DNA of 64,000 nucleotides, taken from positions 64,001 to 128,000 of IMG/VR virus record IMGVR_UViG_3300048930_000242. The stretch is one strand, 5' to 3'. The position numbers were made by a program, and so were the translations under genes. Numbering within the stretch: position 1 is the first letter of the stretch; each line of letters begins with the position of its first letter. Positions 1 through 64,000 of the stretch are shown here, piece after piece. The notes beneath the pieces were generated by a model. That model did not search any database. It had not been told where the DNA came from and was given only the letters and a program-made list of their open reading frames with translations. This DNA is from a virus.

Positions 1-278
1 GACAAGCCGGTGAATGCGTAGGTTCCATCTCCGGCCGATATGGTTTCATCAACCAGCGCGCCGGTTTCTCTGTCATATAGGCGGATCGTCCTAGAGACAG
101 GCCCGAGACCATTGAGAACCAGACCATTAGGAGCGTCGCCACCGATGCGCAGAGAACCAGAAGGGATTCCAATGATCCAAGCAGTGTCAAAAGACGGCGG
201 CAAAGCGGCTTGGCCTACCGGATAATTAGGCGTCCTAATGCTAAGATTTACTTGGACCGAGTCTATGAGAGCTGGCAC
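1..278 (-). CDS. Partial virion structural protein, paralogue of 1657..2031 (absent from ORF track)
   Basis: GTG at 278 and open to the window edge; LRIGGDAPNGLVL..RTIRLYDRETG..DGTYAFTGL aligns with LRIGGDSPDGLVL..RIVDVFTRDT..DGTYNLSGL. Confidence 0.8.
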   Translation of the reverse strand, partial: MPALIDSVQVNLSIRTPNYPVGQAALPPSFDTAWIIGIPSGSLRIGGDAPNGLVLNGLGPVSRTIRLYDRETGALVDETISAGDGTYAFTGL

Positions 279-281
279 CTA

Positions 282-1148
282 TCACTCCCAAATCCATGCC
301 GATCGATTATTGTTGGCATTGGCTCCGCCTTGGGCCGTGTTTCCTGGTCCGGCCGCATCAGAAAGAGATAAGAAAGTTCTAGATGTCACTCCAACTGGGA
401 CCAAACTAAAAGTTGTCTCCGTTCCTATTTCAGCGGCGTAGAATGTCACAAAATATGGAATCACAACTGAATCAGGCACCCCGTAAAAAGCCCTATAGAC
501 CGTAGGGTTACCACTCACTATTGTCGCCGAAAGAGGATGAGGAATCAAACTAAACGAGGTATCAACAGCTTGAAGAACTCCATTAATGAACATTCTTCTT
601 TGAAGAACAATGGTTGTCGCTTGGGTGAAGAAAAACATCACGCCATCGGCAGTTGGAGATCCTGTAGAATTTACAGTTCTTACAACCGCGAAAAACAAAG
701 AAGCGTCTACCGAATATCGACGAAAGGCGCTAAACCAAGCGCATCCATCCACCTTACACGCGAAAAGCGGATAAGTTGAAACTGTAGGGGCAACCGAACT
801 TCCAATCTGAGTTCTAGGAAGGAAAGAAGTGCCGCCTATTGTTCCAGTTCCGTTTGATGAAGATCCAGCGGTCACCCACATAGATGGTCTTCCAGCAGAC
901 CCAGTTCCATACTCAATTTTCAAAATGATCGGATTGGTTCCGTGAAGAGAATCATTGAGATATCTGATTTCATATCCGGCGGCCGTGGATGTTCCTGGAA
1001 TAGTAGTGGTCAACCAATCGATCTGCCCTGTGTCTGCCGTCTTAGTGAGTCCAATTGCGTCAAGCTGAGCAGAAAGAGCGGAACCCCAGACTCGAAACCC
1101 AGCGGTTGAACTATGATCCATCACGGCCGTTCGTGTATCAGTCGTCAT
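282..1148 (-). CDS. Putative tail fibre/baseplate-associated protein, paralogue of 2045..2914
   Basis: Shared N-terminal half (DH.S.AGFR.WGS.LS..L, ADTGQI.W.T, GYEIRYLNDSLH); lies in the baseplate operon. Confidence 0.7.
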   Translation of the reverse strand: MTTDTRTAVMDHSSTAGFRVWGSALSAQLDAIGLTKTADTGQIDWLTTTIPGTSTAAGYEIRYLNDSLHGTNPIILKIEYGTGSAGRPSMWVTAGSSSNGTGTIGGTSFLPRTQIGSSVAPTVSTYPLFACKVDGCAWFSAFRRYSVDASLFFAVVRTVNSTGSPTADGVMFFFTQATTIVLQRRMFINGVLQAVDTSFSLIPHPLSATIVSGNPTVYRAFYGVPDSVVIPYFVTFYAAEIGTETTFSLVPVGVTSRTFLSLSDAAGPGNTAQGGANANNNRSAWIWE

Positions 1149-1156
1149 AAATTTCC

Positions 1157-1684
1157 TTAGAATCTAATTCGAAGAACACCGTTCAGCTGAGGAACCGGTG
1201 TGAAGTTTGTATCCATATCTATGGTGAATGTCAGCGGCACTTGTACAGTCATCTGATCGTATGGAATGAACAACGAGTCCATTGTAACGACCAATGGAAC
1301 TGGAACCGACATCAGTATTGGATTAGAAGCCTCAAACTCGGTGTTAATCGAGGAGGTCAAGTCGATATTGATGTCGATCTGGAGTTCACCAGCTGACAGC
1401 GCATAAATCGATGGAACAAAAATGTCTGTCAAGACGGCAGCCATCTGGCCGCCGTCCGGAGGAACATAAAGGTCGCCGCCAACGTCGGTGAAATCCGGAG
1501 GAATGTATCCAATCAAGAATCCACCGGCGTCTGTGAATGCAGGTGCTGTGTATCCTTCCTCTAGAAGGCCACCGGCATCAGTATACGGAGGCGCCGATCC
1601 GTAGCCGGATATTAACTCGGCACCAACTTTGCTGAACAGAGGAGGAGTATAGAAGCTCACCCAGGCTGAATTCCGGGGAACCAA
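1157..1684 (-). CDS. Putative structural protein with three (Y)xPPxFTDAGG repeats
   Basis: Repeats PPYTDAGG/PAFTDAGG/PDFTDVGG; the true start may lie downstream of 1684. Confidence 0.55.
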   Translation of the reverse strand: MVPRNSAWVSFYTPPLFSKVGAELISGYGSAPPYTDAGGLLEEGYTAPAFTDAGGFLIGYIPPDFTDVGGDLYVPPDGGQMAAVLTDIFVPSIYALSAGELQIDINIDLTSSINTEFEASNPILMSVPVPLVVTMDSLFIPYDQMTVQVPLTFTIDMDTNFTPVPQLNGVLRIRF

Positions 1685-2031
1685 ACATCGCGTTCACCGT
1701 TCGCGACGATTCCTCGAATGCAGACGTCATATCCTTCAGCTCTGGCGAAAAGCCCGGACAGATTATAGGTTCCATCTGGATTTGACATAACTCTCTTCAC
1801 ATGGAGCAAAACCGGAGGATTATTGACTGTATCTCTGGTGAAGACATCTACGATTCTCTGAACAGGAACTCCGTCCAGTAGAACAAGTCCATCTGGAGAA
1901 TCTCCGCCAATTCGAAGAGGTCCATTATTAGACCATTCAACTGTTGCTGGTTCCATGTGAACCGTCAAAGTCGATTGCGTCGGCAGACTAAGAGGGGCCG
2001 AGACGGTATTTTGATAAACGACAACAGCCAT
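1657..2031 (-). CDS. Putative structural protein (DGTY.FxGL beta-sandwich type)
   Basis: Paralogue at 1..278; operon context. Confidence 0.7.
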   Translation of the reverse strand: MAVVVYQNTVSAPLSLPTQSTLTVHMEPATVEWSNNGPLRIGGDSPDGLVLLDGVPVQRIVDVFTRDTVNNPPVLLHVKRVMSNPDGTYNLSGLFARAEGYDVCIRGIVANGERDVWFPGIQPG

Positions 2032-2044
2032 TTGTGTCTATTCC

Positions 2045-2914
2045 TTAACTGCTGTATCTCATAGCGTATCGCAAGACGGAATTTTGGATGCCTAAAGGCG
2101 CATTCGGGCCACCAATACAAACAAATGTTCTTGCGGCTACTCCAACAGGAGTCGCCACGAATGTACTATTGTTTCCAATTTCGTCATCACGGTAGATCAA
2201 AACATTTCCTATCACCCTGGCCTGAGGTTGAAGGCCGATAGTTGGAAATGCTTGAACATCTCCTCCGCCAATAGAAGTGGTGCTACCACCTGTTGGATAG
2301 CAACCGTGCGAAGCGGTTCCGTCATTTATAGACGAGGCAATATACGTAATTCTATTCATTGTGTTTGGAGGTGTGTAATAGTAGAAATGGAAACCTTGAG
2401 AATTTGGGGTTCCATCTGTGGATTCGGTACGACAAAGAAAGAAATGGCCCATATCCCATCCGTCAGTAACTCCGGACCTTTTCAATACCATTCCAAAAAA
2501 TCCCGGAGCTACGCAAACGTGGCTTAGCCTGTTAATCACAGTTGACGCGATCGTGTAATTGTACGTGCAAGTTGTTTGGCCGAGATATGTAGTTCCGCTT
2601 AATGTGCCGGCACCATTTGTGGCCGAGGCGACCCCAACGCTAACAAGAGGCATAGTGGCTGTTCCAGCAGTACGATATTCGATGCGAATGTAACACGGTT
2701 TGGTTGCATGCAGTGAGTCGTTTAGATAGCGAATCTCATAACCACCGAGTGCGTTAATTCCGGGACGAGTCACAGTTGTCCAATTAATTTGGCCTGTATC
2801 AGCAGCCAAGGGCAAGCCAGCCGCTGTTAGTTCGCTGGAAAGTTCCGAACCCCACGCTCTGAATCCAGCATCAGATGTATGATCGATGACCGAATTGAAT
2901 GATCTTGCTGTCAT
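2045..2914 (-). CDS. Putative tail fibre/baseplate-associated protein
   Basis: Paralogue of 282..1148. Confidence 0.7.
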   Translation of the reverse strand: MTARSFNSVIDHTSDAGFRAWGSELSSELTAAGLPLAADTGQINWTTVTRPGINALGGYEIRYLNDSLHATKPCYIRIEYRTAGTATMPLVSVGVASATNGAGTLSGTTYLGQTTCTYNYTIASTVINRLSHVCVAPGFFGMVLKRSGVTDGWDMGHFFLCRTESTDGTPNSQGFHFYYYTPPNTMNRITYIASSINDGTASHGCYPTGGSTTSIGGGDVQAFPTIGLQPQARVIGNVLIYRDDEIGNNSTFVATPVGVAARTFVCIGGPNAPLGIQNSVLRYAMRYSS

Positions 2915-2958
2915 TGTTATCTCCGAAAGTTACGCTGATAATTACTTCGCCACACTAT

Positions 2959-3375
2959 TTAGGCTACCGAGATTGTGCCTGAAACGATATTCACCACACC
3001 ACCAAGGGTGATTGCCGTGGTTGGAAGCTTCAATTCGGCCGCCGAGAGAAGGTCACCGACGTCGATGTCCATCACGAAGTTGCCATCCGAGTCGACCAAC
3101 CGAGCCCATACGGCCGTGCCGGTCGCATTCGCCGAAGGATCTTGGACCGGAAGACGGAGCGTCATCGAGCCACCAGAAGGGTCGGCAAAAGAGCCCGGAG
3201 CGGTGTCAACGAGATCCAACTCGGACAAGAGAGTCTGAGTGGTGATCGCCACGCCGGTGCCAGGCCGTGGAGCATTATAGAGTCTGATCTTACCTGGACC
3301 GGAGCCGGCGTCGATAAGAGAGCGAATACCGGCCAGAGCCGAGTTCTTTACTGATGTAGAGATTCCAACTGTCAT
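2959..3375 (-). CDS. Phage tail/baseplate-associated structural protein
   Basis: GKIRLY, LLSEL, ATGTAVWARLVDSDG motifs typical of small proteobacterial phage tail proteins; follows gp6. Confidence 0.6.
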   Translation of the reverse strand: MTVGISTSVKNSALAGIRSLIDAGSGPGKIRLYNAPRPGTGVAITTQTLLSELDLVDTAPGSFADPSGGSMTLRLPVQDPSANATGTAVWARLVDSDGNFVMDIDVGDLLSAAELKLPTTAITLGGVVNIVSGTISVA

Positions 3376-3387
3376 TTTGCTTTTCCT

Positions 3388-5184
3388 TTAGACCTGTCCA
3401 GTGATTTGATTCTTGTACCAACGCTTCAACGTGATGTTCGTGTTCCGAAGAGTGATCAGATTGTTCTGCTTCGCCACCATGTCCTGATTTGCGCATGCCA
3501 CCGAGAGATTCACGGTGGTGTTGGCCGGAACATCGAAGCGATAATCGAGGTTGACCTCTCCTTTGGCATAATCCACGAAGCCGATAGAGGCCTGCGCGAT
3601 ATTGCCATTCAGAAGTGCGTCCACCCTTCCATTATCTCTGCCAACCAAGGTGAGTGAAGCTCCTGAACCAAGTACCGTGACGGCTTCCGAGGTCAAGGAG
3701 CCCGGCACGATCGGGTTGAAGAACTTGATGGTATACTTCTTCAATTGAGAAGGAACCGGCACGAAGCCTTTGATCATTCTGTAGGTGGTCGAGTTGCCAA
3801 GGATCGAAGCGTTTGAATCATCGATCTCGGAGACCAGATTTGAGAATCTGAATAGACCATTGAACTTGGTGACCACGTCTCCGAAATAGTTGTAGATCGC
3901 TCCGGCAATCGCCTCGTTGATAACCGATTCCGGCTCGAAGGTCCTTTCCTTTTCGTATTCAACCGTGGTGAATACGTCCACGAAGGTGTAATCCGGGTCA
4001 ACAATGTCCGGTACAATGCCAACCACCGAGAACTTGTCCAGCACCTGCTCTCTCATCTGCTGCTTGACGGCCGGCGAAAGACGAGTGCCATCTCTTGGTT
4101 TGACCGAGACCAGCACCTTGCCGTAAAGAGGAGGATCATTGGTCTCTCCACCCCAGACGGTGATTGCCTCGATGAATCCGAATTCACGGAGAAGAAGAGC
4201 CTGATAATCTCCTTCGGTGACCGCTCGGTTCTGAGCGGCATAGGACTTCGGAGCGGTGAACTTAATCGACTCAATGGTCTGCTTGGCCGTGCCATAGGCC
4301 GACTTCTCAATCGTTGTGGTAGAGGCCGCCGAGAGTGGAACCACCAAGAATCCGCCGGCGGCCAGAGTGGCGACCGGAGAAGCCTGAAGAGAGAATGAAG
4401 TGACGCCGTTGGCCTTTGAGCCTACCGTGGTCAGATATTCTACAACCACTTCGGAGCCAATAGCCGGCTTATGGCCGATAATGCCGTCTCCGAAATAGAA
4501 CTCGATTGCTTCGTTTGGTCCTTCCTGGAGAAAGAATGCCTTGGTCTCGTTGGTGATTTCAACGACATTCAGTTCTCGGTAATATGGAGTGTAGGTCGCA
4601 TCGCCGGGCTCTTTCACCTTGACCTTGAAATAGTCGGTCTCGATGTCTTTGTTCGGAATCACAAACCGGTGAACCTCGGTGGTCGAAGGGTAGGTGAATG
4701 TCCGCTTAAGGATTTTGCCTTCATAGATGTCGACAACCGACTTATAGGTGTTGGCTCCGGAAGCGGCTAGCTGAGTGTCCTCTAGCACCACGAAGTCATA
4801 GCCGGTGCCGTCATTGGCTCTGGCCGAGAAGACCGATCCTTCAGGGATGGTCATCGAAGAGACGGTGGAAACCGGAGGAACCCATGTGACCGAGACCTCG
4901 GCCTGCGCTCTGGCGGCCGAGATTTGTCTTGGGAAGTAGCCGAGTTCCTTCGCTCTGGAGACAGCCGAAGTCCGGCGCTGGCAGGAGTCAAGGAAGACCT
5001 CCGTGAGAGCCATATTGGCATGGAGGGCCATATAGTTTGTGGTATAGGCCAGCATATTCAAAAGCATCGAAGCGGCCGACCCTTCGAAATCGAAGTCTTG
5101 GAACTCTTCTGTTTGTCTCAGATAAGACTTCAAATCCTCTCGGATAGAGAGAAAGTCGGCGTTAGAGAAATTGGATGGATTCAT
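3388..5184 (-). CDS. gp6: Baseplate wedge subunit, T4 gp6-like
   Basis: FQDFDFEGS, LAYTT.Y, AKELGYFP, YFGDGIIG, AQNRAVT..DY, VWGGE.NDPP.YGKV. Confidence 0.95.
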   Translation of the reverse strand: MNPSNFSNADFLSIREDLKSYLRQTEEFQDFDFEGSAASMLLNMLAYTTNYMALHANMALTEVFLDSCQRRTSAVSRAKELGYFPRQISAARAQAEVSVTWVPPVSTVSSMTIPEGSVFSARANDGTGYDFVVLEDTQLAASGANTYKSVVDIYEGKILKRTFTYPSTTEVHRFVIPNKDIETDYFKVKVKEPGDATYTPYYRELNVVEITNETKAFFLQEGPNEAIEFYFGDGIIGHKPAIGSEVVVEYLTTVGSKANGVTSFSLQASPVATLAAGGFLVVPLSAASTTTIEKSAYGTAKQTIESIKFTAPKSYAAQNRAVTEGDYQALLLREFGFIEAITVWGGETNDPPLYGKVLVSVKPRDGTRLSPAVKQQMREQVLDKFSVVGIVPDIVDPDYTFVDVFTTVEYEKERTFEPESVINEAIAGAIYNYFGDVVTKFNGLFRFSNLVSEIDDSNASILGNSTTYRMIKGFVPVPSQLKKYTIKFFNPIVPGSLTSEAVTVLGSGASLTLVGRDNGRVDALLNGNIAQASIGFVDYAKGEVNLDYRFDVPANTTVNLSVACANQDMVAKQNNLITLRNTNITLKRWYKNQITGQV

Positions 5185-5598
5185 TTAGCGGGCTCTCTCG
5201 AATGCGAGGTCAATTGTTCTGGTTCCTATCTGACCGACGATGATGTACTGTATCTTCACTCTTACCGTGCCATCCTGATCTTCACCGGCAATCACGTCTT
5301 TCAGCACCACCCTTGGCTCTCCGGTGATAATGGCTCGACCAATCGCTCTTCGGAGAAGGTACTCGGTTTCCCATGAGTAGTTCTCGAAGAGCGAGGAGTT
5401 TACATTTGTGCCTTTACCAACCTCTTTCGGAGATTCATAGAATGAGGTGAGAATCAGATTCCGAATCGATTGCTTGATAGAGCCTTCTGTGTCTTTCACC
5501 ATGATGTCGTTGGTCACAGGGTTCCGGCGAAACGACATATCGAAGTCTCGATATTCGTTCTTTCTTACCGCCTGGAGAACCTGATACGGATTAGACAT
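5185..5598 (-). CDS. gp25: Baseplate wedge subunit, T4 gp25-like
   Basis: YRDFDMSF..NPVTNDI, IKQSIRNLILT..YE.P, EPRV. Confidence 0.93.
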   Translation of the reverse strand: MSNPYQVLQAVRKNEYRDFDMSFRRNPVTNDIMVKDTEGSIKQSIRNLILTSFYESPKEVGKGTNVNSSLFENYSWETEYLLRRAIGRAIITGEPRVVLKDVIAGEDQDGTVRVKIQYIIVGQIGTRTIDLAFERAR

Positions 5599-5617
5599 TA
5601 CTTATGAATCCAAATGG

Positions 5618-7750
5618 TTAGTGAACATGGTCAATGGCCGCATAGGCGAGGTCATGGTTATGATCAATTGCTGCGTAATCAGCATCATGATTATGGACAA
5701 TCGGCGCATAGCGAGTGTCAAAATAAGCTTGAAGAGCGGCTGAATATGCGTCCAAAGATGCTGTATTTGCCGGCCCAGCGAGAGTCAAGAAAGCACCGCC
5801 GCCGGTAGAAATTGTAACAACTCCTAAAGAGGTGAGGTTCACCGTAGTTCCGGACAAAGCAGCCGCCCCGGTGGCCGTCAGATCGATGTCTCCTCCGATC
5901 GAACCTACCATATTGCCGACCGTCTGAATATCTAAAGCACCTCCAGCAATGGCGGTAATGTCTGCGGCGGAATCGATGTCGATATTGGCGACCAATGAGC
6001 GAACTGTAACGCTATTCTGACCTTCAAGGACAAGATCATCGGTAATGAAGTTAAGGTTCGGTGACTCAAGAGTGATTGCCGCTCCTGAGACTCCGACCTC
6101 ACCGGTGCCGCCTGCCGAGATGTCCACGTTCGAGGTCGCCGAAGAGACCGAAACATTCCCACCGGAAGAAGACAAGGCGACAGCCGAGGCCGATTGAAGA
6201 GCTGTGCCTAAAGGATTCGTTGTGGAGAGATTCACTGCTCCAAGAGCGGTGTCGATTCCAAGAGAAGATCCAGAGGCCAGATTCATCAGGCCATTGGCTC
6301 CAAGCGTGGAGAGGCTCATATTGCCGGTCTGGGCGATCATGCTGACGCCTTGCTGGGCGACCGAACTGATCGATCCAGCCAAGGCGGACATGTTGATAGC
6401 ACTCTGAGCCACCGAACTAATCGATCCGGCCAAGGCGCCCATATTGATCGAGCCGAGGCTGGACACGAAGTCCATTCCCTGATTCGCCAGAGCGGAGATC
6501 GCTCCGGTCAAAGACGTCAATGACAGAGCCGACAATGCGGTGCCGACGATAGAGCCGGCGGCCGACAAGAGATTCACATTGCCGCCAAGGGACGAAATGT
6601 CGACAGAGCCGGAGAGCGACTTCGTGGAAATGTCCAGAAGCGCCGTCGCATTGATAGAACCGAGCGGAGCACTCGTATTCACCGATCCGGTCAGTGACGT
6701 CATATTCATCGGCAAAAGCGAGGCCATACTCATGGTATTGGCCGACGCCATCAAGGTCATCGGGCCAATCTCGGATGTCATATGGAAGCTATTCTGGCCT
6801 TTGGCGGTCATATTGATTTCGCCGAAGGCATCGACAATCACATCACCAAGAGCTGACTTAATCTTTACATTGCCTTCTCTGGAGAGCAATCCAAGATTCT
6901 TCTTGGCGGTCAGGTTAAGGTCTTTCTCGGCATAGGCGTGAATATGCCCACGTGCGACCGTAAAGAAGTCTTTCTGGGTCTTCAGCTGGAGCTTACCGTC
7001 TGGGTGAATCTCCATATAGGACTTCGACTTATGCCAGAGGTGCCAGCGCTCGGCATCCTTGGTGTCGTCAAATTCCATCACATGGCCGGACTCGGTCTCG
7101 AAGACATGATTGAATGGATATTTGGCTCCATATGGAATAGCCATCTCATCCCAGAGTGAACCGAAGGCGGTAGGGATTCTCTTCTCTAGATCCTCGCGCT
7201 TTGGCTTGATCAGGGTTTCATCAAGTTTCTCGGCTCTGGCGAGTCTATTCACATCGACTTCGTTAAGCCATTTCTCCTGAGGATACCGACCTTGCGGAAT
7301 GCCTTGCCCAGGATAGCCAGGGTCTCGATTCTCGACCTCGTTGATGTACCTAGGAGTGCCGGCGATTTCACCGGCCGACCGAGGATCGACAAAGCCTTCG
7401 CGGCCGCCTTTATCATCCGGCGGATCTTCCGGCTTGCCACCGATCGAACCAAGGATAAGGAGATCGTTCATGGCCTCGCCATCACGAGCGAAGCCAAACA
7501 CCCATGTGCCTTCTACCAGTCCGAGCGGAGTCTGACCAATACCGTCCATTGCGGCCGATGTGATTGGCCGGATTACGGTAGCCCATGGGAGGTCATCGGT
7601 TGGGATTCCCTGACCGGTCGAGTCGTTGATCTGCTTCTCTTTGGAATGGAGAGCATGAATACGAACTCGAACACGGCCGCGCTTATCTGGGTCTTTCCGG
7701 TCTTCGACAACGCCGGTGAACCACATGAATCCATCTTGACCCATCATCAT
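5618..7750 (-). CDS. gp5: Baseplate central spike, T4 gp5-like (OB fold plus beta-helix, no lysozyme domain)
   Basis: WFTGVVEDR.DP...GRVRVR, DLPWA, GTWVFGF..DG, YPFNHV.ETESGHV.EFDDT; long S/A/G-rich repeat; C-terminal HxH motifs. Confidence 0.92.
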   Translation of the reverse strand: MMMGQDGFMWFTGVVEDRKDPDKRGRVRVRIHALHSKEKQINDSTGQGIPTDDLPWATVIRPITSAAMDGIGQTPLGLVEGTWVFGFARDGEAMNDLLILGSIGGKPEDPPDDKGGREGFVDPRSAGEIAGTPRYINEVENRDPGYPGQGIPQGRYPQEKWLNEVDVNRLARAEKLDETLIKPKREDLEKRIPTAFGSLWDEMAIPYGAKYPFNHVFETESGHVMEFDDTKDAERWHLWHKSKSYMEIHPDGKLQLKTQKDFFTVARGHIHAYAEKDLNLTAKKNLGLLSREGNVKIKSALGDVIVDAFGEINMTAKGQNSFHMTSEIGPMTLMASANTMSMASLLPMNMTSLTGSVNTSAPLGSINATALLDISTKSLSGSVDISSLGGNVNLLSAAGSIVGTALSALSLTSLTGAISALANQGMDFVSSLGSINMGALAGSISSVAQSAINMSALAGSISSVAQQGVSMIAQTGNMSLSTLGANGLMNLASGSSLGIDTALGAVNLSTTNPLGTALQSASAVALSSSGGNVSVSSATSNVDISAGGTGEVGVSGAAITLESPNLNFITDDLVLEGQNSVTVRSLVANIDIDSAADITAIAGGALDIQTVGNMVGSIGGDIDLTATGAAALSGTTVNLTSLGVVTISTGGGAFLTLAGPANTASLDAYSAALQAYFDTRYAPIVHNHDADYAAIDHNHDLAYAAIDHVH

Positions 7751-7763
7751 AGGAATTTCTCTC

Positions 7764-8285
7764 TTATCTGATTTTCACAAGCACACGGTAATGAAGGCGC
7801 TGTATGTTATAGCCTCCAGCAAGAATGGTCTCGATATTGATGAACTTCTTTCCGGAGTTGGTTTCCAATTCAAAGAGGCCGTTGAATCCATCATGAGACC
7901 GATTTATCTTTGCCTCTAAGACCGAGACCACTCCGAGCTTCTGGAGCTGAGCGGCGATCTTGAAGTTTCTCTTTTCGGCCGTCGCCTGCTCATTCTTTCT
8001 GATTCTCTTTTCTACGTCACTGCTCCAACCATATTGGAGCAGTGAATAGTTGCCCTTCCCACCAGAAATCACCCAGAGCTTGTCATAATAAGCCCATTGG
8101 TTTTTCATAGCGAGCTCTCTGTTTGCCGCTTTGAATTCCTTCAGTTTGTCGGCGATTCCTTTGAACCAGTTCACAGAGTCATCTTCGACCTTTTTGTCGA
8201 ATGGTGCGAAGTTCTCTTTTAGAGTCTCTATGATCGACTTTACGACGTCATAGGACTCTGTTACAAATTTCTCGAATGGGAGCAT
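7764..8285 (-). CDS. Hypothetical protein with capsid-targeting-like N-terminus
   Basis: MLPFEKFVTE resembles the T4 internal-protein targeting sequence MKTYQEFIAE. Confidence 0.6.
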   Translation of the reverse strand: MLPFEKFVTESYDVVKSIIETLKENFAPFDKKVEDDSVNWFKGIADKLKEFKAANRELAMKNQWAYYDKLWVISGGKGNYSLLQYGWSSDVEKRIRKNEQATAEKRNFKIAAQLQKLGVVSVLEAKINRSHDGFNGLFELETNSGKKFINIETILAGGYNIQRLHYRVLVKIR

Positions 8286-8295
8286 TTACTTTTCC

Positions 8296-9549
8296 TTAAC
8301 TCTTCAAGCAGTCTTTAGAGATTTCACAAACCATTCGGTGCTGGTCGTTGGTGATGATATGTTTGATTCTGGTGATGATGTACTCGCCGGAGAGTCTCTT
8401 ATCTTCTTCGGAAGAGCCGGCTTTATTGGAGATCAGATTGAACTGGACCTTGTCACCTAGACGAGCGGCCGAGTTACCTTCGGTATCTAGTTCAAGCTTC
8501 CAATTCATCAACGACTGAATCATCGGTCGGCGGCGCTTCATCCAATCGTCGGCATGCTTCGAGTTGTATTCCATTCCGTGGCCTTCTTTCTGCCACGGAC
8601 CATATGAGATCGCCTGCTCCAGAGAAGAAGAGTGATTCTCTCGTTGTTTCACTCCGCCTCCATCTGTATGAACTTGCCCACCAAACTCACCATTATAGAT
8701 GTACTCTTTCTCTTCGATTTTCTTTCTGAGAATATCTTGAGCGATGAACTTATGAGCGAACATACCACCGGAAGAGTTCTGGATGTTATCAAACGACCGA
8801 ATGATCTTGTATTCCTTGGCATTCCAAAGTTTCGCATTGGATCTTGGAGAGTCAATACGAGCCAAGTGATAATCGATGTCCCATTTCTTTCCGGCCTCCA
8901 TTAACTTGTCGATCGAGCAGAACTGATATTTGTCCATTGTCTCGAAGAAGACATAGTTCGAGGCTGGATAGCCGGAGGCGCGCACACAAGATGTCGCCAG
9001 GTAGTTGATGGCGTAAAGCGGACGCCAGCCCGGCATCACGATGTCTCTTGGGAACTTGGTCGCCTCGGCATCTACCTCAACCTCTAGCAGGTTGGAGCAG
9101 ATGTTCTGGACAATCGCGTCCTCCTTGAGGCCCTTGAAGGACCGTCGCAGCCTTTTCTCCATGTTCTTATGGAAGGCCTTACCAGCGAAGTTAAGCTGGT
9201 AGACGCGGGACCTAGACCCGTGTACGGTGCTGAAGCCATCGCATTTGTAGATCCAGAACTCCTTGGTGAAGTCCGCTCTCGGATACTCCGGCGAGGTCTT
9301 GAAAGTGATCGTAATGGTCTCGTCACCGCAGATCGGACCGTCTTCAAAGACGCCGTTCGTGTCCATCATCACCAGAGTGCCGGTCATGAAGTTCTTGAAC
9401 AAGTCCTCATAGATCACCAACGTGATCAGAGCGGATTCCTTGAAGATCTCCCATGAGCCGCCTCTGGTAGATAGGTTCACCGAGTCTATCTGGACCGACT
9501 TTTGCCGACCAGGATAAGTCCGTTCTTCGGCCGAATAAAAATCACTCAT
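8296..9549 (-). CDS. Baseplate hub protein, gp27-like
   Basis: IYEDLF..FMTG.L...D, PICGDE, YVFFET, LSGEYIIT.IKH; between gp53 and gp5. Confidence 0.75.
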   Translation of the reverse strand: MSDFYSAEERTYPGRQKSVQIDSVNLSTRGGSWEIFKESALITLVIYEDLFKNFMTGTLVMMDTNGVFEDGPICGDETITITFKTSPEYPRADFTKEFWIYKCDGFSTVHGSRSRVYQLNFAGKAFHKNMEKRLRRSFKGLKEDAIVQNICSNLLEVEVDAEATKFPRDIVMPGWRPLYAINYLATSCVRASGYPASNYVFFETMDKYQFCSIDKLMEAGKKWDIDYHLARIDSPRSNAKLWNAKEYKIIRSFDNIQNSSGGMFAHKFIAQDILRKKIEEKEYIYNGEFGGQVHTDGGGVKQRENHSSSLEQAISYGPWQKEGHGMEYNSKHADDWMKRRRPMIQSLMNWKLELDTEGNSAARLGDKVQFNLISNKAGSSEEDKRLSGEYIITRIKHIITNDQHRMVCEISKDCLKS

Positions 9550-10307
9550 CGTCTAATCACGCCTCTCATTGTCTTGTCGAACTCCGAAACGATATTGGCC
9601 AGATAACGCGGACGGAGCACCTTGATAATCCGCTTCTTCTCGTTCTCGATTTCTTCATGTTCTTGGTTTGTAACAAAGACCGACTCCGGATGAGTGTACG
9701 GTCCGATGTTCTCCCAGACCAAGTCTCCATCCACAACGGTCTGACCGAATCCTCCAGGCCAAACCGGCTCGGTTGCTCCAGAGATTGAGTCGTTTCCGTT
9801 ATTGAGTTCAATCACTTTGAATCTGAATGGAGTTGCTGGAAGATTGAGTACGTTTTCCGGCGCGGCCGCTTCTTGAGCGTTCACTACTGTCGGAACCACG
9901 ATCTCGAGGCCTTTGAATCCGTGCTCTGGTTTCCATCGTTGCTCGAAGATAACAGGTTCATAATAGACTCTGTCTTCGAAGACATAATGATGAATGTCAT
10001 ACCTTGTCTCTCCTGGATACTTCAGAGCGATTAGCCGATCGAGTTCCACTTGGGAGAGACACCAATCGAAGAGAGGATTCACCATATCATTCAGGCCGAG
10101 GATGATCCAGTCATATTCTTCGGAGCCATAGAAGTCATGAGCGAGACCCCATGGAGTCTCACCACCCTTGACCTTATAGAAACCGACCAGCCGATAATCG
10201 TCCTTGATGTCTCTGAGGAATGTGGCTCTCCTTGTTAGATCGACCAATTGACGACCAAGGAAATTGACCTTTGGGAAGTACTCGAAATAGTTCTTGACTG
10301 CGGCCAT
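9546..10307 (-). CDS. gp53: Baseplate wedge subunit, gp53-like, with an inserted domain
   Basis: YFEYFP, GETP..LA..FYG...YDWIIL..N...NP.FDW, IHHY, E..ENEKKR.IKVL.P. Confidence 0.9.
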   Translation of the reverse strand: MAAVKNYFEYFPKVNFLGRQLVDLTRRATFLRDIKDDYRLVGFYKVKGGETPWGLAHDFYGSEEYDWIILGLNDMVNPLFDWCLSQVELDRLIALKYPGETRYDIHHYVFEDRVYYEPVIFEQRWKPEHGFKGLEIVVPTVVNAQEAAAPENVLNLPATPFRFKVIELNNGNDSISGATEPVWPGGFGQTVVDGDLVWENIGPYTHPESVFVTNQEHEEIENEKKRIIKVLRPRYLANIVSEFDKTMRGVIRR

Positions 10308-10313
10308 ATTGGA

Positions 10314-11021
10314 TTATCCGAAGAGTGTGGCGTCTTTAGATCTTGAAGGAAGATCTAGTTCAATGAACGAAATGGTGATCACGATATGAACTGGTTGACC
10401 GTTGCGGAACACAGCCCAAATCTGCTCCGGTGAGAGATTCACGTTGATGCCAGTGACGGCGCAGTTACCGCGATTCACTACAATTCCTTCTCCACCGTTC
10501 ACTACGACCGAAAGAGTCTCTGGATATTTGTAGAACGCCGAGCCGCCCTCGATTTCCGGAGCGGCTAGCATATGGAGCTTCTTAAGGAATGCGAATACGC
10601 TCAGAGAGTCACCGGCGGTGAATGGAGCCAAATCGAAGATCATATTGAATCGGCGGTGTTTCACGCCTTTGAAGAGCACTTCTTCCTTAGGGTTGATTGC
10701 GGAACGGTTGGCGGCCAAAGCGCCCTGAACTACACCAGAACCGGCCGCCGCTCCAAGAGCCGCCGCTGCAGCGCCTTGAGCGGCGTCGGCCATGATTCTC
10801 ATTCCATGCGACTTGATTGAATCCAAACTACCAACATCCATAGTATTCATGCCGCCTCTGGCAATGGCTGACCCGGTCATTCCAAGTTCTTCGGCTTCCC
10901 ACATGTATTCGGTCTCGACTTCCATGTTCCTAGGAAAAGGAAGTTTGAATCCAAAAATGTCTACGGCGCCAACTCGATTTCCGGACGTGAGCTTATTGAA
11001 CGTGATTACCGTCGATGTCAT
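10314..11021 (-). CDS. gp48: Baseplate tail-tube cap, gp48-like
   Basis: INPKEEVLFKGV..R.F...F.L.P, YP, NGQPV...I...F.E. Confidence 0.82.
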   Translation of the reverse strand: MTSTVITFNKLTSGNRVGAVDIFGFKLPFPRNMEVETEYMWEAEELGMTGSAIARGGMNTMDVGSLDSIKSHGMRIMADAAQGAAAAALGAAAGSGVVQGALAANRSAINPKEEVLFKGVKHRRFNMIFDLAPFTAGDSLSVFAFLKKLHMLAAPEIEGGSAFYKYPETLSVVVNGGEGIVVNRGNCAVTGINVNLSPEQIWAVFRNGQPVHIVITISFIELDLPSRSKDATLFG

Positions 11022-11248
11022 CGGTTAGGCCTCTTATCCTTGCCCTTGAAATCAAGATCGATGATCTGAATTCTCTCCACTTGATTGGTCTTGGTCACAT
11101 ACCCATCTTCATCTTCGATCTGAAGAAATCTGTCAAGGAGCTTGTTGATGTCATTGTAATTCATTCTCAGGAGTTCTTCTTCCTTTGGGAATGGATTTTC
11201 ATTGGCTTTTTGGTATCTTGCCGGCTTCATTTTACGCCTCTTCGACAC
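11018..11248 (-). CDS. Hypothetical protein
   Basis: Stop overlaps the gp48 start. Confidence 0.5.
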   Translation of the reverse strand: MSKRRKMKPARYQKANENPFPKEEELLRMNYNDINKLLDRFLQIEDEDGYVTKTNQVERIQIIDLDFKGKDKRPNR

Positions 11249-11297
11249 AGTCTTATAGAGGTATCTAAAGTGCCTTCAGATGCTCATAGATAATCCT

Positions 11298-11750
11298 ATG
11301 GCTAAAAGAACTGGACACCATAAGCGTAAGTATACGGTCATGAACGAGAAGAAGTATCTCGGCGACCCCTCTAAGATTGTGGCCCGCTCCTCTTGGGAAC
11401 GAGTGTTCATGATCTGGTGCGACAAGAATCCGAATGTCCTCAGATGGGCATCCGAAGAAGTCGTGGTTCCGTATATCTCTCCGCTGGATAATCAGAAGCA
11501 TAGGTACTTCGTGGACTTCTTCGTCGAATACATCGACGGCAAGACCGGCGAGAAGAAGCAGAAGCTGGTCGAGATCAAGCCGAGGGCCCAGCGACTAGAG
11601 CCGAAGAACCGCAATGGAAAGTCCTACCGTGGAGCGGTAGAGACCTATGTGGTGAATCAGGCCAAATGGAAGGCGGCCGAGATTTATGCCAAGGCTCATG
11701 GAATGGAGTTCGTGGTTCTAGACGAATATGACCTGGGGATCGTGCAGTGA
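11298..11750 (+). CDS. gp4: Head completion nuclease, T4 gp4 (gp50)-like
   Basis: KY.GDP.KI..RSSWE..F..WCD.NP.V..W.SEE..VPY.SP.D...HRYF.DF, EIKP, NQAKW.AA. Confidence 0.95.
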   Translation: MAKRTGHHKRKYTVMNEKKYLGDPSKIVARSSWERVFMIWCDKNPNVLRWASEEVVVPYISPLDNQKHRYFVDFFVEYIDGKTGEKKQKLVEIKPRAQRLEPKNRNGKSYRGAVETYVVNQAKWKAAEIYAKAHGMEFVVLDEYDLGIVQ

Positions 11751-12316
11751 ATGTAGGCAATTTCACCGCCGAGATTATCTCAAAGGCCGGCGCTCTCCAT
11801 GACGCTCTGGACCGAATCGGCAAGCAGCCATCCGACGTCACCGAGCCGCTGGTGAAAGAGATTCTCCGTGGCGGCTTCAATGTGAATGTTCCGGTTGTAG
11901 GCCGAATGTACACATTCACCTACGAGGCGAAATACAAGAACACTCTGCCGTTCTGGGATGCTCAGCCGGTGGTTCTGGTGATTCAACTCCATGATAACGG
12001 AGACTTCACCGGTCTTAACTTTCATTATCTTCCGCTGGACCTGAGAGTCAAGTGTTTCTATCTGTTGGACCATCAAACACGACCGAACGACACCAAGACA
12101 CTCAGTGTGACATGGGAGAAACTGGTCGCCTCGGCAGCAAAGAAAATGGCCGAAGTGACGGTCAAAAGATACATCAAGAAGAATCTCAAATCCAGACTAA
12201 CTCAGATCCCGGCCAAGAACTGGTTTCTCGCACTTGCTCTTCCATTGGCCGACTTCAGAAAGGCGACAGAATTGCAAGTGAATGCTATCTCTAAGAAACA
12301 TGTAGGTGCAGGATGA
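11747..12316 (+). CDS. gp2: DNA end protector, T4 gp2-like
   Basis: GRMY.F.Y.AKYK.TLP.WD..P, F.GLNFHYLP, KRY. Confidence 0.92.
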   Translation: MNVGNFTAEIISKAGALHDALDRIGKQPSDVTEPLVKEILRGGFNVNVPVVGRMYTFTYEAKYKNTLPFWDAQPVVLVIQLHDNGDFTGLNFHYLPLDLRVKCFYLLDHQTRPNDTKTLSVTWEKLVASAAKKMAEVTVKRYIKKNLKSRLTQIPAKNWFLALALPLADFRKATELQVNAISKKHVGAG

Positions 12317-12798
12317 ATATCAGACAGATTCAAGCGGTTGTCAATAACAACTTCCTTCGTGGAAATCGGTTCAAGGTAATGACCGGTCTAGGCAACTTCG
12401 TGGACGAGAGATGCTGCTCGGTCTCTTGGCCGAACATCACCTATTCGACATTCAACTGGAAGAACGCCGGACCGAACATCAAGGTGCCATATGAGCCGGT
12501 CTTCGATGAGGTCCGACTAGAGTTCTATTGCGACCATAACGGCGTCGTGCCTTCGGCGATCCGCAAATGGAACAGAGATATTCTGGATGGATCTCTTCAG
12601 TTCAATTACTTCTCGGAGTATGTCCGTGACGTCTCTATCATGGAATACAACACATCAAACCAGATGGTCCATAAGAAGATTCTCTGTAACGCCTATCCAA
12701 TCACAATCGAGCCAGTTCAACTTGGTTTTGAACTGAATAACCAAGTAGAGAAAATCGCAATGCTTCTGTCTTATGAGTACTCAAAGGATGAGGGATGA
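12313..12798 (+). CDS. gp54: Baseplate tail-tube initiator, gp54-like
   Basis: R.NRF.V, KVPY, Y..EY, AYP..I....L; synteny. Confidence 0.75.
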   Translation: MNIRQIQAVVNNNFLRGNRFKVMTGLGNFVDERCCSVSWPNITYSTFNWKNAGPNIKVPYEPVFDEVRLEFYCDHNGVVPSAIRKWNRDILDGSLQFNYFSEYVRDVSIMEYNTSNQMVHKKILCNAYPITIEPVQLGFELNNQVEKIAMLLSYEYSKDEG

Positions 12799-13283
12799 CA
12801 AACCTGGTTCAAACTCCGGAATTCGTGAAAGTTCTTGATGGATGGCTAGAGAAGAACGATCAGAAGTTCGCCTCGAGGATCAAATCATGGAGCGGGCAAA
12901 TTCCGCCGCAGTTCAAGACTTGCACCACTCCGCTCTACCGTGGGATGACAGTCGATGAGTCTTTCATGGCAGCGGCCGATAAAGGAGTGACATTCAAGAC
13001 ATTCACTTCTTGGTCAATTAAGCCGGAAGTGGCGAAGAAATTTGTGAATGACCCGGCCTATAGATTGTCAAATGGCGGCGGAACGAAAATCAAAATTCTG
13101 ATAACGAAGAAGCTAAATGCATCCGATATTGTGTTCAACATTTTCAATTATGTTCTTTTCATGGGGTGGATGCTCCCATCATTAGGAATGGACGAACTAT
13201 CATTGGATTCTGCAACAAAAGAACAAGAAGTACTAGTGAATAAGGGCGTTGTTATCAAAATGCCCGATATCAAAATTATCTGA
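12795..13283 (+). CDS. Putative ADP-ribosyltransferase (R-S-E type fold)
   Basis: LYRG ... FTSWS....VA..F ... EQEVL motifs in canonical order. Confidence 0.6.
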   Translation: MTNLVQTPEFVKVLDGWLEKNDQKFASRIKSWSGQIPPQFKTCTTPLYRGMTVDESFMAAADKGVTFKTFTSWSIKPEVAKKFVNDPAYRLSNGGGTKIKILITKKLNASDIVFNIFNYVLFMGWMLPSLGMDELSLDSATKEQEVLVNKGVVIKMPDIKII

Positions 13284-13304
13284 AATCAAAATGGAGAAAA
13301 CATA

Positions 13305-14045
13305 ATGGGTCTTCCAAATATCCAAGCGGCGTATCTCACCAAGCAAATCGTGCTTCCGATCTCTAACAAGAAGATCAAGATCCGTCCGTTCTTGGCCAAA
13401 GAAGAGAAACTGATGCTGATGGTGAAAGAATCTCAGAATCCGGACGAGATCGCCGACATTATCTGCCAGGTGATGGACGCCATCTGTCTCGGAGAGATCA
13501 AGACCAAGGAACTTCCCGCGCCGGACACCGAGGCGCTTTTCTTGGCGGCAAGATGCCTCTCAAAAGGAGAGACGTCCGAAGTGACCTATATCTGTCGGGC
13601 GAAGGTCCCAGACCTGAATAAGCCCGGAGAGATGAGAACATGCTCCACTCCGGTGCCTATGGAGATCCGACTCGACGACGTGAAGGTGGTGATTCCAGAA
13701 GGACATACCAAGACGGTGAAGATCACCGGCACTCCTTTCGCTATTAACTTCAGGTATCCTACTCTGGCGGATTCAGCCGGAGTAGAGAAGAATCAAGATC
13801 CTTTCGAGAACGTAGTGAAACTGATCGAGTCGGTTTCTAATCTGGAGACCGGTGTGGTCTATGATGACTTCACCAAAGAAGAACTGAATGAATTCTTGGA
13901 CAGCCTTCCATTTGGATTCATGGCCGAAGCAGCAAATCAGTTTCTCTCCACGATGCCGACTCTATCCAAGAAGATCAAGTTCAAATGCCCATCCTGCGGA
14001 CACGAAGAAGACATCACGGTTAGAGGGTTGACCAATTTTTTCTGA
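13305..14045 (+). CDS. gp26: Baseplate hub assembly protein, gp26-like
   Basis: MGLP, LP.S.KKI.IRPFL.KEEK, D.E.LFL..R..SKGE, CPSCG, C-terminal GL..FF. Confidence 0.9.
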   Translation: MGLPNIQAAYLTKQIVLPISNKKIKIRPFLAKEEKLMLMVKESQNPDEIADIICQVMDAICLGEIKTKELPAPDTEALFLAARCLSKGETSEVTYICRAKVPDLNKPGEMRTCSTPVPMEIRLDDVKVVIPEGHTKTVKITGTPFAINFRYPTLADSAGVEKNQDPFENVVKLIESVSNLETGVVYDDFTKEELNEFLDSLPFGFMAEAANQFLSTMPTLSKKIKFKCPSCGHEEDITVRGLTNFF

Positions 14046-14254
14046 TCAGCGCCTTTAACGACTCGATAAGGGCGCATTATACCTTGAACTTCTTTTTGGT
14101 CAAGGAATATGGTATCACACCAGAAGAGTCCGAGAATATGCTTCCGTTCGAAAGAGAAATCTATATGGGACAGGCGATGAAGGACTTGGAAGCAAGAAGA
14201 AGAGCAGCAATCAATGCCGCCCGTGGCGGACAGTGGACTGAGTTAGGAGCGTAA
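14042..14254 (+). CDS. gp51: gp51-like hub assembly segment, probably expressed by -1 frameshift from gp26
   Basis: -1 frame reads HYTLNFFLVKEY..TPEE.ENMLPFEREIY (short gp51 family); no ATG/GTG before the conserved part. Confidence 0.8.
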   Translation: MISAFNDSIRAHYTLNFFLVKEYGITPEESENMLPFEREIYMGQAMKDLEARRRAAINAARGGQWTELGA

Positions 14255-14258
14255 CTAA

Positions 14259-16748
14259 GTGGCCGAACAACAGCAAAACGACAAGTTCCGTAAAGAGGTC
14301 TTGGCTTATCTCAAGAAGCAAGATTACGGTTCTCAGCGCCTTGGCCCGTTCAAGTCGAATCAACAAGGCAATGAAGAACTTGCCAAAATCCTTATGGACC
14401 TTCAGGACAAGTCTTTTGAAGAGGACACTGAATCACTTGGAGTCCTGGGCAAGGAACTGTCCGAGAAACTCAAGGAGCTGAATGAATCCGCTCTGATGGG
14501 CGATGCCGCCTCTCAGGCCATTTTGCTGGATCAATTGACTGCCTACGAGAATATGATTCCTCTTCTTGAGGAAGGGAATGCCGCTCAGAAGCACGCTAAA
14601 GAGATGCTTGGAATGATGTATAAGGATTCCAAGGCGGCGATGAAACAGAACTCGAAGTTCTATAATCGACTTGTCGAGGGCGCGAAGTCCTTGATGCCGG
14701 CTGCATCCGGCTTCTTGACCGCAATGACCGCCAAGTCTCCAATTGCGGGTGCGATGGTGAACTTCGCCTTGGAGAAGTTCCAGGCCCGTCAGAGACAGAA
14801 AGAAGACGCCAAGGAGCAGGCGGTCAAGTCCTTGATGAAGACTTTTGGAGCGATGGGAACGGCGTCCAGTCCGACCTCTCCAATGCGTGTGCCAAGCGCT
14901 CCATCTACAAGTTACCAGGACCACACCAACGACCCTGAGTTCCAAGCCGGCATCGAGGAAGGCATCATTGAGGAACTTCAGAAGCTGAACACTCAGCAGA
15001 TGGAGGAGCTAAAGACCAAGCTGACCGAACTGTTCGATGTGAACGAAGAGGAACTCGACTCCATTGAGCGGATCGCTCAGTTCTTGGCTCCGATCGCCTC
15101 CGAAGAGGCCACAATGGAAGCCGAGCGCCAAATGGACGAGCAGACCAGAATCCTCCAGTCGATTGCGAAGAACACCGGAGAGGCCGCCGATCCTAAGAAG
15201 AAAGATGGCGCCGGTGGAATGTTGGCCAATCTGCTCGGCTTGGCCGACATGAAGGCCGCGTTTGACATGCTGAAGGGCGCCGGCCTGATGATGTTTGGGT
15301 ATGCCAAGAATCTGGCCAAGCTTTTCTCGAAGTGGGCTATCCCAATCACTCTGGCCGTGGGCATTGGCAAAGGCCTTTACGGTGGCATCAAGAAATGGAT
15401 GGACGGAGGCACATTTGCCGAGGCACTGGCGACCGGTCTTACCGATGCCGGAGATCTCCTCCTGGACATCTTCACATTTGGCTACGCCAACGAAGTGAAG
15501 AAATGGTTCTCCGAGAAAGGCACCGACATTCTCGATCCAATCTTCGAGGCCTATGATTCGATCACTCTCTTCATCTCGGATTCGATGACCACGATTGTCG
15601 AGACATTCCAGAAGCTGAAGAAGTCGATCGGAGGAATGATCACCGACGCCTCGGACATTATTGATGCCATCTCCGAAGGAGGTTTGGACGCCGGTTTCGC
15701 GAAGGCTCAGGAAGTTTACAATCGCCGAAACAATATTCCGCAAGTGAATGTTGCCGGAAACGCCGGAGTGGATTCTCTTGGGAGAGATTCGGCATTTGGG
15801 AAAGCCCACCAAGAGAGGATGGATCGGACCGGCAATCCAAAGTTGATGTCCGCTCGGAAGCGTCGTGAAATGAAGGCTCTTGAAGAGCAGAACCAGGCGG
15901 CCGCGCCTGCCTCGACTTCTCCAGCCAGAGTTCCATCTATAAAGGCGACGACTGCCGAAAAACAGCAAGCCATGTTTGACATCATGGAAGCATCCGAGAA
16001 AGTTGGGGTGAATCCAGAATACATGATGAAAATAACTAAGCAGGAATCTGGATTTGATCCGAAAGCGCAAAATCCAAAATCTTCGGCCGGAGGCCTATTC
16101 CAATTTTTGGATGCTACTTGGCTTGAAATGATGGACAAGAATGCGGCAAAGCATGGAATTGACACGAGTCAAATGTCCAGAGATCAAATTCTGGCCATGA
16201 AGAAAGATTCAAAAATCAACTCGTTAATGGGAGCCGAATTCGCCAAGCAGAATGAAAAGACCATTGGGTCTAGTGATATCGGAGATCTCTACCTTGCTCA
16301 TTTTGCCGGAGCTGGGGCAGCTAAGAAATTGATTTCTGGCGCCGATCCAAGAGAGGCGTTTGGGAAAAATTACAATGCAGTGATGCAGGCGAATCCGTAT
16401 ATCCAAGGACTTGATTCGACTGGAATCAGAAATTGGGCTGCCAATAAAATGGACGGCCCATCTTTGACCGCTCCCGTTATTGGGGCACCTGCGGCCGAAC
16501 TAGCAACCAACGTGACTCCAAAGGCGGAGGCCAATGTAAATGCTCTGGAAAGCGCGTCCACGAAGGTCAAGGCCGACGAGACGATTTCCAGAGCGAAGGT
16601 CGAGTCGAAGAACTCTCAGGTCAACATCCAGAACAACAAGATCGCTGGTGCGTCAAGCGGCGGTGGTCCTCCATCCGGAGGAACCGGTGCGAACTCTCCT
16701 CGTCACTTGGACCCAACAATCGAGAAGTTCTCTCCGTTGTTGACTTAA
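14259..16748 (+). CDS. Tape measure-like protein (gp29 position) with SLT lytic transglycosylase domain
   Basis: Long helical protein; QESGFDP.AQN..SSA.GLFQFL..TW and YLAHF.G motifs. Confidence 0.8.
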   Translation: MAEQQQNDKFRKEVLAYLKKQDYGSQRLGPFKSNQQGNEELAKILMDLQDKSFEEDTESLGVLGKELSEKLKELNESALMGDAASQAILLDQLTAYENMIPLLEEGNAAQKHAKEMLGMMYKDSKAAMKQNSKFYNRLVEGAKSLMPAASGFLTAMTAKSPIAGAMVNFALEKFQARQRQKEDAKEQAVKSLMKTFGAMGTASSPTSPMRVPSAPSTSYQDHTNDPEFQAGIEEGIIEELQKLNTQQMEELKTKLTELFDVNEEELDSIERIAQFLAPIASEEATMEAERQMDEQTRILQSIAKNTGEAADPKKKDGAGGMLANLLGLADMKAAFDMLKGAGLMMFGYAKNLAKLFSKWAIPITLAVGIGKGLYGGIKKWMDGGTFAEALATGLTDAGDLLLDIFTFGYANEVKKWFSEKGTDILDPIFEAYDSITLFISDSMTTIVETFQKLKKSIGGMITDASDIIDAISEGGLDAGFAKAQEVYNRRNNIPQVNVAGNAGVDSLGRDSAFGKAHQERMDRTGNPKLMSARKRREMKALEEQNQAAAPASTSPARVPSIKATTAEKQQAMFDIMEASEKVGVNPEYMMKITKQESGFDPKAQNPKSSAGGLFQFLDATWLEMMDKNAAKHGIDTSQMSRDQILAMKKDSKINSLMGAEFAKQNEKTIGSSDIGDLYLAHFAGAGAAKKLISGADPREAFGKNYNAVMQANPYIQGLDSTGIRNWAANKMDGPSLTAPVIGAPAAELATNVTPKAEANVNALESASTKVKADETISRAKVESKNSQVNIQNNKIAGASSGGGPPSGGTGANSPRHLDPTIEKFSPLLT

Positions 16749-17134
16749 GTGTTCGGATCTTTCGGAAGACTCTTGACCTCAGAGATGATGTAGTCACAAG
16801 CAGCTCCGATCGTCCTGATGATCAGCGAGACCGCTCCGTAGAGAAGAGCGGTCCCGAAGCAGAGAATAGCGATCGGAGCACTCTTCAACAGGAACGCTGC
16901 CAGAAGAGTCAAGATCAAAAAGAAGTACTTCATCCCTATCGAGATCTTGTAGTGCTGGAAGAGATCTCGTGGGATCACTCGGACCTTGGTGAGGACTCCG
17001 CCGATCTTGGCGATCCTGAATGTGGCTCCGATGTCTCCAACATGTGGGGTGAGAGAAGTCTGGACATAATGCTCGGAGAACTGAACCCCGTCGATGACCA
17101 CGATTTCATTTGCCTTGTCGTGAACGATTTCCAT
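16745..17134 (-). CDS. Membrane protein (two TM segments)
   Basis: Hydrophobic C-terminal half; GAGGA RBS. Confidence 0.65.
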   Translation of the reverse strand: MEIVHDKANEIVVIDGVQFSEHYVQTSLTPHVGDIGATFRIAKIGGVLTKVRVIPRDLFQHYKISIGMKYFFLILTLLAAFLLKSAPIAILCFGTALLYGAVSLIIRTIGAACDYIISEVKSLPKDPNT

Positions 17135-17145
17135 TGCGTCCTCTG

Positions 17146-17913
17146 TTAGTCGATGTAAAGGCGAGAGAGCGAACGAATGTCCACGATGGTCCCGGGCTCT
17201 TCTTCAGCTCGGCGGAAAAGCTCATCGATTGCCAGAGCGATCTCGTCGAACAGTCTTGGACTTGGAGTAAAGCCATAGCGGATGTACTTGCTTGTTCGCT
17301 TCAGTGTCGCCACCGGATATTCGAGTGCATTGATTCGGAGAGCCGAATTCAAGGCATCGGAGACCGAGAGAAGTCTGGTGTAGATTATCAATGGGCTGTC
17401 CGAAGAGACTGCGAACTGGCAGACCGTGAAATCAAACGAGTCGATCAGGTCGAAAATCGAGGAATAGAACCGCGGAGTGATCAGCTGAATCTTGATCTCT
17501 GGTTCGAATTCCTTGATTGTCTCACTTGGAATCATATTGGTGAGAGTTCCTTTCGGACAAACAAACGAAGTGACGAAGCCTCGCTCGGTCAGAAAGTTCT
17601 TGGCATTCTGGAATGCTTCGTCTCCAGTGAAGAAGATGTCATAGTCGTTTGGGGTCTTCCGACCGGAAGCCATCTCACGAGCGGCTCCTCCGCCGATGAA
17701 AAGACCTTTGACATTGCTGATCAAATCGATCACAATCGGAGGAATCTGAGAATAGTTGGCGACCAGAGTCACCGGCAGGTTGCTCTTAGTGAGCAGCTCT
17801 AGGTCTTCCGGAGTCGGCTTGGCCTTTCTGGAGAGATACCCAATATCAGAGAGCAGCGGATTCGGGTCACCGTAGGTCAAACGAAGGATTGGCTGGTTCA
17901 CGTGTTTCTCCAT
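17146..17913 (-). CDS. Nucleotidyltransferase (polyA polymerase/CCA-adding head-domain-like)
   Basis: GGAAR...PNDYDIFF, IQLI, FDFTVCQ, R..KY..YGF. Confidence 0.75.
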   Translation of the reverse strand: MEKHVNQPILRLTYGDPNPLLSDIGYLSRKAKPTPEDLELLTKSNLPVTLVANYSQIPPIVIDLISNVKGLFIGGGAAREMASGRKTPNDYDIFFTGDEAFQNAKNFLTERGFVTSFVCPKGTLTNMIPSETIKEFEPEIKIQLITPRFYSSIFDLIDSFDFTVCQFAVSSDSPLIIYTRLLSVSDALNSALRINALEYPVATLKRTSKYIRYGFTPSPRLFDEIALAIDELFRRAEEEPGTIVDIRSLSRLYID

Positions 17914-17923
17914 TATGTAATGC

Positions 17924-17947
17924 AGCGGCTAGGATCTCCTAGCCGCT
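17924..17947. terminator. Hairpin after gp32
   Basis: AGCGGCTAGG-ATCT-CCTAGCCGCT, perfect 10-bp stem. Confidence 0.6.
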
Positions 17948-17965
17948 TCTGTTCACTCACCGATG

Positions 17966-18868
17966 TTACTTGTTCGCCATTGCCTCGAACAAGGCCAATG
18001 GATCGTCTTCATCGGGAAGAGTAGCCGGAGCACTCGCCGGAGCGGCCTTCCGTGGTTCTTCGGAACGACCGGCCGAAGGAGCCGGCTCGGAGCGTTCGAC
18101 CGACTGACGCTGAGAAGGAGCGGCAGCGGCACCAGTCACCTGGTTCAACTTCGCCGTGAGCTCTTCCTTGGTCTTGTACTTGCTAGGAGCGGTGAACTCG
18201 TCCAGGTTGTGACACTGGCGCCAGATCTTCTCGATGAAGTCATCATCGCCCATCGCCGACGGAGCCTCGAACTTGGACTTGTCGTACTTGGTGTTACGAT
18301 CCTTGTCCTTGTAGATTCGGAGGTTGAAGTTGGCACCGCCCCATGGATCGAAGGCGTCGATGATCGGCTCGTCAGGGAACTCCGGCTTCTGAGCGGCCAT
18401 CAGCATGTTGAAGACCGTCGGACCGGACTTGAAGATTCGAACGGTGCCGTTGTCTTCCGGATTGGCCGGGTGCGAGATGACCAGGATGTTGTAGTAATAG
18501 GTCAGCTTGCGCTTCCGGTTCCTGGCGATCTGCTTGTCGGTCTCGAGACCGGTCGCCCAGAGACCAGAGTTGGCCTCGCAGACCGGGCACTCTTTGCCGA
18601 TGGTGGTCGGACATTCCTCGATGAACCACTTGCCGCCCGGACCTTGGAACCCGTGGGAGTAGGCCTGATTCCAGTGGAGGCTCTTGCCTTCTGCGGCCGG
18701 GAGGAACCTGATGATTGCGAAACCGGAACCCTTGTCGTCGACCTTCGGATAGAACATCCGAGCATCTTCGGTTCGGTCATAGGTCTTCTGGCCACCGAGA
18801 GCACCAGTCTGGACTCCGGATGCCACCTGAGATACACGCTTTCTTAGTTCTGAAATAGAGCTTGCCAT
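17966..18868 (-). CDS. gp32: Single-stranded DNA-binding protein, T4 gp32-like
   Basis: G.AIIRFLP, HGFQGPGG.W.IE.C.TT.G..CPV, YY.NILVI..P.NPE.NG.V, FD.W.GANF; acidic tail. Confidence 0.97.
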   Translation of the reverse strand: MASSISELRKRVSQVASGVQTGALGGQKTYDRTEDARMFYPKVDDKGSGFAIIRFLPAAEGKSLHWNQAYSHGFQGPGGKWFIEECPTTIGKECPVCEANSGLWATGLETDKQIARNRKRKLTYYYNILVISHPANPEDNGTVRIFKSGPTVFNMLMAAQKPEFPDEPIIDAFDPWGGANFNLRIYKDKDRNTKYDKSKFEAPSAMGDDDFIEKIWRQCHNLDEFTAPSKYKTKEELTAKLNQVTGAAAAPSQRQSVERSEPAPSAGRSEEPRKAAPASAPATLPDEDDPLALFEAMANK

Positions 18869-19551
18869 TCGTCTTCTTCCTTTTGGTTAGCCTGTTGGGA
18901 TTTACCCTGATCGGCGTTGCTTAGAATTTGCTTTTGTCTCTGGACATCAATATGGCGTTGCGCCATCTGCGCTCCTTTCCGGACCAGAGACTCTCCGAGG
19001 AAGGACCTGTATCTATCCAAGATGTAAAGTGATTGCTTGAATCTGATGTTACATTGTACCATAAGAGTGGGCCACATGTCCAGTACTTCTATCACTGAGA
19101 TGATCATCTCAGGACACTTGAACCAGTAGTTGAAGATGGATGCATCCAGGTTGAACGGATTCAACCCCAGCCACTCAGTGACCTTGAGTTCACCATAGGC
19201 TAGCTGGTTACCGAGGACCATGACATCATCTCGGACGACCGCGTCGATGTTCGCCCAGTTAGTTCGAAGAGTCTCCGGAAGAGAAGGCTTGGAGGTAAGA
19301 AGATTGATCGCCGAGAGCGGAGCCCACTCCTCATCGGAGTAATGGATCTTCAGATGAACGAAGATCGCAATGGCATCTCCAACTGTCCGGCATTTCCGGC
19401 CAATGATGCCGAACACCGGATTCTTCGACTGAGGACCAGTGAGTGCTCCACGGACTCTGGCTTTCGACTCTCGGATGTCGTACTTTGAGCTTGGGTCAAA
19501 ATGGAGTTCGACCGCTCTGTAGGCTTGGTAGGCCTCTGGTCCGGTGATCAT
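18844..19551 (-). CDS. gp59: Helicase loader, gp59-like
   Basis: EAY..Y.AV.LHF....KYD; directly upstream of gp32. Confidence 0.75.
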   Translation of the reverse strand: MITGPEAYQAYRAVELHFDPSSKYDIRESKARVRGALTGPQSKNPVFGIIGRKCRTVGDAIAIFVHLKIHYSDEEWAPLSAINLLTSKPSLPETLRTNWANIDAVVRDDVMVLGNQLAYGELKVTEWLGLNPFNLDASIFNYWFKCPEMIISVIEVLDMWPTLMVQCNIRFKQSLYILDRYRSFLGESLVRKGAQMAQRHIDVQRQKQILSNADQGKSQQANQKEEDEWQALFQN

Positions 19552-19560
19552 GTTTCATCC

Positions 19561-20580
19561 TTAAAGTGCTCTCATCAGAAGTCGCAAATATCTTGGGCCG
19601 GTGTCGGCTCCGGTGGTTCCACGGAATTGGAAATTTGCCTCATATTGCTTGTCTTTAACTTTGACCTTGCATTTGATATTGGCGTACTTTCTTTTGCCGG
19701 CCTCTGGATACACATACGAGTTTGCGTCGAGTCCGGAGATGCTTACCGGAATCTTTGAAGCTCCGATATTCAGCACGTTCACCGAGTTGGTTCTCTTCTT
19801 ATGCACGATCGTGACATGAGTTCCTAGAGATTGGCTGATGAGATTCTCGAGATTTGATTTCACTCTGGAGAATCTTCCTGGGTTAGAAGTAGCATCCGAG
19901 AGATATTCTGGTCCGAAGCCGGCCAATTTCTTTCCTTCAAATCCGAAGAACTCTCCAATGGCCTTTTTTGTGCTCGGACTCTTGAAGTACTGGAGCACTC
20001 CGGCATTGATGAGGTAATAGGACTCGGACATTTTCAGCGAGACATAAATCTTCTTGCCCTTTGAAGAAACCAAAGTAAGGTCGGTAAGAGTCTCTCCGGT
20101 AGAATTCTGGACGACCAGATTGTTGCCTTGCATCACCACGCCGCGCTTCTGATTCTTGGAGCCTTCGGCTTGAATCTTCCATTTCTCATCTTCGGAATTC
20201 GGCTTGAGTCCAATCTCGTCGACCATCGCCTTGATCACGTCTGGATGTGCAAACTCAATCTCGCCGCCGTTGAAATAGAACTCGAGGTCCTTGGCGAGTT
20301 GCTTCTCGAAGTCCAGGCCGCCGGCGCCTTTCGCCTTATGCGGCTTATAGATGATGTCGATGCCGTTCCATGAGGGCACAACGGTAACATCCATCGAAGA
20401 AGACTTCGACTTCTTGGCAACCGACTGGTGAGCAATCGACTCTTTTCGGAGGTACTCTTCAACGATTTTCTTGGCCGTCACTCGGTCCTTGGACTTGACC
20501 ACAATGTCCTTCTTCCGAAGCTCGACCACATCTCCAGGCTTCACCTTGTCCTTGAGGACATTCACCAACTCGATTGACAT
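19561..20580 (-). CDS. Putative PD-(D/E)xK nuclease-like protein
   Basis: G..FE ... TDLTL ... YVSLK spacing. Confidence 0.5.
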   Translation of the reverse strand: MSIELVNVLKDKVKPGDVVELRKKDIVVKSKDRVTAKKIVEEYLRKESIAHQSVAKKSKSSSMDVTVVPSWNGIDIIYKPHKAKGAGGLDFEKQLAKDLEFYFNGGEIEFAHPDVIKAMVDEIGLKPNSEDEKWKIQAEGSKNQKRGVVMQGNNLVVQNSTGETLTDLTLVSSKGKKIYVSLKMSESYYLINAGVLQYFKSPSTKKAIGEFFGFEGKKLAGFGPEYLSDATSNPGRFSRVKSNLENLISQSLGTHVTIVHKKRTNSVNVLNIGASKIPVSISGLDANSYVYPEAGKRKYANIKCKVKVKDKQYEANFQFRGTTGADTGPRYLRLLMRAL

Positions 20581-20673
20581 TACTCTCGCCTATTTTAGAC
20601 AGCCTACATCTATTTATGCCGGCGAGCTAGCCGTCCTTACCTAGGTTGACCACACGCTTCTCGAGTGATTTTC

Positions 20674-20943
20674 TTAACGCTTTTCACTTTGAACCTCCTT
20701 GAAGAATTCGGCAAGCATTTCTTTCTCTCGAGACTCCGGCTTCAAGAGCCGCATCTTGGTCGCCTCGAGGTGGAAAAGAGCCAGGATTTCCGGTGTGAGA
20801 TACTTCGGGATGTCGGTTTGCTCCAGTCCAAAGACCTCGGCCTCTTCAAGAGCCGACTCGAGCATCGTATGGCCGGTCTTCACATGTCGCTCATGGACCG
20901 CTCTGGAGTAGATTGTCGCTAGTCGCTTAAGGTTGCGCTTCAA
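20674..20943 (-). CDS. gp33: Late transcription coactivator, gp33-like
   Basis: Size, IPKYL.P.I......EA...RLL; position upstream of gp59. Confidence 0.65.
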   Translation of the reverse strand: MKRNLKRLATIYSRAVHERHVKTGHTMLESALEEAEVFGLEQTDIPKYLTPEILALFHLEATKMRLLKPESREKEMLAEFFKEVQSEKR

Positions 20944-21187
20944 CTTGGATCTCCTTCATTGGTGGCCTGGACTGATAGGCTTTCGCTCGGTACTCTATTT
21001 TCACGCCATTGGCGCAGAAGATGTAAAGCAAAACCGTATCGGCGTCCTTATAGCCGGTGTTGTAGATTGAGTAAAGGCCACCGTTCGAGGCGCAGATAGC
21101 TTCACCTTGTTTGACATGCCACGAATTGATGAAGTCTCCGGCGCAAGCTCCGAGGAAAAGCAGACAGAGGATCAGGAGAGCCTTCAT
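20927..21187 (-). CDS. Putative lipoprotein
   Basis: Signal peptide with lipobox LGAC. Confidence 0.6.
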   Translation of the reverse strand: MKALLILCLLFLGACAGDFINSWHVKQGEAICASNGGLYSIYNTGYKDADTVLLYIFCANGVKIEYRAKAYQSRPPMKEIQVEAQP

Positions 21188-21729
21188 GTCATCCTCACAT
21201 ATTTCTCGTACTGGTAAGGGAACTCGTTGTCCTCATCGGCCGGAAAGAGATTCGACTGATCGACGCATTTGAACTGGAAGAGCGGAACCTCCCAGTAAGC
21301 GCTGTTGATGGCGAACGAGTGACGTGAGTGAATCTTGGTCCGGTAGATGGTGTTCACCAGTGGAACAAGCATGTCGAAGACCCTGGTGCCACCGATGACC
21401 CAGATAGACTTGTCGTTGTCGAAGGCGATTTCGTCCTTGAGGAACTCGATAGCCGCCTTCGGCCCCATCATGCACTGGTTGTTGACGTTACAGCACTTAT
21501 AGTCATCGCCGAACTTTCCGGAGATCGTCACCAAGTATCGACCTGGGAGACCGGTCTTCGGAAGAGTCTCTCGGGTTTTCCGGCCCATGACGAGGATTGG
21601 CATAGAAACACCGTCATGCCTCTCGCTGGTCAATCGCTTGAACCTGGCGAGGTCGGCCTTCTGTTTCCACGGAAGACCACCATTGACGCCAATGAGGTTG
21701 TCCAAGTCCGAGGCGAATATCAAGTTCAT
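21184..21729 (-). CDS. frd: Dihydrofolate reductase
   Basis: IG.NG.LPW...DL..FK.LT, VMGRKT, LPGR, WVIGG; start moved to MNLIFA after the GAGGA RBS. Confidence 0.93.
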   Translation of the reverse strand: MNLIFASDLDNLIGVNGGLPWKQKADLARFKRLTSERHDGVSMPILVMGRKTRETLPKTGLPGRYLVTISGKFGDDYKCCNVNNQCMMGPKAAIEFLKDEIAFDNDKSIWVIGGTRVFDMLVPLVNTIYRTKIHSRHSFAINSAYWEVPLFQFKCVDQSNLFPADEDNEFPYQYEKYVRMT

Positions 21730-21834
21730 GTCTTTCCTCTTTGGTCTTGTCTCTCTTGGCGAGAAGCCGCCAAGAGCTGAAGCTTCTCTTCTCTCCTTTC
21801 TAGGAGTATACTCTTGTCTGCAAGGTACTCTTTT

Positions 21835-21878
21835 ATTGTACCCTAGACGAGTGCTCTTGTCCAGTAGAGAATTGTAAC
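21835..21878 (-). promoter_or_regulatory. Early promoter copy
   Basis: TGGACA-N17-TACAAT. Confidence 0.75.
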
Positions 21879-21892
21879 AAGTTGTAACAGCC

Positions 21893-22471
21893 TTAGGAGT
21901 TCCATTCCTCACGCAGATGGCCATTGATCATTCGAATAGCCTCTCGACGGTGCTTGCTCTTGAAGGTCTGATTCCAGCCTCGGCCGGTCTTCACGAGCGG
22001 CTTCATCAACTCGACCGGCATGACACCGACGTCGAATCCGTAGAGCGGGAAATACATCGATTTGCGACCTTCCGCTTCACGAGACCAGACAGTCCCGCCA
22101 AAGCGATCGATGTAGGTCTCCTTGAGCATCAGACCATGAAGGCCGTCGAAGACATACACTCTGCCGCGGAGCATAATGGTAAGAACCACGTGGCAGAAGT
22201 CTACGCAATTGTTGTTCCAGAAGTCTACCGTGTTCTTACGTTTTGGAGAGGAATTGATCATCTCAAGAGCTCTCTTGAAGTGCCGATCATGCTCGACATC
22301 GTCAAAAACTGTCAGGCCGATCACATTGAACGGAAGAGCCTTGGCGACCTCGACGGCGAAGAAAGCACATCCGCCGGAGTTCAAACACCAATTGAGTTCT
22401 GGGTTCCTCAAGATACCTTTGTGGAGAGCGATCAATTTCTCTTCCATTTCGGCTTCGGTCTTGATGATCAT
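21893..22471 (-). CDS. Hypothetical protein (NSGGC...HVV...DG motif)
   Basis: ORF downstream of a promoter. Confidence 0.7.
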   Translation of the reverse strand: MIIKTEAEMEEKLIALHKGILRNPELNWCLNSGGCAFFAVEVAKALPFNVIGLTVFDDVEHDRHFKRALEMINSSPKRKNTVDFWNNNCVDFCHVVLTIMLRGRVYVFDGLHGLMLKETYIDRFGGTVWSREAEGRKSMYFPLYGFDVGVMPVELMKPLVKTGRGWNQTFKSKHRREAIRMINGHLREEWNS

Positions 22472-22503
22472 CTTTGTGAACCATTGCGGTTGATGTTAGG
22501 TTG

Positions 22504-22548
22504 ATTCTAACACAATGAAACGTGGATGTACAGCCTTGAATTGTAAAC
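22504..22548 (-). promoter_or_regulatory. Early promoter copy
   Basis: GTTTACAATTC..TGTACA-N17-TAGAAT. Confidence 0.8.
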
Positions 22549-22872
22549 TTGAGTTACGAATGAGTCACCATGCTCCACGCCTACGGAACCCTAGTGAGGT
22601 GATCCGAACTGGCAATCACCTTTGCTTCTAGAATCCCGTAGGCGTGGATAGGTGGTCACCAGGTCGCGAGAAGAGGATACCCAAGCTTCTTGAGTTCCTC
22701 GTCCACTTCAACCAACGAATGACATGGAATTGCAGCAAGCATGATCGGAGTCTGAATTCGAATCGACCACTTGAACCGATGCTCCGGTCGATTCTTGAGC
22801 AGAGTGATCTGGCAAGTTCCTCGTTCTCGCTCGATGTCGAGCTTATTGTAGACCGCTGTCATGCTGCTCTCC

Positions 22873-22898
22873 GGGTGATCTAGGTGAATTCTGAGAAG
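22873..22898 (+). repeat. 26-bp direct repeat, copy 1
   Basis: GGGTGATCTAGGTGAATTCTGAGAAG, identical at 24073-24098. Confidence 0.9.
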
Positions 22899-22936
22899 CA
22901 AGGTGGACTGACATCCACCTTGCTTCAAGCTCGTGA

Positions 22937-23992
22937 TTAGGCAGCGCGAGCGGCCATCAGGCTCTTCCACTTCGCGGCCGGCTTCAGCACCGAGTGGATC
23001 GCCAGCTCCATCCAATCACCGCCGGTCTTGCGGAGGCCAGCAACTTTGACCACCGTGCGGAGCGAGAGCTCCTGGAGGTCCGAGACGTGGCTGGTGATGA
23101 AGTTCACCACGTCGGCCGTCTGAGAGTCGGTCAGGTCGAACTTGTTCAGCATGCCTTCGCCAACCAGCGAGGTGATGCGGATCAGCATGTCCGACTGATT
23201 GGAGATACCCAGGTCCAGGTAGAAGCAACGGCTCTTCAGAGCGTCCAAGTGCGGCTGGAGGCGCTTCTGAGTGTTCTTGTCGAAGTTCAGGTTGGTCAGG
23301 AAGATCACCGAGCCGTGGAACTCGAACTTGTTCGGGATGTCATTCTTGGCCAACGTGAAGGACTCGGAGTTCCAAGAGACGAACCGGCGCTCCGAAGAAT
23401 CCAAGACGGCCTTGAGGATGTTCAGTGCTTCGTCATCATGAAGCACCGAATCACAATCATCGAAGACCACCACGTTGTGGCGACCACGATTGTGATAGAG
23501 AGTCTGGTAAAGGCAAATCGCCGAGCTCTTGCCCTTGACGATCTCATAGTTCTCTTCCGGAAGATTGTTCACGATGGTCTCTTCGACCGAGAAGCTCTTG
23601 CCGATGCCCGGAGGACCAGAGACGACCAAACCGCGGATCATGCCCTTGATGGCACCGCGGGTCATCGTCGTGATGATCTCGAAGCTCTTCTTGATGCGGG
23701 TGGCGGCTTGCTCCGAAGTTTCGGTCGAGCGAACCATCTGCTCGAAGTCGACTTCTTCGACCATCGTCTCGAGCACGCCGGTCGGCTCTTCTTCGGTCGA
23801 AGCTCCAACCACCGCGAAATCCTTCTTGGCGCAGTAAAGACGAGCAACCTGGCCGTTATGGAGCTTGACCGTGACGAACGAGCCCTTGTTGCCACCTTCG
23901 CTGAACGGACGAACCATCATGTAGCGACCGGAGACTGCCTGGCTGCGAAGGGTGCCTTTCTTGACTTCGATGACCTTTGCCGTTTCCATCAT
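22937..23992 (-). CDS. AAA+ ATPase
   Basis: Walker A GPPGIGKS, Walker B VVFDDCD, IFLTN, AL.SR. Confidence 0.85.
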   Translation of the reverse strand: MMETAKVIEVKKGTLRSQAVSGRYMMVRPFSEGGNKGSFVTVKLHNGQVARLYCAKKDFAVVGASTEEEPTGVLETMVEEVDFEQMVRSTETSEQAATRIKKSFEIITTMTRGAIKGMIRGLVVSGPPGIGKSFSVEETIVNNLPEENYEIVKGKSSAICLYQTLYHNRGRHNVVVFDDCDSVLHDDEALNILKAVLDSSERRFVSWNSESFTLAKNDIPNKFEFHGSVIFLTNLNFDKNTQKRLQPHLDALKSRCFYLDLGISNQSDMLIRITSLVGEGMLNKFDLTDSQTADVVNFITSHVSDLQELSLRTVVKVAGLRKTGGDWMELAIHSVLKPAAKWKSLMAARAA

Positions 23993-24013
23993 GTTCTCCT
24001 AGAGTATGTGTAG

Positions 24014-24058
24014 ATCATACCACAATGGATAGAGCATGTAAACGGCTGAATTGTAAAC
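24014..24058 (-). promoter_or_regulatory. Early promoter copy
   Basis: GTTTACAATTC..TTTACA-N17-TATGAT. Confidence 0.8.
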
Positions 24059-24072
24059 TAGAGTACCAATGT

Positions 24073-24098
24073 GGGTGATCTAGGTGAATTCTGAGAAG
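24073..24098 (+). repeat. 26-bp direct repeat, copy 2
   Basis: Identical to 22873-22898. Confidence 0.9.
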
Positions 24099-24172
24099 AG
24101 TGGTGGATGGTAACCCTGGTTGAAGAACCTAGGTGAACTTGGCACTTCTAAGTGACTGATTTCAAACAGAAG

Positions 24173-24196
24173 AAAAGGGACCTTGCGGCCCCTTTT
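24173..24196 (-). terminator. Rho-independent terminator
   Basis: GGGGCC-GCAA-GGTCCC followed by TTTT. Confidence 0.8.
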
Positions 24197-24380
24197 GGTT
24201 ACTCTTCAGAATACTTTCGTCGATCTTTTTCCTTTCGCTGGCGTTCTCGTTCAAGAGCCTCGCGCTTGTGTTCCTTCGTTCGTGTGGGATCTGGACGTCG
24301 AGTAAACTTCTCGAAGCGGACATCCAATTCGTCTTCACGATCACGACTTTTGCTCATGGTGGTTCTTTATTGCCTCTCTT

Positions 24381-24772
24381 TTAGGACTGGGAAGTTGCCG
24401 CTACGTACTGCTCCAGGCATGCGGCACGAAGCTCTGGAGAATTCCATTCATACATGTCAGGAAGGTCAAGAGTGACCAACTCCGGCTCGTAATCTTGAAG
24501 TGACTTTCCGTGACTCTGGAGAACTTCTCGTTTTACATCTTCTTCGACAAACACGACCTCATCGGGGCCCACTTCAGGTGGACTTGGTCAAGCGGCACCA
24601 ATGCGAAGTGCGGAGAGTAGCCAACGGCTCGGGTGTTGTACCCAAACTTCTCATGGAGCACATTGGCCAAAGTTGGACTTCGGAGCATTCCGGCCGAGCA
24701 CACACAAAGGACCTTCTTAACCTTCGTCTGGTACTCGTTCTTCGCGTTGCCTAGTCGGTTCATCAAGCTCAT
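24381..24772 (-). pseudogene. LMW protein-tyrosine-phosphatase-like gene split by a frameshift
   Basis: VLCVCSAGMLRSPT (CX5R) in one frame; DEVVFVE...LDLPD.Y continues in another after the C-run at 24564-24567. Confidence 0.7.
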
Positions 24773-24831
24773 TCTAAACACCTCTTTGTTGAGGGGCCAA
24801 AGAAGCTCTGGCCCATTAAGTATCTACATTT

Positions 24832-25104
24832 TCAAGCGCTGGTCGGCACGGTCGCTGTCTTCGGCCAGTACTTCTTCTCGGACTCGGTCATGTAGCCCTT
24901 GGAGCGGAGTATCTCTAGCGGCGCGATGCCCTTCTCGTACTCGGCCTTGTACTCCTCGACGGTGAAGTGCTTGGCCAGAAAGTTGATGAAGCTGGTCCGG
25001 ATCTTCCGGTTGTACTTGAAGCGCGCGATGAACATGCCGCAGACACCGCCGTACATGAGGTACTCGCCGGCGGTGAAGTTGGCTTTCTGGAATTTGGTGC
25101 TCAT
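24832..25104 (-). CDS. Hypothetical protein
   Basis: Phage-typical codon bias; own promoter. Confidence 0.7.
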   Translation of the reverse strand: MSTKFQKANFTAGEYLMYGGVCGMFIARFKYNRKIRTSFINFLAKHFTVEEYKAEYEKGIAPLEILRSKGYMTESEKKYWPKTATVPTSA

Positions 25105-25132
25105 GGTCTCATTCCTATTCGGGTATAGTTGG

Positions 25133-25177
25133 ATCATACCATAGTGGACGATCCATGTCCACTACTGAATTGTAAAC
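25133..25177 (-). promoter_or_regulatory. Early promoter copy
   Basis: GTTTACAATTC..TGGACA-N17-TATGAT. Confidence 0.8.
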
Positions 25178-25181
25178 AATG

Positions 25182-25499
25182 TTACGCCAAGGCGATCTTC
25201 AGAGCACGCTCGACGATCTGAAGAGTTCCAGGAGATCGAGAGTAACTCGAGACGATATTTTCGCCTTGTCCATAGAAGAGGACGATCCCACCGACAATTG
25301 TCGGTCCATTGAAGAAACGAATAGTGTCTTCATCAGTGACGCCCATACTTTCAAGGATTTCCTCTTCAAAGCATGAATGAGAAATCGCTTCTTCTTCTCC
25401 ATTATGGATTGACACAGTGTATCCACGCACCAAAATTTCATGAATAAGTGCTTGAGCAATACGAGATTCGATCTGCATAGGAAGATTGAAAATGCTCAT
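25182..25499 (-). CDS. Hypothetical protein
   Basis: ORF with own promoter. Confidence 0.65.
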   Translation of the reverse strand: MSIFNLPMQIESRIAQALIHEILVRGYTVSIHNGEEEAISHSCFEEEILESMGVTDEDTIRFFNGPTIVGGIVLFYGQGENIVSSYSRSPGTLQIVERALKIALA

Positions 25500-25530
25500 T
25501 TGGACTTCTCTTTGCGGTTGGTAGAAGTAA

Positions 25531-25559
25531 ATCATACCATAGTGGCTTGACCTTGTACA
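25531..25559 (-). promoter_or_regulatory. Early promoter copy
   Basis: TGTACA-N17-TATGAT. Confidence 0.7.
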
Positions 25560-25642
25560 GCTTTCTTTTCCGTAATGACCAATTGTTTACAATCTCTTGC
25601 TGCACAACTTTTCTAGCTTGTGCAGCAAGAGCGCTTCTCCTT

Positions 25643-26473
25643 TTAGCGACTGATGATCGAAAGTGACGGATGGGCAATTGGCTCGTTGTACATGGCCAAG
25701 ACATCCGAAACCACTCGTGAACGAACAACGTCTCTTTCGTCAAGCTGGTCGACCGAGATCAACTTGGTCCGTGATTTGGCTAGACGGTTTCTAAGGTCGA
25801 CCAGGCCGTTCTCAGAGGCCTTCAGGTCTGATTGATTTGGGTCTCCAAGGATGACCGTCTTGGAGTTCTCACCGGCTCGGGTGGTCAAGCATTTCATCTG
25901 GGAGATGGTCGAGTTGCTCATCTCGTCGGCCAGAACAAAGGCATCCGAGAAGGTGCTACCACGCATGAAGGCGAACGGACGAATCTGAATGACACCTTTC
26001 TCAATCAGATGGTTTGTCATTCGACCACCAACAAGTGTAACAAAGCAGTCCAAGATCGGAAGCACATAAGGGAGCATCTTCGAATCGACGCCACCAGGCA
26101 AGAAGCCTAGTTGCTCGTCGGACTCAACAGCTGGCCTTGTGATAATCACTCTTTCAATTCGCTCGTCTCGAAGAAACTCAAGAGCGGTAAGAACTGAAAG
26201 GAAAGTCTTTCCTGAACCAGCTGGACCAATGATGACCGACATTGGAAGCTCGGATCGGAGGTTATGAAGAACCTCTGCTTGGCCTTGTGTTTTCGGCTCA
26301 ATCAACTTATGGATCTTGATCTCGGAACCACGTATTGGCTCGAAATATCCCATCCGAATAGCATCGGACTTTGTTTGGTTGATTGAACCTAGCAGCGGTT
26401 CCTCTTCGCGGCGCGTTTCTGACCGAGAGTACTTTTGCTGCTTTTTCTCATAATTAGAGTTTCTTCTGCCCAA
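25643..26473 (-). CDS. phoH: PhoH-family ATPase
   Basis: GPAGSGKT, ITRPAVE, LGFLPG, FMRGSTF, DE..N, GD..QSD, DVVRS. Confidence 0.95.
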   Translation of the reverse strand: MGRRNSNYEKKQQKYSRSETRREEEPLLGSINQTKSDAIRMGYFEPIRGSEIKIHKLIEPKTQGQAEVLHNLRSELPMSVIIGPAGSGKTFLSVLTALEFLRDERIERVIITRPAVESDEQLGFLPGGVDSKMLPYVLPILDCFVTLVGGRMTNHLIEKGVIQIRPFAFMRGSTFSDAFVLADEMSNSTISQMKCLTTRAGENSKTVILGDPNQSDLKASENGLVDLRNRLAKSRTKLISVDQLDERDVVRSRVVSDVLAMYNEPIAHPSLSIISR

Positions 26474-26762
26474 AAGAGAAGCTCCTGTAGTGATAAATGA
26501 GTTTTGAGTACAGCGAGGAAAAGACGTCCGAAATTTGATTGGGCTTCAGCAGTATACTGCTCGAATAACTAGATTATTTCTTTCTGTCTTTTCCTACAAA
26601 CTTATCTATCTGATTCCAGGCAGACTTCCTTCAAGAGTCGAATCTCGTTTTCAATATGCTCGAAGAGATCCACTCCGTAGGTCTCTTTCTTTTCGGCGAA
26701 GTAATTGCGGCCTCTGGTGCATATCCGCTCAAGGATCTCGAATCTACTCTCTAGGATTGATT

Positions 26763-27164
26763 TCATTTCACCAGGTTCGCGAAATATGGCTGCTCCCATT
26801 CTCGGCAATATTTGTCAGTGCAATAGATCCTGTACCAAGCCTTTGAAAGAGGTCGACTAATTTCATCGATAATTCTACCGGCCCATGATGGATGAACGGT
26901 TTGATCTTCGATAGATTGCTTAAACCATTCATGATCGTTAATGCTACGAGCGATATTCAAAAGATCTCGGCGCACATCGAAGAAAATAGTTGGATCTTGT
27001 TGAATGAAGTCGGTTTCATTATTCTTGAAACAAGAATCTGCTCTTGGCTTCAGGCGTAGCATAATAAGATTGATTTCTTCGCAAAGAGATTCATGAGCTA
27101 AACACGAAGCAACATCATGAAACATTGACCCATCATTTGCTTCAAATCGAATAATTTCTTTCAT
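26763..27164 (-). CDS. Hypothetical protein
   Basis: F.A.DG..F...C..HE N-terminus. Confidence 0.65.
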   Translation of the reverse strand: MKEIIRFEANDGSMFHDVASCLAHESLCEEINLIMLRLKPRADSCFKNNETDFIQQDPTIFFDVRRDLLNIARSINDHEWFKQSIEDQTVHPSWAGRIIDEISRPLSKAWYRIYCTDKYCREWEQPYFANLVK

Positions 27165-27479
27165 TTTGAGATTCCTATTTCACCAGGTAGAAAGCAATTG
27201 AAGAACCGACAAGAGCACCAAATGCCGCACCTAACGCGTAGAGAAACCTATCAATGGCTCCACCGAATACAACCTTTCGGATATTGTGAGTCCAGATAAT
27301 AGAGATCATGAAGCTCGTCAGAAAGATTCCAAGAGGAACATATTTGGCGACCAAATAGGAATTTGCTCCAACGAATGCTACTTGAATGAATCCAGTAGAG
27401 AACAGCATCACTCGATCCTTGGTCGAACTAATAACAATGCTTGTCCGACGGTCCACTCGCTTGACCTCTTCTTCAGTGC

Positions 27480-27806
27480 TCAATCGCCACCACCAGAGCT
27501 GCATGAAGAAGAACCAGAGTCAGAAGAAGACGAGCATGAATCATTTGAAGAGTACGACAAATCAATTGCCGCATACGAAGACAATTTTGGTGGGCTCACT
27601 CCAAAATCAGCAAGAGTTCGATTATTTGCGCTTGGATATTCTGGCGCAAGCGGAGTAGTATATCGACGGGTCTCTGGGATCTCCAGGTCAATATCGATTT
27701 CTGGAAATTCAATAGCCGACTTTCTATTAGATCGCCGAATCAAATAATACAGCACAACCACTGCAATCAATGCGATAATAATGAAGACAACAAATTCGGT
27801 GCTCAT
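27480..27806 (-). CDS. Small membrane protein with Ser/Gly/Asp-rich tail
   Basis: N-terminal TM segment; SSSSDSGSSSCSSGGGD. Confidence 0.7.
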   Translation of the reverse strand: MSTEFVVFIIIALIAVVVLYYLIRRSNRKSAIEFPEIDIDLEIPETRRYTTPLAPEYPSANNRTLADFGVSPPKLSSYAAIDLSYSSNDSCSSSSDSGSSSCSSGGGD

Positions 27807-27817
27807 TTCGGTTTTCC

Positions 27818-28099
27818 TTAATTGGTCACATCACTAGAAACTGGATCGATGTAAACATGCCAAACCAGTCCGTTATTCATCAGAGCGGTTCCGACATATT
27901 CAAGACTATAGTCGTCAAATTCATTTCCGGTGCCGGCGATATGAACATTAACAATACATGGCTTTGCTCGATCATCGGTCATCATCCATAGACACAAAAC
28001 TCCATTCTGCTCATGGACAGAGAGAGGCTTGAAACCACGGAAAGAATGAATCTTCTGCTCGTCGGTGATCTTCAGCTGATACTTCAGGATGCGCTTCAT
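27818..28099 (-). CDS. Conserved phage hypothetical protein
   Basis: I.KY.L, LSV..Q, GTG, YVGT, VWHV motifs. Confidence 0.7.
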   Translation of the reverse strand: MKRILKYQLKITDEQKIHSFRGFKPLSVHEQNGVLCLWMMTDDRAKPCIVNVHIAGTGNEFDDYSLEYVGTALMNNGLVWHVYIDPVSSDVTN

Positions 28100-28104
28100 G
28101 TCAT

Positions 28105-28467
28105 TTACTCCGGTTGCCAGTTCAAACAACGGTTAGATTCTTCACGAATGTCATCTTCGTATTTGCAAGCCCATTCCATATAGTCCCAGATCGCCTTGGC
28201 GCCAATAGGATTCTGAGAGTGAACATCGATCTCAGGAAACTCGGCATTGTGCCAAACGCAAAACCGGATCAACTGCTTGAGACAATCCAGGCCGGTCCGT
28301 GCTTCACCCAGGTCATGGTCAAAAGAGACCTTGACCGGAGGACCGTACTCTTGGAGGACATTATTGAACTCAGCCCAAGAACGGACAATAATCGGTGCAC
28401 CATCCTCGAAGAAAGTCGAATGAGCTGGAGGAAAGCGTTCGTCATCAAGAAAGAGATTGTAGCTCAT
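28105..28467 (-). CDS. Cyclic-phosphate-processing receiver-domain protein
   Basis: LFLDDER.P, SFDHDLG...TG.D, VHSQNP.G. Confidence 0.75.
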   Translation of the reverse strand: MSYNLFLDDERFPPAHSTFFEDGAPIIVRSWAEFNNVLQEYGPPVKVSFDHDLGEARTGLDCLKQLIRFCVWHNAEFPEIDVHSQNPIGAKAIWDYMEWACKYEDDIREESNRCLNWQPE

Positions 28468-28579
28468 TTCGAATTCCTTGCCTTGGCTCGAAGGACCCTT
28501 GCCAGATAGTGCTTCGATCGGTAAATTTGCTGACTCCACTTATGAAGAAGGTAAATGTTCATCGATAGTCCAATTGACT

Positions 28580-28798
28580 TTAGTCGTCAAACTCATCACT
28601 GTCGCAAGTGACGGTTTCCATCGCCACTTGAAGAAGATGCTCGTAGTTGCTGGATGTCATGTTGTCCATGACGGCCTTGATCTCTTCCTGAGAGACTCCA
28701 CCACGACGAAGAACTCGAGTAAGCCGACCCATGATCGAGTAGGCATTTCCGTCTTCGCCGGCAAGCCTCATATGGAGTTGCGGATACTTGATGCTCAT
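28580..28798 (-). CDS. Hypothetical protein (G.DGNA..IMG family)
   Basis: Motif; own promoter. Confidence 0.7.
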   Translation of the reverse strand: MSIKYPQLHMRLAGEDGNAYSIMGRLTRVLRRGGVSQEEIKAVMDNMTSSNYEHLLQVAMETVTCDSDEFDD

Positions 28799-28824
28799 GA
28801 TAAATCTCCAATTGGTAGAGTTAG

Positions 28825-28869
28825 ATTCTAACACTTCGGAGCCAGATTGTCCAGCTCCGAAGTGTTAAC
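28825..28869 (-). promoter_or_regulatory. Early promoter with overlapping stem-loop
   Basis: TGGACA-N17-TAGAAT; CTTCGGAGC/GCTCCGAAG inverted repeat. Confidence 0.75.
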
Positions 28870-28880
28870 TTTAGAACCTA

Positions 28881-29885
28881 TCAGACCAGCGCCAACGCCT
28901 CGGTGAAGGCCTTGTTCTTCAAGCGCTCACCGGCTCCGAACCATGCTTCCGAGAGACGAGTGTCCAGATTTCGACGACCAGCATCGAAGTCCACATCGTG
29001 GGTGACCGCGTTCAGCAGGCCCCAAACGGTTCCCAGAGCGGTCGGCATATCAGAGCCAGGAGCGGTCCGAAGGATCTTCGCCATGTGCTGGATGGTCCGC
29101 TCATGCTTCCGAACGACCGGCTCGCCTTCCTTCAGATTGTGGTAGACCTTCAGGAGGTACTTCGCCTGCATCTCTTCGGTGACCGGAGTCGAGGCCATCT
29201 TCAGCATCTGACCCTTGAAGGTTTCCCAGGCCTCGCCGATCTTGAGATCGATCTTTGCCTGCTGAGCATCAAACTTCCGAGAGTGAGGAATCACCAGGCT
29301 CGATGCCGACTGCTCGGAGTTGCTCATGGTCAGAGTGTTGTTACAAACGACTCGGACCGAAGTGAACTTTGCCTGGGTGGCGACCGAACGATCGAAGGAA
29401 GTGGAGAGGAGCAGATAGGCCTTGACTTCATCGACGTCCTCCAGAGAGATCGCCATGTTGGTCGAAGCAAGCGCCCAGATCACTCGGCCGCTCTTGAGCA
29501 CTCCGGCGGTCTCCATCTTGAATCCGTAGCTTTCGGTCAGATCTCCGAAGAAGCCCATGACTTCGGCCGGCTGCACGATGTTGTATCGCGGAGAGACCAT
29601 GCCAAGGAAGCCACCAGTATCCGAGCGGACCAAAGCGTTGAGCTCCTCGATCGGACTGAAGCCAGTCTCGGCATAGATGCCGCCAGCTTCCTCGATCTGC
29701 TCGATCGTGTTGTTCGGATCGAATCCAAGTCGATAGCGATTCGCCTGCCACCCCATGCCGGACAGCTGAAGCCATTCCTCGAGGGTCTCATTGCCGGTCA
29801 TCGGAGTACCGAGACCATGCCAAGGCGGAAGACCAACCCAAGCAGTTGCTGCGCGACCAGTGGTCATATCGATCTCGTGGCTCAT
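28881..29885 (-). CDS. DUF932-type phage/plasmid protein
   Basis: PWHGLG, VS.RY.IVQP, METAG.L..GR..WALA, T.VRVVCNNTL, T.WG.LNAVT. Confidence 0.88.
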   Translation of the reverse strand: MSHEIDMTTGRAATAWVGLPPWHGLGTPMTGNETLEEWLQLSGMGWQANRYRLGFDPNNTIEQIEEAGGIYAETGFSPIEELNALVRSDTGGFLGMVSPRYNIVQPAEVMGFFGDLTESYGFKMETAGVLKSGRVIWALASTNMAISLEDVDEVKAYLLLSTSFDRSVATQAKFTSVRVVCNNTLTMSNSEQSASSLVIPHSRKFDAQQAKIDLKIGEAWETFKGQMLKMASTPVTEEMQAKYLLKVYHNLKEGEPVVRKHERTIQHMAKILRTAPGSDMPTALGTVWGLLNAVTHDVDFDAGRRNLDTRLSEAWFGAGERLKNKAFTEALALV

Positions 29886-29921
29886 TTTGAAGCTCCTTGT
29901 TGATTGGTTGATTGTAGAATT

Positions 29922-29968
29922 ATTCTACCGCAATGGAGACCAGGTGTCCAGTCATTGTGGACACCTGG
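29922..29968 (-). promoter_or_regulatory. Early promoter with overlapping stem-loop
   Basis: TGGACA-N17-TAGAAT; CCAGGTGTCCA/TGGACACCTGG. Confidence 0.75.
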
Positions 29969-29979
29969 TACAATTCTGT

Positions 29980-30333
29980 TCAATCGATCCGGTAGCCGTA
30001 GGAGACGTCTTCGACGTTCTCGACCAGGCCAACGAGGATCAGAGCTTCGTTGAAGGCTCGAGCTCCGGCGATCTTGGCGTACATCGCCTGAGTGTTGAGG
30101 TTCGCCGGGTCCCAAACCTGGACGCCACGCTCACCGTAGGCCTTGTTGGCACCAAAGTGCTCTTTGAGGACCTTGGCCAGCGCCGAACGGCCATCCTTCA
30201 CGATGCACCAGGCGAAACCACACGGGTACCAATCGTTCGGATTGCGATCGAGGTACCGCTGAGTTGCCATCCGAGCCGCCATGAAGCACTCGTTGAGCTT
30301 CTGGATGATCTCGTTTTTGGTGAACTTGCTCAT
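29980..30333 (-). CDS. Hypothetical protein (CGFAW family)
   Basis: PCGFAW motif, C-terminal RID. Confidence 0.75.
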   Translation of the reverse strand: MSKFTKNEIIQKLNECFMAARMATQRYLDRNPNDWYPCGFAWCIVKDGRSALAKVLKEHFGANKAYGERGVQVWDPANLNTQAMYAKIAGARAFNEALILVGLVENVEDVSYGYRID

Positions 30334-30365
30334 TGTGAATTTCCTGGTTGGTTGACTATGATAGA

Positions 30366-30410
30366 ATTCTACCACAACGGAGACCGCTTGTCCAGCAATG
30401 AATTGTAAAC
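30366..30410 (-). promoter_or_regulatory. Early promoter copy
   Basis: GTTTACAATTC..TGGACA-N17-TAGAAT. Confidence 0.85.
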
Positions 30411-30415
30411 TTGAG

Positions 30416-30781
30416 TTACGAAACCTGAGCGGCCAGGATGAACTCTTCGTAGGTGAACGGAGTGCTCGGCTTGATCAGCTCGATGAGCTTCTCGAAGAGA
30501 GCACGAGCGGCCTTGTCGCCGATCTCGCTCCGCCACGCTTCTTCGGCCATGCTGCGGATGTTCGGATTCGCCGCCATTGCGGAAGCGACCGACGGCTCAA
30601 AGAGACCGAGGTACCATGAGATCAGTTCGGAGCTCTTCGGAATCGGAGTGCCTGCGATAGCGGCATCAAGAACCTCGTGGATCTCTTCTTCGGTGCATCG
30701 ACCTTCATCGACACTCGCTTGGATGGCGCCTTCGATGCGAAAGGCAAGGGCACGGGCGTGAAGCATTTGGGTGGCATTCAT
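30416..30781 (-). CDS. Hypothetical protein
   Basis: RBS and codon bias. Confidence 0.65.
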   Translation of the reverse strand: MNATQMLHARALAFRIEGAIQASVDEGRCTEEEIHEVLDAAIAGTPIPKSSELISWYLGLFEPSVASAMAANPNIRSMAEEAWRSEIGDKAARALFEKLIELIKPSTPFTYEEFILAAQVS

Positions 30782-30784
30782 GTG

Positions 30785-31120
30785 TTAGTCTCCTGAGTCT
30801 ACTTGACGGGTTGCGCCGCACTTGGCGCATGTGTGGAGGTAGAGACAATTGCCGATCTTGGCGGTCTCTACCCATTCATGGATGCATTCTTTGGCACGAG
30901 AGGCCGGCACATAGCCATGGCCACCGCACTGGTTGCAAGATCCGGACATGTTGGCGAACAATCGCCACTGTCCGTGACCTTTGCAGACCGGGCAGTCGAC
31001 CGGATCTTTCATGTAGGTCGGAACCTCTCGACGGAAGAGTCCATCGAACATCCGAGGGTCCGGGTTGTGGATCGGGTGCCAGTAGTTCGATTTGATCCAG
31101 AGGTTGCTCATGTCGTCCAC
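30785..31120 (-). CDS. Zinc-finger protein (CxxCxGxG twice)
   Basis: CPVCKGHG, CNQCGGHG, CAKC. Confidence 0.7.
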   Translation of the reverse strand: MDDMSNLWIKSNYWHPIHNPDPRMFDGLFRREVPTYMKDPVDCPVCKGHGQWRLFANMSGSCNQCGGHGYVPASRAKECIHEWVETAKIGNCLYLHTCAKCGATRQVDSGD

Positions 31121-31458
31121 ACTCGTCCAGTTGCTACGTTCACCAACGTAACGCCAGGTCCAAACTCAGCACGAGCCTCGGCGTCGTTCTTATCGCTCAC
31201 GGTCGCTTGCTTACCGCAAAGAGTCAAAAATGCAGCCAGATCTTCCGCTGCCGCCCGTTTACACGCCAGTAGATCAACCGCCAATCCAATATGGACGGCC
31301 AGTTCAAGACAGTCGGTCGGAGGGACAGCATTATTTGAGTCCCACCTGATGATGCCGTTGGTGATGGTCGCTTCGTTGCGAAGCTGATTAGCCACTCGCT
31401 CGGCGTCCTTGCGGAAGAATTCGTTGGTGGACTGGAGATCTTTGACCAAGTTTGCCAT
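31108..31458 (-). CDS. Hypothetical protein
   Basis: AGGAG RBS; own promoter. Confidence 0.7.
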   Translation of the reverse strand: MANLVKDLQSTNEFFRKDAERVANQLRNEATITNGIIRWDSNNAVPPTDCLELAVHIGLAVDLLACKRAAAEDLAAFLTLCGKQATVSDKNDAEARAEFGPGVTLVNVATGRVWTT

Positions 31459-31483
31459 GTTGCTTCTCCTAGACTATGATAGA

Positions 31484-31528
31484 ATTCTACCACAATGGAG
31501 AGGCCTTGTCCAGTGTTCAATTGTAAAC
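31484..31528 (-). promoter_or_regulatory. Early promoter copy
   Basis: GTTTACAATTG..TGGACA-N17-TAGAAT; 31461-31495 identical to 58929-58963. Confidence 0.85.
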
Positions 31529-31890
31529 TATAATGCACTCGGTAGAAGGTTCGAGAAGCTCTTTGGAAGAAGCACGTTCGGAGTGTGACCCTTGAAGAAC
31601 GGAGCGATGTCACCAGGCTTGTAGCCGGCCAAGCCGCAGCCGATCTTCACAACCTCGAATTCTAACTCCGGATGCTCCTTTGCGTAGACCAAGAACCTGG
31701 AGACCGCCGCCTGGATGTATGAAAGCGGAAGAGTCCGAAGGAACTTGTCCTTGGTTGGGATCCCATAAGCGTCTCCGGTCCGGCCTTCTCCTACCTTAAG
31801 TTGAGCACCATAGGCCTGACGAGCATGAAGAGCCGAGCCAGCTCCGTGAATGCCGGCCAGATTAGAACCAAAGACAAAGATCCGCTTCAT
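31528..31890 (-). CDS. A1S_2505-family (macro-like) phage protein
   Basis: IFVFGSNLAG.HG.G.A, G.G..G..YGIPT, IGCGLAG. Confidence 0.8.
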   Translation of the reverse strand: MKRIFVFGSNLAGIHGAGSALHARQAYGAQLKVGEGRTGDAYGIPTKDKFLRTLPLSYIQAAVSRFLVYAKEHPELEFEVVKIGCGLAGYKPGDIAPFFKGHTPNVLLPKSFSNLLPSAL

Positions 31891-32085
31891 GGCAACTTCA
31901 CCTTCCCAAAGAATCCATCGATGCGTTCATAAAGTCCGGCCTTCTTCAAGACCGACAGGTGACCGGACAATTCGGCCTTGGTCCATCCAGTCTCTTGGAC
32001 GGCGGCCTCAATGTAGACACCTCCCCATCCGAGATCCTCCCAGCAGACCTTGCCGCGGAGGATTCCAAGAAGTTTCTCGGTGTCC

Positions 32086-32697
32086 TCATCCAATCCGTTC
32101 AAGTTCTTTCTTCGCTTTTGTCAAGCGTTCCTCGATGGCCTCAATCTCGCGGAGCTTTGCATTCTTCAGATTGGAAGACTTGACCTTGTTATCCTGAGCC
32201 ACCTTTTTATCAAACTCCTCGGCGGTCATAAAAAGGTACACTCCGGGAAAGGTATGCTCGCTCTCTTCATCCGATCCACCGCGGCATCCGTAGATCAAAC
32301 AGGTCATCGTCAAGGCACCGGAAATCGTGCTATCGCGAAGACCAATGATGCGGTCAAATTGAAATCCAAGATGATAAGCAATGTCCTTGAGTCGAGGAAT
32401 AAGTGAACCAAGAAGATCGCCACGCTTATTCTCAAGCATATCGATCTCATGTCCGAGTTTATCGTATTCTTGCCATGCAGTTTGGTTGTCGTTCATTGCT
32501 GATTCTCCGTTCATTGTCGTTAGGCCTTTAAAGGCCTTTCTGATCTCTATTGCGAAGACACCGTGACATTTGTCGGCAATAGTGTTCCAAGCATTCTGGT
32601 GGATCGTCCAGACTTGGCGAGCCTTGTCCCAGTATCCACCAACCTTCTTGATGAGATGCCGGTGGGCGTAAGTCGCTCCGTGAAGTGTGAGTCTCAT
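32086..32697 (-). CDS. Hypothetical protein (possibly two fused genes; internal RBS before MNDNQ)
   Basis: ORF; internal GGAG RBS near 32505. Confidence 0.55.
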   Translation of the reverse strand: MRLTLHGATYAHRHLIKKVGGYWDKARQVWTIHQNAWNTIADKCHGVFAIEIRKAFKGLTTMNGESAMNDNQTAWQEYDKLGHEIDMLENKRGDLLGSLIPRLKDIAYHLGFQFDRIIGLRDSTISGALTMTCLIYGCRGGSDEESEHTFPGVYLFMTAEEFDKKVAQDNKVKSSNLKNAKLREIEAIEERLTKAKKELERIG

Positions 32698-33303
32698 GGG
32701 CTTTCGCTCTCGTCAATCCAGCAAATGCAGTTCCACACCGAGTTCATTCGCATTCCACTCCTACCATTGATTGGTTGCCATTGCCAGTGTGAACCTTGAA
32801 AACCGGAGTGAGCGTTCGATGGAAGTAGAGAAGTCCTTGTACACAGATAGTTGGGACCAAGTCCTTGTAGACCAATTTGGCAGCCGGAGGAGGCAACATG
32901 GTCTCATCGCAGAACTTCGGCCGCTCGGTCGGAACTTCAAGAGCAACCGCGTCGGTCAAGCATCCAACTCGTTGTCCGCAGACGTCATGACAAATCTTGA
33001 TCGGATTTGAACTGATGATTCCAGCAAAGAGAACTGATGCAATTAGAGTGTTCATGTTGATTCCTTAGGAGACTCGAACGAGACCAGAGAGATGTTCACT
33101 GAATGTGCGCGCCCACTTCTTGAAGAAGTACTTCGTCAACCAGCCAAATTCCAGAGTAGCGTTCGGAGTCAACTTGGCGACTCGAGAAATCCTCCAACTA
33201 TCTGAGAACGCCCACCGAGTGGCCGAGAAAGCCGCTTTCCAGATTGGCATGAAGAAGACAATTGCAAAGCAGACGGCGAAACCAAGCCAAAATTCGTAAC
33301 TCA

Positions 33304-33594
33304 TCACACCGATTCCTCTTGGATGTAGTTGTCGCCAACCGTCTCGTCCATCTCGAAGTGATCCATCCGGAGCAACTTGAGGAAGAGACTGTAGGAGATG
33401 TCATGGTAGACGCGACCGCAGTTGGCCGAGCCAGCACGACCAGAGATGATGATCCGCTCACAACCGATAGAACCGTCGGCATAAGTCCAGAAAGCCTTCG
33501 GGTAGACTCGGCCGGTCACTCGGACTCGCTTGCCGGCAAAGAAGGCGATGAAGTGGATGTAGCGGACCTTGTACTCGTTCATGACCATCTCCAT
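33304..33594 (-). CDS. Hypothetical protein
   Basis: First gene after a promoter. Confidence 0.6.
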   Translation of the reverse strand: MEMVMNEYKVRYIHFIAFFAGKRVRVTGRVYPKAFWTYADGSIGCERIIISGRAGSANCGRVYHDISYSLFLKLLRMDHFEMDETVGDNYIQEESV

Positions 33595-33605
33595 TTGTTA
33601 GGATG

Positions 33606-33634
33606 ATTCTAACACAATGGAGAGAGCATGTCCA
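33606..33634 (-). promoter_or_regulatory. Early promoter copy
   Basis: TGGACA-N17-TAGAAT. Confidence 0.8.
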
Positions 33635-33661
33635 GTGCCTTGAGTCACTTGTTCCGAAAGT

Positions 33662-33862
33662 TTACAATTCGCAGCCGCCGATGCCGATGTCCACGATTTT
33701 GATCATTTCGCCGTCTTGGCCAAAGTCCATGGTCTCGTAGACATCGAAGTCGGTTCCGTCCGCCTGGCGACCCCAGAAGCGAGCATTGAAGCCGTCTGTG
33801 ATGGTGACTTCCAGGTCTTGGTTGAGCGCCTGGAGCTTCTCAATGAGTTCTTTGACTTTCAT
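33662..33862 (-). CDS. Hypothetical protein (MKVKELIEKL family)
   Basis: Typical N-terminus; own promoter. Confidence 0.7.
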   Translation of the reverse strand: MKVKELIEKLQALNQDLEVTITDGFNARFWGRQADGTDFDVYETMDFGQDGEMIKIVDIGIGGCEL

Positions 33863-33896
33863 TGCCTTCTTTTCTATCCTATGCTGGATTAGATAG

Positions 33897-33925
33897 ATCA
33901 TACCACATCCGTGATCGCTTGTCCA
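33897..33925 (-). promoter_or_regulatory. Early promoter copy
   Basis: TGGACA-N17-TATGAT. Confidence 0.75.
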
Positions 33926-33952
33926 CATCCAAGGATAGAAGTTTACAATCTC

Positions 33953-34567
33953 ATGAGTTCAATCCCTCAGCGTCAGATCTCCTTCACGGCCGGGCAGACA
34001 TTCTTTGACCAAGTCATCTGGTGTCAAGGCGCCAGAGTTTACAAGCAGGTCGCTTCGGTCACCACTGGTCTGCCAACAAAAATTCGAGTGCCAGGCCACG
34101 GCATCCCATTGGAATTGACCATCGCCGTGTGGTTCGACAATTTCGTGACGGCCAAAGGTTCATTCTCTTCCGGCAAGCATTACTTTGCTTTCGCCGAAGA
34201 TGAGAACACTATCGTCTTGATCGACGACAATACGACCAATGAAACGATCAGTCAATACGGCACGATGTTCTATATTCCTCCGGTTGACCTGTTACAAACC
34301 ACGGTCTATGCGGATTTCAAATACAAAGCTTCAGATACGACGGCGCTGATTGATGCTTCTTCGTTGGCTCCTAACGCTATTTTCGAAATCGTTTCTCCTG
34401 GGCTTATCAGAATGGAACTTACTCCGGCTCATACAAAGACTCTGATCGGGTCTTCAAGAAAGGCCGTTTCCGGTGTGGCTCAAATCGAACTCCATAACGA
34501 AGCCGGCCAGGTATTCAGGCCTTGGGACTACGCCTGGGAAGTGCATCCAGAAGGAACCAGAGAATGA
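33953..34567 (+). CDS. Putative fibre adaptor/structural protein
   Basis: Starts the + strand island; its C-half recurs at 34937-35221. Confidence 0.65.
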   Translation: MSSIPQRQISFTAGQTFFDQVIWCQGARVYKQVASVTTGLPTKIRVPGHGIPLELTIAVWFDNFVTAKGSFSSGKHYFAFAEDENTIVLIDDNTTNETISQYGTMFYIPPVDLLQTTVYADFKYKASDTTALIDASSLAPNAIFEIVSPGLIRMELTPAHTKTLIGSSRKAVSGVAQIELHNEAGQVFRPWDYAWEVHPEGTRE

Positions 34568-34992
34568 GTAATGTAGCTTTGGTTTGGCCTGAGCACCAGG
34601 TTCTTATCTTCGGAGCTTCTCAGCCGTTTCCAGGAGTCTCTGGAGGTGGGTTTGTCGTTGATGTTCAAGAGTTCTTTGAGTCCGGAGAATGGACCAAGCC
34701 GGAAGACGCTCAGGAGATTGAAATTCACCTTTGGTCGGCCGGCTCTGGTGGTGGCGGCGGTGCGTATTCAACAATTACCCAATCTGGTGGTGGAGGCGGC
34801 GCGGCCGGAGGAGTTTATCAAACAGCTAAGATTCCCGCTTCGGCGGCTGGTTTAACCGAACTAGTGATAGTTGGTCTTGGAGGAATTGGTGGACTCGGAG
34901 CGACCACACCCGGAGGCTCTGGAGGAAATGGCGAAGCCGCCGATCGACACCACTGGTTTAACATTCGTGGCTCAGTTCAAAAAGAGCGCTAG
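34564..34992 (+). pseudogene. Truncated glycine-rich tail-fibre-type protein
   Basis: SG.WTKP..A, GSGGGGG, GGGGGAAGG, VG.GG.GG; loses frame at about 34936. Confidence 0.65.
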
Positions 34993-35221
34993 TTCTCCAA
35001 CTCTTCTGGAGATTCGCTCGGATGGAGTCTCTCCTGGATTCACTCTCCCGGGTAACGGCATTATCTCTATGGAGCTCACTCCAGATCAAACCAGAAGCCT
35101 TCTTGGATTCAGCAAGAGTTCCATCAGTGGAATCGCCCAGGTAGAGGCTATTAATGGAACTCTTCAGGTGTCTCGTCCTTGGGATTATGTATGGACCGTG
35201 TCCTATGAAGGAACTCAGTGA
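34937..35221 (+). pseudogene. C-terminal remnant of a paralogue of 33953..34567
   Basis: PPID..G.I.MELTP.QT..L.G.S...SG.AQ.E...RPWDY.W.V..EGT aligns with the paralogue. Confidence 0.75.
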
Positions 35222-35655
35222 TGCTTCAATCCATTGTCTTGTTCCCAGACACAAACTCGATAATCATAGAGCAACCGAAGGAAGAGAATAGCGCCGTCAT
35301 CATTTTCGGGCCTTCGGTCTATCCGGCGAACCAACGAGGCCCTCAGGGAATCCAAGGAGAAACTGGCCCACAAGGAGCTCAAGGCATTCAGGGAGAGACC
35401 GGTCCACAAGGTCCTCAGGGAATCCAAGGAGAGACAGGCCCTCAGGGACTTCCTGGAGTAGACGCGACGGTTCATGCAAGAAGGCAGGAGCATTCTACTC
35501 CATATCTCTACGCCGGCACAGCGCCGACCAATAGCTTAGAAAGCGATCCGGTCTGGAGAATCACTAGATTGACATACACAAACGGATCTTTGACGGCCAC
35601 TCAATTGGCCGAAAATGTCACTTGGACCGGCCGAGCCGGTCATACCTACATCTGA
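35218..35655 (+). CDS. Collagen-like fibre protein
   Basis: (GPQGIQGET)n G-X-Y repeat with 27-bp period, about 35338-35455. Confidence 0.85.
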   Translation: MMLQSIVLFPDTNSIIIEQPKEENSAVIIFGPSVYPANQRGPQGIQGETGPQGAQGIQGETGPQGPQGIQGETGPQGLPGVDATVHARRQEHSTPYLYAGTAPTNSLESDPVWRITRLTYTNGSLTATQLAENVTWTGRAGHTYI

Positions 35656-35665
35656 GGATCGAGCG

Positions 35666-35986
35666 ATGGCATTCACCGGCAACACCCCCGACTTCCCTTT
35701 CCGTGGCGTGAGCCTGATCACGTCGCCGGCGTTCGGCCCGACGTCAGTCGAGGGCCGTGTCGTGATCCAGTGCCAGCCGTATGGCGTGGTCGACGGGCAG
35801 ATCGTGCGGCCGATGACAACCGTCGACGTCGACGGGGTGCCGACCGAGGTCGTGGACACGTCGCGCAACACGTCGCGGAGCTTTGTTGACGCCTACGCGG
35901 CGGCGGCGGGGAATCCGGCCTATGCGCAGGCGCTGGCGCTGATCTCGCAGGGGATTCAACTCCTGATCGACGCCGAGGGTCTTTGA
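35666..35986 (+). CDS. Hypothetical protein (GC-rich)
   Basis: GAGG RBS; abuts the next gene. Confidence 0.65.
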   Translation: MAFTGNTPDFPFRGVSLITSPAFGPTSVEGRVVIQCQPYGVVDGQIVRPMTTVDVDGVPTEVVDTSRNTSRSFVDAYAAAAGNPAYAQALALISQGIQLLIDAEGL

Positions 35987-35987
35987 T

Positions 35988-37061
35988 ATGGCAGATAAAT
36001 GGCCGCTTGCCGACGGTGTCTGGTCGAACGCTGCAAACTGGAACGGCGGCACAAAACCAATAACCGGCGACGTCGTTTATGCGGACAACCGGATCGTCGC
36101 GATTGACGAGACGCCGGCAAGCGGCATCACGCTGCGGAATAGCGCGCGGTCCGGCGGGACAGCCGGCGGGCAGTTCACTATCGCCATTAACTTGACGCTG
36201 ACGCTTAATGTCGAGGGGTGGACACAAACGACTGCTGGTGGATTTTTGAATACTAGCGGAACCGCCAATGTCACAATTATTGGGAATGTAACATGGGCGG
36301 TCAGTCAATCGCTGGATGCCAGATATGCGATAAACCATGCCAGCACCGGGAGTCTTGTCGTTGTTGGAGCTGTCGTTAGCACTTCGACGCGCTCATCTGG
36401 CGGGGCAATCGCGGTTAATGCAGGCGGTCCAGTTTCCATTGTTGGCAACGTATCAAGCACGGCAGGATCGCCCGCTGTATCTTATTTCGCTTCATCCACT
36501 TTAACTATTACCGGCAATGTAACAAACAGTGGAAGCAGCGCCACGGTTTCGTCGGTTGTGGCTCAAACGGTAAACGTCATCGGGAACTTAATCGGCGGCG
36601 CAAGTTATGCCGTTGGTAACGGTAACACGTCGCAAGTGTTTATTGTCGACGTTGTTGGGAATGTAAGCGCGGGTGCTTCGCCGGCCGTATTAATGGCTTC
36701 GCCTTCTGGCTCGGTGACTGTCACCGGCAACTTAACGAATAATGTTGCTGTCATGGCAATATATTCACCAAGACTGCGTTTGGGAGCCACTCAGCCGACG
36801 TACTGGCAGCTCTACACGCCGACTGGCGTCGACCGCCGCCTCTACACCGCAGACAGCGTCGGCGGCAACCCGGCGACGTCCAACGTGCGCCTCGGCACGA
36901 CCTACGGGCCGGCATCGGAGTTGACCGGCACGTTGGCGGTGCCGCCTGCGTCGGCGGTCGGTGCGGGGGTGCCGGTCGACAATACGGTCGGAACTGCGGT
37001 CTGGACGGCGGAGCAGATCAGCGCTGCGCTGGCGCCGTTGTTTGCCGCCTACGGCTCTTAA
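35988..37061 (+). CDS. Beta-helix-like fibre/receptor-binding protein
   Basis: G.WS....WNGG..P..GD.V N-terminus, repeated V.I.GNV, C-terminal NVR.GTTYG..LTGT. Confidence 0.7.
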   Translation: MADKWPLADGVWSNAANWNGGTKPITGDVVYADNRIVAIDETPASGITLRNSARSGGTAGGQFTIAINLTLTLNVEGWTQTTAGGFLNTSGTANVTIIGNVTWAVSQSLDARYAINHASTGSLVVVGAVVSTSTRSSGGAIAVNAGGPVSIVGNVSSTAGSPAVSYFASSTLTITGNVTNSGSSATVSSVVAQTVNVIGNLIGGASYAVGNGNTSQVFIVDVVGNVSAGASPAVLMASPSGSVTVTGNLTNNVAVMAIYSPRLRLGATQPTYWQLYTPTGVDRRLYTADSVGGNPATSNVRLGTTYGPASELTGTLAVPPASAVGAGVPVDNTVGTAVWTAEQISAALAPLFAAYGS

Positions 37062-37463
37062 TCACCGGTCTCCTGGAGTGTATCCGAGGAACTCTTCCTC
37101 GGTCATTCCATTCCAAGTATGGCCATCGCCTTCAACATCGAAGATATAGCTCATAAAATGCCTTTGCTTGGTCTGACGAATCGTGAAGGTGGCGACTCCG
37201 TATCGATTCCGGCCGGTCGCCTTTTCTCCTAGTCGGACCTGACGTCCGGCTTCTCGCCATTCCAGGTAGGTCTTACTTTCCATATCAAGCCGCCTTGATT
37301 GACTTCACGAACTCGTTGGCCCAATAGACCGTCAAGATCAAATCCAGACCGACCAGCCACGGATTCTGACTGAGAGCTCCGGCCGAAACTGCGAAGAATA
37401 AACAGATCAGAAGAGAGATCTGAGACCAATTGCGCTTCAAGAAATCCATTGCGATTCTCCTTC

Positions 37464-38156
37464 TCAGACGATGATGGTGTTCACGAGCTTCAGCACGTTT
37501 GTCATGAAGACATGTTTGCCGAGGACCGGATTGTCGTAGAACTGGTTGACCAGAGTGAAGTCGACCAGATTCCGTGAGATCTGAGCCTCCGAGGCGTGAC
37601 TTCGGAACTCCTCTTTGCTGGTCGCTCCGATCGAACTCCCAAGAGCCTCGACCTGGATGATCACTCCGCCCATCTGGCGGATTGCCTCGGCCTCGTTATC
37701 GAAGCGCACGTCGGTGATCACCGTGAAGTAGCCATTGGCCTTGTTCTTCTGGACGTTCCGACGGACAATGTCCAGCCAGATTGAGTCCGAGATCATGTTT
37801 CGGCCCCAGTCTGTGCCGAGAGTCTGGAGCATGAACCGCAATGACTTGCCTCCGAACTCCGGTATAGGGTCGTTCTTGCCGACTCCACCGTGCTCTTTGT
37901 AGATCTTGTCTACGTCGATTCCGAGACACTTGATCATCTTGCGGATCGGCTCGGCGAAGGACTCTCGCTTGACACGGATACCGGAAGACTCGATCGCATC
38001 TCCGGCCGAGTCCTTGCCGGAGCCGGCTTTTCCGGCGAAACCAATCACCGGAATCTTGATATCTTGGAAACCTTCGGACTTCTTGAAGATCTGCTGGTAG
38101 AAGGCATTCGCGACCTTCTCAAAATCAATGATGGCCGCTTGGCCCAACTTAGACAT
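37464..38156 (-). CDS. gp1: Deoxynucleoside monophosphate kinase (T4 gp1-like)
   Basis: G.AGSGKD, SFAEP, R.MLQTLGTDWGR, ITDVRFDNE, HASE. Confidence 0.92.
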   Translation of the reverse strand: MSKLGQAAIIDFEKVANAFYQQIFKKSEGFQDIKIPVIGFAGKAGSGKDSAGDAIESSGIRVKRESFAEPIRKMIKCLGIDVDKIYKEHGGVGKNDPIPEFGGKSLRFMLQTLGTDWGRNMISDSIWLDIVRRNVQKNKANGYFTVITDVRFDNEAEAIRQMGGVIIQVEALGSSIGATSKEEFRSHASEAQISRNLVDFTLVNQFYDNPVLGKHVFMTNVLKLVNTIIV

Positions 38157-38167
38157 TCACATTCTCC

Positions 38168-38581
38168 TTATTCTGTTAACATCCTGTAGGCGCGAGCATT
38201 CAGCCTGATGCCTTGGACTCCGTGCACTTTCAGAAGCTCTTGTAGAAACTTCTTGCGTTGAACAAGCCACCCCTGGAGCAATTCAACTCGTTGAAAGTGA
38301 ATGTCGTCGCTGTAATAGAATTCCTCGTACGGCATTTTTCCACTACAGACGAGGTTGATTGCGGCCGCGTAGGCTTCTTGGTGAGTTCCGTATCGCGGCC
38401 TCTTCCACCAAAGCCAACCGACGATTTTCTTCTTCAGAATCTCGGTGCATTCATCGATCAGCGCCAGGCGCTTATTGGAAATCAATACATCGGCCTCAAA
38501 GATCTTTTCTTCGGCCTTTTTATGCACCCATTCAAGGCTGCATTCAATCTGGAAGTCAGGAGTTGGTTCGCATTTGCTCAT
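38168..38581 (-). CDS. Hypothetical protein
   Basis: ORF in operon. Confidence 0.55.
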   Translation of the reverse strand: MSKCEPTPDFQIECSLEWVHKKAEEKIFEADVLISNKRLALIDECTEILKKKIVGWLWWKRPRYGTHQEAYAAAINLVCSGKMPYEEFYYSDDIHFQRVELLQGWLVQRKKFLQELLKVHGVQGIRLNARAYRMLTE

Positions 38582-38766
38582 TTTGATTTCTCTCTTTCAG
38601 AAGTTGTCCGTGTAGTTGGGCAATCACCGCCGCATACACATCCAGGCTTTGCTTTGGCGGCCCTACTTGGAAATAGTGGAGCCACCAATGTCTGGAGTTT
38701 GGTTGGCGGATTCGAATCCCGACAACCTCTTCGTATTTGTCGTCGAGCATATACTCGACTTCGTAC

Positions 38767-39909
38767 TCATTTGGCTTCGTCATAAACCTTGTTCATCACC
38801 TTGAAAGAGCGGACCTTTCCGTTCTCGTCGACGTATTGGCAGACCACGCCTTCGAACATCTCGAAGTTATACTCCGGAGCCAAGAGCTCTTCTTCCTTTG
38901 TCGCAGACAGCGCCTCGGCCAGAGTCTTCGAAGTCTCGATCTTCCGAAGGAACTCTGCGGTGATCACAGTGTTGCACGAGAGGTATGGCACAGTTCGGAT
39001 GTCTTCGATGTCCAGAAGAGACTCGAACGGAAGGTACTCAAGAGTCCGAAGGTCGAGCAGCGAGAACCAAGAGACACTCTTCTCTCGTTGACTCCAAGGA
39101 TTGTACTTGCCGGACTGGATGCCTGGTCCATGGACTTCGCCGCGGATGGCCAGTGATTTGCCGGTCTTGACGCAGTAGTCCTCGAGCATCTTGAAGATGT
39201 TCGAAGACTTCACGGCATCCCAGTACCGATTGGTCTCACCGACTCCAGGAATCTTCAGCTCGTTGTTCCTGGCGCAGTAGCCAAGGATTGGTCGATCTTC
39301 AGTTCCGCCTTCGGCAAGGACATATCCACGATGGCCAGGAAGGACGCAGTAGACGGTCAATGATGTACCGTCGATCTTTTCGGTGACCGTACACACTTGT
39401 CCAAGAACCTGGGCTTCTCCAAGGTTCTGGTAGCGGTCCTCGTCGGTCGGCATCAAGCAAAACGGAAGCGGACCCTTGACGGTGAGGTCGGTCGGAAGAG
39501 GCGCTTCATACTTGGTGACACCGAAAGACGCTGAGACTTCGGTCCCAGCTTTCGGGTATTTGGGGTCCGTGCTCCACCAATGATCTGTGAACAGAGCATA
39601 GCAAGATGGATCGGAAGAAACTTTGTTGAACGGAACAACCAGGCCAAAACTCCACTCTCCACGGATGTTCTTGGCCTTCACTCGCCGGGTGGTCGAGGAG
39701 ACAAACGAAAGGTACTCTTGAGCCCACTCTCGGTCAGCCGGAAGAGACGCGTCAGGATGGACCAAGAAGCATTTCGAGCCGACCTGGTACACGCCACGGC
39801 CAACGATCGCCTCGTAGCCAGCGACTCGGACGATGTCCAGGCGGTCAGCATTCGGATGCGGTCGGACGGACTCGACACACTCAAAGGTCATCAACTTGTT
39901 ACTCATCAT
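38767..39909 (-). CDS. ATP-dependent RNA ligase (DRB0094/Rnl5-like)
   Basis: N-terminal HPNADRL, TDE.R.QN, motif I TEKIDGTS, RGE..GPGIQ, EGVV, SFKV. Confidence 0.88.
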   Translation of the reverse strand: MMSNKLMTFECVESVRPHPNADRLDIVRVAGYEAIVGRGVYQVGSKCFLVHPDASLPADREWAQEYLSFVSSTTRRVKAKNIRGEWSFGLVVPFNKVSSDPSCYALFTDHWWSTDPKYPKAGTEVSASFGVTKYEAPLPTDLTVKGPLPFCLMPTDEDRYQNLGEAQVLGQVCTVTEKIDGTSLTVYCVLPGHRGYVLAEGGTEDRPILGYCARNNELKIPGVGETNRYWDAVKSSNIFKMLEDYCVKTGKSLAIRGEVHGPGIQSGKYNPWSQREKSVSWFSLLDLRTLEYLPFESLLDIEDIRTVPYLSCNTVITAEFLRKIETSKTLAEALSATKEEELLAPEYNFEMFEGVVCQYVDENGKVRSFKVMNKVYDEAK

Positions 39910-39949
39910 TGGTCTCCATGCTAAAAGGCCTTCTCGATCTGTTAGATTG

Positions 39950-39993
39950 ATTCTAACACAAAGAGAAGGCCTTGTCCAGCGTTCAATTGTAAA
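39950..39993 (-). promoter_or_regulatory. Early promoter copy
   Basis: TTTACAATTG..TGGACA-N17-TAGAAT. Confidence 0.8.
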
Positions 39994-40364
39994 ATTTGTT
40001 ACTCGTCGGCTCCGTTCGTTGCCTGGATCTCCAGAGCGAGCTTTCGCATGTCATGCGTCAAGCGGCTCATCGCATTGGACTTTGCATTGGCCTCGCGGTG
40101 ACGCTCGCGGCCATGAGCCTTCGACTTCTCGATGAAGCCACGGAAAGCAACTCGCTGCTCCTCCGGAGTGTCAATCCTCCGCGCGAGCTCGTCCATCCGC
40201 TTGCAGACCTTCGTGTACCCGATGATGCAGGTTCGCTTTTTCATTTTCAATGATCCTCTTGATGGATTCGGAAACTTCGGACTCAACTCGATCGTACCAG
40301 TCTTCCCACTCTACGTTGCGTTCGGTGAGCATTTCCCTGGAGCTCCTCGGTAGTTGGTAGGATC

Positions 40365-40393
40365 ATTCTACCACTTTCCGAGGAGCTTGTCCA
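40365..40393 (-). promoter_or_regulatory. Early promoter copy
   Basis: TGGACA-N17-TAGAAT. Confidence 0.75.
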
Positions 40394-40401
40394 GCGTCAG
40401 A

Positions 40402-41403
40402 TCACTTGATTACAATCACCTTGGTGCCACTCACCAGCTTACGATTGAGGCTGGTGCTCTGGACGAAGACGTCCCAGACATTGCCCGGAGTCTTGTCGAC
40501 CGAGATCCGCACCGTACCGGCCGGGATCCCAAGGATTGCGCGAGCGTTCGGACCGTGGTAGGCCTTGCCGGAAACTCGGTGGACGATCAAGAGGTTCTTC
40601 ATCGGACCAAGCTGTTCGGACTTCGTGAGCTGGTAGTAGGCCGAGCCCTTCACATAGCGGCCAAGTTTGCTCTCGACGAACGGAGCGATCTCCACACCGT
40701 CGAAGTTCACATCCAGGAACTGGAGAGGCTGAGTGAACGCGGCCACCGTTCCTTCCGCAACGGCCTTCTGAACAGCCGCTGTGTTCGGACGGAAGAGGCT
40801 GCTCGAAGTGGTCTGACCGGACGAACGAGTGGTTGCGTATTCACGCATCGAGGAAGTGACGGTCGCCTTGACCTCAGAGAAGTCTCGGTTGATGTCCCAA
40901 ATCTGGATGTTGCCGTGAGGGATTCCAAGGCTCTTCGCGTAGGTCTCGCCGTATTGGTTCGGCACGAAGGCAGCCACGGTCACCAGGTTCGCCAACTTGG
41001 CGTGCTGAGACTTCAGCGTCGAGATAGGAACCCGCGAGCTGTTGTCCTCACCATCGGTAACCAGATAGACCAAGAACGTGCGATCACGAGAATCGCAGCG
41101 CTGGCGAAGAGCGGCGATGTCTTCATAGACCGTCGACAGTGCATCCACGATGGCTGTGTTGCCAAACGGACGGTAGTCATCGAACTTCGCGAACCGAGGA
41201 TCGCCATCGGTCAGAGCACGGGAGCAGCGCTCGTTGAATGTGTAAACGCTCACTCGATTTTCAACACCCGGAATAAGGTCTCCGGTCTCCGAGATCAAGG
41301 CGTTACAAACATTCTTCACCTGGTTGGTATGGCGCATCATCGAACCAGATTGGTCGACCACGAAATAGACATGATTGACCTGAGACGAATTGATTTTCTG
41401 CAT
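40402..41403 (-). CDS. von Willebrand factor A domain protein
   Basis: MIDAS motif VVDQSGSM, T...DA, LVTDGEDN. Confidence 0.85.
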   Translation of the reverse strand: MQKINSSQVNHVYFVVDQSGSMMRHTNQVKNVCNALISETGDLIPGVENRVSVYTFNERCSRALTDGDPRFAKFDDYRPFGNTAIVDALSTVYEDIAALRQRCDSRDRTFLVYLVTDGEDNSSRVPISTLKSQHAKLANLVTVAAFVPNQYGETYAKSLGIPHGNIQIWDINRDFSEVKATVTSSMREYATTRSSGQTTSSSLFRPNTAAVQKAVAEGTVAAFTQPLQFLDVNFDGVEIAPFVESKLGRYVKGSAYYQLTKSEQLGPMKNLLIVHRVSGKAYHGPNARAILGIPAGTVRISVDKTPGNVWDVFVQSTSLNRKLVSGTKVIVIK

Positions 41404-41481
41404 TTTAGATCTCCTTTGATTGGGACTTTGCCCTAAGTTTGGTTTCTTTTTTGGTGTGGCTTTCACCACAAACTATCTATA

Positions 41482-42927
41482 TCAGTCGAAACTAGCCTCA
41501 AGGTCGCGGTACATTTTCACTCGAGCTCGAATCGACTCTACATTCTGGTCAATCGCGTCTTCCAACGAATGCATCGCGCCGGCCACTCCAACAGGAAGAC
41601 GCTCGACCAGATTGTTCTTGCGGAACGCAACCGGCTCTCCTTTCTCGGAGAACACGGTGGTCACAATACCGGCCTTCGACTTCTTGCTGGTCTGGCCAAT
41701 AGGACTCTTGAAAACCGGATCCCAATGGTCGGAATAGATGTTGTTGGTTTTGGCCGAGCATTTCATGGCAAACGAAAAAGTGTCTCGGTCGAGCTTCTGA
41801 AGAAGTGCTCCGCCCATACCAAAGGCGATATTATCGGCAGAGAAACCATTATCATGGATCTCTTGAAGAATCTCTCCAATACTAACAGGATTAACTCCAT
41901 CTCCTTGGATAATTCGGACACGGTTCAAAACCTTGAACCCTTTTGTGTTAATTGTGTAACCAAATTTCTTTGCCAAAATCCAAAGACACTGAATGACAGT
42001 CTCCTTTGGATCTCCTGAATCTGGCCGAATCACCAGAGTTCCAGGCGCAGCGAGCACCTCGTCTTTCAGCACTCCGCCCCAGATGTTCTCACAGGCGTTG
42101 AAGATGTCGTAAGAGTCCGAGACAACAGCAAAGAGTCCTCCGCCGAACTGCTTGATCATGTTCCGATAGGCGTCGACCTCGTTGTCCTTGCCCCAGGAGG
42201 TGATCGTCGAATGCTCGGCTGCCGGGATCGAGAATCCGACCATCTCGGAATCATAGACCTCTTCGGCGAAAGCCAGAGCCTCCATCGTGTCGGTACCCAT
42301 GAAGCCAACGCAAAGGTGAGCGAAGCCACCAAGTTCGGCCGACTCATGAGAACTGACGCCTCGAGCTCCGAAGTCATGGAGCATGAATGGGAGCTTAGAC
42401 TTGTCGTCGCAAGTTAGGTCCATATAGTACTCGATCATCTCATAGCAGTAGTTCGAGATCGAGGCCACAGTGGACGGATACCAGATGCACCGCTGGATCA
42501 GCGTCTCGAGGAACCCAGGCAGCCAGAAGAAGTCCGGATCGGTGTTCACGACGGTGAGGATCGGAACGCCTGGGTTGACGATCGTGCCTTCCTTGACCGT
42601 ATTGATCTTGACGGCGCCAAGGAGACGACCACCATACCGCTCGACCAGAGTGTTCCAACCTTCCTCGTTGAACGGCTCTCCGGCGGCTGTTACAATCCGC
42701 TTCGCCTGTTCAACATGAGCGGAAGTCACTCGAAGGCTCTCCAGGAGAGCCAGAAGGTAACGCTGTCCGACGCAGACTACTTTGGTGATTGCATCTTCTC
42801 CACTGAGCGTCTTGATCGAACGAGCCTCAATGTACTCGTAGACATAGTTGGTGTCCGGCGGATACTGGAGATAGTGACTGTGCTTATAGGCATCGGTCAT
42901 GAGAATTGGGTTATTGCTGCGGTTCAT
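41482..42927 (-). CDS. nadV: Nicotinamide phosphoribosyltransferase
   Basis: TDAYK.SH..QYP, LHDFGARG, PAAEHS, SDSYD, RPDSGDP, QGDG, FGMGG.LLQ. Confidence 0.96.
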   Translation of the reverse strand: MNRSNNPILMTDAYKHSHYLQYPPDTNYVYEYIEARSIKTLSGEDAITKVVCVGQRYLLALLESLRVTSAHVEQAKRIVTAAGEPFNEEGWNTLVERYGGRLLGAVKINTVKEGTIVNPGVPILTVVNTDPDFFWLPGFLETLIQRCIWYPSTVASISNYCYEMIEYYMDLTCDDKSKLPFMLHDFGARGVSSHESAELGGFAHLCVGFMGTDTMEALAFAEEVYDSEMVGFSIPAAEHSTITSWGKDNEVDAYRNMIKQFGGGLFAVVSDSYDIFNACENIWGGVLKDEVLAAPGTLVIRPDSGDPKETVIQCLWILAKKFGYTINTKGFKVLNRVRIIQGDGVNPVSIGEILQEIHDNGFSADNIAFGMGGALLQKLDRDTFSFAMKCSAKTNNIYSDHWDPVFKSPIGQTSKKSKAGIVTTVFSEKGEPVAFRKNNLVERLPVGVAGAMHSLEDAIDQNVESIRARVKMYRDLEASFD

Positions 42928-42972
42928 TGTGTTTCTCCTTTAACGTTTAACAAGGATTGGTGTTGTTATACT

Positions 42973-43914
42973 TTAGACGACTGGGTCTTTCCACATCAGG
43001 TGCCGAGAGAGCATCTCCATCAATGGACGATGATTCGGAACCAGATCGGAATAGTTCGGCCACTTTGTCAGTTCGATGGTCTTGAGTTCGAAGAGATCGT
43101 CACCCGGCTCCATTCTGCCTTTCGGATTCCGACCGATGAAGAACAGAGTCTTGATCTTGTCGACTTCCTTCCGGTACCGCCAGTCGTCGATCAGCATCGA
43201 GCCGATGTACTCGACATGGCTAAGGATCAGACCGGTCTCTTCACGGACTTCGCGCTTGGCATCGTCCTCAAAGGAAGGAGAGTTCGGCTCGGAGAATCCT
43301 CCTGGGAAGCGCCAAAGCTCCTCGTTCTTCTTCCGACCAAGGACCAACAAACCAGACTCGTTGAAAACCGCTACATCCACCGTGGTGAACGTTGTTGGGT
43401 AGCGGTGATAGGCAGACCAAACTGCGCCGGCTCGGAACTCTGCGGTGGCCTGAGGGTTCTCAGCAATGCTTTCTCGGACCGCCGTACCGGATGGATTCTG
43501 GCGAACAATCTTCGGCTCAAGAATCTCGGTCTTGAAGTCGCCGGTGTAATGCGGAATGAACGAATCACGGGACCCGTAGAGAACGGTCTCGATGCTCGCC
43601 TGACCCATGAACTGGCGATACCTCACGATCAACTCGTCGAGATTCTTAGACCAGACATGGTCGAGCATTTCGTCTTGGATGTAGCGGTAGTTGACCCGAT
43701 CGGACACGCCGATGTACTTGAAGTGATCTTCAAGCATGCGCTTACGAGATTGGAAGTCCAGAGGATTCGCCCGAGTTGCTCGGACCGAAGAGTTGCCAAG
43801 GACTACTAGAAGATGGTCGTGTTTCGAGAGGACTTCATTGAAGAGCTCGATGTGACCCGGATGAAGAGTCGGAACCTGGAAACGTCCGACAATGACGCCT
43901 AGCGAGTTGCTCAT
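42973..43914 (-). CDS. Bifunctional NMN adenylyltransferase / Nudix hydrolase (NadM-Nudix, NatV-like)
   Basis: GRFQ...H.GH, NPL, SGT.VR; Nudix box GG...AKREVREETGL. Confidence 0.92.
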   Translation of the reverse strand: MSNSLGVIVGRFQVPTLHPGHIELFNEVLSKHDHLLVVLGNSSVRATRANPLDFQSRKRMLEDHFKYIGVSDRVNYRYIQDEMLDHVWSKNLDELIVRYRQFMGQASIETVLYGSRDSFIPHYTGDFKTEILEPKIVRQNPSGTAVRESIAENPQATAEFRAGAVWSAYHRYPTTFTTVDVAVFNESGLLVLGRKKNEELWRFPGGFSEPNSPSFEDDAKREVREETGLILSHVEYIGSMLIDDWRYRKEVDKIKTLFFIGRNPKGRMEPGDDLFELKTIELTKWPNYSDLVPNHRPLMEMLSRHLMWKDPVV

Positions 43915-43964
43915 TTTTCACTCCTTCTTGGCGGTCAACGATTACACCGCTTTTGTTAGGAACC

Positions 43965-44007
43965 ATTCTATCAGCTAGGCAGGCACTTGTCCATACCTAG
44001 CTGATAG
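43965..44007 (-). promoter_or_regulatory. Early promoter with overlapping stem-loop, driving the NAD salvage operon
   Basis: TGGACA-N17-TAGAAT; CTATCAGCTAGG/CCTAGCTGATAG. Confidence 0.75.
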
Positions 44008-44028
44008 TGTTTACAACATTGTTACAAC

Positions 44029-44664
44029 TTACCGAGTACCGACTGGCTCGTAGCCTTCAGCAAACAAGAAGTCAGCATTTCCGATCAACGCGACCGATGG
44101 GGCTGGAGTCGTGTAGGTCGAAGCACCAGTGCGGCTAAGGACTTCCAGACCGTCCAAGAAATAGCTTCCCTTCACGAAGGTATCGGTTCCGTTGGAGCCA
44201 GAATACTCTGCGTAGGCGAAACCATCGGCGTCATGGAGCTTGTCATTCGAGAACTGGCAGTCAAAGGTGATGTCGTTGCGCTTGGTAATGTAACGACCGG
44301 TCTTGACGCCGTTCACATAGAAAGCCTGGTCCGGCGTGTAGGCATAGGTGAAGCCAGCGGTTCCGTCAGTCAATTCAGCTTCGGCTGGATTACGGAGAGC
44401 CGCGCCGGTTGCGAAACCAGCAGCTGGGGTAGCCGCATGAGTGGTTCCGGCCGTGGTGCACTCGTAGACGTGATAGATCGCGGTGGCGCCGTCTGCCAAG
44501 ACCTTGATGACTAGGTCACCGAGTTCATAGGCGGTGTTGCGTGCTAGTTCACGAGCCTTGCCACAAGCAATGTATGCTGGACGGGCACCGGCGTCGTAGT
44601 GAAGACGGCCCTGGGTGTCCAGGTGGAAAATGCCGTCACGGTTGGTGTGCTTGGTTTGTGCCAT
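44029..44664 (-). CDS. Probable virion protein with TAY..GD..YECTTAGT module
   Basis: Strong codon bias; upstream ATAGATA motif. Confidence 0.65.
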   Translation of the reverse strand: MAQTKHTNRDGIFHLDTQGRLHYDAGARPAYIACGKARELARNTAYELGDLVIKVLADGATAIYHVYECTTAGTTHAATPAAGFATGAALRNPAEAELTDGTAGFTYAYTPDQAFYVNGVKTGRYITKRNDITFDCQFSNDKLHDADGFAYAEYSGSNGTDTFVKGSYFLDGLEVLSRTGASTYTTPAPSVALIGNADFLFAEGYEPVGTR

Positions 44665-45381
44665 TTTAGTTCCTCAGTTTGTGGTCAGAGATCGAGCTTT
44701 GTAGCCTTATCTATTCGTTTATGACTTCTCGGATAATCCGAATCATTCTGGTTACGGACTCCGGAGTGTCAGCCAAATCATCGTATTGCCCCATATGATA
44801 GATCAGGCCATTGATTTCGGCTTCTTGAAAATCATGGAACTTCTCGATCTCACGGTACCAGAAGCTGACTTTCACTTCTTCCAGGATTTCATAGGTCCAA
44901 GCATATTGGTCAAGTCTACAAAATCGACCTTTCGAAAGAAACCGAATCACTCTGCGAATCCATTCATGCTTCTTATAGGATTCGCGGAACTCATTCACGA
45001 GTTGTGTGATACAGTTTTGCTTATAGATCCGATTCTGGATCTTCAGCACTTCTAAGTCTTTTTTGGTTTCCCAAGCTTTCATTATGCATGGCCTCAAAAT
45101 AGATTCTGGCGAAAGAAAATAGGCCAAGTACGGCCAAAACAATCAAGAGAAACATAATAAACAACCACGTGATCATGCCGAAATCAGGTGACTGCTATCC
45201 CAAAGTTTGAATCCGCAGATTGGTGTGTCGAGCAGACACGTGTTTGGATGGCCTTGCGCTTCGTCGTATCCAACGACGGTTGCCACCTTTCCATCCGGCT
45301 TGACCGGAAACTGGCCCTTGGCCCCGATGGCCGCTCCATCGCGGACCTTCACTTTGGCTCCGATAGGAAACCGTTGAATGT

Positions 45382-45621
45382 TCATTCTGTGACTCTCCTT
45401 ACATTATCAGTTGCTGAATTCTTGAAATCGCTTTCGTACCATCCCTTTCCCTTCAGCCGAAACTCCGGAGCGGTCAAAATGGTCTTCTCCAGAAGGCAGA
45501 TCTTTTCAACCTGATCCGTCTGGAGACATTCCGAAGGCATCCGATCTTCGGCCGCCGAAATAGAAAGGAACTTCTCTGTCACTAGCCCGCATTTCGGGCA
45601 CACATAATCAAATGTCGGCAT
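45382..45621 (-). CDS. FmdB-family zinc-ribbon protein
   Basis: MP.FDY.C..CG, F.LKG.GWY..DF. Confidence 0.85.
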   Translation of the reverse strand: MPTFDYVCPKCGLVTEKFLSISAAEDRMPSECLQTDQVEKICLLEKTILTAPEFRLKGKGWYESDFKNSATDNVRRVTE

Positions 45622-45959
45622 TACTTGACCTCGATTCTCTTGGAGACGGAACAGAGAGTGTTTGGCTCCACTGGAACCAACTCATAGGATTTCCGGTCAT
45701 CAGAGAAGAACAATGTGAAAACCACATCGCCGTTATCAGATGAAGTTGTGAAGTCCAGAATATCATAGCGTGTATACACCGTCTTGTAGTTGCCATCCTT
45801 GTCGGTTGCGACGCACTTCATGTCGAAGACGACGTCTGGCTCCTTGTTAGAGGACTGGCTGATTGCTGGCTGAGTTGCAACCCAAAGCCCGGCGGCCAGA
45901 AAGAACGCACCGACCATAATGGATAGGCGCTTGGTCAAAGGATTTGAGTTTACCTTCAT
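45621..45959 (-). CDS. Secreted/membrane-anchored hypothetical protein
   Basis: N-terminal hydrophobic signal. Confidence 0.6.
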   Translation of the reverse strand: MKVNSNPLTKRLSIMVGAFFLAAGLWVATQPAISQSSNKEPDVVFDMKCVATDKDGNYKTVYTRYDILDFTTSSDNGDVVFTLFFSDDRKSYELVPVEPNTLCSVSKRIEVK

Positions 45960-45994
45960 TGCTACTTTCCTTGTTGTTTCTAATGGTTATCTAT

Positions 45995-47344
45995 TCAGGC
46001 TATCTTTGCGAGATCGGCGGCGAACTCTTTCTCCGGCTTCAAACCAGAAATCCGCTTGATCTCCTTCTCGAGCTCCTTGATTTTCTTCTCGGTCTCTTGG
46101 AGGACTTCGTTGGTGAACTGGTAGACCGGAAGGTTCACCAGTCGATCCATGTTGGACTCGATTTCCTCGGTCTGGAATCCTTCACTTCGGAGAGTTCCAC
46201 CGAATTGATCACGAAGTTTAGCCTTTGTGGTCCGCAGATTGAAGTAATCATGCGGACTAAGTCCGACAGCCTCTACCAAACGGCGCTTCATTTTCAAGAA
46301 AATGAAGTCTTGATTAAGTGCCGCTAGTTCCCTTGCAAATCGCTTTGGGTATACGGTCAGACGGTACTGAACGAAATCCCATACAAGTGAACCTATGGTC
46401 GGGTAGGTATTGACCTTGCCGTCCGGACTGATGACCACGATATTCTCGGTCATCTTGACTACAAGCTTCAGATCGGCCAGAATCTGGCCGTCGTCCTTCT
46501 TCTCCAGAGAGGACGGAACCTTCAAGGAGAAGCGGAAGCGGCCGCCGGAGGTCTCGTCGGTGTAGTCATTGATGACACCCTTCTCGATCAACTTCTCGAG
46601 CTTCTCGATGTAGCCTTCACGGTCATAGCCGTATGGCAGTTCAGTCACAATGATCCGCTTCTTGTCTCGCTCGATCTTGCCGGAGACAATCCATGAAGTC
46701 CGGCCGTTCTCTTCAAACGGTTTCACCGATCCGAAGAACTGCGGAAACGAAGGCTTGATATGAGTCGCCCTGGCCTTCTCTTCCGAGAGTCCGCCAAGGA
46801 TCTCCAAGACGAAGTCCTTGATCGAGGAGATGGACCGTGGGAAGATGTCGGTGGCGAAGCCGACGGCCATGCCCGACGCGCCATTGATCGCCACGACAGG
46901 AAGGATCGGGAGGAAGAAAGATGGCTCGTTGCCGTCCGGAGACTGGCGACAGTCCTCGGAGTCCAAGAAGATCGGCAATGCGGCCGGATTGACTCGGACC
47001 GAAGTGTATCGAGCGGCTGCTGGGACCTGGACGATCCTGGAGCCGAAGTTGCCTTCACCCTCTAGAAGCGGAAGGTTGTTGGCCCATGGAGCGGCCATCA
47101 AAGATGCGGCGTCTTGGAGTGAGGAATCGCCGTGGTGGTAGTCGGCCTCGACAATCACCTGACCGCAGAGAGCAGCGGTCTTGGTGAACTTCTTGGCGTG
47201 GTTCGTTGCGGTCCAGAAGATCTTCCGTTGGGAAGGCTTCATCCCATCAATCAATGATGGGATGGCTCGTGAGAAAACCACATACCGGGCGTAATCCCGG
47301 TGCGGTCCATTGATGAGATCAGTGATTGTGGTCAAACGAACCAT
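45995..47344 (-). CDS. gp52: DNA topoisomerase II medium subunit (gp52-like)
   Basis: RAIP...DG.KPSQRK, Y.HGD.S, GNFGSR, AAARY, NG.SG.A.GF, TELP. Confidence 0.96.
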   Translation of the reverse strand: MVRLTTITDLINGPHRDYARYVVFSRAIPSLIDGMKPSQRKIFWTATNHAKKFTKTAALCGQVIVEADYHHGDSSLQDAASLMAAPWANNLPLLEGEGNFGSRIVQVPAAARYTSVRVNPAALPIFLDSEDCRQSPDGNEPSFFLPILPVVAINGASGMAVGFATDIFPRSISSIKDFVLEILGGLSEEKARATHIKPSFPQFFGSVKPFEENGRTSWIVSGKIERDKKRIIVTELPYGYDREGYIEKLEKLIEKGVINDYTDETSGGRFRFSLKVPSSLEKKDDGQILADLKLVVKMTENIVVISPDGKVNTYPTIGSLVWDFVQYRLTVYPKRFARELAALNQDFIFLKMKRRLVEAVGLSPHDYFNLRTTKAKLRDQFGGTLRSEGFQTEEIESNMDRLVNLPVYQFTNEVLQETEKKIKELEKEIKRISGLKPEKEFAADLAKIA

Positions 47345-47537
47345 CCCATGATGGCGCCAAGCGGCGCGATGAAGATTCCAACCACTCGGAGGATCGTCTC
47401 ACCGTCGAGGATGAACGGACTCTCGGTGGCGAGCTTGTAAATGTTCATGATCCAACCGATGCCGGCCAGGATAAGAAAAGCGAACATGCCAAGCAAAGTA
47501 GAAGTTCCGAAATTCCACGACCGCTGGATCGACTCAT
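47332..47537 (-). pseudogene. Small membrane protein gene with an apparent 1-nt indel near the 5' end
   Basis: RBS+ATG at 47537 opens a 30-codon frame; GIGWIMNIYKL..RVVGIFIAPLGAIMGWF is in another frame. Confidence 0.5.
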
Positions 47538-47911
47538 TGTGTTCTCCTTTTAGATTTCTTGTGAGGCCAAAAAGGCCAGGTGTTCAACTTCGGCTTCTGT
47601 TGGAGCGAAAAGCAGAACTCGCTTCCCATTGATTTCGTCCTCGAACGGATCATGGGTGCAATACACTTGCCCATAGGCCTTGACCAATTTCCGAATGAAC
47701 CTCTTATCGGTCTCCGGAGAAACTGAATCTGGAGAGTGATCTTCGAAAAGTCGTTCCAACGAGTGCTTCCATTTGACTCTGTTGAGGAAGATCATACGCA
47801 CCTCACCATAGCGAAGATGACGCAGAGAACGGCGATCACGATGATCACATTGTCCATCTTGTTCGAGAGTTCGGGTTGGATTTTCATGCCATTTCTCCAG
47901 TTGGTAGATGA

Positions 47912-47956
47912 ATTTTACCACAAAGAAGAGCGGATGTCCAACACTGAATTGTAAAC
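47912..47956 (-). promoter_or_regulatory. Early promoter copy
   Basis: GTTTACAATTC..TGGACA-N17-TAAAAT. Confidence 0.8.
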
Positions 47957-47960
47957 AATG

Positions 47961-48386
47961 TTACTTCGAGACCCATGGACACTCGACGAAGCACAGGTTT
48001 GGACGAGTCACTTTGATCGTCTCTTGAGTTCCATATGGACTGAAGCTCGCGGTCTTCATTGGACCAAACACCGTGTCTAATTCCTTCGCTATTACTGCGA
48101 ATTGCTGTGGGTCATCTTCAAAGATGGTTTCGATTTGGTGACCAGACTGAAGCAGCTGGAGAATCGTCTTGGCCTTGTGCCGGCCGGAGTCTTCACGCGT
48201 TCGCCCTTGGCTTTTGAGTTTCATGTTGAAGTAGATCGGAGGCCAATTCGCCGGCTCGCCGAGAAGATTCTGTAGCTTGTTGTAGACGATTTCGCACTCG
48301 TCGAACCCTCGGCCTGTGATGATCACATCGAAGGCCGTCGGACAAAGTCCGATAGACACCACACCATCAAAGTCAAACACGTTCAT
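47961..48386 (-). CDS. HAD-superfamily phosphatase-like protein
   Basis: FDFDGV, IITGR, K, FEDD. Confidence 0.75.
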   Translation of the reverse strand: MNVFDFDGVVSIGLCPTAFDVIITGRGFDECEIVYNKLQNLLGEPANWPPIYFNMKLKSQGRTREDSGRHKAKTILQLLQSGHQIETIFEDDPQQFAVIAKELDTVFGPMKTASFSPYGTQETIKVTRPNLCFVECPWVSK

Positions 48387-48397
48387 TCATAGTCTCC

Positions 48398-50272
48398 TTA
48401 GGACAACCAAACTTTCCGAGCGTCGGCCGAAGGCCCAAAGGCGATCATCAAGGACTTCTCGGCATCTTCATCTTTCTCGATCTTGGTCCAGCGCGGATTG
48501 CGGATCATCTCGGCGTAATCGGTCTCATTCATCGAACCAAGACCTTTCAGGTAGGTCGCCTTGGCCTTGGCCGGAATCGCCTTCAGAGCCTCCTCATCTT
48601 GGCCGTAGATGAAGCCAACCTTGGTTCCGTCGGTCCATCGGTAAGAAGGCGGCTCCACAGCCCAGAGGTGACCACCGGCAACCAGGTTAGGCCAGAGGCG
48701 CATGAAGAGGTTCACCAGAAGAGCCTTGATCGAGGCACCGTCATGATCGGCGTCGGCCATGATTGCGATTCGTCCGTACTCCAGGTCCTTTGGATCGACT
48801 TCCTCTCCAGGGCGGATCCCGAGCACGGCGGCGATCTCCTTAACCTCCTTGTTCTCGAAGATCTCGTTCAGAGTCATCCCGTGAGCGTTGATGATCTTTC
48901 CGCGGAGCGGAAAGCCACCATGCCGCTGAGGATCACGGACGTTCGAGAGCTGGCCGATTGCCGAGTCGCCTTCTGTCAAGAAGAGGATTCGCTGAGCCGG
49001 ATCAGGATGGTTGGCCGGAAGATGCTTGGCCACTCGGAGTTTCTTCATGTCCTTGCCAAGGCGCTTCACCTCGGCTCGCTCCTTCGCTTCCTTCTTCAGG
49101 ATGAAGGCCTCGACGATCTGGTCGCAGATATGAGACGAGCCGATCATCTTCTTGGCAACAGCCTCTCCGTCGAAGTCCTTGATCAGATGAGTCCAAGAAC
49201 CCGGCGGAGAGCTCAGGTACTCCTTGGTCTGTGACCGGAACTGAGGATCGACCACACCATCGAGCATCACAACGAAACAAGTCTTCGCTCGGATGTCGTT
49301 CGGCTTGATGTCGACCTTGTGTTTCTTGGACAGCTTGGCGGCGACCACATCGATGATCTTGTTGCGGACGTACTCCAGATGAGTGCCGCCTTCGTAGGTG
49401 TCAATTCCGTTCACGAAGCTCAGGTTGATGTTGTCATCCGATGAGAGGATCGCCAGGCGAAGGTTCTCGTACTCGAAGACCAGTGGGTCTGGACCGATTC
49501 CACAAAGAGGACTCGAAGAGATCGCTCCGGCGTACCGCTTGAAGGTTCGGCTCTGGACAACCAGGCCGTCCAACTTGAACGTGATGGCTGGGAAGCATGC
49601 CGCCAGGTCGAAGATTCGACGCCGAATGATCCGGACCGCGGTCTCCACGCTGTCAAGGTCAAAGATCGAACGATCCGGCATATATGAGATCTTGGTGTAT
49701 GGGTCGCCTTTCTTCGGAGACAAGGCGCGCTTCCTCTGGATTCCACGACAAGACTTGAGGCTGTAGAAAAGCTCGCCGTCCTCGATCTCTGCCTGGAAGT
49801 CCTCGGACAAGATGTTGACCAATGTAACGCCAAGGCCGTGAGTTCCGATAGAGACCGCACGGTCGGCATCGAAGTTGCTGCCGGCTCGGAGGTGCTGAAG
49901 AGCCAGGTCGGCCATCAGATGCTCTGAGTCCTTGGCCTTCCGCAATGGAATGCCGCGGCCATTGTCCCGAACGGTGAACCGGTAGTTGCCGAAGTCCTTC
50001 TCGGTGTTTACCCAGATGGTAAAGGTTCCGCCTTTGGCCGACTTATGGCCAAGTCGATAGGACTCATCGATGGCATTCGAGACAACCTCGTCGAAGAGCT
50101 TCACCAGCGCCGGCGAGTACGAAACCTCTTCCCACTTCAGCTCCGGAAGGTTCTTGCTCTCGTCCAAGACCCAACAGGTCTTCACCTGCGGCGCAACTGC
50201 GCCGACATACATTGAACTACGTAACCTGACATGTTCAATATCAGTTAATGCTACAATGTTATTGTCGTTCAT
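48398..50272 (-). CDS. gp39: DNA topoisomerase II large subunit (fused gp39+60 type)
   Basis: EHV.LR..MY.G, E...NA.DE, DNGRGIP, G.HG.G, TEGDSA, PLRGK, DAD.DG, KGLG. Confidence 0.96.
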   Translation of the reverse strand: MNDNNIVALTDIEHVRLRSSMYVGAVAPQVKTCWVLDESKNLPELKWEEVSYSPALVKLFDEVVSNAIDESYRLGHKSAKGGTFTIWVNTEKDFGNYRFTVRDNGRGIPLRKAKDSEHLMADLALQHLRAGSNFDADRAVSIGTHGLGVTLVNILSEDFQAEIEDGELFYSLKSCRGIQRKRALSPKKGDPYTKISYMPDRSIFDLDSVETAVRIIRRRIFDLAACFPAITFKLDGLVVQSRTFKRYAGAISSSPLCGIGPDPLVFEYENLRLAILSSDDNINLSFVNGIDTYEGGTHLEYVRNKIIDVVAAKLSKKHKVDIKPNDIRAKTCFVVMLDGVVDPQFRSQTKEYLSSPPGSWTHLIKDFDGEAVAKKMIGSSHICDQIVEAFILKKEAKERAEVKRLGKDMKKLRVAKHLPANHPDPAQRILFLTEGDSAIGQLSNVRDPQRHGGFPLRGKIINAHGMTLNEIFENKEVKEIAAVLGIRPGEEVDPKDLEYGRIAIMADADHDGASIKALLVNLFMRLWPNLVAGGHLWAVEPPSYRWTDGTKVGFIYGQDEEALKAIPAKAKATYLKGLGSMNETDYAEMIRNPRWTKIEKDEDAEKSLMIAFGPSADARKVWLS

Positions 50273-51014
50273 TCATTTTCCTGATTGTTGTTCTGACGCA
50301 TCTTTTCCTAATTTCACTATAGCCTTTTTGATTCATATAGGTTTCTAATTCATCATTTTGCAGCTTTGAGATTTTCTCATAATGAACTTTACTGGCTTTA
50401 TTTTTGAATATATGCGGTCTTTCTTTTGAATCGCCTGTGAAAGATTTCGGAAGATTGATTCTACCGGCTGTCCATCCTGGCTGAATGTTGTTTGGTTTCA
50501 CTCTAGAATTTTTGATTCCATTGTTCACCCATACTAGCCCAGTTGTTGGACATCTAATTCTACCTAATTCCCATCCATTTGGAATTTCAATTCTATCGGT
50601 TGGCCAAGTGATTTCAGTAATTTGATTGTTTATCCATTTCCAACCGCATACCGAAGAATCGCCATTTATTTTCCTAAATCCAGATCCAGAAGTTCCATTT
50701 AAGAATTTCTTATTCTTTCCGGCCATAACTTTTCTTAGAAATCTATGTTCCCAATTGAAGCATTTCATCGGTTGGGTGTAGAATCTTTCTCTAATTTGGT
50801 ATGAGAAAGATTCTACACCATCTTGGTGGATCAAGGCCTTAACGACATTTGAAGATGTGAAATATGTCACAAACAAATCTAATTCTGGTTCAACTGTTGA
50901 CAATCTTGCTCCATAATATAGCAGGCCACTCTTGTGTCTTAAAAGATAGCAATATCCAATCATTGAAGCCTCCAATGTACATGATGCTATACTATGTATA
51001 TTGGAGAATGCCAA
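50259..51014 (-). mobile_element. Free-standing GIY-YIG-like homing endonuclease with W(I/V)NN repeats
   Basis: YCY...YYG.R, YFTSS, E..FL..V, LN; AT-rich compared with neighbours. Confidence 0.75.
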
Positions 51015-51056
51015 TATGTAAATTAGACGAGCATCTCTCCTACTTCCTAAGGTTGT

Positions 51057-51085
51057 ATCTTACCACACTTCGACGGCCTTGTACA
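51057..51085 (-). promoter_or_regulatory. Early promoter copy
   Basis: TGTACA-N17-TAAGAT. Confidence 0.7.
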
Positions 51086-51133
51086 GCTTTATTTTGGTGG
51101 AGTCTGGTGGGCTGACAGACTGGCCACTAGAAA

Positions 51134-51152
51134 GAATTCACCTAGATCACCC
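51134..51152 (-). repeat. Inverted third copy of GGGTGATCTAGGTGAATTC
   Basis: 19/19 match to the 22873 and 24073 copies. Confidence 0.85.
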
Positions 51153-51186
51153 GTTGTGTCTCTAAGTGACTGATCTTCAGCAAAAG

Positions 51187-51206
51187 AAAAGGGGCCTTGC
51201 GGCCCC
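51187..51206 (-). terminator. Rho-independent terminator
   Basis: GGGGCC-GCAA-GGCCCC-TTTTCTTTT. Confidence 0.85.
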
Positions 51207-51230
51207 TCTCTTGTTTATACAGCTAGACCA

Positions 51231-51770
51231 TCATTCCCAGACTTCGGACTTCGCGGTCACCGAGGTCTTGATGGTGAACACCGAGAACTTGGTGCCTGGG
51301 TACTCCTTGGCCAGACGAAGAGCTTCGACCTTGCCGGAATGAAGGCTCGTGTGGACCTTCGGAGAACTCGAGAAGACCGGAGCGCCGTTCACGATCTTGG
51401 CGATCACGCAGAACTCAATCGGTTGGGCGGAGCACGGCTTGACTTCTACAGTCGCCGGAGCCGAGTTTCCGAACTTCCAGGCGTTCGGATTGCGAACCGC
51501 GAAGCTTTCTCGGTTTCGCTTCAGGATGCTCTCATGGTAGGTGAGGCGGCAGCCACTGTGGGTTGGTTCGAATGAGAAATAACGTCCACTGACGGTCTTG
51601 GTCCCACGGAGCTGGGCCAAATAGGCCACACCGCCGCCGGCGAAACTCACCAAGACCTTTGGTCCAAGAGACGAAATCTTGGAGAAGAGCAGGCCAGTCT
51701 CGGAAATGAAATAAGAGCCGCGGCGCACGGAACTCAAAACCAAAGCAAGATCAATCACGTTCATCTTCAC
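51231..51770 (-). CDS. Hypothetical protein (C-terminal P.VH....A..EA.RLA..PG)
   Basis: GAGGAG RBS; motif. Confidence 0.7.
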   Translation of the reverse strand: MKMNVIDLALVLSSVRRGSYFISETGLLFSKISSLGPKVLVSFAGGGVAYLAQLRGTKTVSGRYFSFEPTHSGCRLTYHESILKRNRESFAVRNPNAWKFGNSAPATVEVKPCSAQPIEFCVIAKIVNGAPVFSSSPKVHTSLHSGKVEALRLAKEYPGTKFSVFTIKTSVTAKSEVWE

Positions 51771-51784
51771 AGCTCCTCATAGTT

Positions 51785-52145
51785 AGACATCGTAAGAATT
51801 CTTGTCGGATTTTCTTCCCGCTTTGCGCAGGCTAGTGGATGGCTACGAGACTGGTCGATCCGACAACCTCCAGCCAAGAAGGGTTCCTTTTGGTAAGAAC
51901 CTCTATCTTAAGACCCTCTCTGTTCCGGTGGTAGCTAACCAACACAGTGGTAGAGAAAACCAACAGAGCGTTAACGATTGCTGCAAAACGAGTGGACACA
52001 TACCACTACACGCCGGCTAGTTTGAATTGTTAGCCGGGCCAATGTCTCCAAGATGCCACTCTCGGAGATGTTCCTCAATTTGCGCCGTTCGCGGACTTGC
52101 AAATCCCAACGGCTTTCATTGGCTCTTAACCGTCTAGCTATGTCT
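51785..52145 (-). ncRNA. Unassigned ~360-nt structured RNA
   Basis: No credible ORF; paired termini and eight or more hairpins. Confidence 0.65.
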
Positions 52146-52172
52146 TGCAAAACACAACTAGAATGAACTTTC

Positions 52173-52259
52173 TGGCGGAAAGCAGAGGTCCCGATCCCCA
52201 GCCCTTTCGGACCCATTCGCTTTCGAGGCGATGCCGACTCCCTGGTCGGTTTACTTTCC
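52173..52259 (-). tRNA. tRNA-Ser(CGA), 8/4 fold
   Basis: GGAAAGTA/TGCTTTCC-G-CCA, long V arm. Confidence 0.9.
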
Positions 52260-52263
52260 ATGT

Positions 52264-52338
52264 TGGTCGCGCTGGGCGGACTCGAACCGCCTACTTCGGC
52301 TTATGAGGCCGGTGTGTTTCCCGTTAAACCACAGCGCA
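52264..52338 (-). tRNA. tRNA-Met-type (CAT)
   Basis: CTCATAA loop, CCA; T1:G72. Confidence 0.85.
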
Positions 52339-52346
52339 TCAATTTT

Positions 52347-52414
52347 CGACTGGTCCCAGGTTCGACCTGGATCTCCTCTTAGAGGGAGGCGACTTTGCCT
52401 TAGTCCAACCAGTC
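52347..52414 (-). tRNA. Atypical tRNA-like element (anticodon TCT or CTA, no CCA)
   Basis: GACTGGT/ACCAGTC acceptor, GACT/AGTC D stem, GTCGAAC T loop. Confidence 0.6.
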
Positions 52415-52529
52415 TTGCGCACTCCGCTCCTAGCTAGGTCGCGATCTTAGCGTACGTTGGAGTGTCTACGTACGAGCATCTGGCTTTGGTGATGCCGCAA
52501 CGGACCAGCCAGAGAATCCGTCTTGGATC

Positions 52530-52829
52530 TTATGCAGCCGCCTTCAACTTGGCGATTCCGAGCAACTGCCCAGCGTACTTCACCATTGCCTTCCTAGCGA
52601 CCGCGAGCTGCTTCGGAGTCAAGAAGCCACGAGCCTTAAGCTGCTTCGAGAAGCTCGAAAGGATCGGAGCATCGACACCGTTGAAGCCAACACCGTTGTT
52701 CTTGTTGGTCGACTCGGACGCTTGTTCGTCCTGAGTCTGGTAGTCGAAGATTGCCAGAAGACCGCGGTACAGCCACCGGTCGGAGGCGATCAACTTCTCA
52801 ACAATGAACTCTTTCGTCAAGGTCGTCAT
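52530..52829 (-). CDS. Hypothetical protein (QT.DE....T...NGVGF...DA family)
   Basis: Motif and codon bias. Confidence 0.75.
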   Translation of the reverse strand: MTTLTKEFIVEKLIASDRWLYRGLLAIFDYQTQDEQASESTNKNNGVGFNGVDAPILSSFSKQLKARGFLTPKQLAVARKAMVKYAGQLLGIAKLKAAA

Positions 52830-53075
52830 GGCTTCAGCCCTTGTTCTTGCGGATGGCGGATTCGATCACCGACTTCATCGAGCGGCATTTCCATTCCGGG
52901 ATCATCGCCCAGACCATGCCTTTCTTCGTGTTGCGCTCGACCTTGTACATGACGCATTCGAAACCACTTCCGTCGACGTAGTTCTGGCGGCAATAACGAG
53001 TTCCGCTGATCTCAACGATCGTTTCGGTCTGGTTCGGCTTTGTCATCATGATCTTCATCTCCAGTTGTTAGAATG

Positions 53076-53120
53076 ATTCTAACACAACGGAGAGGCCTTG
53101 TCCAGCACTGAATTGTAAAC
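53076..53120 (-). promoter_or_regulatory. Early promoter copy (consensus)
   Basis: GTTTACAATTCAGTGC-TGGACA-N17-TAGAAT. Confidence 0.85.
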
Positions 53121-53309
53121 TTTACTGCAGAGAAGGATCATCGTAGTCGAAGACGTTGATGAACCGATCCTTGTCTGGGAAGAGTCGATGCTCTTCCTTG
53201 AACGGAACGAAAAACATGTAGAAGGCATAGACGGCGTAGCCGATGAACACAAAGAGCATCAATGCCGACATCACGATCGTATCGAGGTACATTTCTCATC
53301 TCCGTAGAT

Positions 53310-53386
53310 TGGAGCTCGAGACGGGAATCGAACCCGCATCTTCCTGGCTGAGAACCAGGCATCCTAAGCCTTTAGACGACTCGAGC
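53310..53386 (-). tRNA. tRNA-Glu(CTC)
   Basis: CCTGG-TTCTCAG-CCAGG, CCA. Confidence 0.9.
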
Positions 53387-53391
53387 GTTTC

Positions 53392-53464
53392 GGCGGTCTT
53401 CCGGATTCGAACCGGAGTCTCTGCTACCAAAGAGCAGTATCCTAAGCCTCTAGACGAAGCCCGC
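53392..53464 (-). tRNA. tRNA with TTG (Gln) anticodon on a Glu-like body, no CCA
   Basis: CTGCT-CTTTGGT-AGCAG; D arm almost identical to the adjacent Glu tRNA. Confidence 0.7.
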
Positions 53465-53475
53465 ACAGTAAAACT

Positions 53476-53549
53476 TGGTGGCCCTGTCAGGAATCGAACC
53501 TGCGTCTCCACCTTATCAGGGTGGAGCTCTACCATTGAGCTACAGGGCC
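53476..53549 (-). tRNA. tRNA-Ile(GAT)
   Basis: Canonical cloverleaf, CCA. Confidence 0.95.
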
Positions 53550-53840
53550 TTACTTTCTCATGTACTTAGCAAACAATTCGATGGTTCGCTGAGAGTGGAT
53601 ATGCCGACCGGACTCTTCATCCCAGACCTTTCGCCACTCATCTTTCGCCCACCAACTCTTCCCATCTTTTGGACCACCCCAAGGGTTTCCGAACTTCTTC
53701 GGTTGCGGCATGTCTTCCTTTCCGATCAGAAGGAGCATCCTGACGAGCCTACGCTCTCTTCTGTGCTCAAACGCCTTGTACAACTTCTCTGATCCGCTAG
53801 CATTCCCAAAGATCGGGGTCTTCTTTCTTGATCTGCTCAT
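53550..53840 (-). CDS. Hypothetical protein (MSRS.KKTP family)
   Basis: Motif. Confidence 0.65.
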   Translation of the reverse strand: MSRSRKKTPIFGNASGSEKLYKAFEHRRERRLVRMLLLIGKEDMPQPKKFGNPWGGPKDGKSWWAKDEWRKVWDEESGRHIHSQRTIELFAKYMRK

Positions 53841-54332
53841 GTGTCACCATAGGTTAGGGTACCTACATGACTTTCACCTGAGTCTTCTTGACCTGTTCTT
53901 GGAGGTCGCGAAGCTCAGCAGCGAGCTTCGCGCGTTCGTTGTAGTCTTTCGGAGAAGCGTATGGGTCAAGATTGGCCAACTCAACACGGATCTCATCCAT
54001 GCGAGCCTTCACTTTCTGAATCCTCTTGAACTCCAACAGCGTGTTCACATTGCTTCTCCGTTATGACTCCCTCGCCAAGGAGGTGAGTCGAAATGTCTTG
54101 ATCGGTCGACCTGGAAGGTCCATCTTAACCTTGGCATGCATCGTTCCACCGTGAGGCTTCTGTCGCTGATGGTCCCATTCTTGATCTTGAGGAGTCTTGA
54201 AGACCTCAAGAACAACTCCGGTCATGCCAGCCTTTGCGTAGTTGGCGTCCTCGTTACGAGAAATGTCTCGGAGGACAGACACAACATCTTTCGGTCGAAT
54301 TCCGGGATGACTCATGATCAACTCCTTCAAAA

Positions 54333-54421
54333 TGGCGGAAGCAGGACGTCTCGATCGCCATACCCTTTCAGGTACCCAACGCTTTCCAGGCGTGGCCGAC
54401 TCCCCGGTCGGTTCAGCTTCC
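54333..54421 (-). tRNA. tRNA-Ser(GGA), 8/4 fold
   Basis: GGAAGCTG/CTGCTTCC-G-CCA, GGCG-ATCGAGA-CGTC. Confidence 0.88.
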
Positions 54422-54699
54422 TTACTATATCTTTCCAAGCGCTTCCATCAGTGCGGATTCGTTCTTGTAGACTTCGGAGCCGGTTCGGCTGCTGCGCACC
54501 AGAATAAAGTTTCGATTGAAGACCTGGACAGTGCAATCAAGAGTTCGTGCTCGCCCAAAGGTCACGCATTCATACTTCCTTCCAGCAGTCGACTTTCCGG
54601 TTCCGCGGATCACACCATACGGAGCAGACAAAGTCGTGTTGCTCTTCGCCCATTCTTCAACTGCGTCGGCAATCCGGCAACTCTCGGACATCGCCATGA

Positions 54700-55056
54700 T
54701 CAGATCTCCTCTTTGAAGCCGATCGGAGCAACTCGCCACCAGCCGATGTTTCCACCGTTCGCGGCAATCAAGTGAATCCAATCGCCAACCATCATGCTTC
54801 GGTGTCCAAGAACGTCTCCCCAGAAGTCCTTCACCAACGGTTCAATGACATCGATCGCCTCATTGAAGTCTGGGTTGCGTTCACCGTTCTCGAAGAACTC
54901 TCCCTTGCTCCAAGAGCCTTGGATGTTCTGAGTCACTCGGTAGACATACTCAAGAGCATCTTCGATTCCGTGGTCTCCACCGAGGTCAACCACAGCCATC
55001 ATAGTAGTAGTCGGCACTCCACCTTCCAGGTCGGCAAAGAAGACTTCAGCTTTCAT
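54700..55056 (-). CDS. Hypothetical protein (RS..VGD family)
   Basis: LE...TQN, HRSMMVGD, GF. Confidence 0.7.
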   Translation of the reverse strand: MKAEVFFADLEGGVPTTTMMAVVDLGGDHGIEDALEYVYRVTQNIQGSWSKGEFFENGERNPDFNEAIDVIEPLVKDFWGDVLGHRSMMVGDWIHLIAANGGNIGWWRVAPIGFKEEI

Positions 55057-55080
55057 GATCTACTCCTTGAATGTGAGATC

Positions 55081-55123
55081 ATTCTAACCTAACTCCGGAG
55101 CTTTGTCCAGCTCCGGAGTGTAA
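55081..55123 (-). promoter_or_regulatory. Early promoter with overlapping stem-loop
   Basis: TGGACA-N17-TAGAAT; ACTCCGGAGC/GCTCCGGAGT. Confidence 0.75.
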
Positions 55124-55130
55124 CTCTTCG

Positions 55131-55538
55131 TTACGCCGCCTTCACAGCGGTCTTGATGCTCAGCTCCGGAGCCTTGAAGGTCTTACCGGTCTTCACGTCC
55201 TGGATGATGAACGGACGAGCGTAGCAGCGAGCATTGTAGCCGATGACCTTGTAGCCGCGGCCACCCATCATGAAGGTCTCGTTGACAGTGTCCTTGGTCA
55301 GATTGCCGAAGGAAGTGTACTGAAGCATCTTCTTCAGCGAGACCGACTCACGAGTGACCACTTCTCCGGTGGAGGCGATTGGGCAGAGATCGATACCGAT
55401 CTGAGCCGTGCCGGTGAAGCTATTGTAGCGGAACTTCTTCACCGAGAACTGGACGCCGAACTTCGTACCAACGGTCATCAGAGCGGCCTGGATGGCTTCG
55501 TCGATGGCTTTGGCTTGGGTGGCGGTCATTGCGGTCAT
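55131..55538 (-). CDS. Hypothetical protein
   Basis: Strong codon bias; own promoter. Confidence 0.75.
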   Translation of the reverse strand: MTAMTATQAKAIDEAIQAALMTVGTKFGVQFSVKKFRYNSFTGTAQIGIDLCPIASTGEVVTRESVSLKKMLQYTSFGNLTKDTVNETFMMGGRGYKVIGYNARCYARPFIIQDVKTGKTFKAPELSIKTAVKAA

Positions 55539-55574
55539 GATGTTCTTCCTTACTGGTTGATTGACTGTAGGTGT

Positions 55575-55619
55575 ATAGTACAACATCCTAAGCGTCTTGT
55601 CCAGCACTGAATTGTAAAC
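55575..55619 (-). promoter_or_regulatory. Early promoter copy
   Basis: GTTTACAATTCAGTGC-TGGACA-N17-TACTAT. Confidence 0.8.
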
Positions 55620-55702
55620 AATGTGCATCTTCCGGAGGGCAATCTAGGTGAAATCTGAGAGACTTCGCCGATCCAACTACTGGAACATGCTTCTAAATTC
55701 GC

Positions 55703-55770
55703 CAGAGTCATGGGATTCGAACCCAACCTGCCGCTCAACGCGGAGTGCCAACCAAATACACCTCACTCTG
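55703..55770 (-). tRNA. Degenerate tRNA-like element
   Basis: GGTTCGAATCCC T arm, CAGAGT/ACTCTG acceptor, shrunken anticodon loop, no CCA. Confidence 0.55.
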
Positions 55771-55839
55771 ACTCAACACCCGAGGTTCATGAGGCCTCGT
55801 GTCGGGCGATACCGTCGACTGTATGCCCAGTTGTGTTCT

Positions 55840-55915
55840 TGGCGCGCCTGGAGAGACTTGAACTCCCAACCTTCTCCTTAGGACGGAGCGGCTCTATCCG
55901 TTGAGCTACAGGCGC
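55840..55915 (-). tRNA. tRNA-Arg(CCT)
   Basis: Cloverleaf, A20, CCA. Confidence 0.92.
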
Positions 55916-55921
55916 ATATTT

Positions 55922-55996
55922 TGGAGGTCAGGGTGGGAGTCGAACCCACCTACAACGGGTTTGCAATCCGAGGCATAGCCGCTCTGCCACCTGACC
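55922..55996 (-). tRNA. tRNA-Cys(GCA)
   Basis: TTGCAAA loop, U73, CCA. Confidence 0.92.
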
Positions 55997-56004
55997 GGAA
56001 ATTC

Positions 56005-56380
56005 TTGCACCGTATCGGCGGTGCCACCCGGATAGACTTGGTCAGCCAACGTCTATCAGATCAGCCTCAAGCAGCCATAGCTACCGGAGCAAAGTACTCG
56101 TCATTTGCGGTTACTTTAGGTTTGGACTCTTTAGGACGGACTTGCCGACTTAAGCAAGCTACCCGATCCACGCGAGCTACCATCTCGGATCGCCAACAGG
56201 TTAGTATGACATCAGTCGAAGCCAGGGCAGGCCCATCAAAAGCTCTTTAGGTGGCTCCGGGTCTTGATACGGAGCACTTACATCCCCTTTCGTACCTAAA
56301 GGGCTTATGGTGGACCTGGCGGGAATCGAACCCGCGTGTTGCTGCCTTTTCGCTGTCAGTTTACGATCATTCAAGCCCTA
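56005..56380 (-). ncRNA. ssrA: Two-piece (circularly permuted) tmRNA
   Basis: Acceptor piece ends CAGGTCC-A-CCA at 56308; coding piece starts GGGCCTG at 56234 (G3:U70); tag ANDEYFAPVAMAA at 56108-56067; outer ends approximate. Confidence 0.92.
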
Positions 56381-56725
56381 ATCGCGCGAACGACTTCGGG
56401 AATCCGTTACGTGTTCAACAAGTGGAGCATCGGAAGGTTATTGATTCGGCGCTTATCATCGTAGCACGGCTCGAACACAAAGGCAACAACCTCTCCATGT
56501 TCTACGATGTCGCGGTCTTCGGCATGAAAGTACCGAACCTTGTGGTGCTTGCCTTGGATCTCAAGGCCGGTGTCGTAGGCGTCGTCATAAAGTCGACCGA
56601 TGTTCCGCTCCGCCATCGACATCTCACCGATCAACAGATTGGAAGCCTTGTAGAAGGTGAACATCGAAATCGGCATGGTCTTCATAGCGAGCTTTGCCAT
56701 TTCTGTATCTCCAGTTGGTAGAACC

Positions 56726-56770
56726 ATTCTACCAACTTCCGACCCTCATGTCCAGCACTGAATTGTAAAC
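56726..56770 (-). promoter_or_regulatory. Early promoter copy
   Basis: GTTTACAATTCAGTGC-TGGACA-N17-TAGAAT. Confidence 0.85.
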
Positions 56771-56778
56771 TTTAGTCC

Positions 56779-57177
56779 TCAGCTCCAGGTCTTACCACCG
56801 TCGCGACTGATCACACGCGGCCCAGTGGTTCCGTTACGACCACCGGAGGTCATGTTGTAGTCACAATGAAACCGAACCGAGAAGCCATCTTCTTTCAAGT
56901 AGTAGTCGACTTCGGCCTCGACAATCATCTTAGAGAAAAAGGCCGATAGAAACTTTGGAAGAAGTGCGGTCACATCGCCTTCGTAGTATTCAGATTGAAC
57001 GTTGGCGCTTTGCTTTTGCTTAACTCGCTTCAGTGAGACGGCGCCAAACAGACCAACAAGTCCAGCCGCTTTCATTGCCGAAAGAATCTGCGATTCGTCA
57101 AGCAATGCTCCGGGAATTGCCTCTTTCTTCAGAGTCTTGCCGGATTCAACATTCTCAAAAATCTTTTCAATGGACAT
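56779..57177 (-). CDS. Hypothetical protein (probably late)
   Basis: Upstream ATAGATA at 57217-57223. Confidence 0.65.
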   Translation of the reverse strand: MSIEKIFENVESGKTLKKEAIPGALLDESQILSAMKAAGLVGLFGAVSLKRVKQKQSANVQSEYYEGDVTALLPKFLSAFFSKMIVEAEVDYYLKEDGFSVRFHCDYNMTSGGRNGTTGPRVISRDGGKTWS

Positions 57178-57311
57178 CTTATCTCTCTCTCTCTGTTAGT
57201 GAATTGCGAAGTCCATTATCTATTAGGCTGGTATGAGTTCCGAAGTCATACCGTATGAGCTTTGCTTCAGGCGCAAGCTCTTAAGCCACTCCGATCTTCG
57301 GAATCAGAAAT

Positions 57312-57385
57312 TGGTACCTCTGACAAGAATCGAACTTGTGTAGCTGGCATGTCATACCAGAGCTCTACCATTGAGCTACAGAGGC
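57312..57385 (-). tRNA. tRNA-Val(GAC)
   Basis: CTGGT-ATGACAT-GCCAG, CCA. Confidence 0.9.
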
Positions 57386-57391
57386 ATTGAA

Positions 57392-57985
57392 TCAAATCGC
57401 GACGACGATCTTCTTTCCAGGAGTGCCGAACATCGCCTTGGTGTGAAGCTCTCCTCCGATGTCTCTTCGATAGAAGTACTCGGAGAAGTAAGGATGCTGG
57501 ACCAACTCTGGGTCGTCCGGTTCTACATCATGAAGAGTATCAGGCGCCAACAGAGCGGCCGCTTGGTCTCGAGGAATAGCGTACTTCTTCATGAAGTCCA
57601 GGCCAACCTCTTTGATCATGAACCGGAGCATCGGTCCAGAAGTCTCGTTGAAAGCTCTTCCGAAGTCCTCTCTGATCTGCATCGCCAGAGCGGCTTTTCC
57701 TTCGGCGGTTCCATCGGTGAAGACGGCAACTCGCTTTCGACCACCCTTGTCCTTGTAGAAAGCGCCTGAGACGATCGACTCTCCTCGGCGGATCAACTTC
57801 CACATTGGAAGGTTCCGAACCATGTCATCAGGAGAGCGGAATCCAGAACCATGGATTCCGCCGATCTTCGCATAGGCCTTCTTCAGCTTCTCAAAGACCT
57901 CCTCAGCGTACTTCTCTCGGATCGCTCGATCGTCGGTAAAAAGGTTCAGAACCCTCTCGGCGAGGAACTGTTCAAAGAGTAGCAT
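57392..57985 (-). CDS. Hypothetical protein with capsid-targeting-like N-terminus
   Basis: MLLFEQFLAE; ATAGATA at 58016-58022. Confidence 0.7.
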   Translation of the reverse strand: MLLFEQFLAERVLNLFTDDRAIREKYAEEVFEKLKKAYAKIGGIHGSGFRSPDDMVRNLPMWKLIRRGESIVSGAFYKDKGGRKRVAVFTDGTAEGKAALAMQIREDFGRAFNETSGPMLRFMIKEVGLDFMKKYAIPRDQAAALLAPDTLHDVEPDDPELVQHPYFSEYFYRRDIGGELHTKAMFGTPGKKIVVAI

Positions 57986-58024
57986 GGTTGGTTTCCGTGT
58001 TGGTCAGAGTCCAACTATCTATTC

Positions 58025-58597
58025 TCAGTCACTCCGCTCCGCAAAGGAGTTCCGAAGCTCATTGACGAACTTCGGAAGCAGATGGACTCGCTGGAACCGG
58101 TGATGGCCTTTGTCATAGACCTCGACATCCATGTACTTCGTCAAGAGTTCGATGTTCGGCCGCTGGTCGATGATCTCGTCACCGAGTTCGATCAGAGCGA
58201 CGCCGTGGACTCCAGAAGCGAACTTGAATGCTCCTTGGTACATCGCTTCGTAGCGAGCCTTCAGGTGGAGAGGAGCATCAGGTCCGAAGTACCGATCAGG
58301 ACGAAACGAAGGATTGATCAGAAGACACTTGCCGGAACTAGCGCCGGCCGCCGCCAGAGCCCAGAGAGCACCGAAAGAGTGTCCAACGAAGATGTCGTCC
58401 GGCCGAGTGCAGTCAAGGACAATGTCGACCATCTGGTCCGGCTGGCTGAAGTCCATGTTGATGCATGCCTTCGGAGCCTGAAGCGCCTTGTACTTCGAAG
58501 ACTCATGAGATGAGTCAAGACCATGGAAGAAGAAATTCACCGACTCAGGTCGGCTTTGGTTCGTTCCATAGTCAGTCACAAGAAGTCGGCTCATCAT
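58025..58597 (-). CDS. Alpha/beta hydrolase (YqiA-like esterase)
   Basis: HG..SS, GHSFG, LINP, DE, H.F. Confidence 0.82.
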   Translation of the reverse strand: MMSRLLVTDYGTNQSRPESVNFFFHGLDSSHESSKYKALQAPKACINMDFSQPDQMVDIVLDCTRPDDIFVGHSFGALWALAAAGASSGKCLLINPSFRPDRYFGPDAPLHLKARYEAMYQGAFKFASGVHGVALIELGDEIIDQRPNIELLTKYMDVEVYDKGHHRFQRVHLLPKFVNELRNSFAERSD

Positions 58598-58610
58598 GAT
58601 CTCCTAAAAG

Positions 58611-58700
58611 TGGCGGATGGCACAGGTATCGATCCCGATGGCTCTGTGGCCACGTATGGGTTAGCAACCCACCCTGACAACCCCGGTCAGTTTACCATCC
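58611..58700 (-). tRNA. tRNA-Ser(GCT), 8/4 fold
   Basis: GGATGGTA/TGCCATCC-G-CCA. Confidence 0.9.
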
Positions 58701-58951
58701 ATGTTAGTCGTAGTAGCCTTCTTCGAGAGCCCATCCGTAGAGAATCAGCTCGAGATCTTCAAGCGGCGCTTGATAGAACTCATTGGCGATCTCAAGATAC
58801 GGATGGCCACCGGTCGGAGAAGTGAAGATCGCCAGATTACCTGCGTAGAGGTAGCACTCGCGATCCGAAAAGTCGTCATTGTTAGTCGGCGACCGTGTGG
58901 CTTGGAACTCTGCGAAGGTCATCATTGCTGCTTCTCCTAGACTATGATAGA

Positions 58952-58996
58952 ATTCTACCACAACGGAGATGAGATGTACAGCACTGAATTGTAAAC
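58952..58996 (-). promoter_or_regulatory. Early promoter copy
   Basis: GTTTACAATTCAGTGC-TGTACA-N17-TAGAAT. Confidence 0.85.
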
Positions 58997-59097
58997 AATG
59001 TTGCTTCCGAAGGTTGGGACTGGATTACCCAACTTGCAAGAGTCCTTGGTAGAACTCGTTGCCACTCATTACTTACTTGCCGTAAGCCTTCGGAAAA

Positions 59098-59185
59098 TGG
59101 CGGAAAGCCGAGGTCTCGATCCCCAGTCCTCTCGGACCGATTCGCTTTCAAGGCGGTCCCGGCGCGCCTGTCCGGTTGACTTTCC
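59098..59185 (-). tRNA. tRNA-Ser(TGA), 8/4 fold
   Basis: GGAAAGTC/GGCTTTCC-G-CCA. Confidence 0.9.
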
Positions 59186-59189
59186 ATAT

Positions 59190-59277
59190 TGGTACTCTCG
59201 ATGGGACTCGAACCCACAACCCAGTTTCCCAGGTACGGCACCTCAAGCCGTTGCGTATGCCATTCCGCCACGAGAGC
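59190..59277 (-). tRNA. tRNA-Leu(GAG)
   Basis: Long V arm, CCA. Confidence 0.93.
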
Positions 59278-59287
59278 ATTGAAACTT

Positions 59288-59362
59288 TGGTGCCCCAACA
59301 GAGAATCGAACTCCGATCTAACCCTTACCAAGGGCTTGTACTAACCGTTGTACTATAGGGGC
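59288..59362 (-). tRNA. tRNA-Thr(GGT)
   Basis: Cloverleaf, CCA. Confidence 0.92.
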
Positions 59363-59368
59363 GAAACT

Positions 59369-59445
59369 TGGAGCCGTCGGCGAGGACTTAAACCCGCACT
59401 ATCCTTCTTACGAGGAAGGTTGCACTATCATTATGCTACGACGGC
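59369..59445 (-). tRNA. tRNA-Thr(CGT), atypical T arm
   Basis: CCTTC-CTCGTAA-GAAGG; T loop TTTAAGT. Confidence 0.85.
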
Positions 59446-59547
59446 ATTGTAAATTACACGCACCGTCCAAAAGGCCCATTTCTTTTGAACTAGCTCTTCT
59501 TTCTTCATAGAGCTGGATGCTATTAGGCTAAATGCGTGCAACTTGAT

Positions 59548-59623
59548 TGGCGCGGCTACCAGGACTCGAACCTGGACCCCATGGCTTCGTAGGCCAGGAC
59601 ATTCTCCATTGTGCTATAGCCGC
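59548..59623 (-). tRNA. tRNA-Arg(ACG)
   Basis: CTACGAA loop, CCA. Confidence 0.9.
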
Positions 59624-59718
59624 ATTGAACTAAAGAGTCGCCCTGGTTCTGAGCCAGCGTATAGAAGCTTGATTCTACAAGACATTCTATGGGTTCCGCA
59701 CCAGCAACTCATTGAAAT

Positions 59719-59795
59719 TGGCGACCCCGGAGAGACTCGAACTCCCAACATCCTGGTTCGAAGCCAGGTGCAACTATCCATTGTGCTACGGGGTC
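59719..59795 (-). tRNA. tRNA-Arg(TCG)
   Basis: CCTGG-CTTCGAA-CCAGG, CCA. Confidence 0.9.
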
Positions 59796-59802
59796 ATGTG
59801 AT

Positions 59803-59876
59803 TGGTAGCGGGCCCTGAGTTGAACTAGGCTCTTCAGCGTATGAAACTGACGAGGTCGCCGGACCTCCTACCCGCT
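59803..59876 (-). tRNA. Atypical tRNA (CAT)
   Basis: TTCATAC loop, 5-bp D stem, weak T stem, CCA. Confidence 0.7.
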
Positions 59877-59889
59877 ATTGAATGTTTAG

Positions 59890-59964
59890 TGGTGTGACCG
59901 ATGGGAATCGAACCCATATCGGAGCATTCACAGTGCTCCACTCTGGCCATTGAGCTACGGCCAC
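59890..59964 (-). tRNA. tRNA-His(GTG) with A73
   Basis: GAGCA-CTGTGAA-TGCTC; no G-1:C73. Confidence 0.92.
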
Positions 59965-59979
59965 ACCACTAAACACTTC

Positions 59980-60603
59980 TTAAATTTCAAATTCTTTGCA
60001 TTCTCTAAGAGTTTCAATTATCTTGAGATTCGGAACAGTCTCGCGAATTACTTTCAACTTTTCCGCTTGAACTCTTACCGCATGCTGATTTTTAGGATCA
60101 AGATACAAATTGAACTTCGGAAGGTAGAAATCAGGAAAATAATTATGAATCACGCCATCATTATCTTTCCATTCAACTGGACCAGGACGAATCCATTCTA
60201 TTTCAAGAAAATCGAGTCTCTTAGCTAGTTCCAATTCCCAACTAGAATCAAGAGTAACTCCGTTGTAGTCAATTGGATTCTTGCGCAATCTTCTGTGTTT
60301 TGATTTTAGCGCAGCTTCACTTATTTTCTTTTTCGATTCTTGCGTGTGCTTCTTTCCTGGCTTCCCTTTTAGGGCTGCGTTTTTGTCTTTGTACTTACCA
60401 AGTTTTGCGTTGGCTGATACTGTTCTCTTTCTCTTTTCTTCGGCTTCTTTCGAATGGACATTTTCCCAAATTCGACTTTTCAAATTTTCTACGTATTGGC
60501 TAATTTTAGGATTTGATTCACACCATCTAGAATGATTAGCCATCCATCCTTTTGGCTTATCAACAGTTTCGAAAATTTGGCCACAATGCTTACAGGTTGG
60601 CAT
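59980..60603 (-). mobile_element. Putative homing endonuclease (NUMOD3 plus PD-(D/E)xK domain) inside the tRNA array
   Basis: CxxC, GKKHTQESKKKIS, SSWE..YFPDFYL..YLDPK; AT-rich. Confidence 0.75.
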
Positions 60604-60623
60604 AACTCTCTTCTAATAGAAAT

Positions 60624-60703
60624 TGGCGCGCCTGGCAGGATTCGAACCCGCGTGTATCCAGCTAACCTTTCAAGGAGTTAGAAGCTCCAGGGTATACAGG
60701 CGC
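60624..60703 (-). tRNA. Rearranged tRNA-Arg(TCT)-like RNA
   Basis: Normal acceptor, T arm and CCA; anticodon arm directly after the acceptor; D-loop motif AGCTGGATA after it. Confidence 0.8.
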
Positions 60704-60914
60704 GTATTATCTATACGGAAGACAGTTACTTTATCCACTTAGGCGCGTGCCTAATCCATTCGAGCCACGAGGCGATTTGTATCAGAACCGACCAGACCAG
60801 AAGATCGAAACAATAAGAGCCGTAATCAAGACATCGCGAATCATCTTCGCGTAGTGCAATCGAGCTTCAAGCTGCTTGTTCGTCATCATGTCTTCATCTC
60901 CATTTGTTAGAAGT

Positions 60915-60959
60915 ATTCTAACACCTTTCGATGCGCTTGTCCAGCACTGAATTGTAAAC
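60915..60959 (-). promoter_or_regulatory. Early promoter copy
   Basis: GTTTACAATTCAGTGC-TGGACA-N17-TAGAAT. Confidence 0.85.
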
Positions 60960-60961
60960 TT

Positions 60962-61055
60962 TGGTACTCCTATCAGGACTCGAACCTGAACTGACCGCTA
61001 ATCTGGCGGAAATCGGGTTTATAAGGCCCGCCGTGCTACCTTACACTATAGGAGC
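60962..61055 (-). tRNA. tRNA-Ile(TAT) with long variable arm
   Basis: CTTATAA loop; V arm CCGC-CAGATTA-GCGG; CCA. Confidence 0.85.
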
Positions 61056-61059
61056 AAAG

Positions 61060-61137
61060 TGGTACCACGAGTGGGAATCGAACCCGACCTGATCTGTCTT
61101 GTAAGGACAGTGTTCTCACCAGAAAAGCGATCGTGGC
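61060..61137 (-). tRNA. tRNA-Val(TAC)
   Basis: CTGTC-CTTACAA-GACAG, CCA. Confidence 0.85.
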
Positions 61138-61145
61138 ATTGAATT

Positions 61146-61216
61146 TGGCGGAAGCTATCGATGCGGGCTGCGCAACCCGATCCTCCCTTGCAAGAAAGAT
61201 CTACACCGTAACCTCC
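61146..61216 (-). ncRNA. CCA-ending non-cloverleaf RNA
   Basis: GGAGGTTA/TAGCTTCC-G-CCA, a second helix and two hairpins. Confidence 0.7.
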
Positions 61217-61228
61217 ATTGAACTTGTT

Positions 61229-61360
61229 GCTTAGTAGTTCATGCCTGATGGTGCAGACGCCATCACATTGTGATCTAGCCCCTGAACCAAACCTTTCGGC
61301 TACTCGCTTGACGCTTTGCCCATCGATATGATGAGGTTCTACGTACATGAGCTACTAAGC
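61229..61360 (-). ncRNA. Unassigned ~130-nt RNA with a 15-bp terminal stem
   Basis: GCTTAGTAGCTCATG ... CATGAACTACTAAGC. Confidence 0.6.
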
Positions 61361-61364
61361 ATTC

Positions 61365-61441
61365 TGGTACCCTTAGTCGGATTCGAACCGACATCCACCG
61401 GATTTTAAGTCCAGCCGCGCTGCCAGTTAGCGTACAAGGGC
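61365..61441 (-). tRNA. tRNA-Leu(TAA), short V arm
   Basis: CTTAAAA loop, CCA. Confidence 0.9.
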
Positions 61442-61726
61442 AAATCTTATTTCTTGATGATCATCTGGGCCAAGTCCTCAAGGCTATTGGCCGAGAACTT
61501 AGCTACTCCTTGGTCTCCATCCATCAACACGTCAATGGTAAACCCGTGCTGCCCTTTCTTGACACCGATGATAGTCGCTCTAGTGTTGCCTCGACGATCC
61601 CGAGTGTTCTTGAACCTAATGATCTTTCCGATCAGGTCGCTCTCGTCCATTATCATCTCTGTTAGTTAGATGGCTATCTAAGAACCCTCTCGTGCCCTCT
61701 AAGGCAGAGGAGAAGGCCATGTTGAT

Positions 61727-61803
61727 TGGTACCCCAGAGGAGATTCGAACTCCCAACCACGAACTTTTGAGGATCGCCGCACTGCCAGTTAGCGTACCGG
61801 GGC
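61727..61803 (-). tRNA. tRNA-Leu(CAA), short V arm
   Basis: CTCAAAA loop, CCA. Confidence 0.88.
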
Positions 61804-61811
61804 ATTGAATT

Positions 61812-61886
61812 TGGAGCGGGTAGTGGGAATCGAACCCACCTAATCTTCCTTGGCAAGGAAGCAATCAACCACTGACTCATACCCGC
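61812..61886 (-). tRNA. tRNA-Gly(GCC)
   Basis: TTGCCAA loop, U73, CCA. Confidence 0.92.
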
Positions 61887-61895
61887 ATAACTCAC

Positions 61896-61986
61896 TGGTG
61901 GGACGAGTGGGATTTGAACCCACGATGAGGATTTCTCCTGTCGGATTAAAAGTCCGATGTCTTCGACCAGACTTGACGACCGTCCC
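61896..61986 (-). tRNA. tRNA-Lys(TTT) with long variable arm
   Basis: TCGGA-CTTTTAA-TCCGA; V arm AGGA-GAAA-TCCT. Confidence 0.88.
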
Positions 61987-62065
61987 GTATCTGTCACTAT
62001 AGGAATTCATCTCCTATAGAGGCCTCTTCTCAAGAGGACTTCAGCCCGATTGACCGGGAACAAAA

Positions 62066-62140
62066 TGGTAGCGAGAGAGGGATTTGAACCCACACCGCCG
62101 GCTTATGAGGCCAGCAATCTGCCAGTTAATATATCTCGCG
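62066..62140 (-). tRNA. tRNA-Met(CAT), initiator-like
   Basis: C1xU72 mismatch, CTCATAA, CCA. Confidence 0.85.
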
Positions 62141-62146
62141 TCAAAC

Positions 62147-62274
62147 TTTATCGTACCTGCCACCCCGCAGACCTCAGCCGTAGGCTCTTCCTTAAGAAGC
62201 GTACCTATTTGCCCGGTAGGGACTTCGTACTTCGATTAGGATTTCTCCGTTGAGCGGTACGAAGACACGATAAA
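62147..62274 (-). ncRNA. Unassigned ~125-nt structured RNA
   Basis: TTTATCGT/ACGATAAA terminal stem; CTTCGTAC/GTACGAAG internal stem. Confidence 0.55.
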
Positions 62275-62276
62275 CT

Positions 62277-62352
62277 TGGCGCCTCCTCCAGGTTTCGAAC
62301 CTGACTCTCCTGCTTTTCAAGCAGGCGCTTTCACCAGATTAGCTTAGAAGGC
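62277..62352 (-). tRNA. tRNA-Phe(GAA)
   Basis: CCTGC-TTGAAAA-GCAGG, CCA. Confidence 0.9.
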
Positions 62353-62428
62353 ATTGTGATAGTTGGCTCCTTGGTTTGAGGATTTGGCGACTTCCATCGT
62401 CGTCATTAGCCTTAAGGAGCTCGTTGAT

Positions 62429-62504
62429 TGGCAGCGAAGGTTGGTTTCGATCCAACTGCAATACTTTCAGAGAGTATCGGCTCAGCCACTTGCTCTTCTT
62501 CGCT
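62429..62504 (-). tRNA. tRNA-Gln(CTG)
   Basis: ATACT-CTCTGAA-AGTAT; A54 T loop; CCA. Confidence 0.85.
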
Positions 62505-62510
62505 ATTGTT

Positions 62511-62586
62511 TGGCAGCCCAGTACGGGATCGAACCGTATCCTCAGCGCTTCAAAGGCGCGGATGCAAGCCATTACACCACTGGGCA
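62511..62586 (-). tRNA. tRNA-Gln(TTG)
   Basis: CTTTGAA loop, CCA. Confidence 0.9.
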
Positions 62587-62595
62587 ACAATTGTT

Positions 62596-62672
62596 TGGCT
62601 CCTGAGGTACGACTCGAACGTACAGCCTCCGAATTAACAGTCCGGTGAATCTACCATTGATCCTACTCAGGA
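62596..62672 (-). tRNA. tRNA-Asn(GTT)
   Basis: CTGTTAA loop, G73, CCA. Confidence 0.92.
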
Positions 62673-62681
62673 ATTGAATTT

Positions 62682-62772
62682 TGGTGCGCGCAGATGGACT
62701 CGAACCACCACAGACTTATTTGGATGCGGCTGCTTTACAGGCAGCGGAGCTCAACCAGTGCTCAGTACGCGC
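62682..62772 (-). tRNA. tRNA-Tyr(GTA)
   Basis: GCTGC-CTGTAAA-GCAGC, long V region. Confidence 0.9.
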
Positions 62773-62781
62773 GTTGAAACT

Positions 62782-62857
62782 TGGTCTCTGAGAGAGGACT
62801 CGAACCTCCAACCCCTGCGCCCCAAACGCAAAGCTCTACCAATTGAGCTACTCAGAG
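62782..62857 (-). tRNA. tRNA-Pro(TGG)
   Basis: TTTGGGG loop, C1:G72, CCA. Confidence 0.92.
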
Positions 62858-62882
62858 AGAAAACTTTACAAGTAGATGGTTC

Positions 62883-62926
62883 ATTCTACCACCAAACCAT
62901 CTGCTTGTACAGCTTTGAAGTGTAAC
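62883..62926 (-). promoter_or_regulatory. Early promoter copy driving the tRNA array
   Basis: TGTACA-N17-TAGAAT. Confidence 0.75.
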
Positions 62927-62928
62927 AA

Positions 62929-63830
62929 GGTAGCCTGAGAATACGGCTTCCGGTGGTTGCCTTTCGGAGCATTATCACCATGTTGCGACACGGCGTTCTC
63001 TCCTTATCCACCTCCAGCAAGGAGGTATCAACCGTAGCGGCCTTTTTAGACTGGTGGCGTTTCCAGTGTCGTCATGTTCTATTCCAGGCCTTGTCTACCG
63101 CCTACCTTGCGACGAGCAGTACGGGCTGCTACACCCTACGTGCGACTCTTCCTGAACAACCTTTGACTTTGCGATTCTTAGGTTGACTTGATTCACCCGA
63201 AGGTGTCAAGTATTACGCTACTTTCAAACATGACCGGCAACGACTTTGCGTTTTAGTTGATGTGGGATTTGAACCGCACGCCAATTCCTTTAGATGGAAT
63301 TGCTCTACCAATGAGCTAATCGTAACCTCCTGAAGACGAGCGTTGCCGTGACTTCATGGACTTTTGGTCCACAAAATACCACCCGCCTAGTATCCTTTCG
63401 ACCGCTAAGTCTAGTCAGATCAGTTGTACCTTCTCGGCTCTTGCGAAGCCGAAACCTTACAACCTGGTGAACCGCTCTTGGCCGCTAAACCTCGAACTTT
63501 GATCACCTTCATGTTCAGCTTTGCTACTCGGTCTGTTTCGCTATGATATGCGAGTGCGAATCGCCAGGAGTCTTTCTACCAGTTGGCCTTGGACTCTTTT
63601 CTCATCAAACCTTCGCGGCTATCTCCGTCACCGAAGAGGCGCTTGTGGCGCCAGCGTTGCATGATTGTTTAGATGGACCTTTCGGCGGTGGTCGGGGAGG
63701 CCTTCCACCTTTCTGCACCTTGCGGTACAACATCCTTTCATCTTTTCACTTTCGATCAAGATGTGCTAAACCAGACGGATTTCTCCGTTTCGTCCTTTTT
63801 GAAGGGAGGACTCTTCAGTAGTTCCCTTTG
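62929..63830 (-). ncRNA. Large (~900 nt) structured RNA, GOLLD-like
   Basis: ORF-free, dense GNRA/UUCG hairpins, inside a phage tRNA array, embedded tRNA-like element; family inferred from size and context only. Confidence 0.65.
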
Positions 63831-63835
63831 AAGCT

Positions 63836-63910
63836 TGGCGCGCCGCGTAGGACTCGAACCCACATCTTTCGGCTTTGGAGGCCGACATCTTGCCATTAGA
63901 CGAACGACGC
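63836..63910 (-). tRNA. tRNA-Trp(CCA)
   Basis: TCGGC-CTCCAAA-GCCGA, CCA. Confidence 0.92.
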
Positions 63911-63916
63911 AACGAG

Positions 63917-63990
63917 TGGCGGGATGGAAGGGAATCGAACCCTCATTCTCTCGTAGACAGCGAGGCATCTTACCACTAGATGACCACCCC
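63917..63990 (-). tRNA. tRNA-Asp(GTC)
   Basis: CTGTCTA loop, G73, CCA. Confidence 0.9.
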
Positions 63991-64000
63991 TTAAACTTGG

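Follow-up and report, generated by a model that had tools for sequence, protein, structure and literature searches.

The window, by which we mean the whole 64,000-nucleotide stretch of viral DNA that was analysed, carries on its plus strand a gp26-like gene (13305-14045) whose 246-aa product matches Pfam family PF12322, T4_baseplate (E 1.8e-53; 181.9 bits against a curated cut-off of 24.5), and phrog_150 (E 7e-52). A tail-tube-like gene lies upstream of it, and downstream is an 829-aa gene with a GTG start (14259-16748, + strand) in the position of the tape-measure gene (gp29 in T4); this synteny is common to the relatives of the phage. The 829-aa protein contains an SLT lytic transglycosylase domain (Pfam, E 3.5e-9, residues 576-690) and matches the baseplate hub family phrog_196 (E 3.6e-10), and a BLASTP comparison with T4 gp29 gave no significant match. 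Its location, its length and the synteny shared with relatives make this gene a candidate tape-measure gene.

The 3' end of the gp26 open reading frame reads ACC AAT TTT TTC TGA. Within it, T_TTT_TTC (14036-14042, + strand) stands in the X_XXY_YYZ register of the gp26 frame and is a predicted site of -1 frameshifting, and the 0-frame stop TGA (14043-14045) follows immediately. The -1 frame is closed by a TAG at 14021-14023, is open from 14024 and ends in a stop at 14252-14254. Counted from the predicted slip site, it encodes an extension of 70 codons plus stop (14042-14254, + strand), the 'short gp51' segment, and the GTG of the tape-measure-like gene lies 4 nt past that stop, with AGGAG (14245-14249) 9 nt upstream of it. 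The gp26-like gene and its -1 tail are thereby placed directly upstream of the gene in the tape-measure position, as G/GT chaperone pairs require. An earlier note on this DNA had described the in-frame heptamer, a hairpin 6 nt beyond it and a -1 frame of 70 aa with neither ATG nor GTG ahead of its conserved segment, closed at 14021 and ending 4 nt before the tape-measure gene; all of these features were found where it had placed them.

The gp26-like protein consists of an N-terminal domain (approximately residues 1-91) and a Cys-containing C-terminal part. When an AlphaFold model of the protein (pLDDT 90) was compared with 48,161 PDB chains, the best match was the HK97 tail assembly chaperone (TAC) 2ob9 (Z 7.4, rmsd 3.5, 84 aligned), followed by 3fgx (Z 7.1) and YqbN 3klu (Z 6.3), with unrelated chains at 4.5 or below. 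These top three matches all cover residues 1-97, and Foldseek also placed 2ob9 first (probability 0.96, E 0.2). A profile of gp26 found no match among PDB sequences. The model supports, with moderate confidence, a TAC fold for the N-terminal domain, and we annotate the gene as the putative short form of the chaperone (TAC-N). In the complete 153-kb genome, gp26 is the only match to PF12322. The DNA of the locus had no match among 50,697 phage records and gp26 is at most 40% identical to any relative found; this phage appears to represent a distant T4-like lineage that is recognizable at the protein level alone.

The -1 relation between the two frames was rejected as evidence by itself, since genes overlapping in the common ATGA or TAATG/TGATG manner stand in that relation as well. 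The evidential weight lies instead with the heptamer, the missing start codons and the homology to T4 gp51. The heptamer is the single copy of TTTTTTY on either strand of the 64-kb window, against 28.5 +/- 6.8 copies in dinucleotide shuffles, and a lone copy where some 28 are expected argues that its place at the end of gp26 is more than chance. In the genes neighbouring gp26 of this phage, TTC is the preferred Phe codon (TTC 45, TTT 16). If the earlier note was right, the heptamer and the frame relation ought to be conserved among T4-like phages. In agreement with this, an in-frame T_TTT_TTY and the -1 relation are kept in 93/93 distinct homologous IMG/VR loci, which share merely 27-40% gp26 identity. 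Of nine GenBank lineages examined that have the co-directional gp26/short-gp51 layout, seven keep them too. In almost every locus the 0-frame stop falls 0-3 codons past the heptamer. The canonical heptamer is absent from CBA120 and Vibrio phage D493, which have xTT TTC instead, so the mechanism is not uniform.

Synonymous codons at other conserved positions of the same sequences provided phylogeny-matched controls for the heptamer. The first heptamer Phe (Phe245) is TTT in 70/70 sequences, compared with TTT:TTC ratios of 41:28, 40:30, 48:18 and 31:37 at the control positions F29, F79, F197 and F213. Residue 244 varies (S/D/N/G/A), yet the third position of its codon is invariably T. Furthermore, the second heptamer Phe (Phe246) is TTC more often than TTT (54:16 and 75:18), against a background that favours TTT. 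It appears that the slip site and the frame relation have been kept beyond the need of the protein sequence. Each feature of the locus is short, and hairpins with z near -3 do arise by chance in long sequences, which is what could be said for a functionless juxtaposition of heptamer, hairpin and open frame; but the combination recurs in every one of the 93 loci and in several phage families, and the heptamer is the sole TTTTTTY in 64 kb. The comparative data effectively refute this explanation, to which we assign almost no probability.

The conserved element is also a homopolymer run, and the long form could in principle be made by transcriptional slippage, the RNA polymerase stuttering on the T-run so that a fraction of the mRNAs lose one base or gain two and the gp51 tail comes into frame. 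Slippage of bacterial RNA polymerase is established at runs of 8-9 T. Runs of that length occur in some loci (L005, L006, L028 and L045), and a few in-frame fused proteins (P0127, P0005 and P0001) could reflect heterogeneity in run length. However, the window and approximately 80% of loci have a run of exactly 6 T, which is short for efficient slippage by RNA polymerase, and the selection of TTC for the second Phe caps the run at 6 and keeps X_XXY_YYZ. The register of the run within the gp26 frame never changes either, and the flanking SD-like element (9-10 nt upstream) and hairpin (5-7 nt downstream) are candidate ribosomal stimulators at canonical spacing. The PRFect paper, moreover, gives separate short and long genes, and not slippage, as the alternative mechanism. 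On balance, we consider transcriptional slippage unlikely, and a shift by the ribosome remains our preferred explanation of the heptamer.

In the -1 frame, no ATG or GTG precedes the conserved block; the first TTG (14084) has no SD before it, and starting there would cut off conserved residues. The extension matches phrog_634, gp51 (E 3e-11), and also covers the C-terminal positions 229-280 of phrog_150. A profile built from 89 extensions aligns with T4 gp51 residues 207-245 (E 5.5e-5), whereas the 70-aa tail and T4 gp51 showed no significant similarity in BLASTP, the relation being visible by profile methods only. Every homologous locus has 59-73 open codons in the -1 frame, and conservation of the peptide begins at the slip site. 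Ahead of the conserved block there is no ATG in 30/89 loci, and no ATG, GTG or TTG in 22/89. Start sites have been called inconsistently across 2252 short-gp51 protein clusters. A word-indexed search for longer proteins bearing the -1 peptide found none; an exhaustive profile search found a few, including the in-frame fusions mentioned above, and P0127, used as a query against viral contigs, led only to an ordinary frameshift-type locus, with T_TTT_TTA.

T4 gp26 and gp51 are hub-assembly chaperones, and gp51 is not found in the virion. T4 gp51 carries PF12322 (residues 1-201) and the gp51 tail in one ORF, collinear with the fusion predicted here, and the tail motif YSL..MIP.ER is alike in the two. 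T4 gp26 has PF12322 only, and gp26 and gp51 are two separate, divergently transcribed genes in T4; this phage, in contrast, has one gene with a single PF12322 copy and a -1 tail, and the tail is found behind a stop rather than within an uninterrupted ORF of the T4 gp51 type. T4 gp26 ends ..EFFELL and so retains the ..EFF.. motif, but encodes it as GAG TTC TTT, which is non-slippery; T4, with its separate genes, has lost the slippery site.

GenBank annotation treats the short gp51 as a gene of its own, and the -1 ORF might indeed be expressed without any fusion, by reinitiation, coupling or a non-canonical start, with the Phe-Phe pair kept for protein reasons. Many cyanophage-type loci have an ATG 2 nt past the gp26 stop, and Rhizobium and Stenotrophomonas phages have a TGATG overlap at that stop; such overlaps give the -1 relation naturally, and those phages may therefore initiate a short gp51 separately. 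Initiation without an SD is frequent in cyanobacteria and their phages, and the ..EFFELL end of T4 gp26 suggests a role for Phe-Phe at the protein level. Against this, the window offers neither ATG nor GTG ahead of the conserved block, TTG 14084 is not preceded by an SD, and 22-30 of the 89 loci have no start there. Protein conservation cannot explain why the codon of a variable residue should invariably end in T, nor why Phe245 should be TTT in all 70 sequences, and T4, needing no shift, encodes the same motif with non-slippery codons. Furthermore, the T4 homologue has its tail fused to a gp26-like domain, and there is no second PF12322 gene in this genome. We judge an unfused, independent gp51 to be very unlikely. 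The suggestion of the earlier note that short 'gp51' genes may be mis-started frameshift tails is supported by these data, as the peptide is conserved upstream of any start in between a quarter and a third of the loci.

Two candidate stimulators flank the heptamer. The upstream one is the SD-like AGAGGG (14022-14027, + strand; core GAGG, 14023-14026), 9 nt 5' of the heptamer. GGAGG or GAGG ends 9-10 nt ahead of the heptamer in 59/93 loci. Glu codons at the SD-like position are mostly GAG (GAG:GAA 42:16), but at five further conserved Glu positions of these 70 sequences the ratio runs from 9:61 to 23:46. The window encodes Arg-Gly (AGA GGG) at this site, not Glu-Gly, and the GAGG nucleotides are still kept. 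From this pattern of codon use we infer that GAGG may serve as a frameshift stimulator of the dnaX type.

The downstream candidate is a hairpin of 9 bp, a bulge, 2 bp and a 3-nt loop (14049-14075, + strand), 6 nt 3' of the heptamer, with an MFE of -15.5 kcal/mol (z = -2.96, 200 shuffles). At the same place in relatives the mean z is -1.74, with 47% below -2, and the mean MFE is -9.1, as against -6.0 for control segments. The cyanophage-type stem covaries (61% paired compared with 31-46% in slid controls; score 0.238 compared with 0.119 or less; 0/500 shuffles), although hairpins vary between clades in sequence and register, and no more than 61% of cells pair under the cyanophage structure. The hairpin sequence doubles as coding sequence for the conserved peptide. 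A role as a terminator was rejected, as no T-run follows the hairpin and a terminator scan of the + strand was empty there, and an Rfam scan of 13800-14400 gave chance-level matches only.

The frameshift signal of E. coli dnaX reportedly combines three elements: an SD-like element, then A_AAA_AAG, then a hairpin (Larsen et al., 1994). The window has the same three-part layout, with GAGG 9 nt upstream of the heptamer and the hairpin 6 nt downstream, and both flanking elements are enriched or covary in relatives, at a spacing (9-10 nt upstream, 5-7 nt downstream) similar to that in dnaX. The heptamer and the gene differ from those of dnaX, and the stimulators are recognized here by conservation only.

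We consider it likely that gp26 and gp26-gp51 are a tail chaperone pair produced by -1 frameshifting, probably boosted by these stimulators. Most ribosomes would stop at TGA 14043 and give the 246-aa short form. A minority would slip back by one base on U_UUU_UUC (14036-14042), where both Phe tRNAs could re-pair on UUU UUU, and would then read CUG AUC AGC and so on through 70 further codons to yield a long form (TAC-NC) of 246+70 = 316 aa. The predicted junction is ..GLTNFF|LISAFNDSIR.., and the predicted tryptic junction peptide is GLTNFFLISAFNDSIR. As in E. coli dnaX, slippage would probably be boosted in three ways: by GAGG 9 nt upstream, by the adjacent 0-frame stop and by a stable hairpin 6 nt downstream. 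The 'short gp51' of databases would then be the C-terminal tail of the long form; the long form would be the counterpart of T4 gp51 and lambda gpGT, and the short form that of T4 gp26 and lambda gpG. We infer the occurrence and efficiency of the shift and the roles of the stimulators from the features described above, and both forms may act on the tape-measure-like protein and the tail tube. The earlier note had likewise taken gp26 and gp26-gp51 for the G/GT-type pair of this lineage, in line with the conservation of the heptamer, the homology to T4 gp51 and the TAC fold.

The tail-gene frameshift that produces gpG and gpGT in lambda is reportedly conserved (Levin, Hendrix & Casjens, 1993; Xu, Hendrix & Duda, 2004). 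As there, the locus described here would yield two forms with a common N-terminus from a gene that immediately precedes the tape-measure gene; the long form should be the rarer of the two, as is gpGT, and the TAC fold, with an HK97 TAC as the best PDB match for gp26, is a further likeness. However, the heptamers differ (U_UUU_UUC here, G_GGA_AAG in lambda), and gp26, at 246 aa, is larger than gpG, has an extra Cys-rich domain and shows no sequence similarity to it. The extension is only 70 aa, and candidate flanking stimulators are present, again unlike lambda. A TAC frameshift with a GTTTTT motif has been described for Vandenendeviridae/Andersonviridae (Pseudomonas phage Adele paper, PMC12846349). 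These TACs resemble the present case, as far as their description goes, in a poly-T slip site close to where TAC-N ends, a TAC-NC tail that passes for a 'hypothetical' ORF downstream and a -1 frame uninterrupted across divergent genomes; the protein family and the phage lineage are different.

The frameshift-made TAC of T4-like phages has already been published and is not new; the locus is a well-supported further case. According to two papers that cite it, a study by Vladimirov, Gautam & Davidson (Virology 2022; PMID 34826709) identified the TAC genes of T4-like phages; poly-T slippery sites in T4-like TAC-N genes are attributed to it, as is the finding that some T4-like phages carry separate short and long TAC genes instead. 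The remark in the earlier note that such a layout is not the standard annotation for T4-like phages holds for GenBank, which still lists a separate short gp51, but not for the literature, where the idea has stood, judging from those citing papers, since 2022. As the central idea was already available, the value added here is limited to confirmation, quantification and a clean start-less example.

Cyanophage gp51 was noted to lack the first ~200 aa and to have ~20% of the length of T4 gp51 (Sullivan, 2010). A frameshift would account for this shortness of 'gp51' in cyanophages and in numerous other T4-like phages. Hundreds of GenBank records carry a short gp51 CDS, and some leave a gap at its place; in both cases the region would encode the tail of a frameshift product, and the start sites in the 2252 public protein clusters would be arbitrary. 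For annotation, a PF12322 gene that ends NNT TTT TTY and has an open -1 frame could be given a joined CDS. The hub-assembly 'catalyst' gp51 would also find its place in the universal G/GT chaperone scheme.

Finally, it is conceivable, although we hold this only tentatively, that the signal is a conserved three-part unit of the dnaX kind, with GAGG kept 9-10 nt upstream in spite of codon bias and of changes in the residue encoded, a U_UUU_UUC whose selected C caps the run at six, and a hairpin 5-7 nt downstream that is rebuilt with a different sequence from clade to clade. Such a unit might be ancestral to the whole T4-like assemblage, the two-gene state of T4 would be derived, with the slippery codons lost and Phe-Phe kept, and Ackermannviridae-type phages would rely on a non-canonical xUU_UUC. 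In either case, the homologous loci are a rich set of natural variants in which U_UUU_UUC shifting, with SD-like and hairpin stimulators, could be studied.

In the window, a gene for a tail assembly chaperone (TAC) appears to contain a real, well-supported site of programmed -1 frameshifting. Its gp26-like open reading frame (13305-14045, + strand; 246 aa) matches Pfam PF12322, the T4_baseplate family of gp26 and gp51 (E 1.8e-53), as well as phrog_150, and ends in ACC AAT TTT TTC TGA, where the slippery heptamer T_TTT_TTC (14036-14042, + strand) lies in the X_XXY_YYZ register with the stop codon directly after it. After a stop at 14021-14023, the -1 frame stays open up to the stop at 14252-14254; no ATG or GTG was found in it upstream of the conserved block, and the earliest TTG (14084) is without a Shine-Dalgarno (SD) sequence and, as a start, would truncate that block. 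A -1 slip is predicted to give a 316-aa product with the junction ..GLTNFF|LISAFNDSIR... Six nucleotides 3' of the heptamer begins a hairpin (14049-14075, + strand; -15.5 kcal/mol, z -2.96), which has no T-run after it and coincides with no terminator called on the + strand. The following gene (GTG 14259, to 16748, + strand) is preceded by a good AGGAG and occupies the position of gp29, the tape measure gene; in its 829-aa product, residues about 551-690 form an SLT lytic transglycosylase domain, and no sequence similarity to T4 gp29 was detected. All that the earlier note had seen here, namely the heptamer, the hairpin, the -1 frame, the starts and the neighbouring gene, was confirmed at the locus.

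The source genome, of which the window covers bases 64001-128000, is a 153,340-bp IMG/VR virus; it has direct terminal repeats and a completeness rating of 100%. It belongs to a distant T4-like phage; no DNA match was found among 50,697 phage records, and the closest gp26 relatives are marine uncultured viruses and cyanophages, with identity of at most 35-40%. T-runs are scarce in it: the two strands of the 64-kb window together contain a single TTTTTTY, the one at the slip site, compared with 28.5 +/- 6.8 in dinucleotide shuffles, and TTTTTT has only 16 matches (overlaps among them) when both strands of the 153-kb genome are counted. Phe codons in four neighbouring genes favour TTC over TTT (45:16). 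Runs of at least six T (or A) are strongly avoided both in window 1-64000 (both strands) and in the complete genome.

The comparison covered 95 IMG/VR loci that encode a gp26 homologue, together with the gp26 region from T4 and from nine GenBank phages of different groups. Conservation of the heptamer and the -1 overlap across T4-like genomes, a check proposed in the earlier note, was found in several GenBank lineages and in 93/93 distinct loci (window counted), where an in-frame T_TTT_TTY is separated from the gp26 stop by 0-3 codons (by 8 in one locus) and the -1 frame stays open between the heptamer and the end of a conserved tail of 59-73 aa. In GenBank, the heptamer is present in Synechococcus phages S-RIM8 and B3, Sinorhizobium phage phiM7, the Straboviridae Aeromonas phage phiAS5 and Vibrio phage VmeM-32, Rhizobium phage RHph_I1_9 (as T_TTT_TTG) and Stenotrophomonas phage Yut3, though the genome of the latter's host is GC-rich. 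The GenBank records examined do not reflect a frameshift fusion, which bears out the earlier remark that this is not the standard annotation. In the record of Vibrio phage vB_VmeM-32 (KU160494; L102:2200-2428 of our loci), the -1 tail after GAT TTT TTT CTA TAA is unannotated, and a gap separates the gp26 gene from the next gene.

Codon choice at the site shows that the constraint acts at the nucleotide level. In an alignment of 70 sequences, with all positions taken from the same set, the first heptamer Phe (Phe245) is TTT in 70 and TTC in none, while TTT:TTC at other conserved Phe residues is 41:28 (Phe29), 40:30 (Phe79), 48:18 (Phe197) and 31:37 (Phe213). Residue 244, variously S, D, N, G or A, has T as its third base in 70/70, and the second heptamer Phe (Phe246) is TTC in 54 and TTT in 16, opposite to the background. 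Relatedness alone is insufficient to explain this pattern because the control positions have the same phylogeny; the nominal probability of 10^-33.5 takes the loci as independent and is an upper indication only.

Candidate stimulators flank the heptamer. GGAGG or GAGG, overlapping a Glu-Gly pair, has its 3' end 9-10 nt upstream in 59/93 loci, and the Glu concerned is GAG:GAA 42:16, as against 9:61 to 23:46 at five other conserved Glu residues in the same sequences; in the window, Arg-Gly (AGA GGG) replaces Glu-Gly and GAGG is still spelled. The 50 nt 3' of the heptamer have a mean of -9.1 kcal/mol, compared with -6.0 for control segments of the same genes, and a mean z of -1.74 against shuffles, with 47% under -2. 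In a large cyanophage-type clade, a 12+2-bp hairpin begins 5-6 nt 3' of the heptamer; in an ungapped alignment of 89 sequences, 61% of cells are paired (31-46% with the 3' arm slid), and the covariation score is 0.238, a value reached by 0/500 shuffles, versus at most 0.119, with U-A, A-U, G-C, U-G and G-U all seen at one pair. The window hairpin has the same shape but an unrelated sequence and a position shifted by one nucleotide. In the E. coli dnaX frameshift signal, an SD-like element, a heptamer and a hairpin are laid out together, and the SD-like element, heptamer, adjacent stop and hairpin described here share that layout; a stimulatory role of the flanking elements is putative.

The long form is probably made by ribosomal -1 frameshifting. 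Slippage of RNA polymerase on the T-run could also produce it, above all where the run reaches 8-9 T, but the T-run has a length of exactly six in the window and in some four fifths of the loci, the C that follows it is under selection, the register of the run is fixed relative to the gp26 frame, and the SD-like element and hairpin stand at canonical ribosomal spacings; we consider this source improbable.

Separate initiation of the short gp51, the database name for the -1 frame peptide, must also be weighed. An ATG lies 2 nt 3' of the gp26 stop in many cyanophage-type loci, and a TGATG overlap is present in two lineages, so separate initiation is possible there; since overlaps of this type produce the same frame, the -1 relation on its own is weak evidence. 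However, among 89 distinct tails, the 14 -1-frame codons between the heptamer and the conserved Y-[YF]-x-x-N-F block are without ATG in 30, and without ATG, GTG and TTG in 22. When 1.84 billion representative proteins were searched exhaustively with a profile, the gp51-tail peptide turned up in 2252 clusters, nearly all of 46-99 aa, with starts spread across profile positions 1-20 or upstream within gp26, a scatter that looks like the gene-caller output expected when the real start is absent. A few database proteins, P0127 (226 aa), P0005 (192 aa) and P0001 (99 aa), have the gp26 C-terminus and gp51 tail in one frame (e.g. ..GSANFFLLILSHESL..); these may have arisen by natural fusion, from variation in run length or through assembly errors.

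T4 itself has two separate genes, divergently transcribed, whereas the window phage has one gene and a -1 tail. T4 gp26 (208 aa) is the PF12322 domain alone, and gp51 (249 aa), its detectable paralogue, has PF12322 at residues 1-201 (E 3.9e-52) and then a tail matching the short-gp51 family phrog_634. A profile built from the 89 -1 tails matches T4 gp51 residues 207-245 (E 5.5e-5; common motif Y-S-L..M-I-P-x-E-R). As domain and tail stand in one ORF and the tail profile aligns, T4 gp51 is the single-ORF equivalent of the predicted gp26-gp51 fusion. T4 gp26 ends in ..RGLKEFFELL with the non-slippery codons GAG TTC TTT (T4 locus L020:3803-3850, minus strand of locus), so T4 is a natural negative control, with the Phe-Phe protein motif retained and the slippery signal absent exactly where the shift is unneeded. 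PF12322 is represented by a single gene in the complete genome that the window comes from, and therefore a gp51-like protein is obtainable only through recoding. The frameshift-tail reading accounts for the observation that cyanophage and marine vibriophage gp51 is without the first ~200 residues (Sullivan et al. 2010).

An AlphaFold model of gp26 (from the 70-sequence alignment; mean pLDDT 90) gave, for residues 1-97, the HK97 tail assembly chaperone 2ob9 as best PDB match among 48,161 representatives (Z 7.4, rmsd 3.5 A, 84 residues), ahead of 3fgx (Z 7.1), B. subtilis YqbN 3klu (Z 6.3), a PLE protein (Z 5.0) and unrelated chains (at most 4.5); Foldseek also placed 2ob9 first (prob 0.96, E 0.2). 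This moderate but coherent match to the TAC fold in the N-terminal part is consistent with published work on T4, according to which gp26 and gp51 act as chaperones of hub assembly and the virion is without gp51.

Conservation, T4 gp51 and the fold support the earlier proposal that gp26 and gp26-gp51 correspond to the G/GT pair of phage lambda and that short gp51 may be a frameshift tail, but the idea is not new. As described in the PRFect paper, Vladimirov, Gautam & Davidson (Virology 2022) reported that some T4-like phages have one short and one long fused gene, with no frameshifting; the phage Adele paper (PMC12846349) cites the same source for poly-T sequences as an established -1 slippery signal in the TAC-N genes (the short chaperone form) of T4-like phages. 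By these citing accounts, the central inference has already been published. The window locus is a new, clean, start-less case of a concept already in the literature, and the synonymous-site quantification, SD-like element, covarying hairpin, T4 non-slippery Phe-Phe control and Ackermannviridae exception may go beyond the 2022 paper.

Escherichia phage CBA120 (JN593240, L002:3190-3420) and Vibrio phage D493 (L105:2125-2330) have a gp51-like -1 tail (..DLLSYF..MPWH..) with conserved residues 5' of the first ATG; the canonical heptamer is absent from both, which have just xTT TTC (ATT TTC ATT TAA and CTT TTC AAG TAA), and gp5, not the tape measure, follows the gp26 region. In CBA120, the 519-bp stretch 3' of gp26 is without annotation.

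Two further features of the window were observed. Between the tail-tube-like gene and gp26 lies a 162-aa ORF (12795-13283; phrog_27460, function unassigned there) with a sub-threshold NAD:arginine ADP-ribosyltransferase match (PF01129, E 0.0014, 18.4 bits against a cut-off of 22.3). Inside the -1 tail, an antisense sigma-70-like promoter match (14076-14103, minus strand; TTGACC, 16 nt, TATAAT; 11 of 12) is probably due to chance, because promoter-like sites are fewer in the region than in shuffles.

Follow-up and report, generated by a model that had tools for sequence, protein, structure and literature searches.

To our knowledge, few large structured RNAs combine many conserved helices with tertiary contacts. 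The characterized examples are ribozymes, riboswitch-like sensors and, most recently, RNA-only cages. RNAC and RNAD of phage T4 are stable non-tRNA species from the tRNA region of T4, and their roles are unknown (PMC3014915). The genes for GOLLD and ROOL are found in phages, close to tRNA islands, and the architecture of both RNAs prominently features kissing loops (bioRxiv 10.1101/2024.12.08.627333).

Here, we describe a locus at the end of a phage tRNA island that is likely to encode a structured non-coding RNA of several domains, specific to one phage lineage. It is the last element of an island of tRNAs, tmRNA and GOLLD, and its RNA would act in trans. It resembles GOLLD (RF02032) and ROOL (RF03087) in being a large, many-helix non-coding phage RNA beside a tRNA island and in having kissing loops, which in the candidate are predicted. 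Unlike them, it is smaller (385-560 nt) and is represented by only four sequences of one narrow clade, and neither of the two models matches it in sequence or structure at E<=10. With RNAC and RNAD, which are much smaller (about 120-140 nt), it shares an origin in the tRNA region of a T4-like phage, a likeness of location only. Bacterial RNase P RNA is of comparable size and is also linked to tRNA transcripts, but the candidate has no match to its covariance model (CM) and no conserved P4 strands, and its conserved nucleotides are those of hairpin loops.

As far as sequence comparison goes, it represents a previously unclassified family among RNAs of the GOLLD/ROOL kind. The candidate family would be a third, unrelated large RNA in the small set that phages place beside their tRNA islands, and since a single genome combines it with GOLLD and a two-piece tmRNA, it offers a natural system for asking of what use such RNAs are to tRNA-rich phages.

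Genomic setting

The stretch of DNA analyzed here (64,000 nt, referred to as the window) corresponds to bases 64001-128000 of an IMG/VR virus record that is 153,340 bp long and has direct terminal repeats. On the minus strand of the window, ARAGORN identifies 27 tRNAs, in an island that also harbors a permuted tmRNA and a GOLLD RNA (Table 1). Because its topoisomerase II is split, we regard the phage as T4-like; the two genes are ~35% identical to those of T4-type phages. The candidate RNA is located between the last tRNAs and an ORF of 177/179 aa (51231-51770). The clade carries the permuted tmRNA in the tRNA island, also on the related contigs L050 (2268-2515) and L051 (1-247), and the GOLLD RNA of the window phage contains an embedded tRNA-like match at 63259-63321.

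The tRNA-Ser(CGA)-like gene adjacent to the candidate was missed by both ARAGORN and the Rfam tRNA model. Three paralogues on the minus strand (54333-54421, ~58611-58700 and 59098-59185) were missed by the same tools. The genes of this group have a long variable arm, the T loop AUCGRGA and a GCCA end; the anticodon loops are CGA, GGA and UGA among the three that were read, and similar sequences are found in Caulobacter phiCbK-like phages, DLP_6, RcXuper and DSS3_MAL1.

The nearest promoter-like site upstream of the transcription unit belongs to a 45-nt repeat, composed of GTTTACAATTCAGTGC followed by TGGACA, 17 nt and TAGAAT, of which the minus strand holds seven copies (53076-53120, 55081-55125, 55575-55619, 56726-56770, 58952-58996, 60915-60959 and 62883-62927). 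The motif TGGACA-17-TAnnAT also stands ahead of genes in the related contigs L050, L214 and L216. We infer that the promoter at 53104-53076 serves both the tRNAs and the RNA in one transcript, and the 5' end of the RNA would be made by 3' processing of the tRNA-Ser.

Table 1. Features of the locus and of the surrounding tRNA island, in window coordinates
Feature	Position	Strand	Remarks
Structured non-coding RNA (candidate)	52168 to ~51785	minus	~385 nt; patchy homology to three relatives and CM hits
Helix P1	52167-52163 (TTCAT) with 52119-52115 (ATGAA)	minus	encloses hairpin Pa
Hairpin Pa	52162-52133	minus	12 pairs; loop UUGCAA at 52150-52145
Hairpin H1	52113-52084	minus	GCCGTT/AACGGC and inner stem; loop UUGCAA at 52102-52097
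Hairpin H2	52068-52045	minus	TCTCCGAGA/TCTTGGAGA; loop GUGGCA
Hairpin H3	52037-52013	minus	CCGGCTA/TAGCCGG; 11-nt loop ACAAUUCAAAC
H4	51968-51918	minus	CTCTGTT/AACAGAG; encloses block TCTGTTGG..TTCTC and hairpin P8
Hairpin P8	51941-51929	minus	loop UAGCU
Hairpin P10	51901-51882	minus	GGTTCTT/AGGAACC; loop ACCAAA
Probable pseudoknot S1 + S2	51875-51802	minus	5' strand of S2 inside the S1 loop
S1	51875-51870 (GGCTGG) with 51854-51849 (CCAGTC)	minus
S2	51866-51858 (TTGTCGGAT) with 51810-51802 (ATCCGACAA)	minus	9 bp
Conserved 3' tail	51801-51785	minus	GAATTCTTACGATGTCT; AATTCT common to L050 and L214, CTTACGATGT common to L216
tRNA-Ser(CGA)-like gene	52173-52260	minus	directly 5' of the RNA; from repeat families and reading by eye
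Promoter-like site TGGACA-17-TAGAAT	53104-53076	minus	nearest upstream for the transcription unit; one of seven repeat copies
Shine-Dalgarno GAGGAG and 177/179-aa ORF	51777-51772; unit 51231-51777	minus	downstream of the RNA in the window phage only
Intrinsic-terminator-like hairpin	51210-51187	minus	after the 179-aa ORF
Permuted (two-piece) tmRNA	56067-56368	minus	in the tRNA island
GOLLD RNA	62932-63389	minus	200 bits; at the opposite end of the island from the candidate RNA

Boundaries and folding of the window copy

All nine complementary pairs listed in an earlier sequence-only reading of this DNA are present on the minus strand where that reading placed them. Its 5' boundary at 52145 and its closing helix AGACAT/ATGTCT are both wrong, because AGACAT is the 3' strand of the 12-bp hairpin Pa, which a start at 52145 would cut in half. 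We place the start of the RNA near 52168, just beyond the tRNA-Ser(CGA)-like gene and separated from it by a few bases.

The minimum free energy of the 361-nt stretch is -120 kcal/mol (z = -2.13 relative to shuffles). A second set of shuffles, in which dinucleotides were not exactly preserved, yielded the approximate values z = -2.44 for the minus and -1.85 for the plus strand. When compared to 638 windows of the same size from its own genome, the stretch folds 1.24 sd better than expected after correction for GC content, and ~12% of the GC-corrected 361-nt windows in that genome fold equally well or better. On the window sequence alone, the listed helices are weak evidence, not clearly above chance. 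The copy in L050 folds with z = -4.43, a value matched by none of 100 shuffles. Single-sequence folding statistics would have dismissed the RNA, which was revealed by homologues that could be reached only via neighboring proteins.

The window copy is the shortest (~385 nt, compared to 480-560 nt in the relatives) and does not harbor the second 5' hairpin, Pb, nor the hairpins Hx and P9. Because these are missing, part of this copy may be decaying, while the compensated helices that it retains argue that selection is still acting. Each genome holds one copy of the RNA.

Homologues in related phages

Relatives were reached through two proteins, i.e., the product of an upstream 99-aa ORF (ORF99, phrog_21015) and topoisomerase. 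A relative of ORF99 is found on the 84.6-kb contig L050 (= L219, CAZMXB010000002.1), deposited within an "uncultured Rhodoferax sp." MAG, an assignment that is either a hint to the host or a binning artefact. The gene order in L050 is that of the window, with the ORF99 homologue, tRNA-Met, the tRNA-Ser-like gene and, later, a homologue of the 179-aa ORF (ORF179) and topoisomerase (88% identical). This contig also carries a tRNA island, the permuted tmRNA and a T4-type topoisomerase. The topoisomerase search identified five further members of the clade with 68-88% identity, and two of these contigs, L214 and L216, cover the region.

Each of L050, L214 and L216 displays an ORF-free stretch directly 3' of the tRNA-Ser(CGA)-like gene (L050:7662-8218, L214:118-600 and L216:3846-4330), homologous to the window locus, with similarity only in patches (alignments, nhmmer). 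In all four clade phages with DNA covering the site, the RNA is found on the tRNA-sense strand directly 3' of tRNA-Ser(CGA). The whole comparison consists of these four sequences, of which L050 and L214 are close to each other. The contigs L048, L049, L051, L215, L217 and L218 were left out: they end ahead of the RNA or have other content there. Two relatives of ORF99, P0020 and P0023, were dropped as unrelated lambda-like phages.

Direct searches returned little. A blastn search of the region and of its L050 copy against 50,697 GenBank phages gave tRNA-Ser matches or nothing, and at E<=1e-3 blastn missed the homology. When the 179-aa ORF was used as a handle, no relatives were found in IMG/VR, the GenBank phages or a set of 5.8 billion proteins; two other contigs that carry this ORF are identical to the window in the region. 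Syntenic homologues of the same ORF, of 193 and 205 aa, are present in L214 and L050 even though the 5.8-billion protein search was empty, and only its C-terminus matches phrog_17352. Topoisomerase relatives in IMG/VR were all <=35% identical and were found without synteny, nearby tRNAs or a match to the RNA, while a topoisomerase scan of a genome collection returned the L050 contig again and nothing else. The RNA was not found in three T4-like records of greater distance, nor by a CM search of 150 additional genomes from the family to which the MAG with L050 belongs, and pattern scans for the loop motifs (two of IMG/VR viral contigs and one of a metagenome collection) gave only chance matches without hairpins.

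The H1-H2-H3 core

The patches that are similar across the four phages correspond to hairpin loops and to short linkers, between which the stems differ. The window and L214 have the same outer H1 stem, GCCGTT/AACGGC; in L050 it is GCCGGC/GCCGGC and in L216 CCGG/CCGG. The inner stem closes the loop UGCCAG in the relatives and UUGCAA in the window. In H2, listed as CTCCGAGA/TCTTGGAG in the sequence-only reading, the loop GUKGCR (GUGGCA or GUUGCG) is conserved on stems that are different in all four sequences (TCTCCGAGA/TCTTGGAGA, CCAGTGAAG/CTTCATTGG, CGGTaAAGG/CCTTACCG and CCAGGA/TCCTGG). The 11-nt loop of H3 (ACAAUUCAAAC or similar) is carried by CCGGCTA/TAGCCGG, CCGAAGG/CCTTTGG, CCGAAG/CTTCGG and GCGGA/TCCGT.

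In a model-guided alignment of this core (A5), which was fitted to the structure so that the counts lean towards it, 90.4% of the cells are paired compared to 70.8% in shuffles, and 19 of 24 pairs are changed on both sides compared to 7.9 in shuffles, a result reached by none of 500 shuffles. When the 3' partners were slid by 1-3 columns, 2-3 pairs with changes on both sides were found. Because the alignment was fitted to the structure, a separate model was made without the window copy. This CM, constructed from L050 and L214 only, has a single match in the 64 kb, at 52117-52007 (68.2 bits, E 1.2e-14), in an alignment where H1, H2 and H3 are all compensated and hairpin Hx is deleted; it also matches L216 with 35 bits.

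At the level of the compared sequences, we find that compensatory changes preserve P1, H1, H2, H3, P8 and S2, and that a number of hairpin loops remain constant; S1 and P10 are probably preserved in the same way. Among the pairs listed earlier, GCCGTT/AACGGC (H1), CCGGCTA/TAGCCGG (H3), that of H2 and TTGTCGGAT/ATCCGACAA (S2) are each kept with both strands changed, and GGTTC/GAACC (P10) is kept in the relatives with one double change. The window copy displays what we propose as the features of the family, i.e., H1 (loop UGCCAG/UUGCAA), H2, H3, an H1 loop complementary to that of a 5' hairpin and the position directly 3' of tRNA-Ser(CGA).

The 5' domain and a predicted loop-loop contact

The counterparts of P1 are GTTCGG/CCGAAT in L050, GCTGGG/CCTAGC in L214 and GTTCGG/CCGAAA in L216, with two double changes between the window and L216. 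In the three relatives this helix encloses two hairpins, Pa, with the loop CUGGCA, and Pb; in the window it encloses Pa as a single hairpin.

The Pa loop CUGGCA of the relatives is the exact complement of UGCCAG, the loop of their H1. Both loops have the sequence UUGCAA in the window and are likewise fully complementary over 6 bp, i.e., six of six pairs are kept and three of six are changed on both sides between the window and the relatives. We estimate the chance that a given 6-nt loop is perfectly matched by one of the few remaining loops in the RNA to be below about 1%, and such a match occurs here with two different sequences. The complementary Pa and H1 loops may thus form a kissing contact, either within one molecule or between copies. 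The two window loops are palindromic and identical, a pattern that could also have arisen by local duplication.

The 3' domain

The 3' domain was compared in the window, L050 and L214, with L216 being unalignable beyond H3. Because MAFFT alignments of this domain (A6, A7 and A9) and of the three relatives (A10) were structurally inconsistent, they were discarded and the helices were compared via anchored coordinates.

Helix H4 (CTCTGTT/AACAGAG) is present in the window, as had been noted, and is only partly kept in the relatives. Both the block TCTGTTGG..TTCTC that it encloses and the loop of P8 show conservation in L050 and L214, and the P8 stems in the set of window, L050 and L214 are TGGT/ACCA, CCGAT/ATCGG and CCCGAT/ATTGGG. 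The P10 hairpin has the form GGATTT/AGATCC with the loop GCCAUAA in L050 and L214, one double change from the window. Two of the other elements listed earlier are found in the window without being retained elsewhere: the hairpin CCTGC-GCAAA-GCGGG is not conserved (it is absent from L214), and TAAGA/TCTTA has no consistent counterpart in the relatives.

S2 is found in the same place in the window, L050 (CCAGAGGAT/ATCCTCTGA) and L214 (TAGTGGTTT/AAATCACTA), just ahead of the conserved AATTCT. As individual S2 helices are not rare (p ~0.07-0.16 from shuffling), the case for S2 is that homologous positions in the three phages hold three different versions of it. The counterparts of S1 are (A)TCAGG/CCTGA(A) in L050 and (A)TCAGG/CCTGA(G) in L214, where the outermost pair is non-standard in both. 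Together, S1 and S2 have the topology of a probable pseudoknot. A contact between the H3 and P9 loops and a P7/H4 pseudoknot were weighed by eye; these were inconsistent across the sequences and are not claimed.

Strand, coding capacity and known families

The helices contain many G-U pairs, which become A-C mismatches when read on the opposite strand, and we therefore take the minus strand as the sense strand. The earlier statement that the stretch holds no credible ORF is upheld by the lack of a convincing coding score, of 3-periodicity and of an ORF common to the four homologues. Mismatches between L050 and L214 are distributed as 44/45/45 over the codon positions, and the indels are 2, 1, 1, 11, 2, 1, 2, 1, 17 and 1 nt long. 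Coding scores within the stretch are negative or marginal (-33 for a 96-aa ORF that overlaps the tRNA-Ser, +7.3 in the dicodon score for a 55-aa ORF at 51832-51999 without a Shine-Dalgarno site), and no protein-family matches were found in it.

Searches with the Rfam models of RNase P (bacterial A and B, archaeal and nuclear) gave no match at E<=10 in the window segment 51400-53400 or in L050 6200-9200 (cmscan, permissive filters). The GOLLD model matches the window at its own locus only and not at the candidate, and the ROOL model has no match at E<=10 at the candidate or its L050 copy. Other Rfam 15 families gave no match at E<=1 on the candidate, the nearest being a 15-bit chance match to BSnc115 (E 9.8), and the L050 copy has no Rfam match at E<=10. 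No tRNA was found inside 51785-52168 by ARAGORN or by the tRNA covariance model at E<=10.

Of the checks named in the sequence-only reading, Infernal against Rfam matched no known family, and covariation among homologues was found as changes on both sides of 19 of 24 core pairs. Its proposal of a new large phage non-coding RNA is supported, with four homologues in the same position, core covariation, an independent CM match, a non-coding sequence and no Rfam family. Its remark that the RNase P motif is absent also holds, both for the covariance models and for conserved strands of the P4 type.

Possible role and alternative explanations

By analogy with GOLLD, ROOL and T4 RNAC and RNAD, the RNA would work in trans, as a folded particle and not as the leader of the next gene. 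A more far-reaching version, in which the RNA represents a new self-assembling or catalytic class of large phage RNAs, is speculative and on balance doubtful. In this version the complementary loops (palindromic UUGCAA in this phage) and a palindromic UAGCUA loop would link copies to each other in a defined multimer, like the GOLLD and ROOL cages, and the particle would act on phage tRNA or on the take-over of translation. Targets in the phage genome complementary to the conserved loops were found at chance level only.

The best surviving alternative, although improbable, is that the stretch is a structured 5' leader, i.e., a cis-regulatory or stabilizing element of the mRNA of the downstream ORF, with no independent RNA. 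Such a role would fit the window, where the conserved 3' tail ends 8 nt ahead of the GAGGAG of the 179-aa ORF and no terminator was found between the RNA and this ORF, and also L050, where the RNA abuts ATGAGGTG and the start of an ORF. However, that ORF, of 83 aa, is unrelated. In L214 a strong promoter (TGGACA-17-TATAAT, 11/12 matches) separates the RNA from the ORF179 homologue, and in L216 the RNA ends in an 11-bp intrinsic terminator, which is followed by a promoter and the topoisomerase gene. The constant downstream gene of a cis-regulatory leader or riboswitch is thus not found: each of the four phages has a different element downstream, and the constant neighbor is the upstream tRNA-Ser. 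Because the downstream DNA differs in every relative, we consider that the RNA is not the leader of the next gene; in the window and L050 it is also part of an mRNA leader, because it runs straight into a Shine-Dalgarno site.

That the stretch is a non-functional spacer, whose helices are those of any sequence of equal length with 50% GC, was the leading reading while only the window sequence was considered. It is in line with the weak single-sequence statistics (z -2.1 to -2.4, 12th percentile in its own genome) and with the observations that the region evolves faster than the flanking genes and that blastn at E<=1e-3 missed the homology. This explanation is now very unlikely, being already largely refuted by the core pair counts and the independent CM match, where a model from other phages detects the window copy at E 1e-14. 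Compensatory changes in at least six helices and in the loop-loop contact, the conserved loops and the position retained in four phages also argue against it.

We give equally little credence to a divergent ribozyme, e.g., an RNase P-like RNA that processes the precursors of the unusual tRNAs of this phage. The size, the many helices, the long-range tertiary contact, the position in a tRNA operon and the atypical tRNA-Ser genes of the phage would suit such an enzyme, but neither the window nor L050 matches a model of RNase P or of any other ribozyme at E<=10, strands of the P4 type are absent, and the conserved bases are found in hairpin loops rather than in junction cores. The ribozyme that the sequence-only reading had offered as an option, in the absence of a model match or common motifs, therefore finds no support in these comparisons. 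Small proteins are refuted for practical purposes, with a probability close to nil: although the dicodon score of the 55-aa ORF, which has a hydrophobic N-terminus, is slightly positive, this ORF has no Shine-Dalgarno site or family match and is uncalled in the JGI gene calling, and in the relatives indels of 1 and 2 nt disrupt its reading frame, with no 3-periodicity and no common ORF. The structured RNA acting in trans remains the reading we favor.

Other elements of the island

Between ORF99 and tRNA-Met, an ORF-free stretch on the minus strand (52339-52531) is 68-77% conserved in L048, L049, L050 and L051. It contains a tRNA-like element, recognized by no tool, in which the 7 bp of the acceptor stem (GACTGGT/ACCAGTC) pair perfectly and the anticodon loop is ambiguous (UCU/CUA). 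A 251-aa ORF on the minus strand (50259-51014, ~35% GC), located between ORF179 and the topoisomerase gene, displays weak matches to GIY-YIG (SegE) and HNH endonucleases and probably encodes a free-standing homing endonuclease. In L050, an ORF of the NUMOD3 type is found instead, at a different site of the island.

Follow-up and report, generated by a model that had tools for sequence, protein, structure and literature searches.

Candidate small structured-RNA genes among the tRNA genes of an uncultured T4-like phage

The RNA island and its promoters

The window, by which we mean the whole 64,000-nucleotide stretch of viral DNA analyzed here, is part of the complete 153-kb genome of an uncultured T4-like phage. 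The minus strand of this genome carries an RNA island comprising about 40 tRNA genes, a permuted tmRNA, and a GOLLD RNA. An earlier note on this DNA had singled out eight slots in the array, all of them on the minus strand and located between tRNA genes or just after one, as sites of folded RNAs that are not tRNAs. These slots and the other features discussed below are listed in Table 1, where families conserved in related phages are labeled F; coordinates preceded by L and a number refer to loci from other lineages.

Table 1. Features of the RNA island discussed in the text (positions in the window)
Feature	Position	Strand	Context or basis
Family F2	55703..55838	-	directly after tRNA-Arg(CCU)
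tmRNA	56067-56368		separate gene from F2
Family F1	57226..57305	-	between tRNA-Val(GAC) and a 132-aa ORF
Orphan element	59007..59095	-	last in its operon; next promoter follows
tRNA-Ser(UGA)	59098..59185	-	relaxed ARAGORN, missed at default; 80-86% identity to Caulobacter phage loci
Family F9	59455..59540	-	after tRNA-Arg(ACG)
Weak tRNA-like element	59635..59710	-	position where relatives have the 140-nt family F7
Aberrant tRNA-Arg(UCU)-like gene	60627..60703	-	missed by ARAGORN; Rfam tRNA 29.2 bits, at threshold
Early-type promoter	60915..60958	-	one of a repeated set predicted to drive the RNA operons
Family F3	61146..61216	-	leader and trailer spacers same as those of tRNAs
132-nt element	61229..61360	-	directly 5' of F3; closing helix 9-15 bp
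Family F4	62147..62274	-	three-way junction, 9-bp closing helix
Family F5	62353..62428	-	conserved RNA absent from the earlier list of slots
tRNA-Gln(CUG)	62429..62504	-	relaxed ARAGORN, missed at default; 95-96% identity in L027, L029
tRNA-Tyr(GUA), long variable arm	62686..62773	-	relaxed ARAGORN, missed at default; Rfam tRNA-clan 34.5 bits
GOLLD RNA, conserved 3' domain	62932..63389	-	Rfam RF02032, 200.3 bits; embedded tRNA-like element
Predicted type I hammerhead ribozyme	63768..63824	-	between tRNA-Trp and GOLLD 5' domain

Early-type promoters lie upstream of the slots on the same strand; besides the one listed in Table 1, further copies end at approximately 58952, 56726, 55575, and 53076. 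Their -35 and -10 elements match at 9-10 of 12 positions, and a 17-nt upstream promoter motif occurs nine times against 0.01 expected occurrences. No intrinsic terminators were found inside the array. ORFs of the homing-endonuclease type (e.g., 59980-60603) and SegE-like genes are scattered through it.

Other gaps in the flagged range, which had not been listed as slots, hold real tRNAs missed by default detection. The aberrant tRNA-Arg(UCU)-like gene has acceptor, anticodon, and T arms with a displaced D region and is 94-95% identical to L027:12396-12473. The conserved GOLLD domain has a homologue at L027:8141-8592 (201 bits), and the non-coding region of the window runs on in the 5' direction to the hammerhead. 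This ribozyme possesses the full set of core nucleotides, with a predicted cut between 63774 and 63773. Because its score with Rfam Hammerhead_1 (24.1 bits, E 0.04) does not reach the gathering score of 34, its membership rests on the core and on covariation: in L027, stem II is swapped for a different helix while the core and the other two stems, I and III, remain. Judged by these features, the element qualifies as a predicted type I hammerhead.

The slots as a set

Default ARAGORN called none of the eight slots a tRNA, and none matched any Rfam family up to E 10, tRNA-clan models included, in agreement with the earlier view that these slots hold folded RNAs other than tRNAs. For the slots, relaxed ARAGORN settings returned doubtful calls only, at 59634-59710 (a tRNA-Leu with an 11-nt intron) and 55701-55776. 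Similarly, no slot matched a hammerhead, HDV-like, twister, pistol, or hatchet ribozyme in Rfam at E up to 10. An identity with the bacterial Y RNA YrlA (RF02553) was also discarded, its sole match (20.3 bits, E 2.4, gathering score 69) lying over the tRNA genes at 55891-55949. The spacers around the slots are short and A/U-rich like those of the tRNAs, frequently ending in TTCAAT.

The slot elements are heterogeneous. Partial resemblance to tRNA is found in F2 and F3 and, weakly, in the 59635 element, whereas a closing helix and tRNA-type spacers are the sole tRNA features of F1, F4, F9, and the 59007 and 61229 elements. The earlier note saw no standard anticodon and T arm set in any slot; F2 does contain a canonical T arm, without an anticodon arm. 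No mimic of an anticodon loop was seen in any slot.

Fold stability was expressed as z against dinucleotide shuffles, and end pairing was compared with 300 shuffles; for comparison, genuine tRNAs from the same array (six were folded) gave z values of -1.4 to -2.9. Five slots fold better than their shuffled controls, namely the 59007 element (z -4.2 to -4.3), the 61229 element (-3.8 to -4.2, with 14 end pairs), F9 (-2.8 to -4.25), F3 (about -3.1), and F1 (-2.5 to -3.4), whereas F2, F4, and the 59635 element (about -1.2) do not. End pairing alone is common, being reached by 2-30% of shuffles, and is exceptional only in the 61229 element (0/300 shuffles), F9 (5/300), and F3 (13/300). Among the slots described earlier as closed, end-paired structures, F1 is not closed from end to end.

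Identity of the slots to their relatives ranges from 71 to 94%, compared with a median of about 71% for orthologous tRNAs and about 68-70% for flanking ORF DNA. Covariation supports a predicted structure in five slots (F1, F2, F3, F4, and F9), which have homologues in related uncultured phages and are conserved at least as well as the neighboring tRNAs. Because each family comprises only 2-4 independent sequences, the covariation statistics are thin. For the 59007 and 61229 elements it is fold stability that points to a structured RNA, and for the 59635 element such a structure is weakly suggested. The modules are present, absent, or reshuffled between lineages in a cassette-like manner, and two further families, F7 and F8, were found in relatives only.

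Elements with features of the tRNA upper half

In the predicted fold of F2, a three-way junction makes up the 5' domain and a tRNA-like domain comes next. The latter has an acceptor helix of 8 bp, a D-like arm, and a T arm whose 7-nt T loop is canonical; it lacks both an anticodon loop and an encoded CCA. F2 has homologues at L002:5472-5632 and L027:19197-19349 and a paralogue at L003:378-529, and its identity to relatives is 74-79%, compared with 58% for the adjacent tRNA-Arg. Thirteen pairs changed on both sides, and 91.4% of cells are paired versus 37-46% with slid partners, a result matched by 0/500 shuffles. The model built for this family (R2) found only its known members.

F3 combines a 14-bp terminal helix interrupted by one bulge with two hairpins, and its 3' end, G-CCA, is encoded. 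Homologues at L027:11205-11281 and L029:3094-3166 contribute six compensatory pairs, and the tRNA that follows the element differs from lineage to lineage. What F2 and F3 retain in their predicted folds corresponds to the tRNA upper half, an acceptor helix combined in F2 with a T arm and in F3 with an encoded CCA; both probably engage tRNA-handling proteins.

Other covarying families

F1 consists of a 5' hairpin and a closed two-hairpin 3' domain, and an alternative pairing of the 3' hairpin loop with the 5' segment is possible. Its identity in L002 and L027 is 85%, compared with 62-64% for the neighboring tRNA-Val; three pairs are compensatory and none is broken. L040 keeps the tRNA-Val and the downstream ORF and lacks F1 at that junction, which identifies F1 as a discrete module. 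Given this occurrence of the ORF without F1 and the lack of an Rfam match, its interpretation as a riboswitch or cis-regulatory leader was rejected.

F9 is closed by a long helix and has three hairpins whose loops are strongly conserved; in its homologue (L046:1325-1420), which follows tRNA-Arg(GCG), 10 of 30 pairs are compensatory and none is broken. F4 is 88-90% identical to L029:2783-2912, compared with 65% for the adjacent tRNA-Phe. All eight substitutions at paired positions preserve pairing, including three double changes, and none of its 39 pairs is broken; its covariation value is reached by 62/500 shuffles. A short GNRA-tetraloop hairpin in an arm of F4 recurs in the variable arm of tRNA-Lys and in stem III of the hammerhead. 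F5 is 80-86% identical in L027:9001-9075 and L029:2458-2530. It is closed by a 7-bp helix and contains a variable hairpin in which two compensatory pairs occur, long invariant unpaired stretches, and a CCA within its 3' end (z -2.0 to -2.6). The folds of F1, F4, F5, F9, and the two orphan elements are unrelated.

Slots without covariation support

The 59007 element has the shape of a cloverleaf, closed by a helix of 9 bp and bearing three hairpins, and it lacks a 7-nt anticodon loop and CCA; no homologues were found in any searched collection or locus. For the 61229 element, L029:2993-3080 retains the flanks and closing helix alone, with one compensatory change and an unrelated interior, and no homologues of the interior were found. 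The 59635 element has a terminal helix of 8 bp, a hairpin resembling a T arm, and a central arm that is extended; it lacks CCA. It has its termini and position in common with F7 and nothing more, and the F7 model (R1) does not match it.

These cases bear on whether the slots could be neutral remnants, either decayed tRNA genes or scars of homing-endonuclease genes. Such an origin is compatible with the interspersed ORFs of that type, with the weak folding of the 59635 element and its resemblance to a shortened F7, and with the unconserved interior of the 61229 element. However, because five slots are conserved at least as well as functional tRNAs and show compensatory substitutions with no broken pairs, it fits at most two or three slots, and we regard it as very improbable for the set.

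Comparison with known systems

The earlier suggestion that these RNAs are undescribed as a kind does not hold. In phage T4, rnaC (RNAC, species 1, 139 nt) and rnaD (RNAD, species 2, 119 nt) lie directly after tRNA-Arg, with roles that have yet to be established (PMC3014915, PMC9697503). Like the slot elements, they are non-tRNA RNAs, from about tRNA size to twice that, encoded on the tRNA strand inside a T4-type tRNA cluster (T4 spacers are 1-6 nt), and rnaC shares with F2 and F7 a canonical T arm beside the terminal helix. In sequence, however, BLAST finds a 13-nt T-loop string in common and nothing else. Profiles of all families gave no nhmmer match to the T4 locus; R1 gave none in the T4 region at E up to 10, and R2 gave weak, tRNA-level matches of 16-17 bits. 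In the phage studied here, about ten elements, which fall into at least six unrelated families, are distributed along the array, and some have an encoded CCA; T4 has two elements, at the cluster end. RNAC and RNAD are the closest precedent, analogous rather than homologous, and by analogy the slot RNAs may be seen as a larger version of T4's two small RNAs.

GOLLD and ROOL are likewise structured phage RNAs located beside or among tRNA genes, with unknown function (PMC12286853), and this array itself contains a GOLLD. The slot RNAs match neither family, are 60-140 nt long rather than 400-800 nt, and give no sign of multimeric cages. F2, for its part, resembles YrlA, the tRNA-like domain of tmRNA, and MALAT1 mascRNA in joining a non-tRNA part to a tRNA-like domain; in F2 this is a closed 3' module, whereas in YrlA-type RNAs it is a domain inserted in the Ro-binding stem.

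Interpretation

The comparisons establish the elements themselves, the covariation of their helices, and, for several of them, a conservation exceeding that of the tRNAs. The explanation we favor, at a probability of about 0.68, is that the slots represent a mixed set of independent small structured-RNA genes in polycistronic tRNA operons, co-processed with the tRNAs. Early sigma-70-type promoters would transcribe tRNAs, slot RNAs, and a few small ORFs jointly. Each module is predicted to terminate in a helix resembling an acceptor stem, with the same A/U-rich spacer on its flanks, so RNase P would cut on the 5' side of this helix, and trimming on the 3' side would fall to endo- and exonucleases; the hammerhead would make the equivalent cut at the GOLLD 5' end. 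The outcome would be stable RNAs of 60-140 nt freed together with the tRNAs, as for RNAC and RNAD in the T4 tRNA cluster. A search for sequencing runs listed none of RNA, the sole holder being a DNA run of low coverage. Transcription, processing, and stability are inferred, and the anatomy (promoters, lack of internal terminators, spacers, acceptor-like helices, and CCA) fits the earlier idea of co-transcribed RNAs released by tRNA-processing enzymes.

Alternatively, the elements may act within the transcript, as processing guides, 3'-end protectors, terminator substitutes, or RNase III sites, rather than as free functional RNAs. Each of F1, F2, and the 59007 element closes a run of tRNA genes on the 3' side, with an ORF or the next promoter following, in an array devoid of intrinsic terminators, and these three operon-end elements could act in cis. 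The long closing helix is all that the 61229 element retains across lineages, and the tRNA-like half of F2 could merely define the 3' end of its upstream domain, as in mascRNA. For the set as a whole we nevertheless consider this unlikely: in F1, F4, F5, and F9 the loops and junctions are strongly conserved in addition to the helices, L040 does without F1 at the same junction, and the internal F3, F4, F5, and F9 have tRNAs with their own processing signals on both sides.

The earlier note had also proposed a repertoire of mimics against translation-targeting defenses, in which the RNAs imitate tRNAs and absorb tRNA-targeting nucleases or toxins that modify the acceptor end. Phage tRNAs are known to counter such defenses, as T5 tRNA-Tyr does against a retron and T6 tRNA-Tyr against Septu (PMC13096335; bioRxiv 10.1101/2023.03.15.532788). 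They occupy the same genomic compartment and offer a plausible selective setting, but they are genuine decoding tRNAs, and the slot RNAs cannot decode. The acceptor helix and T arm of F2, the G-CCA on the long acceptor-like helix of F3, and the terminal CCA of F5 agree with this proposal, and the cassette-like gain and loss recalls accessory counter-defense genes. As a description of the whole repertoire it was not sustained, with an anticodon stem-loop mimic in none of the eight slots, nothing tRNA-like beyond a closing helix in five of them, no tRNA-clan score at E 10 in any, and no experimental or genomic tie to a defense system found. We judge it quite improbable, suited at most to a few slots.

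A narrower version, to which we also give only a slim chance, applies to F3, F5, and the tRNA-like half of F2. These RNAs might be non-decoding mimics of the tRNA upper half, matured by host enzymes and perhaps aminoacylated. Proteins that recognize the acceptor end or the elbow of tRNA, among them defense toxins that modify or cut tRNA ends, would then be titrated or misdirected by them. If this were true, phage tRNA islands would also be RNA-based counter-defense islands.

Structured RNAs between the tRNA genes

The earlier note had described eight gaps in the tRNA array as filled by structured RNAs other than tRNAs, and this observation was confirmed. None of the eight slots, referred to here by their first base, was called by ARAGORN at default settings, and a comparison with 4,227 Rfam families gave no match to any slot at E-values up to 10. 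Their spacers, A/U-rich and 2-12 nt long, are of the same type as those between tRNAs, and the 3' end of slot 61146 is G-CCA, exactly as in the tRNAs of the array. Compared with dinucleotide shuffles, five slots fold more stably, namely 59007 (z about -4.3), 61229 (-3.8 to -4.2), 59455 (-2.8 to -4.2), 61146 (about -3.1) and 57226 (-2.5 to -3.4), whereas 55703, 59635 and 62147 do not; six real tRNAs gave z-scores of -1.4 to -2.9 in the same test. End-to-end pairing is frequent in shuffles and therefore carries little weight on its own. Small ORFs were set aside as an explanation of the slots, since substitutions are compensatory in helices and not codon-periodic, and an HDV-like assignment of slot 57226 was discarded by inspection because the order of its helices differs.

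Features of the RNA island and of homologous loci (L numbers denote contigs of related uncultured phages; F numbers denote non-tRNA RNA families)
Feature	Location	Strand	Remarks
F1	57226-57305	-	slot
F2	55703-55838	-	slot
F3	61146-61216	-	slot
F4	62147-62274	-	slot
F9	59455-59540	-	slot
Slot 59007	59007-59095	-	
Slot 59635	59635-59710	-	
Slot 61229	61229-61360	-	
F5	62353-62428	-	
F7	L003:141-280, L002:539-678, L027:13513-13652		140 nt; acceptor and T arms; absent from window
F8	L027:9152-9235, L029:2701-2782		about 83 nt; absent from window
CCA-ended non-tRNA element	L027:11456-11560		about 105 nt; absent from window
Type I hammerhead	63768-63824	-	every core nucleotide present; between tRNA-Trp and GOLLD 5' domain
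GOLLD RNA	62932-63389	-	3' part of long non-coding region; Rfam, 200 bits
tRNA-Ser(UGA)	59098-59185	-	missed by default, found by relaxed ARAGORN
tRNA-Ser(GCU)	58611-58700	-	as above
tRNA-Ser(GGA)	54333-54421	-	as above
tRNA-Gln(CUG)	62429-62504	-	as above
tRNA-Tyr(GUA)	62686-62773	-	as above
tRNA-Arg(UCU)	52347-52414	-	as above
Aberrant tRNA-Arg(UCU)-like gene	60627-60703	-	94-95% identical in L027
tRNA-Ile(UAU)	60962-61055	-	94 nt
tRNA-Lys(UUU)	61896-61986	-	91 nt
Gap between tRNA-Met and tRNA-Lys	61987-62065	-	79 nt
18-nt boundary motif	55642-55659, 24078-24095, 22878-22895	-	also L002:901-918, L003:660-677
10-nt GNRA-tetraloop hairpin	61929-61938, 62239-62248, 63777-63786	-	in tRNA-Lys(UUU) long variable arm, F4 and hammerhead stem III, respectively
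tRNA with anticodon UUA	L027:10207-10278		relaxed ARAGORN; Rfam tRNA, 39 bits

Conservation and covariation in related phages

Relatives were found through homologues of three small island ORFs, on contigs from ENA, Logan and NCBI assemblies. They form four or five lineages at roughly 68-70% DNA identity (L002, L003, L004 and L029-L034; L027 and L028; L040; L046; and the more distant L011). The conserved RNAs are 71-94% identical between lineages, compared with a median of about 71% for orthologous tRNAs, and the neighbours of the modules differ from lineage to lineage.

The covariation check on these homologues revealed compensatory pairs in F1, F2, F3, F4 and F9. For F2, with three orthologues and one paralogue, the hand-drawn structure has 91.4% of cells paired, against 37-46% with the partners slid; double-sided changes affect 13 pairs, compared with 0-2 for slid partners, and none of 500 shuffles reached the observed level. 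This RNA opens with a 5' three-way junction, after which comes a tRNA-like domain comprising an acceptor helix of 8 bp, a D-like arm and a canonical T loop; a short, variable hairpin takes the place of the anticodon arm. In F9, whose single homologue lies in L046, compensatory changes affect 10 of 30 pairs, no pair is disrupted and conservation extends to the loops. F3 and F1 each occur in two further lineages, with six and three compensatory pairs, respectively; F1 is missing from the same junction in L040. F4 was found in one further lineage, where pairing survives each of the eight substitutions at paired positions, a comparison of two sequences for which the shuffle test has no power. An additional family, F5, absent from the earlier list, is conserved in three lineages.

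Within the closing helix of F5 (62358-62420, minus strand), an anti-Shine-Dalgarno-like string pairs with a perfect Shine-Dalgarno-like string, both invariant in the three lineages. The array contains exactly three identical copies of one GNRA-tetraloop hairpin, and around it the similarity between tRNA-Lys and F4 extends to about 18 nt. A candidate trans target of F1, a 13-nt perfect complement of its hairpin loop and part of the stem at 37598-37610 (minus strand) in the mRNA of ORF 38156-37464, was rejected as not significant, with about 0.3 such matches expected over all words tried.

The remaining slots fared differently. No homologue of slot 59007 was found in any collection or locus searched, and the similarity of slot 61229 to L029 is confined to the flanks and the closing helix and includes one compensatory change. 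Slot 59635 occupies the place of F7, with which it shares only the termini, and may be a shortened remnant; the covariance model of F7 (R1) recovered neither this slot nor T4 rnaC. F7 itself shows nine compensatory pairs between L003 and L027, and its invariant 40-nt block could form a pseudoknot. This block has no match in a collection of 50,697 phage genomes, which ruled it out as a widespread phage pseudoknot RNA.

Broader searches were largely negative. Blastn searches of the 50,697 phage genomes, both near and distant and with either the whole region or individual slots as query, returned only tRNA or GOLLD matches and chance matches to coding DNA. In IMG/VR, searched by protein and five motifs, one distant relative (L011) was recovered; a 16-base motif otherwise gave 18 chance matches, and nothing of relevance came from the other motifs. 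Similarly, JGI metagenome contigs gave no match to a first motif and three chance matches to a second, GTDB genome contigs yielded one chance match in a bacterial ribosome-binding region and, once more, the L027 contig, and one DNA sequencing run contributed only short pieces at low depth and tRNA matches that were unrelated. Profiles of every family, run with nhmmer against the whole genome and all loci, revealed no extra paralogues, and the F2 covariance model (R2) did not significantly recover the L011 candidate.

Organization of the RNA island

The window covers bases 64001-128000 of a single 153,340-bp contig, which is recorded as a complete virus and carries direct terminal repeats. All island RNA genes lie on the minus strand; within the window, default ARAGORN identified 27 tRNAs as well as a permuted, two-piece tmRNA that Rfam also confirmed, and the array runs on beyond the window end. 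Several of the six tRNAs missed at default settings are backed by Rfam or by conservation in relatives. Together with two Ala genes just beyond the window, the tRNAs cover all twenty amino acids, so the remaining slots are not needed as missing tRNAs.

Several same-strand operons begin at a repeated promoter composed of an upstream 17-nt motif (nine occurrences against 0.01 expected) followed by -35-like and -10-like hexamers 17 nt apart, and no intrinsic terminators were predicted inside the array on the minus strand. An 18-nt motif recurs at transcription-unit boundaries, where it follows a hairpin and precedes a promoter or gene start; it may be a processing or termination signal. Homing-endonuclease-type ORFs are scattered through the island.

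The hammerhead is predicted to cut between 63774 and 63773, and its self-cleavage would generate the 5' terminus of the long non-coding region that has GOLLD at its 3' end. L027 retains the core together with stems I and III but has a different helix in place of stem II.

The tRNAs for Ile(UAU) and Lys(UUU) carry long variable arms, unusual for these identities. The gap beside tRNA-Lys has three hairpins (z about -1.5), with no homologue found, and the homologous array of L027 includes an ochre-suppressor-type tRNA. The closest long relative (L027/L043) is an 84.6-kb contig, CAZMXB010000002.1, filed in an uncultured Rhodoferax MAG; this label and the two-piece tmRNA hint at a proteobacterial host of Rhodoferax type.

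Comparison with known systems and implications

To our knowledge, the two small RNAs of the T4 tRNA cluster have gone without explanation for about fifty years. In T4, tRNA-Arg is directly followed by rnaD and rnaC, the latter with a canonical T arm plus a terminal helix. The slot RNAs resemble both in place and design but are not homologous to them by BLAST, nhmmer or covariance models; rnaC and rnaD still have no known function (PMC3014915, PMC9697503). GOLLD and ROOL are other structured RNAs housed in phage tRNA islands (PMC12286853). The slot RNAs are new RNA families of an already known kind.

The proposal that these RNAs are co-processed with tRNAs and form a mimic repertoire against translation-targeting defences is supported in part. 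The anatomy fits polycistronic RNA operons, from which, we infer, the same machinery would release tRNAs and non-tRNA modules. F2 and F3 resemble the upper half of a tRNA, slot 59635 does so weakly, and the others are unlike tRNA. Because the set is heterogeneous and most slots lack tRNA resemblance, a uniform repertoire of mimics is not supported. Genuine tRNAs of T5 and T6 can counter tRNA-targeting defences (PMC13096335; bioRxiv 10.1101/2023.03.15.532788), a precedent that makes the decoy idea reasonable for slot RNAs but does not itself count as evidence for it here; a few elements may have such a role.

In this phage clade, such elements number roughly ten and come from at least six unrelated families that covariation supports and Rfam lacks; GOLLD, a hammerhead ribozyme and a two-piece tmRNA lie beside them. 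Annotators should not dismiss gaps in phage tRNA arrays as spacers or pseudogenes, and default tRNA finders overlook several real tRNAs in this array. Being short, conserved and well defined, the families lend themselves to experimental assays. Beyond supplementing tRNAs, such islands in phages seem to act as general launch pads for small structured RNAs.

Follow-up and report, generated by a model that had tools for sequence, protein, structure and literature searches.

Phage tRNA arrays are usually read as aids to codon usage or as spares against anticodon nucleases. Non-decoding RNAs with a tRNA-like shape are exemplified by the MHV68 vtRNAs and mascRNA, which are processed by tRNA enzymes and end in CCA, and rnaC of phage T4 combines a closing stem with a T-arm-like hairpin. 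In the part of PMC5389517 that cites it, tRNA-Other of Bacillus cereus is described as aminoacylated but taking no part in ordinary translation. The armless mitochondrial tRNAs of Enoplea nematodes are credited, where PMC7609411 cites them, to Juhling et al. (2012, 2018). The (8/4) tRNA-Ser genes occur in alphaproteobacterial phages, and some allo-tRNAs are thought to be non-translational, as we propose below for the element described here (Mukai et al., NAR 2017, PMC5389517). Serine identity has the variable arm as its main determinant, with contributions from acceptor pairs and G73, and the anticodon is irrelevant; G1-C72 and G2-C71 are conserved in bacterial tRNA-Ser, and E. coli SerRS has been reported to recognize the tertiary structure of tRNA-Ser (PMC9976931).

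The window that we analyzed, a stretch of 64,000 nucleotides, comprises bases 64001-128000 of an IMG/VR virus record that is 153,340 bp long and carries direct terminal repeats. It comes from an uncultivated phage of about 153 kb, the host of which is probably an alphaproteobacterium. Neither IMG/VR nor the cultured phages yielded a close relative, and topoisomerase II identity reached about 35% at best. Near one end of the window lies a 71-nt element with an acceptor-type helix and an encoded CCA. We give about an even chance to the reading that it is a functional gene for a non-decoding tRNA-like small RNA, most likely descended from an 8/4-type tRNA-Ser, which acts through its acceptor end and a side hairpin.

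Structure and setting of the element

The element is present in a single copy in the genome, at 61146..61216 on the minus strand (G1 at 61216, terminal A of the CCA at 61146), as delimited by its fold and by covariance-model matches. Folded alone with RNAfold, it forms 8 bp (GGAGGUUA/UAGCUUCC), a bulged A and 6 bp (CGGUGU/GCAUCG), and then, in order, one unpaired A, hairpin 1, hairpin 2 and G-CCA, at -32 kcal/mol (z = -3.3; equalled by 1 of 200 shuffles). The resulting long, acceptor-type helix pairs positions 1-14 (61203..61216, minus strand) with positions 53-67 (61150..61164, minus strand), the bulged A lying at 61158. Hairpin 1 (61179..61201, minus strand) takes the place of an anticodon arm and has either 10 bp and a GCA triloop or 8 bp and the 7-nt loop UUGCAAG. 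Hairpin 2 (61165..61178, minus strand) takes the place of a variable arm and reads GGGUU-GCGC-AGCCC, 5 bp with a GCGC loop; it includes the 6-nt palindrome UGCGCA and joins the 3' strand of the long helix directly on its 5' side, with no linker. The discriminator G and genome-encoded CCA occupy 61146..61149 (minus strand).

The initial annotation had proposed a CCA-ending 71-nt RNA with this fold, and the RNA is there, with hairpin 2 exactly as drawn. The helix that it gave as CGGTG/CATCG is also there, at 6 bp, one pair longer than noted, and hairpin 1 exists with its loop shifted by one position from the proposed GCAA. The same annotation had claimed that D and T arms are absent, and this is borne out: ARAGORN in standard mode made no tRNA call on the element or on either of its two homologues, Rfam 15 gave no family on 61146-61216 at gathering scores or at E up to 10, and a 1-kb search with the filters set permissively gave no match of the tRNA model RF00005 to the element, again up to E = 10. 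Both flanking tRNAs were called by the same ARAGORN and Rfam searches. The lack of a call on the element thus argues that it is not a cloverleaf and has neither a D arm nor a T arm or T loop. A closed stem followed by CCA is not in itself beyond chance, as a scan for acceptor-plus-CCA structures found 7-bp closing stems with N-CCA to be common in the window, many of them inside coding DNA; it is conservation that takes the element beyond chance.

The element belongs to an RNA island in the last 12 kb of the window (minus strand), where ARAGORN found 27 tRNAs and a permuted tmRNA and Rfam added a GOLLD RNA; nearly all of the island tRNA genes encode their CCA. The GOLLD RNA (62932-63389, minus strand, 200 bits) has a tRNA-like segment embedded at 63259-63321, and the circularly permuted tmRNA (56067-56368, minus strand, 88 bits) carries the tag ANDEYFAPVAMAA. 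Long variable arms are normally a mark of Leu, Ser and Tyr tRNAs, unlike here, where a 94-nt tRNA-Ile(UAU) (60962-61055, minus strand) and a 91-nt tRNA-Lys(UUU) (61896-61986, minus strand) have them; tRNA-Lys of 88-90 nt is annotated also in Caulobacter phage BL57 and Rhodobacter phage RcXuper. The tRNA-His (59890-59964, minus strand) has A73 and no encoded G-1, the base upstream being T, a trait described by Mukai et al. for a group of alphaproteobacteria and their phages (PMC5389517). Two CCA-ended genes went uncalled by ARAGORN, namely a 91-nt long-arm tRNA with a CUGUAAA loop (Tyr, GUA; 62682-62772, minus strand) and a 76-nt cloverleaf-like RNA with the loop CUCUGAA (62429-62504, minus strand). 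A CCA-ended RNA of 80 nt (60624-60703, minus strand) scores 29.2 bits against the Rfam tRNA model; its T arm is good and its anticodon loop has UCU, with only 4 nt in place of the D arm and a long insert 3' of the anticodon arm.

Homologues and covariation

Related contigs were reached via neighboring proteins. L049, an 84.6-kb NCBI assembly contig present also in a Logan run, is syntenic with the island of the window at a DNA identity of 70-80%, and L054 stands for several contigs from Logan and ENA. The element alone served to build a covariance model, which gave one match in L049 (E = 6e-10), and a two-sequence model gave one in L054 (E = 2e-19), so that the homologue search suggested in the initial annotation yielded two diverged relatives. 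Each of them folds alone into the same three-way junction (z = -4.0 and -6.0). The alignment of the three lineages (A6) was fitted to the model; its 28 pairs, 84 cells in total, are standard throughout, in agreement with RNAalifold. Eight pairs change on both sides: four in the long helix, where 13 pairs are kept in all three homologues, three in hairpin 1, where 10 of 10 are kept, and one in hairpin 2 (G-C to U-A). Pair 3:70, for instance, goes from A-U to G-C with compensation, alongside several more compensated pairs per helix. When partners were slid by 1-3 columns as a control, pairing was 37-56% with 0-1 two-sided changes. Since all pairs are kept and eight are compensated, we regard the structure as selected and not as that of a pseudogene. 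In two JGI samples, contigs of this phage were found with an element identical to that of the window, which adds no information.

Invariant in the three lineages are G1-C72, G2-C71, G5-C68 and G73-CCA, the lone A between the long helix and hairpin 1, the GCGC loop of hairpin 2 with its closing pairs, and the loop frame Y-U-N-N-A-A-G of hairpin 1, all of these positions being weakly established because only three lineages are known. The irregularity in the long helix shifts, from a bulged A after pair 8 in the window to a 1x2 internal loop between pair 5 and a run of 8 bp in L049 and L054, and what is kept is the total length of about 14 layers. The Ser-like 8-bp acceptor of the initial annotation therefore holds for this genome, but its length of 8 bp is specific to it and not conserved in the homologues.

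Two side observations concern L049. The 80-nt RNA at 60624-60703 has a 95% identical counterpart there (L049:7487-7566), and a tRNA with the anticodon UUA (L049:5297-5368) is labelled by ARAGORN as of the ochre-suppressor type. The tRNAs of this related phage are interspersed with several HNH, GIY-YIG and NUMOD3 homing-endonuclease genes.

The family is new and narrow, consisting of three lineages. Degenerate patterns of the conserved core found nothing in IMG/VR or in GTDB genome contigs, and a looser pattern in IMG/VR gave at least 118 matches; of the 80 loci screened with model R2, none proved real. When the element was compared by blastn with 50,697 phage records, no match was returned. 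No relatives were found via a 207-aa neighbor protein, and a profile search of IMG/VR with an alpha/beta-hydrolase neighbor gave nothing. The element is absent from 29 loci and 20 whole records of topoisomerase II relatives (~33% identity), and also from five cultured alphaproteobacterial phages with 8/4 tRNA-Ser (75-89% identity), in which the candidate matches were due to chance, folding no better than shuffles. Single matches elsewhere were likewise attributed to chance: one in IMG/VR to an exact 19-mer of the element (L002), judged by alignment and a tRNA scan, and one in JGI metagenome contigs to a degenerate pattern (L053), in GC-rich coding DNA. An 84-aa neighbor family was dropped as a lead, as it is widespread and the two long contigs fetched were unrelated phages without tRNA islands.

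Serine-type features

The acceptor-plus-CCA scan found four 8/4-type tRNA-Ser genes on the minus strand, with anticodons CGA (52173-52259), GGA (54333-54421), GCU (58611-58700) and UGA (59098-59185). All four combine a long variable arm with an 8-bp acceptor and a 4-bp T stem, and neither ARAGORN nor Rfam at gathering scores detected them. As a set they serve all six serine codons. The tRNA-Ser(UGA) has close unannotated homologues in phages of Caulobacter, Ruegeria, Phaeobacter, Rhodobacter and Mesorhizobium, and this suggests an alphaproteobacterial host.

A GGA start combined with G73 is found in this genome only in the four tRNA-Ser genes and the element, upholding the likeness to the phage's 8/4 Ser tRNAs that had been pointed out in the initial annotation from the acceptor and G73; G1-G2 with G73, disregarding the third base, occurs also in the tRNA-Asp of this phage. 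The 3' strand of the element, GCUUCC-G-CCA, matches that of tRNA-Ser(GGA) at all ten bases, and similarity to the tRNA-Ser genes is weak beyond the two ends. The loop frame of hairpin 1 resembles the C-U-N-G-A-A-A loops of the phage's UCN-reading tRNA-Ser, which fits descent of the element from a tRNA-Ser gene, and going by its letters hairpin 1 still looks like a vestigial anticodon loop. By the criteria of PMC9976931, the element has the SerRS-substrate sequence features G1-C72, G2-C71 and G73, all of them invariant.

It is possible, if rather unlikely, that the element is instead a structured RNA whose partner is unrelated to serine, that is, a scaffold for a protein of the phage or the host, or an RNA pairing with itself via UGCGCA, with the tRNA-like end serving maturation and stability only. 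The loop and closing pairs of hairpin 2 would suit such a role, being invariant and palindromic while the other helices covary, but with three sequences the invariance of 8-12 nt is weak evidence. A basic small beta-barrel protein of 66-69 aa has the same narrow distribution and is encoded within ~1 kb of the element in all three lineages; its proximity says little, however, because the whole island is syntenic, and it has no significant structural match (best Foldseek E = 0.13) and no Pfam family. A serine-unrelated partner would also leave the invariant G73-CCA, with its compensated acceptor pairs, unexplained. The gene for the protein (61447-61656, minus strand) lies inside the tRNA operon, and its product has the invariant motif KNTRDRRGNT (P0005-P0008); four clusters only were found among 5.8 billion proteins, all in this phage clade. 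For the 69-aa form, a small beta-barrel is predicted (pLDDT 81); its matches are Tudor/KOW/SH3-like (best E = 0.13) and too weak for us to draw a function from them.

Processing signals and transcription

The flanks of the element are those of a tRNA gene. Its 5' leader GTTCAAT (61217..61223, minus strand), with U at -1, is identical in the three lineages, and TTCAAT stands immediately 5' of six true island tRNAs as well. A U at -1 is favorable for bacterial RNase P. The 3' spacer AATTCAAT (61138..61145, minus strand) doubles as the leader of the downstream tRNA-Val(UAC) (61060..61137, minus strand; ARAGORN and Rfam), 8 nt from the element, and the trailer, CCA and a short spacer, is like that of the neighboring tRNAs. 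Upstream, in the same transcription unit, is a tRNA-Leu(UAA) called by ARAGORN and Rfam (61365..61441, minus strand).

Between the two, directly upstream of the element, lies a 132-nt structure (61229-61361, minus strand) with a 10-bp closing stem (z = -4.5). Upstream of the L049 element is an HNH endonuclease gene, and upstream of the L054 element are a tRNA-Gly and a 90-nt RNA (L054:2996-3085), which shares the 5' start UGCU-N-AGUAG with the 132-nt structure and has its A-CCA end at the same place. The idea that the element is the 3' domain of a larger RNA with the 132-nt structure was rejected, since that structure is missing upstream in L049 and only partly alike in L054. As its immediate neighbors differ among the lineages, we take the element to be a self-contained, autonomous module.

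A sigma-70-like promoter at 62883..62911 (minus strand), with TGTACA, a 17-nt spacer and TG before the second hexamer TAGAAT (an extended -10), probably drives the unit that holds the element, judging from its sequence. The next sigma-70-like promoter (60915-60943, minus strand) comes after tRNA-Ile(UAU), and no terminator-like sites were found on the minus strand from the promoter-proximal tRNA-Pro to the element, which is thus probably part of a polycistronic tRNA precursor of ~2 kb. About seven copies of the promoter-like motif (TGGACA or TGTACA, 17-nt spacer, TG, TAGAAT), set in a conserved block of ~30-80 nt, occur on the minus strand of the island, including those near 53100, 55600, 56750 and 58990, and the motif is shared with L049.

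A leader and trailer the same as those of tRNAs would also be in line with a processing or stability module, in which a helix like the top half of a tRNA recruits RNase P and 3' trimming enzymes, or protects its neighbors, and the released RNA has no job of its own. In L049, where the element directly follows the HNH gene, a cut there would part the mRNA from the tRNAs. We nevertheless consider such a module unlikely: in all three lineages a true tRNA with its own RNase P site follows the CCA of the element within 3-9 nt, which would make an extra cut site redundant, and two more hairpins with compensated pairs and an invariant GCGC loop, needless for a cut site, have been kept.

The hairpin in the anticodon position

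The middle triplet of the hairpin 1 loop is GCA, ACA and AAA in the three lineages, the would-be positions 32/38 form C-G, C-G and U-G pairs, and each of the three sequences, at its minimum-energy fold, has the loop closed to a triloop. The variable triplet and the closable loop argue that no anticodon is conserved, in line with the initial annotation, which had denied the RNA an anticodon. Its description as a non-decoding mimic has gained support in so far as the RNA is tRNA-like, does not decode, is under selection and combines serine-type acceptor features with an encoded CCA and a leader of the tRNA type.

Conversely, an extremely reduced decoding tRNA, akin to the armless mitochondrial ones, which would read UGY or UUU codons and possibly insert serine, is most improbable. 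The loop of hairpin 1 can be drawn as 7 nt with Y32, U33, A36 and A37, and allo-tRNAs with serine identity and non-serine anticodons exist (PMC5389517). The metazoan-mitochondrial mode of ARAGORN does make calls on the element at relaxed thresholds, but its three calls on the homologues are inconsistent in boundaries and identities, and at default settings this mode makes a single, internal call in L054 and none for the other two. The would-be anticodon, moreover, differs from lineage to lineage, pairs 32/38 close the loop, the Rfam tRNA model does not match, and a normal tRNA-Cys is present in both phages whose islands were read over ~17-20 kb. Armless tRNAs are not known to be used by bacterial ribosomes or EF-Tu.

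Finally, a decaying tRNA-Ser pseudogene or a functionless chance fold, with which the narrow family and the tRNA-Ser-like ends would be compatible, appears very unlikely from the alignment, as 84 of 84 cells are standard and eight pairs compensated between flanks that are only 70-80% identical, the leader and CCA are conserved, and the element was kept while its neighbors were rearranged.

Discussion

From its conserved structure and tRNA-like context, we infer how the element may mature, what it may bind and what it may do. It would be transcribed within the ~2-kb polycistronic tRNA unit, and the context suggests that RNase P would cut after U-1 of the shared TTCAAT leader and that the 3' spacer would be trimmed back to the encoded G73-CCA. 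The mature RNA, predicted at 71-74 nt, would be a three-way junction with a ~14-layer helix and a serine-type end, a closed 10-bp hairpin in place of the anticodon limb and a short, invariant GCGC hairpin in place of the serine variable arm. Because it has neither D and T loops nor a conserved anticodon, it would not be expected to work on the ribosome. It may instead act via its acceptor end and variable-arm-like hairpin, which are the features used by anticodon-blind readers of tRNA-Ser.

Two such readers are candidates. One is the host SerRS, which would charge the element with serine. One point against SerRS is that it reads the variable arm largely by shape, whereas hairpin 2 is short, at 5 bp, and has a conserved sequence; such conservation would be better explained by a partner that recognizes sequence, or by a tertiary or dimer contact. 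Lacking the D/T elbow, the element may also fail to present the tertiary shape that SerRS is said to read. The other candidate is an enzyme attacking the CCA end of tRNA-Ser, such as the MenT3/AbiEii-type nucleotidyltransferase toxins, for which the element would be a decoy that spares tRNA-Ser. A decoy for a CCA-end toxin would need just what the element keeps and could lose what it lost. No FemAB, class II synthetase core, Pth, Pth2 or CCA-adding enzyme was found in the phage genome as a partner for an amino-acid donor role, so that gene content lends that role no support.

The most specific version of the proposal, that the element is a dedicated tRNA-Ser decoy charged by host SerRS and/or soaking up a CCA-end toxin of the MenT3/AbiEii type, seems to us improbable. 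If it were true, the element would be the first RNA counter-defence against attack on the acceptor end rather than against anticodon cleavage, and the 8/4 tRNA-Ser set of the phage would be the replacement arm of the same strategy. More generally, selection here keeps the acceptor end, the CCA and the side hairpin and drops the elbow and the anticodon, a pattern that points to a tRNA-related function off the ribosome, be it charging, sequestration of a synthetase or toxin, or amino-acid donation. As a naturally occurring minimal substrate, the element could also serve to find out which parts of tRNA-Ser are required by SerRS, RNase P, EF-Tu and toxins that modify the CCA end. Furthermore, annotation understates the content of such phages, because standard tRNA finders miss both the element and the whole serine tRNA set.

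How does the element relate to what has been described? As in canonical tRNAs (RF00005; ARAGORN), an acceptor helix is followed by a discriminator and CCA, invariant in three lineages, but there is no cloverleaf and no 7-nt loop with an anticodon conserved among orthologues. With the (8/4) tRNA-Ser and allo-tRNAs (Mukai et al., NAR 2017, PMC5389517) the element shares a GG-start acceptor and G73-CCA as well as, in this genome only, a first helix of 8 bp; it sits in the same array as four genuine 8/4 tRNA-Ser, and the hairpin that it has where their variable arm would stand is a possible counterpart of that arm. Unlike them, it lacks a D arm, a T arm or T loop and a conserved anticodon and goes undetected by tRNA models and ARAGORN, and none of the homologues has an 8-bp acceptor with a 4-bp T stem (a 12-bp branch) and a T loop. 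The armless mitochondrial tRNAs of Enoplea have likewise lost both the D and T arms and kept an acceptor helix and an anticodon-type hairpin, but they decode with a conserved anticodon, whereas the element has a variable triplet, an extra hairpin and a home in a bacterial virus. The MHV68 vtRNAs, mascRNA and tRNA-Other keep a cloverleaf and T arm, in contrast to the elbowless three-way junction found here, which differs from them further in its encoded CCA, host range and serine-type end.

The nearest analogues are the species 1 and 2 RNAs of phage T4 (rnaC and rnaD), which are likewise small stable RNAs other than tRNAs, encoded inside a phage tRNA cluster and transcribed together with it. 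The element is no homologue of theirs: model R2, run on the T4 tRNA region with filters off, gave a best E of 1.9. The T4 RNAs also differ in being 119-139 nt long, in having a CCA that is not genome-encoded and, in rnaC, in keeping a canonical T arm. Among the known virus-encoded tRNA-like RNAs, the element is thus a new and narrow variant.
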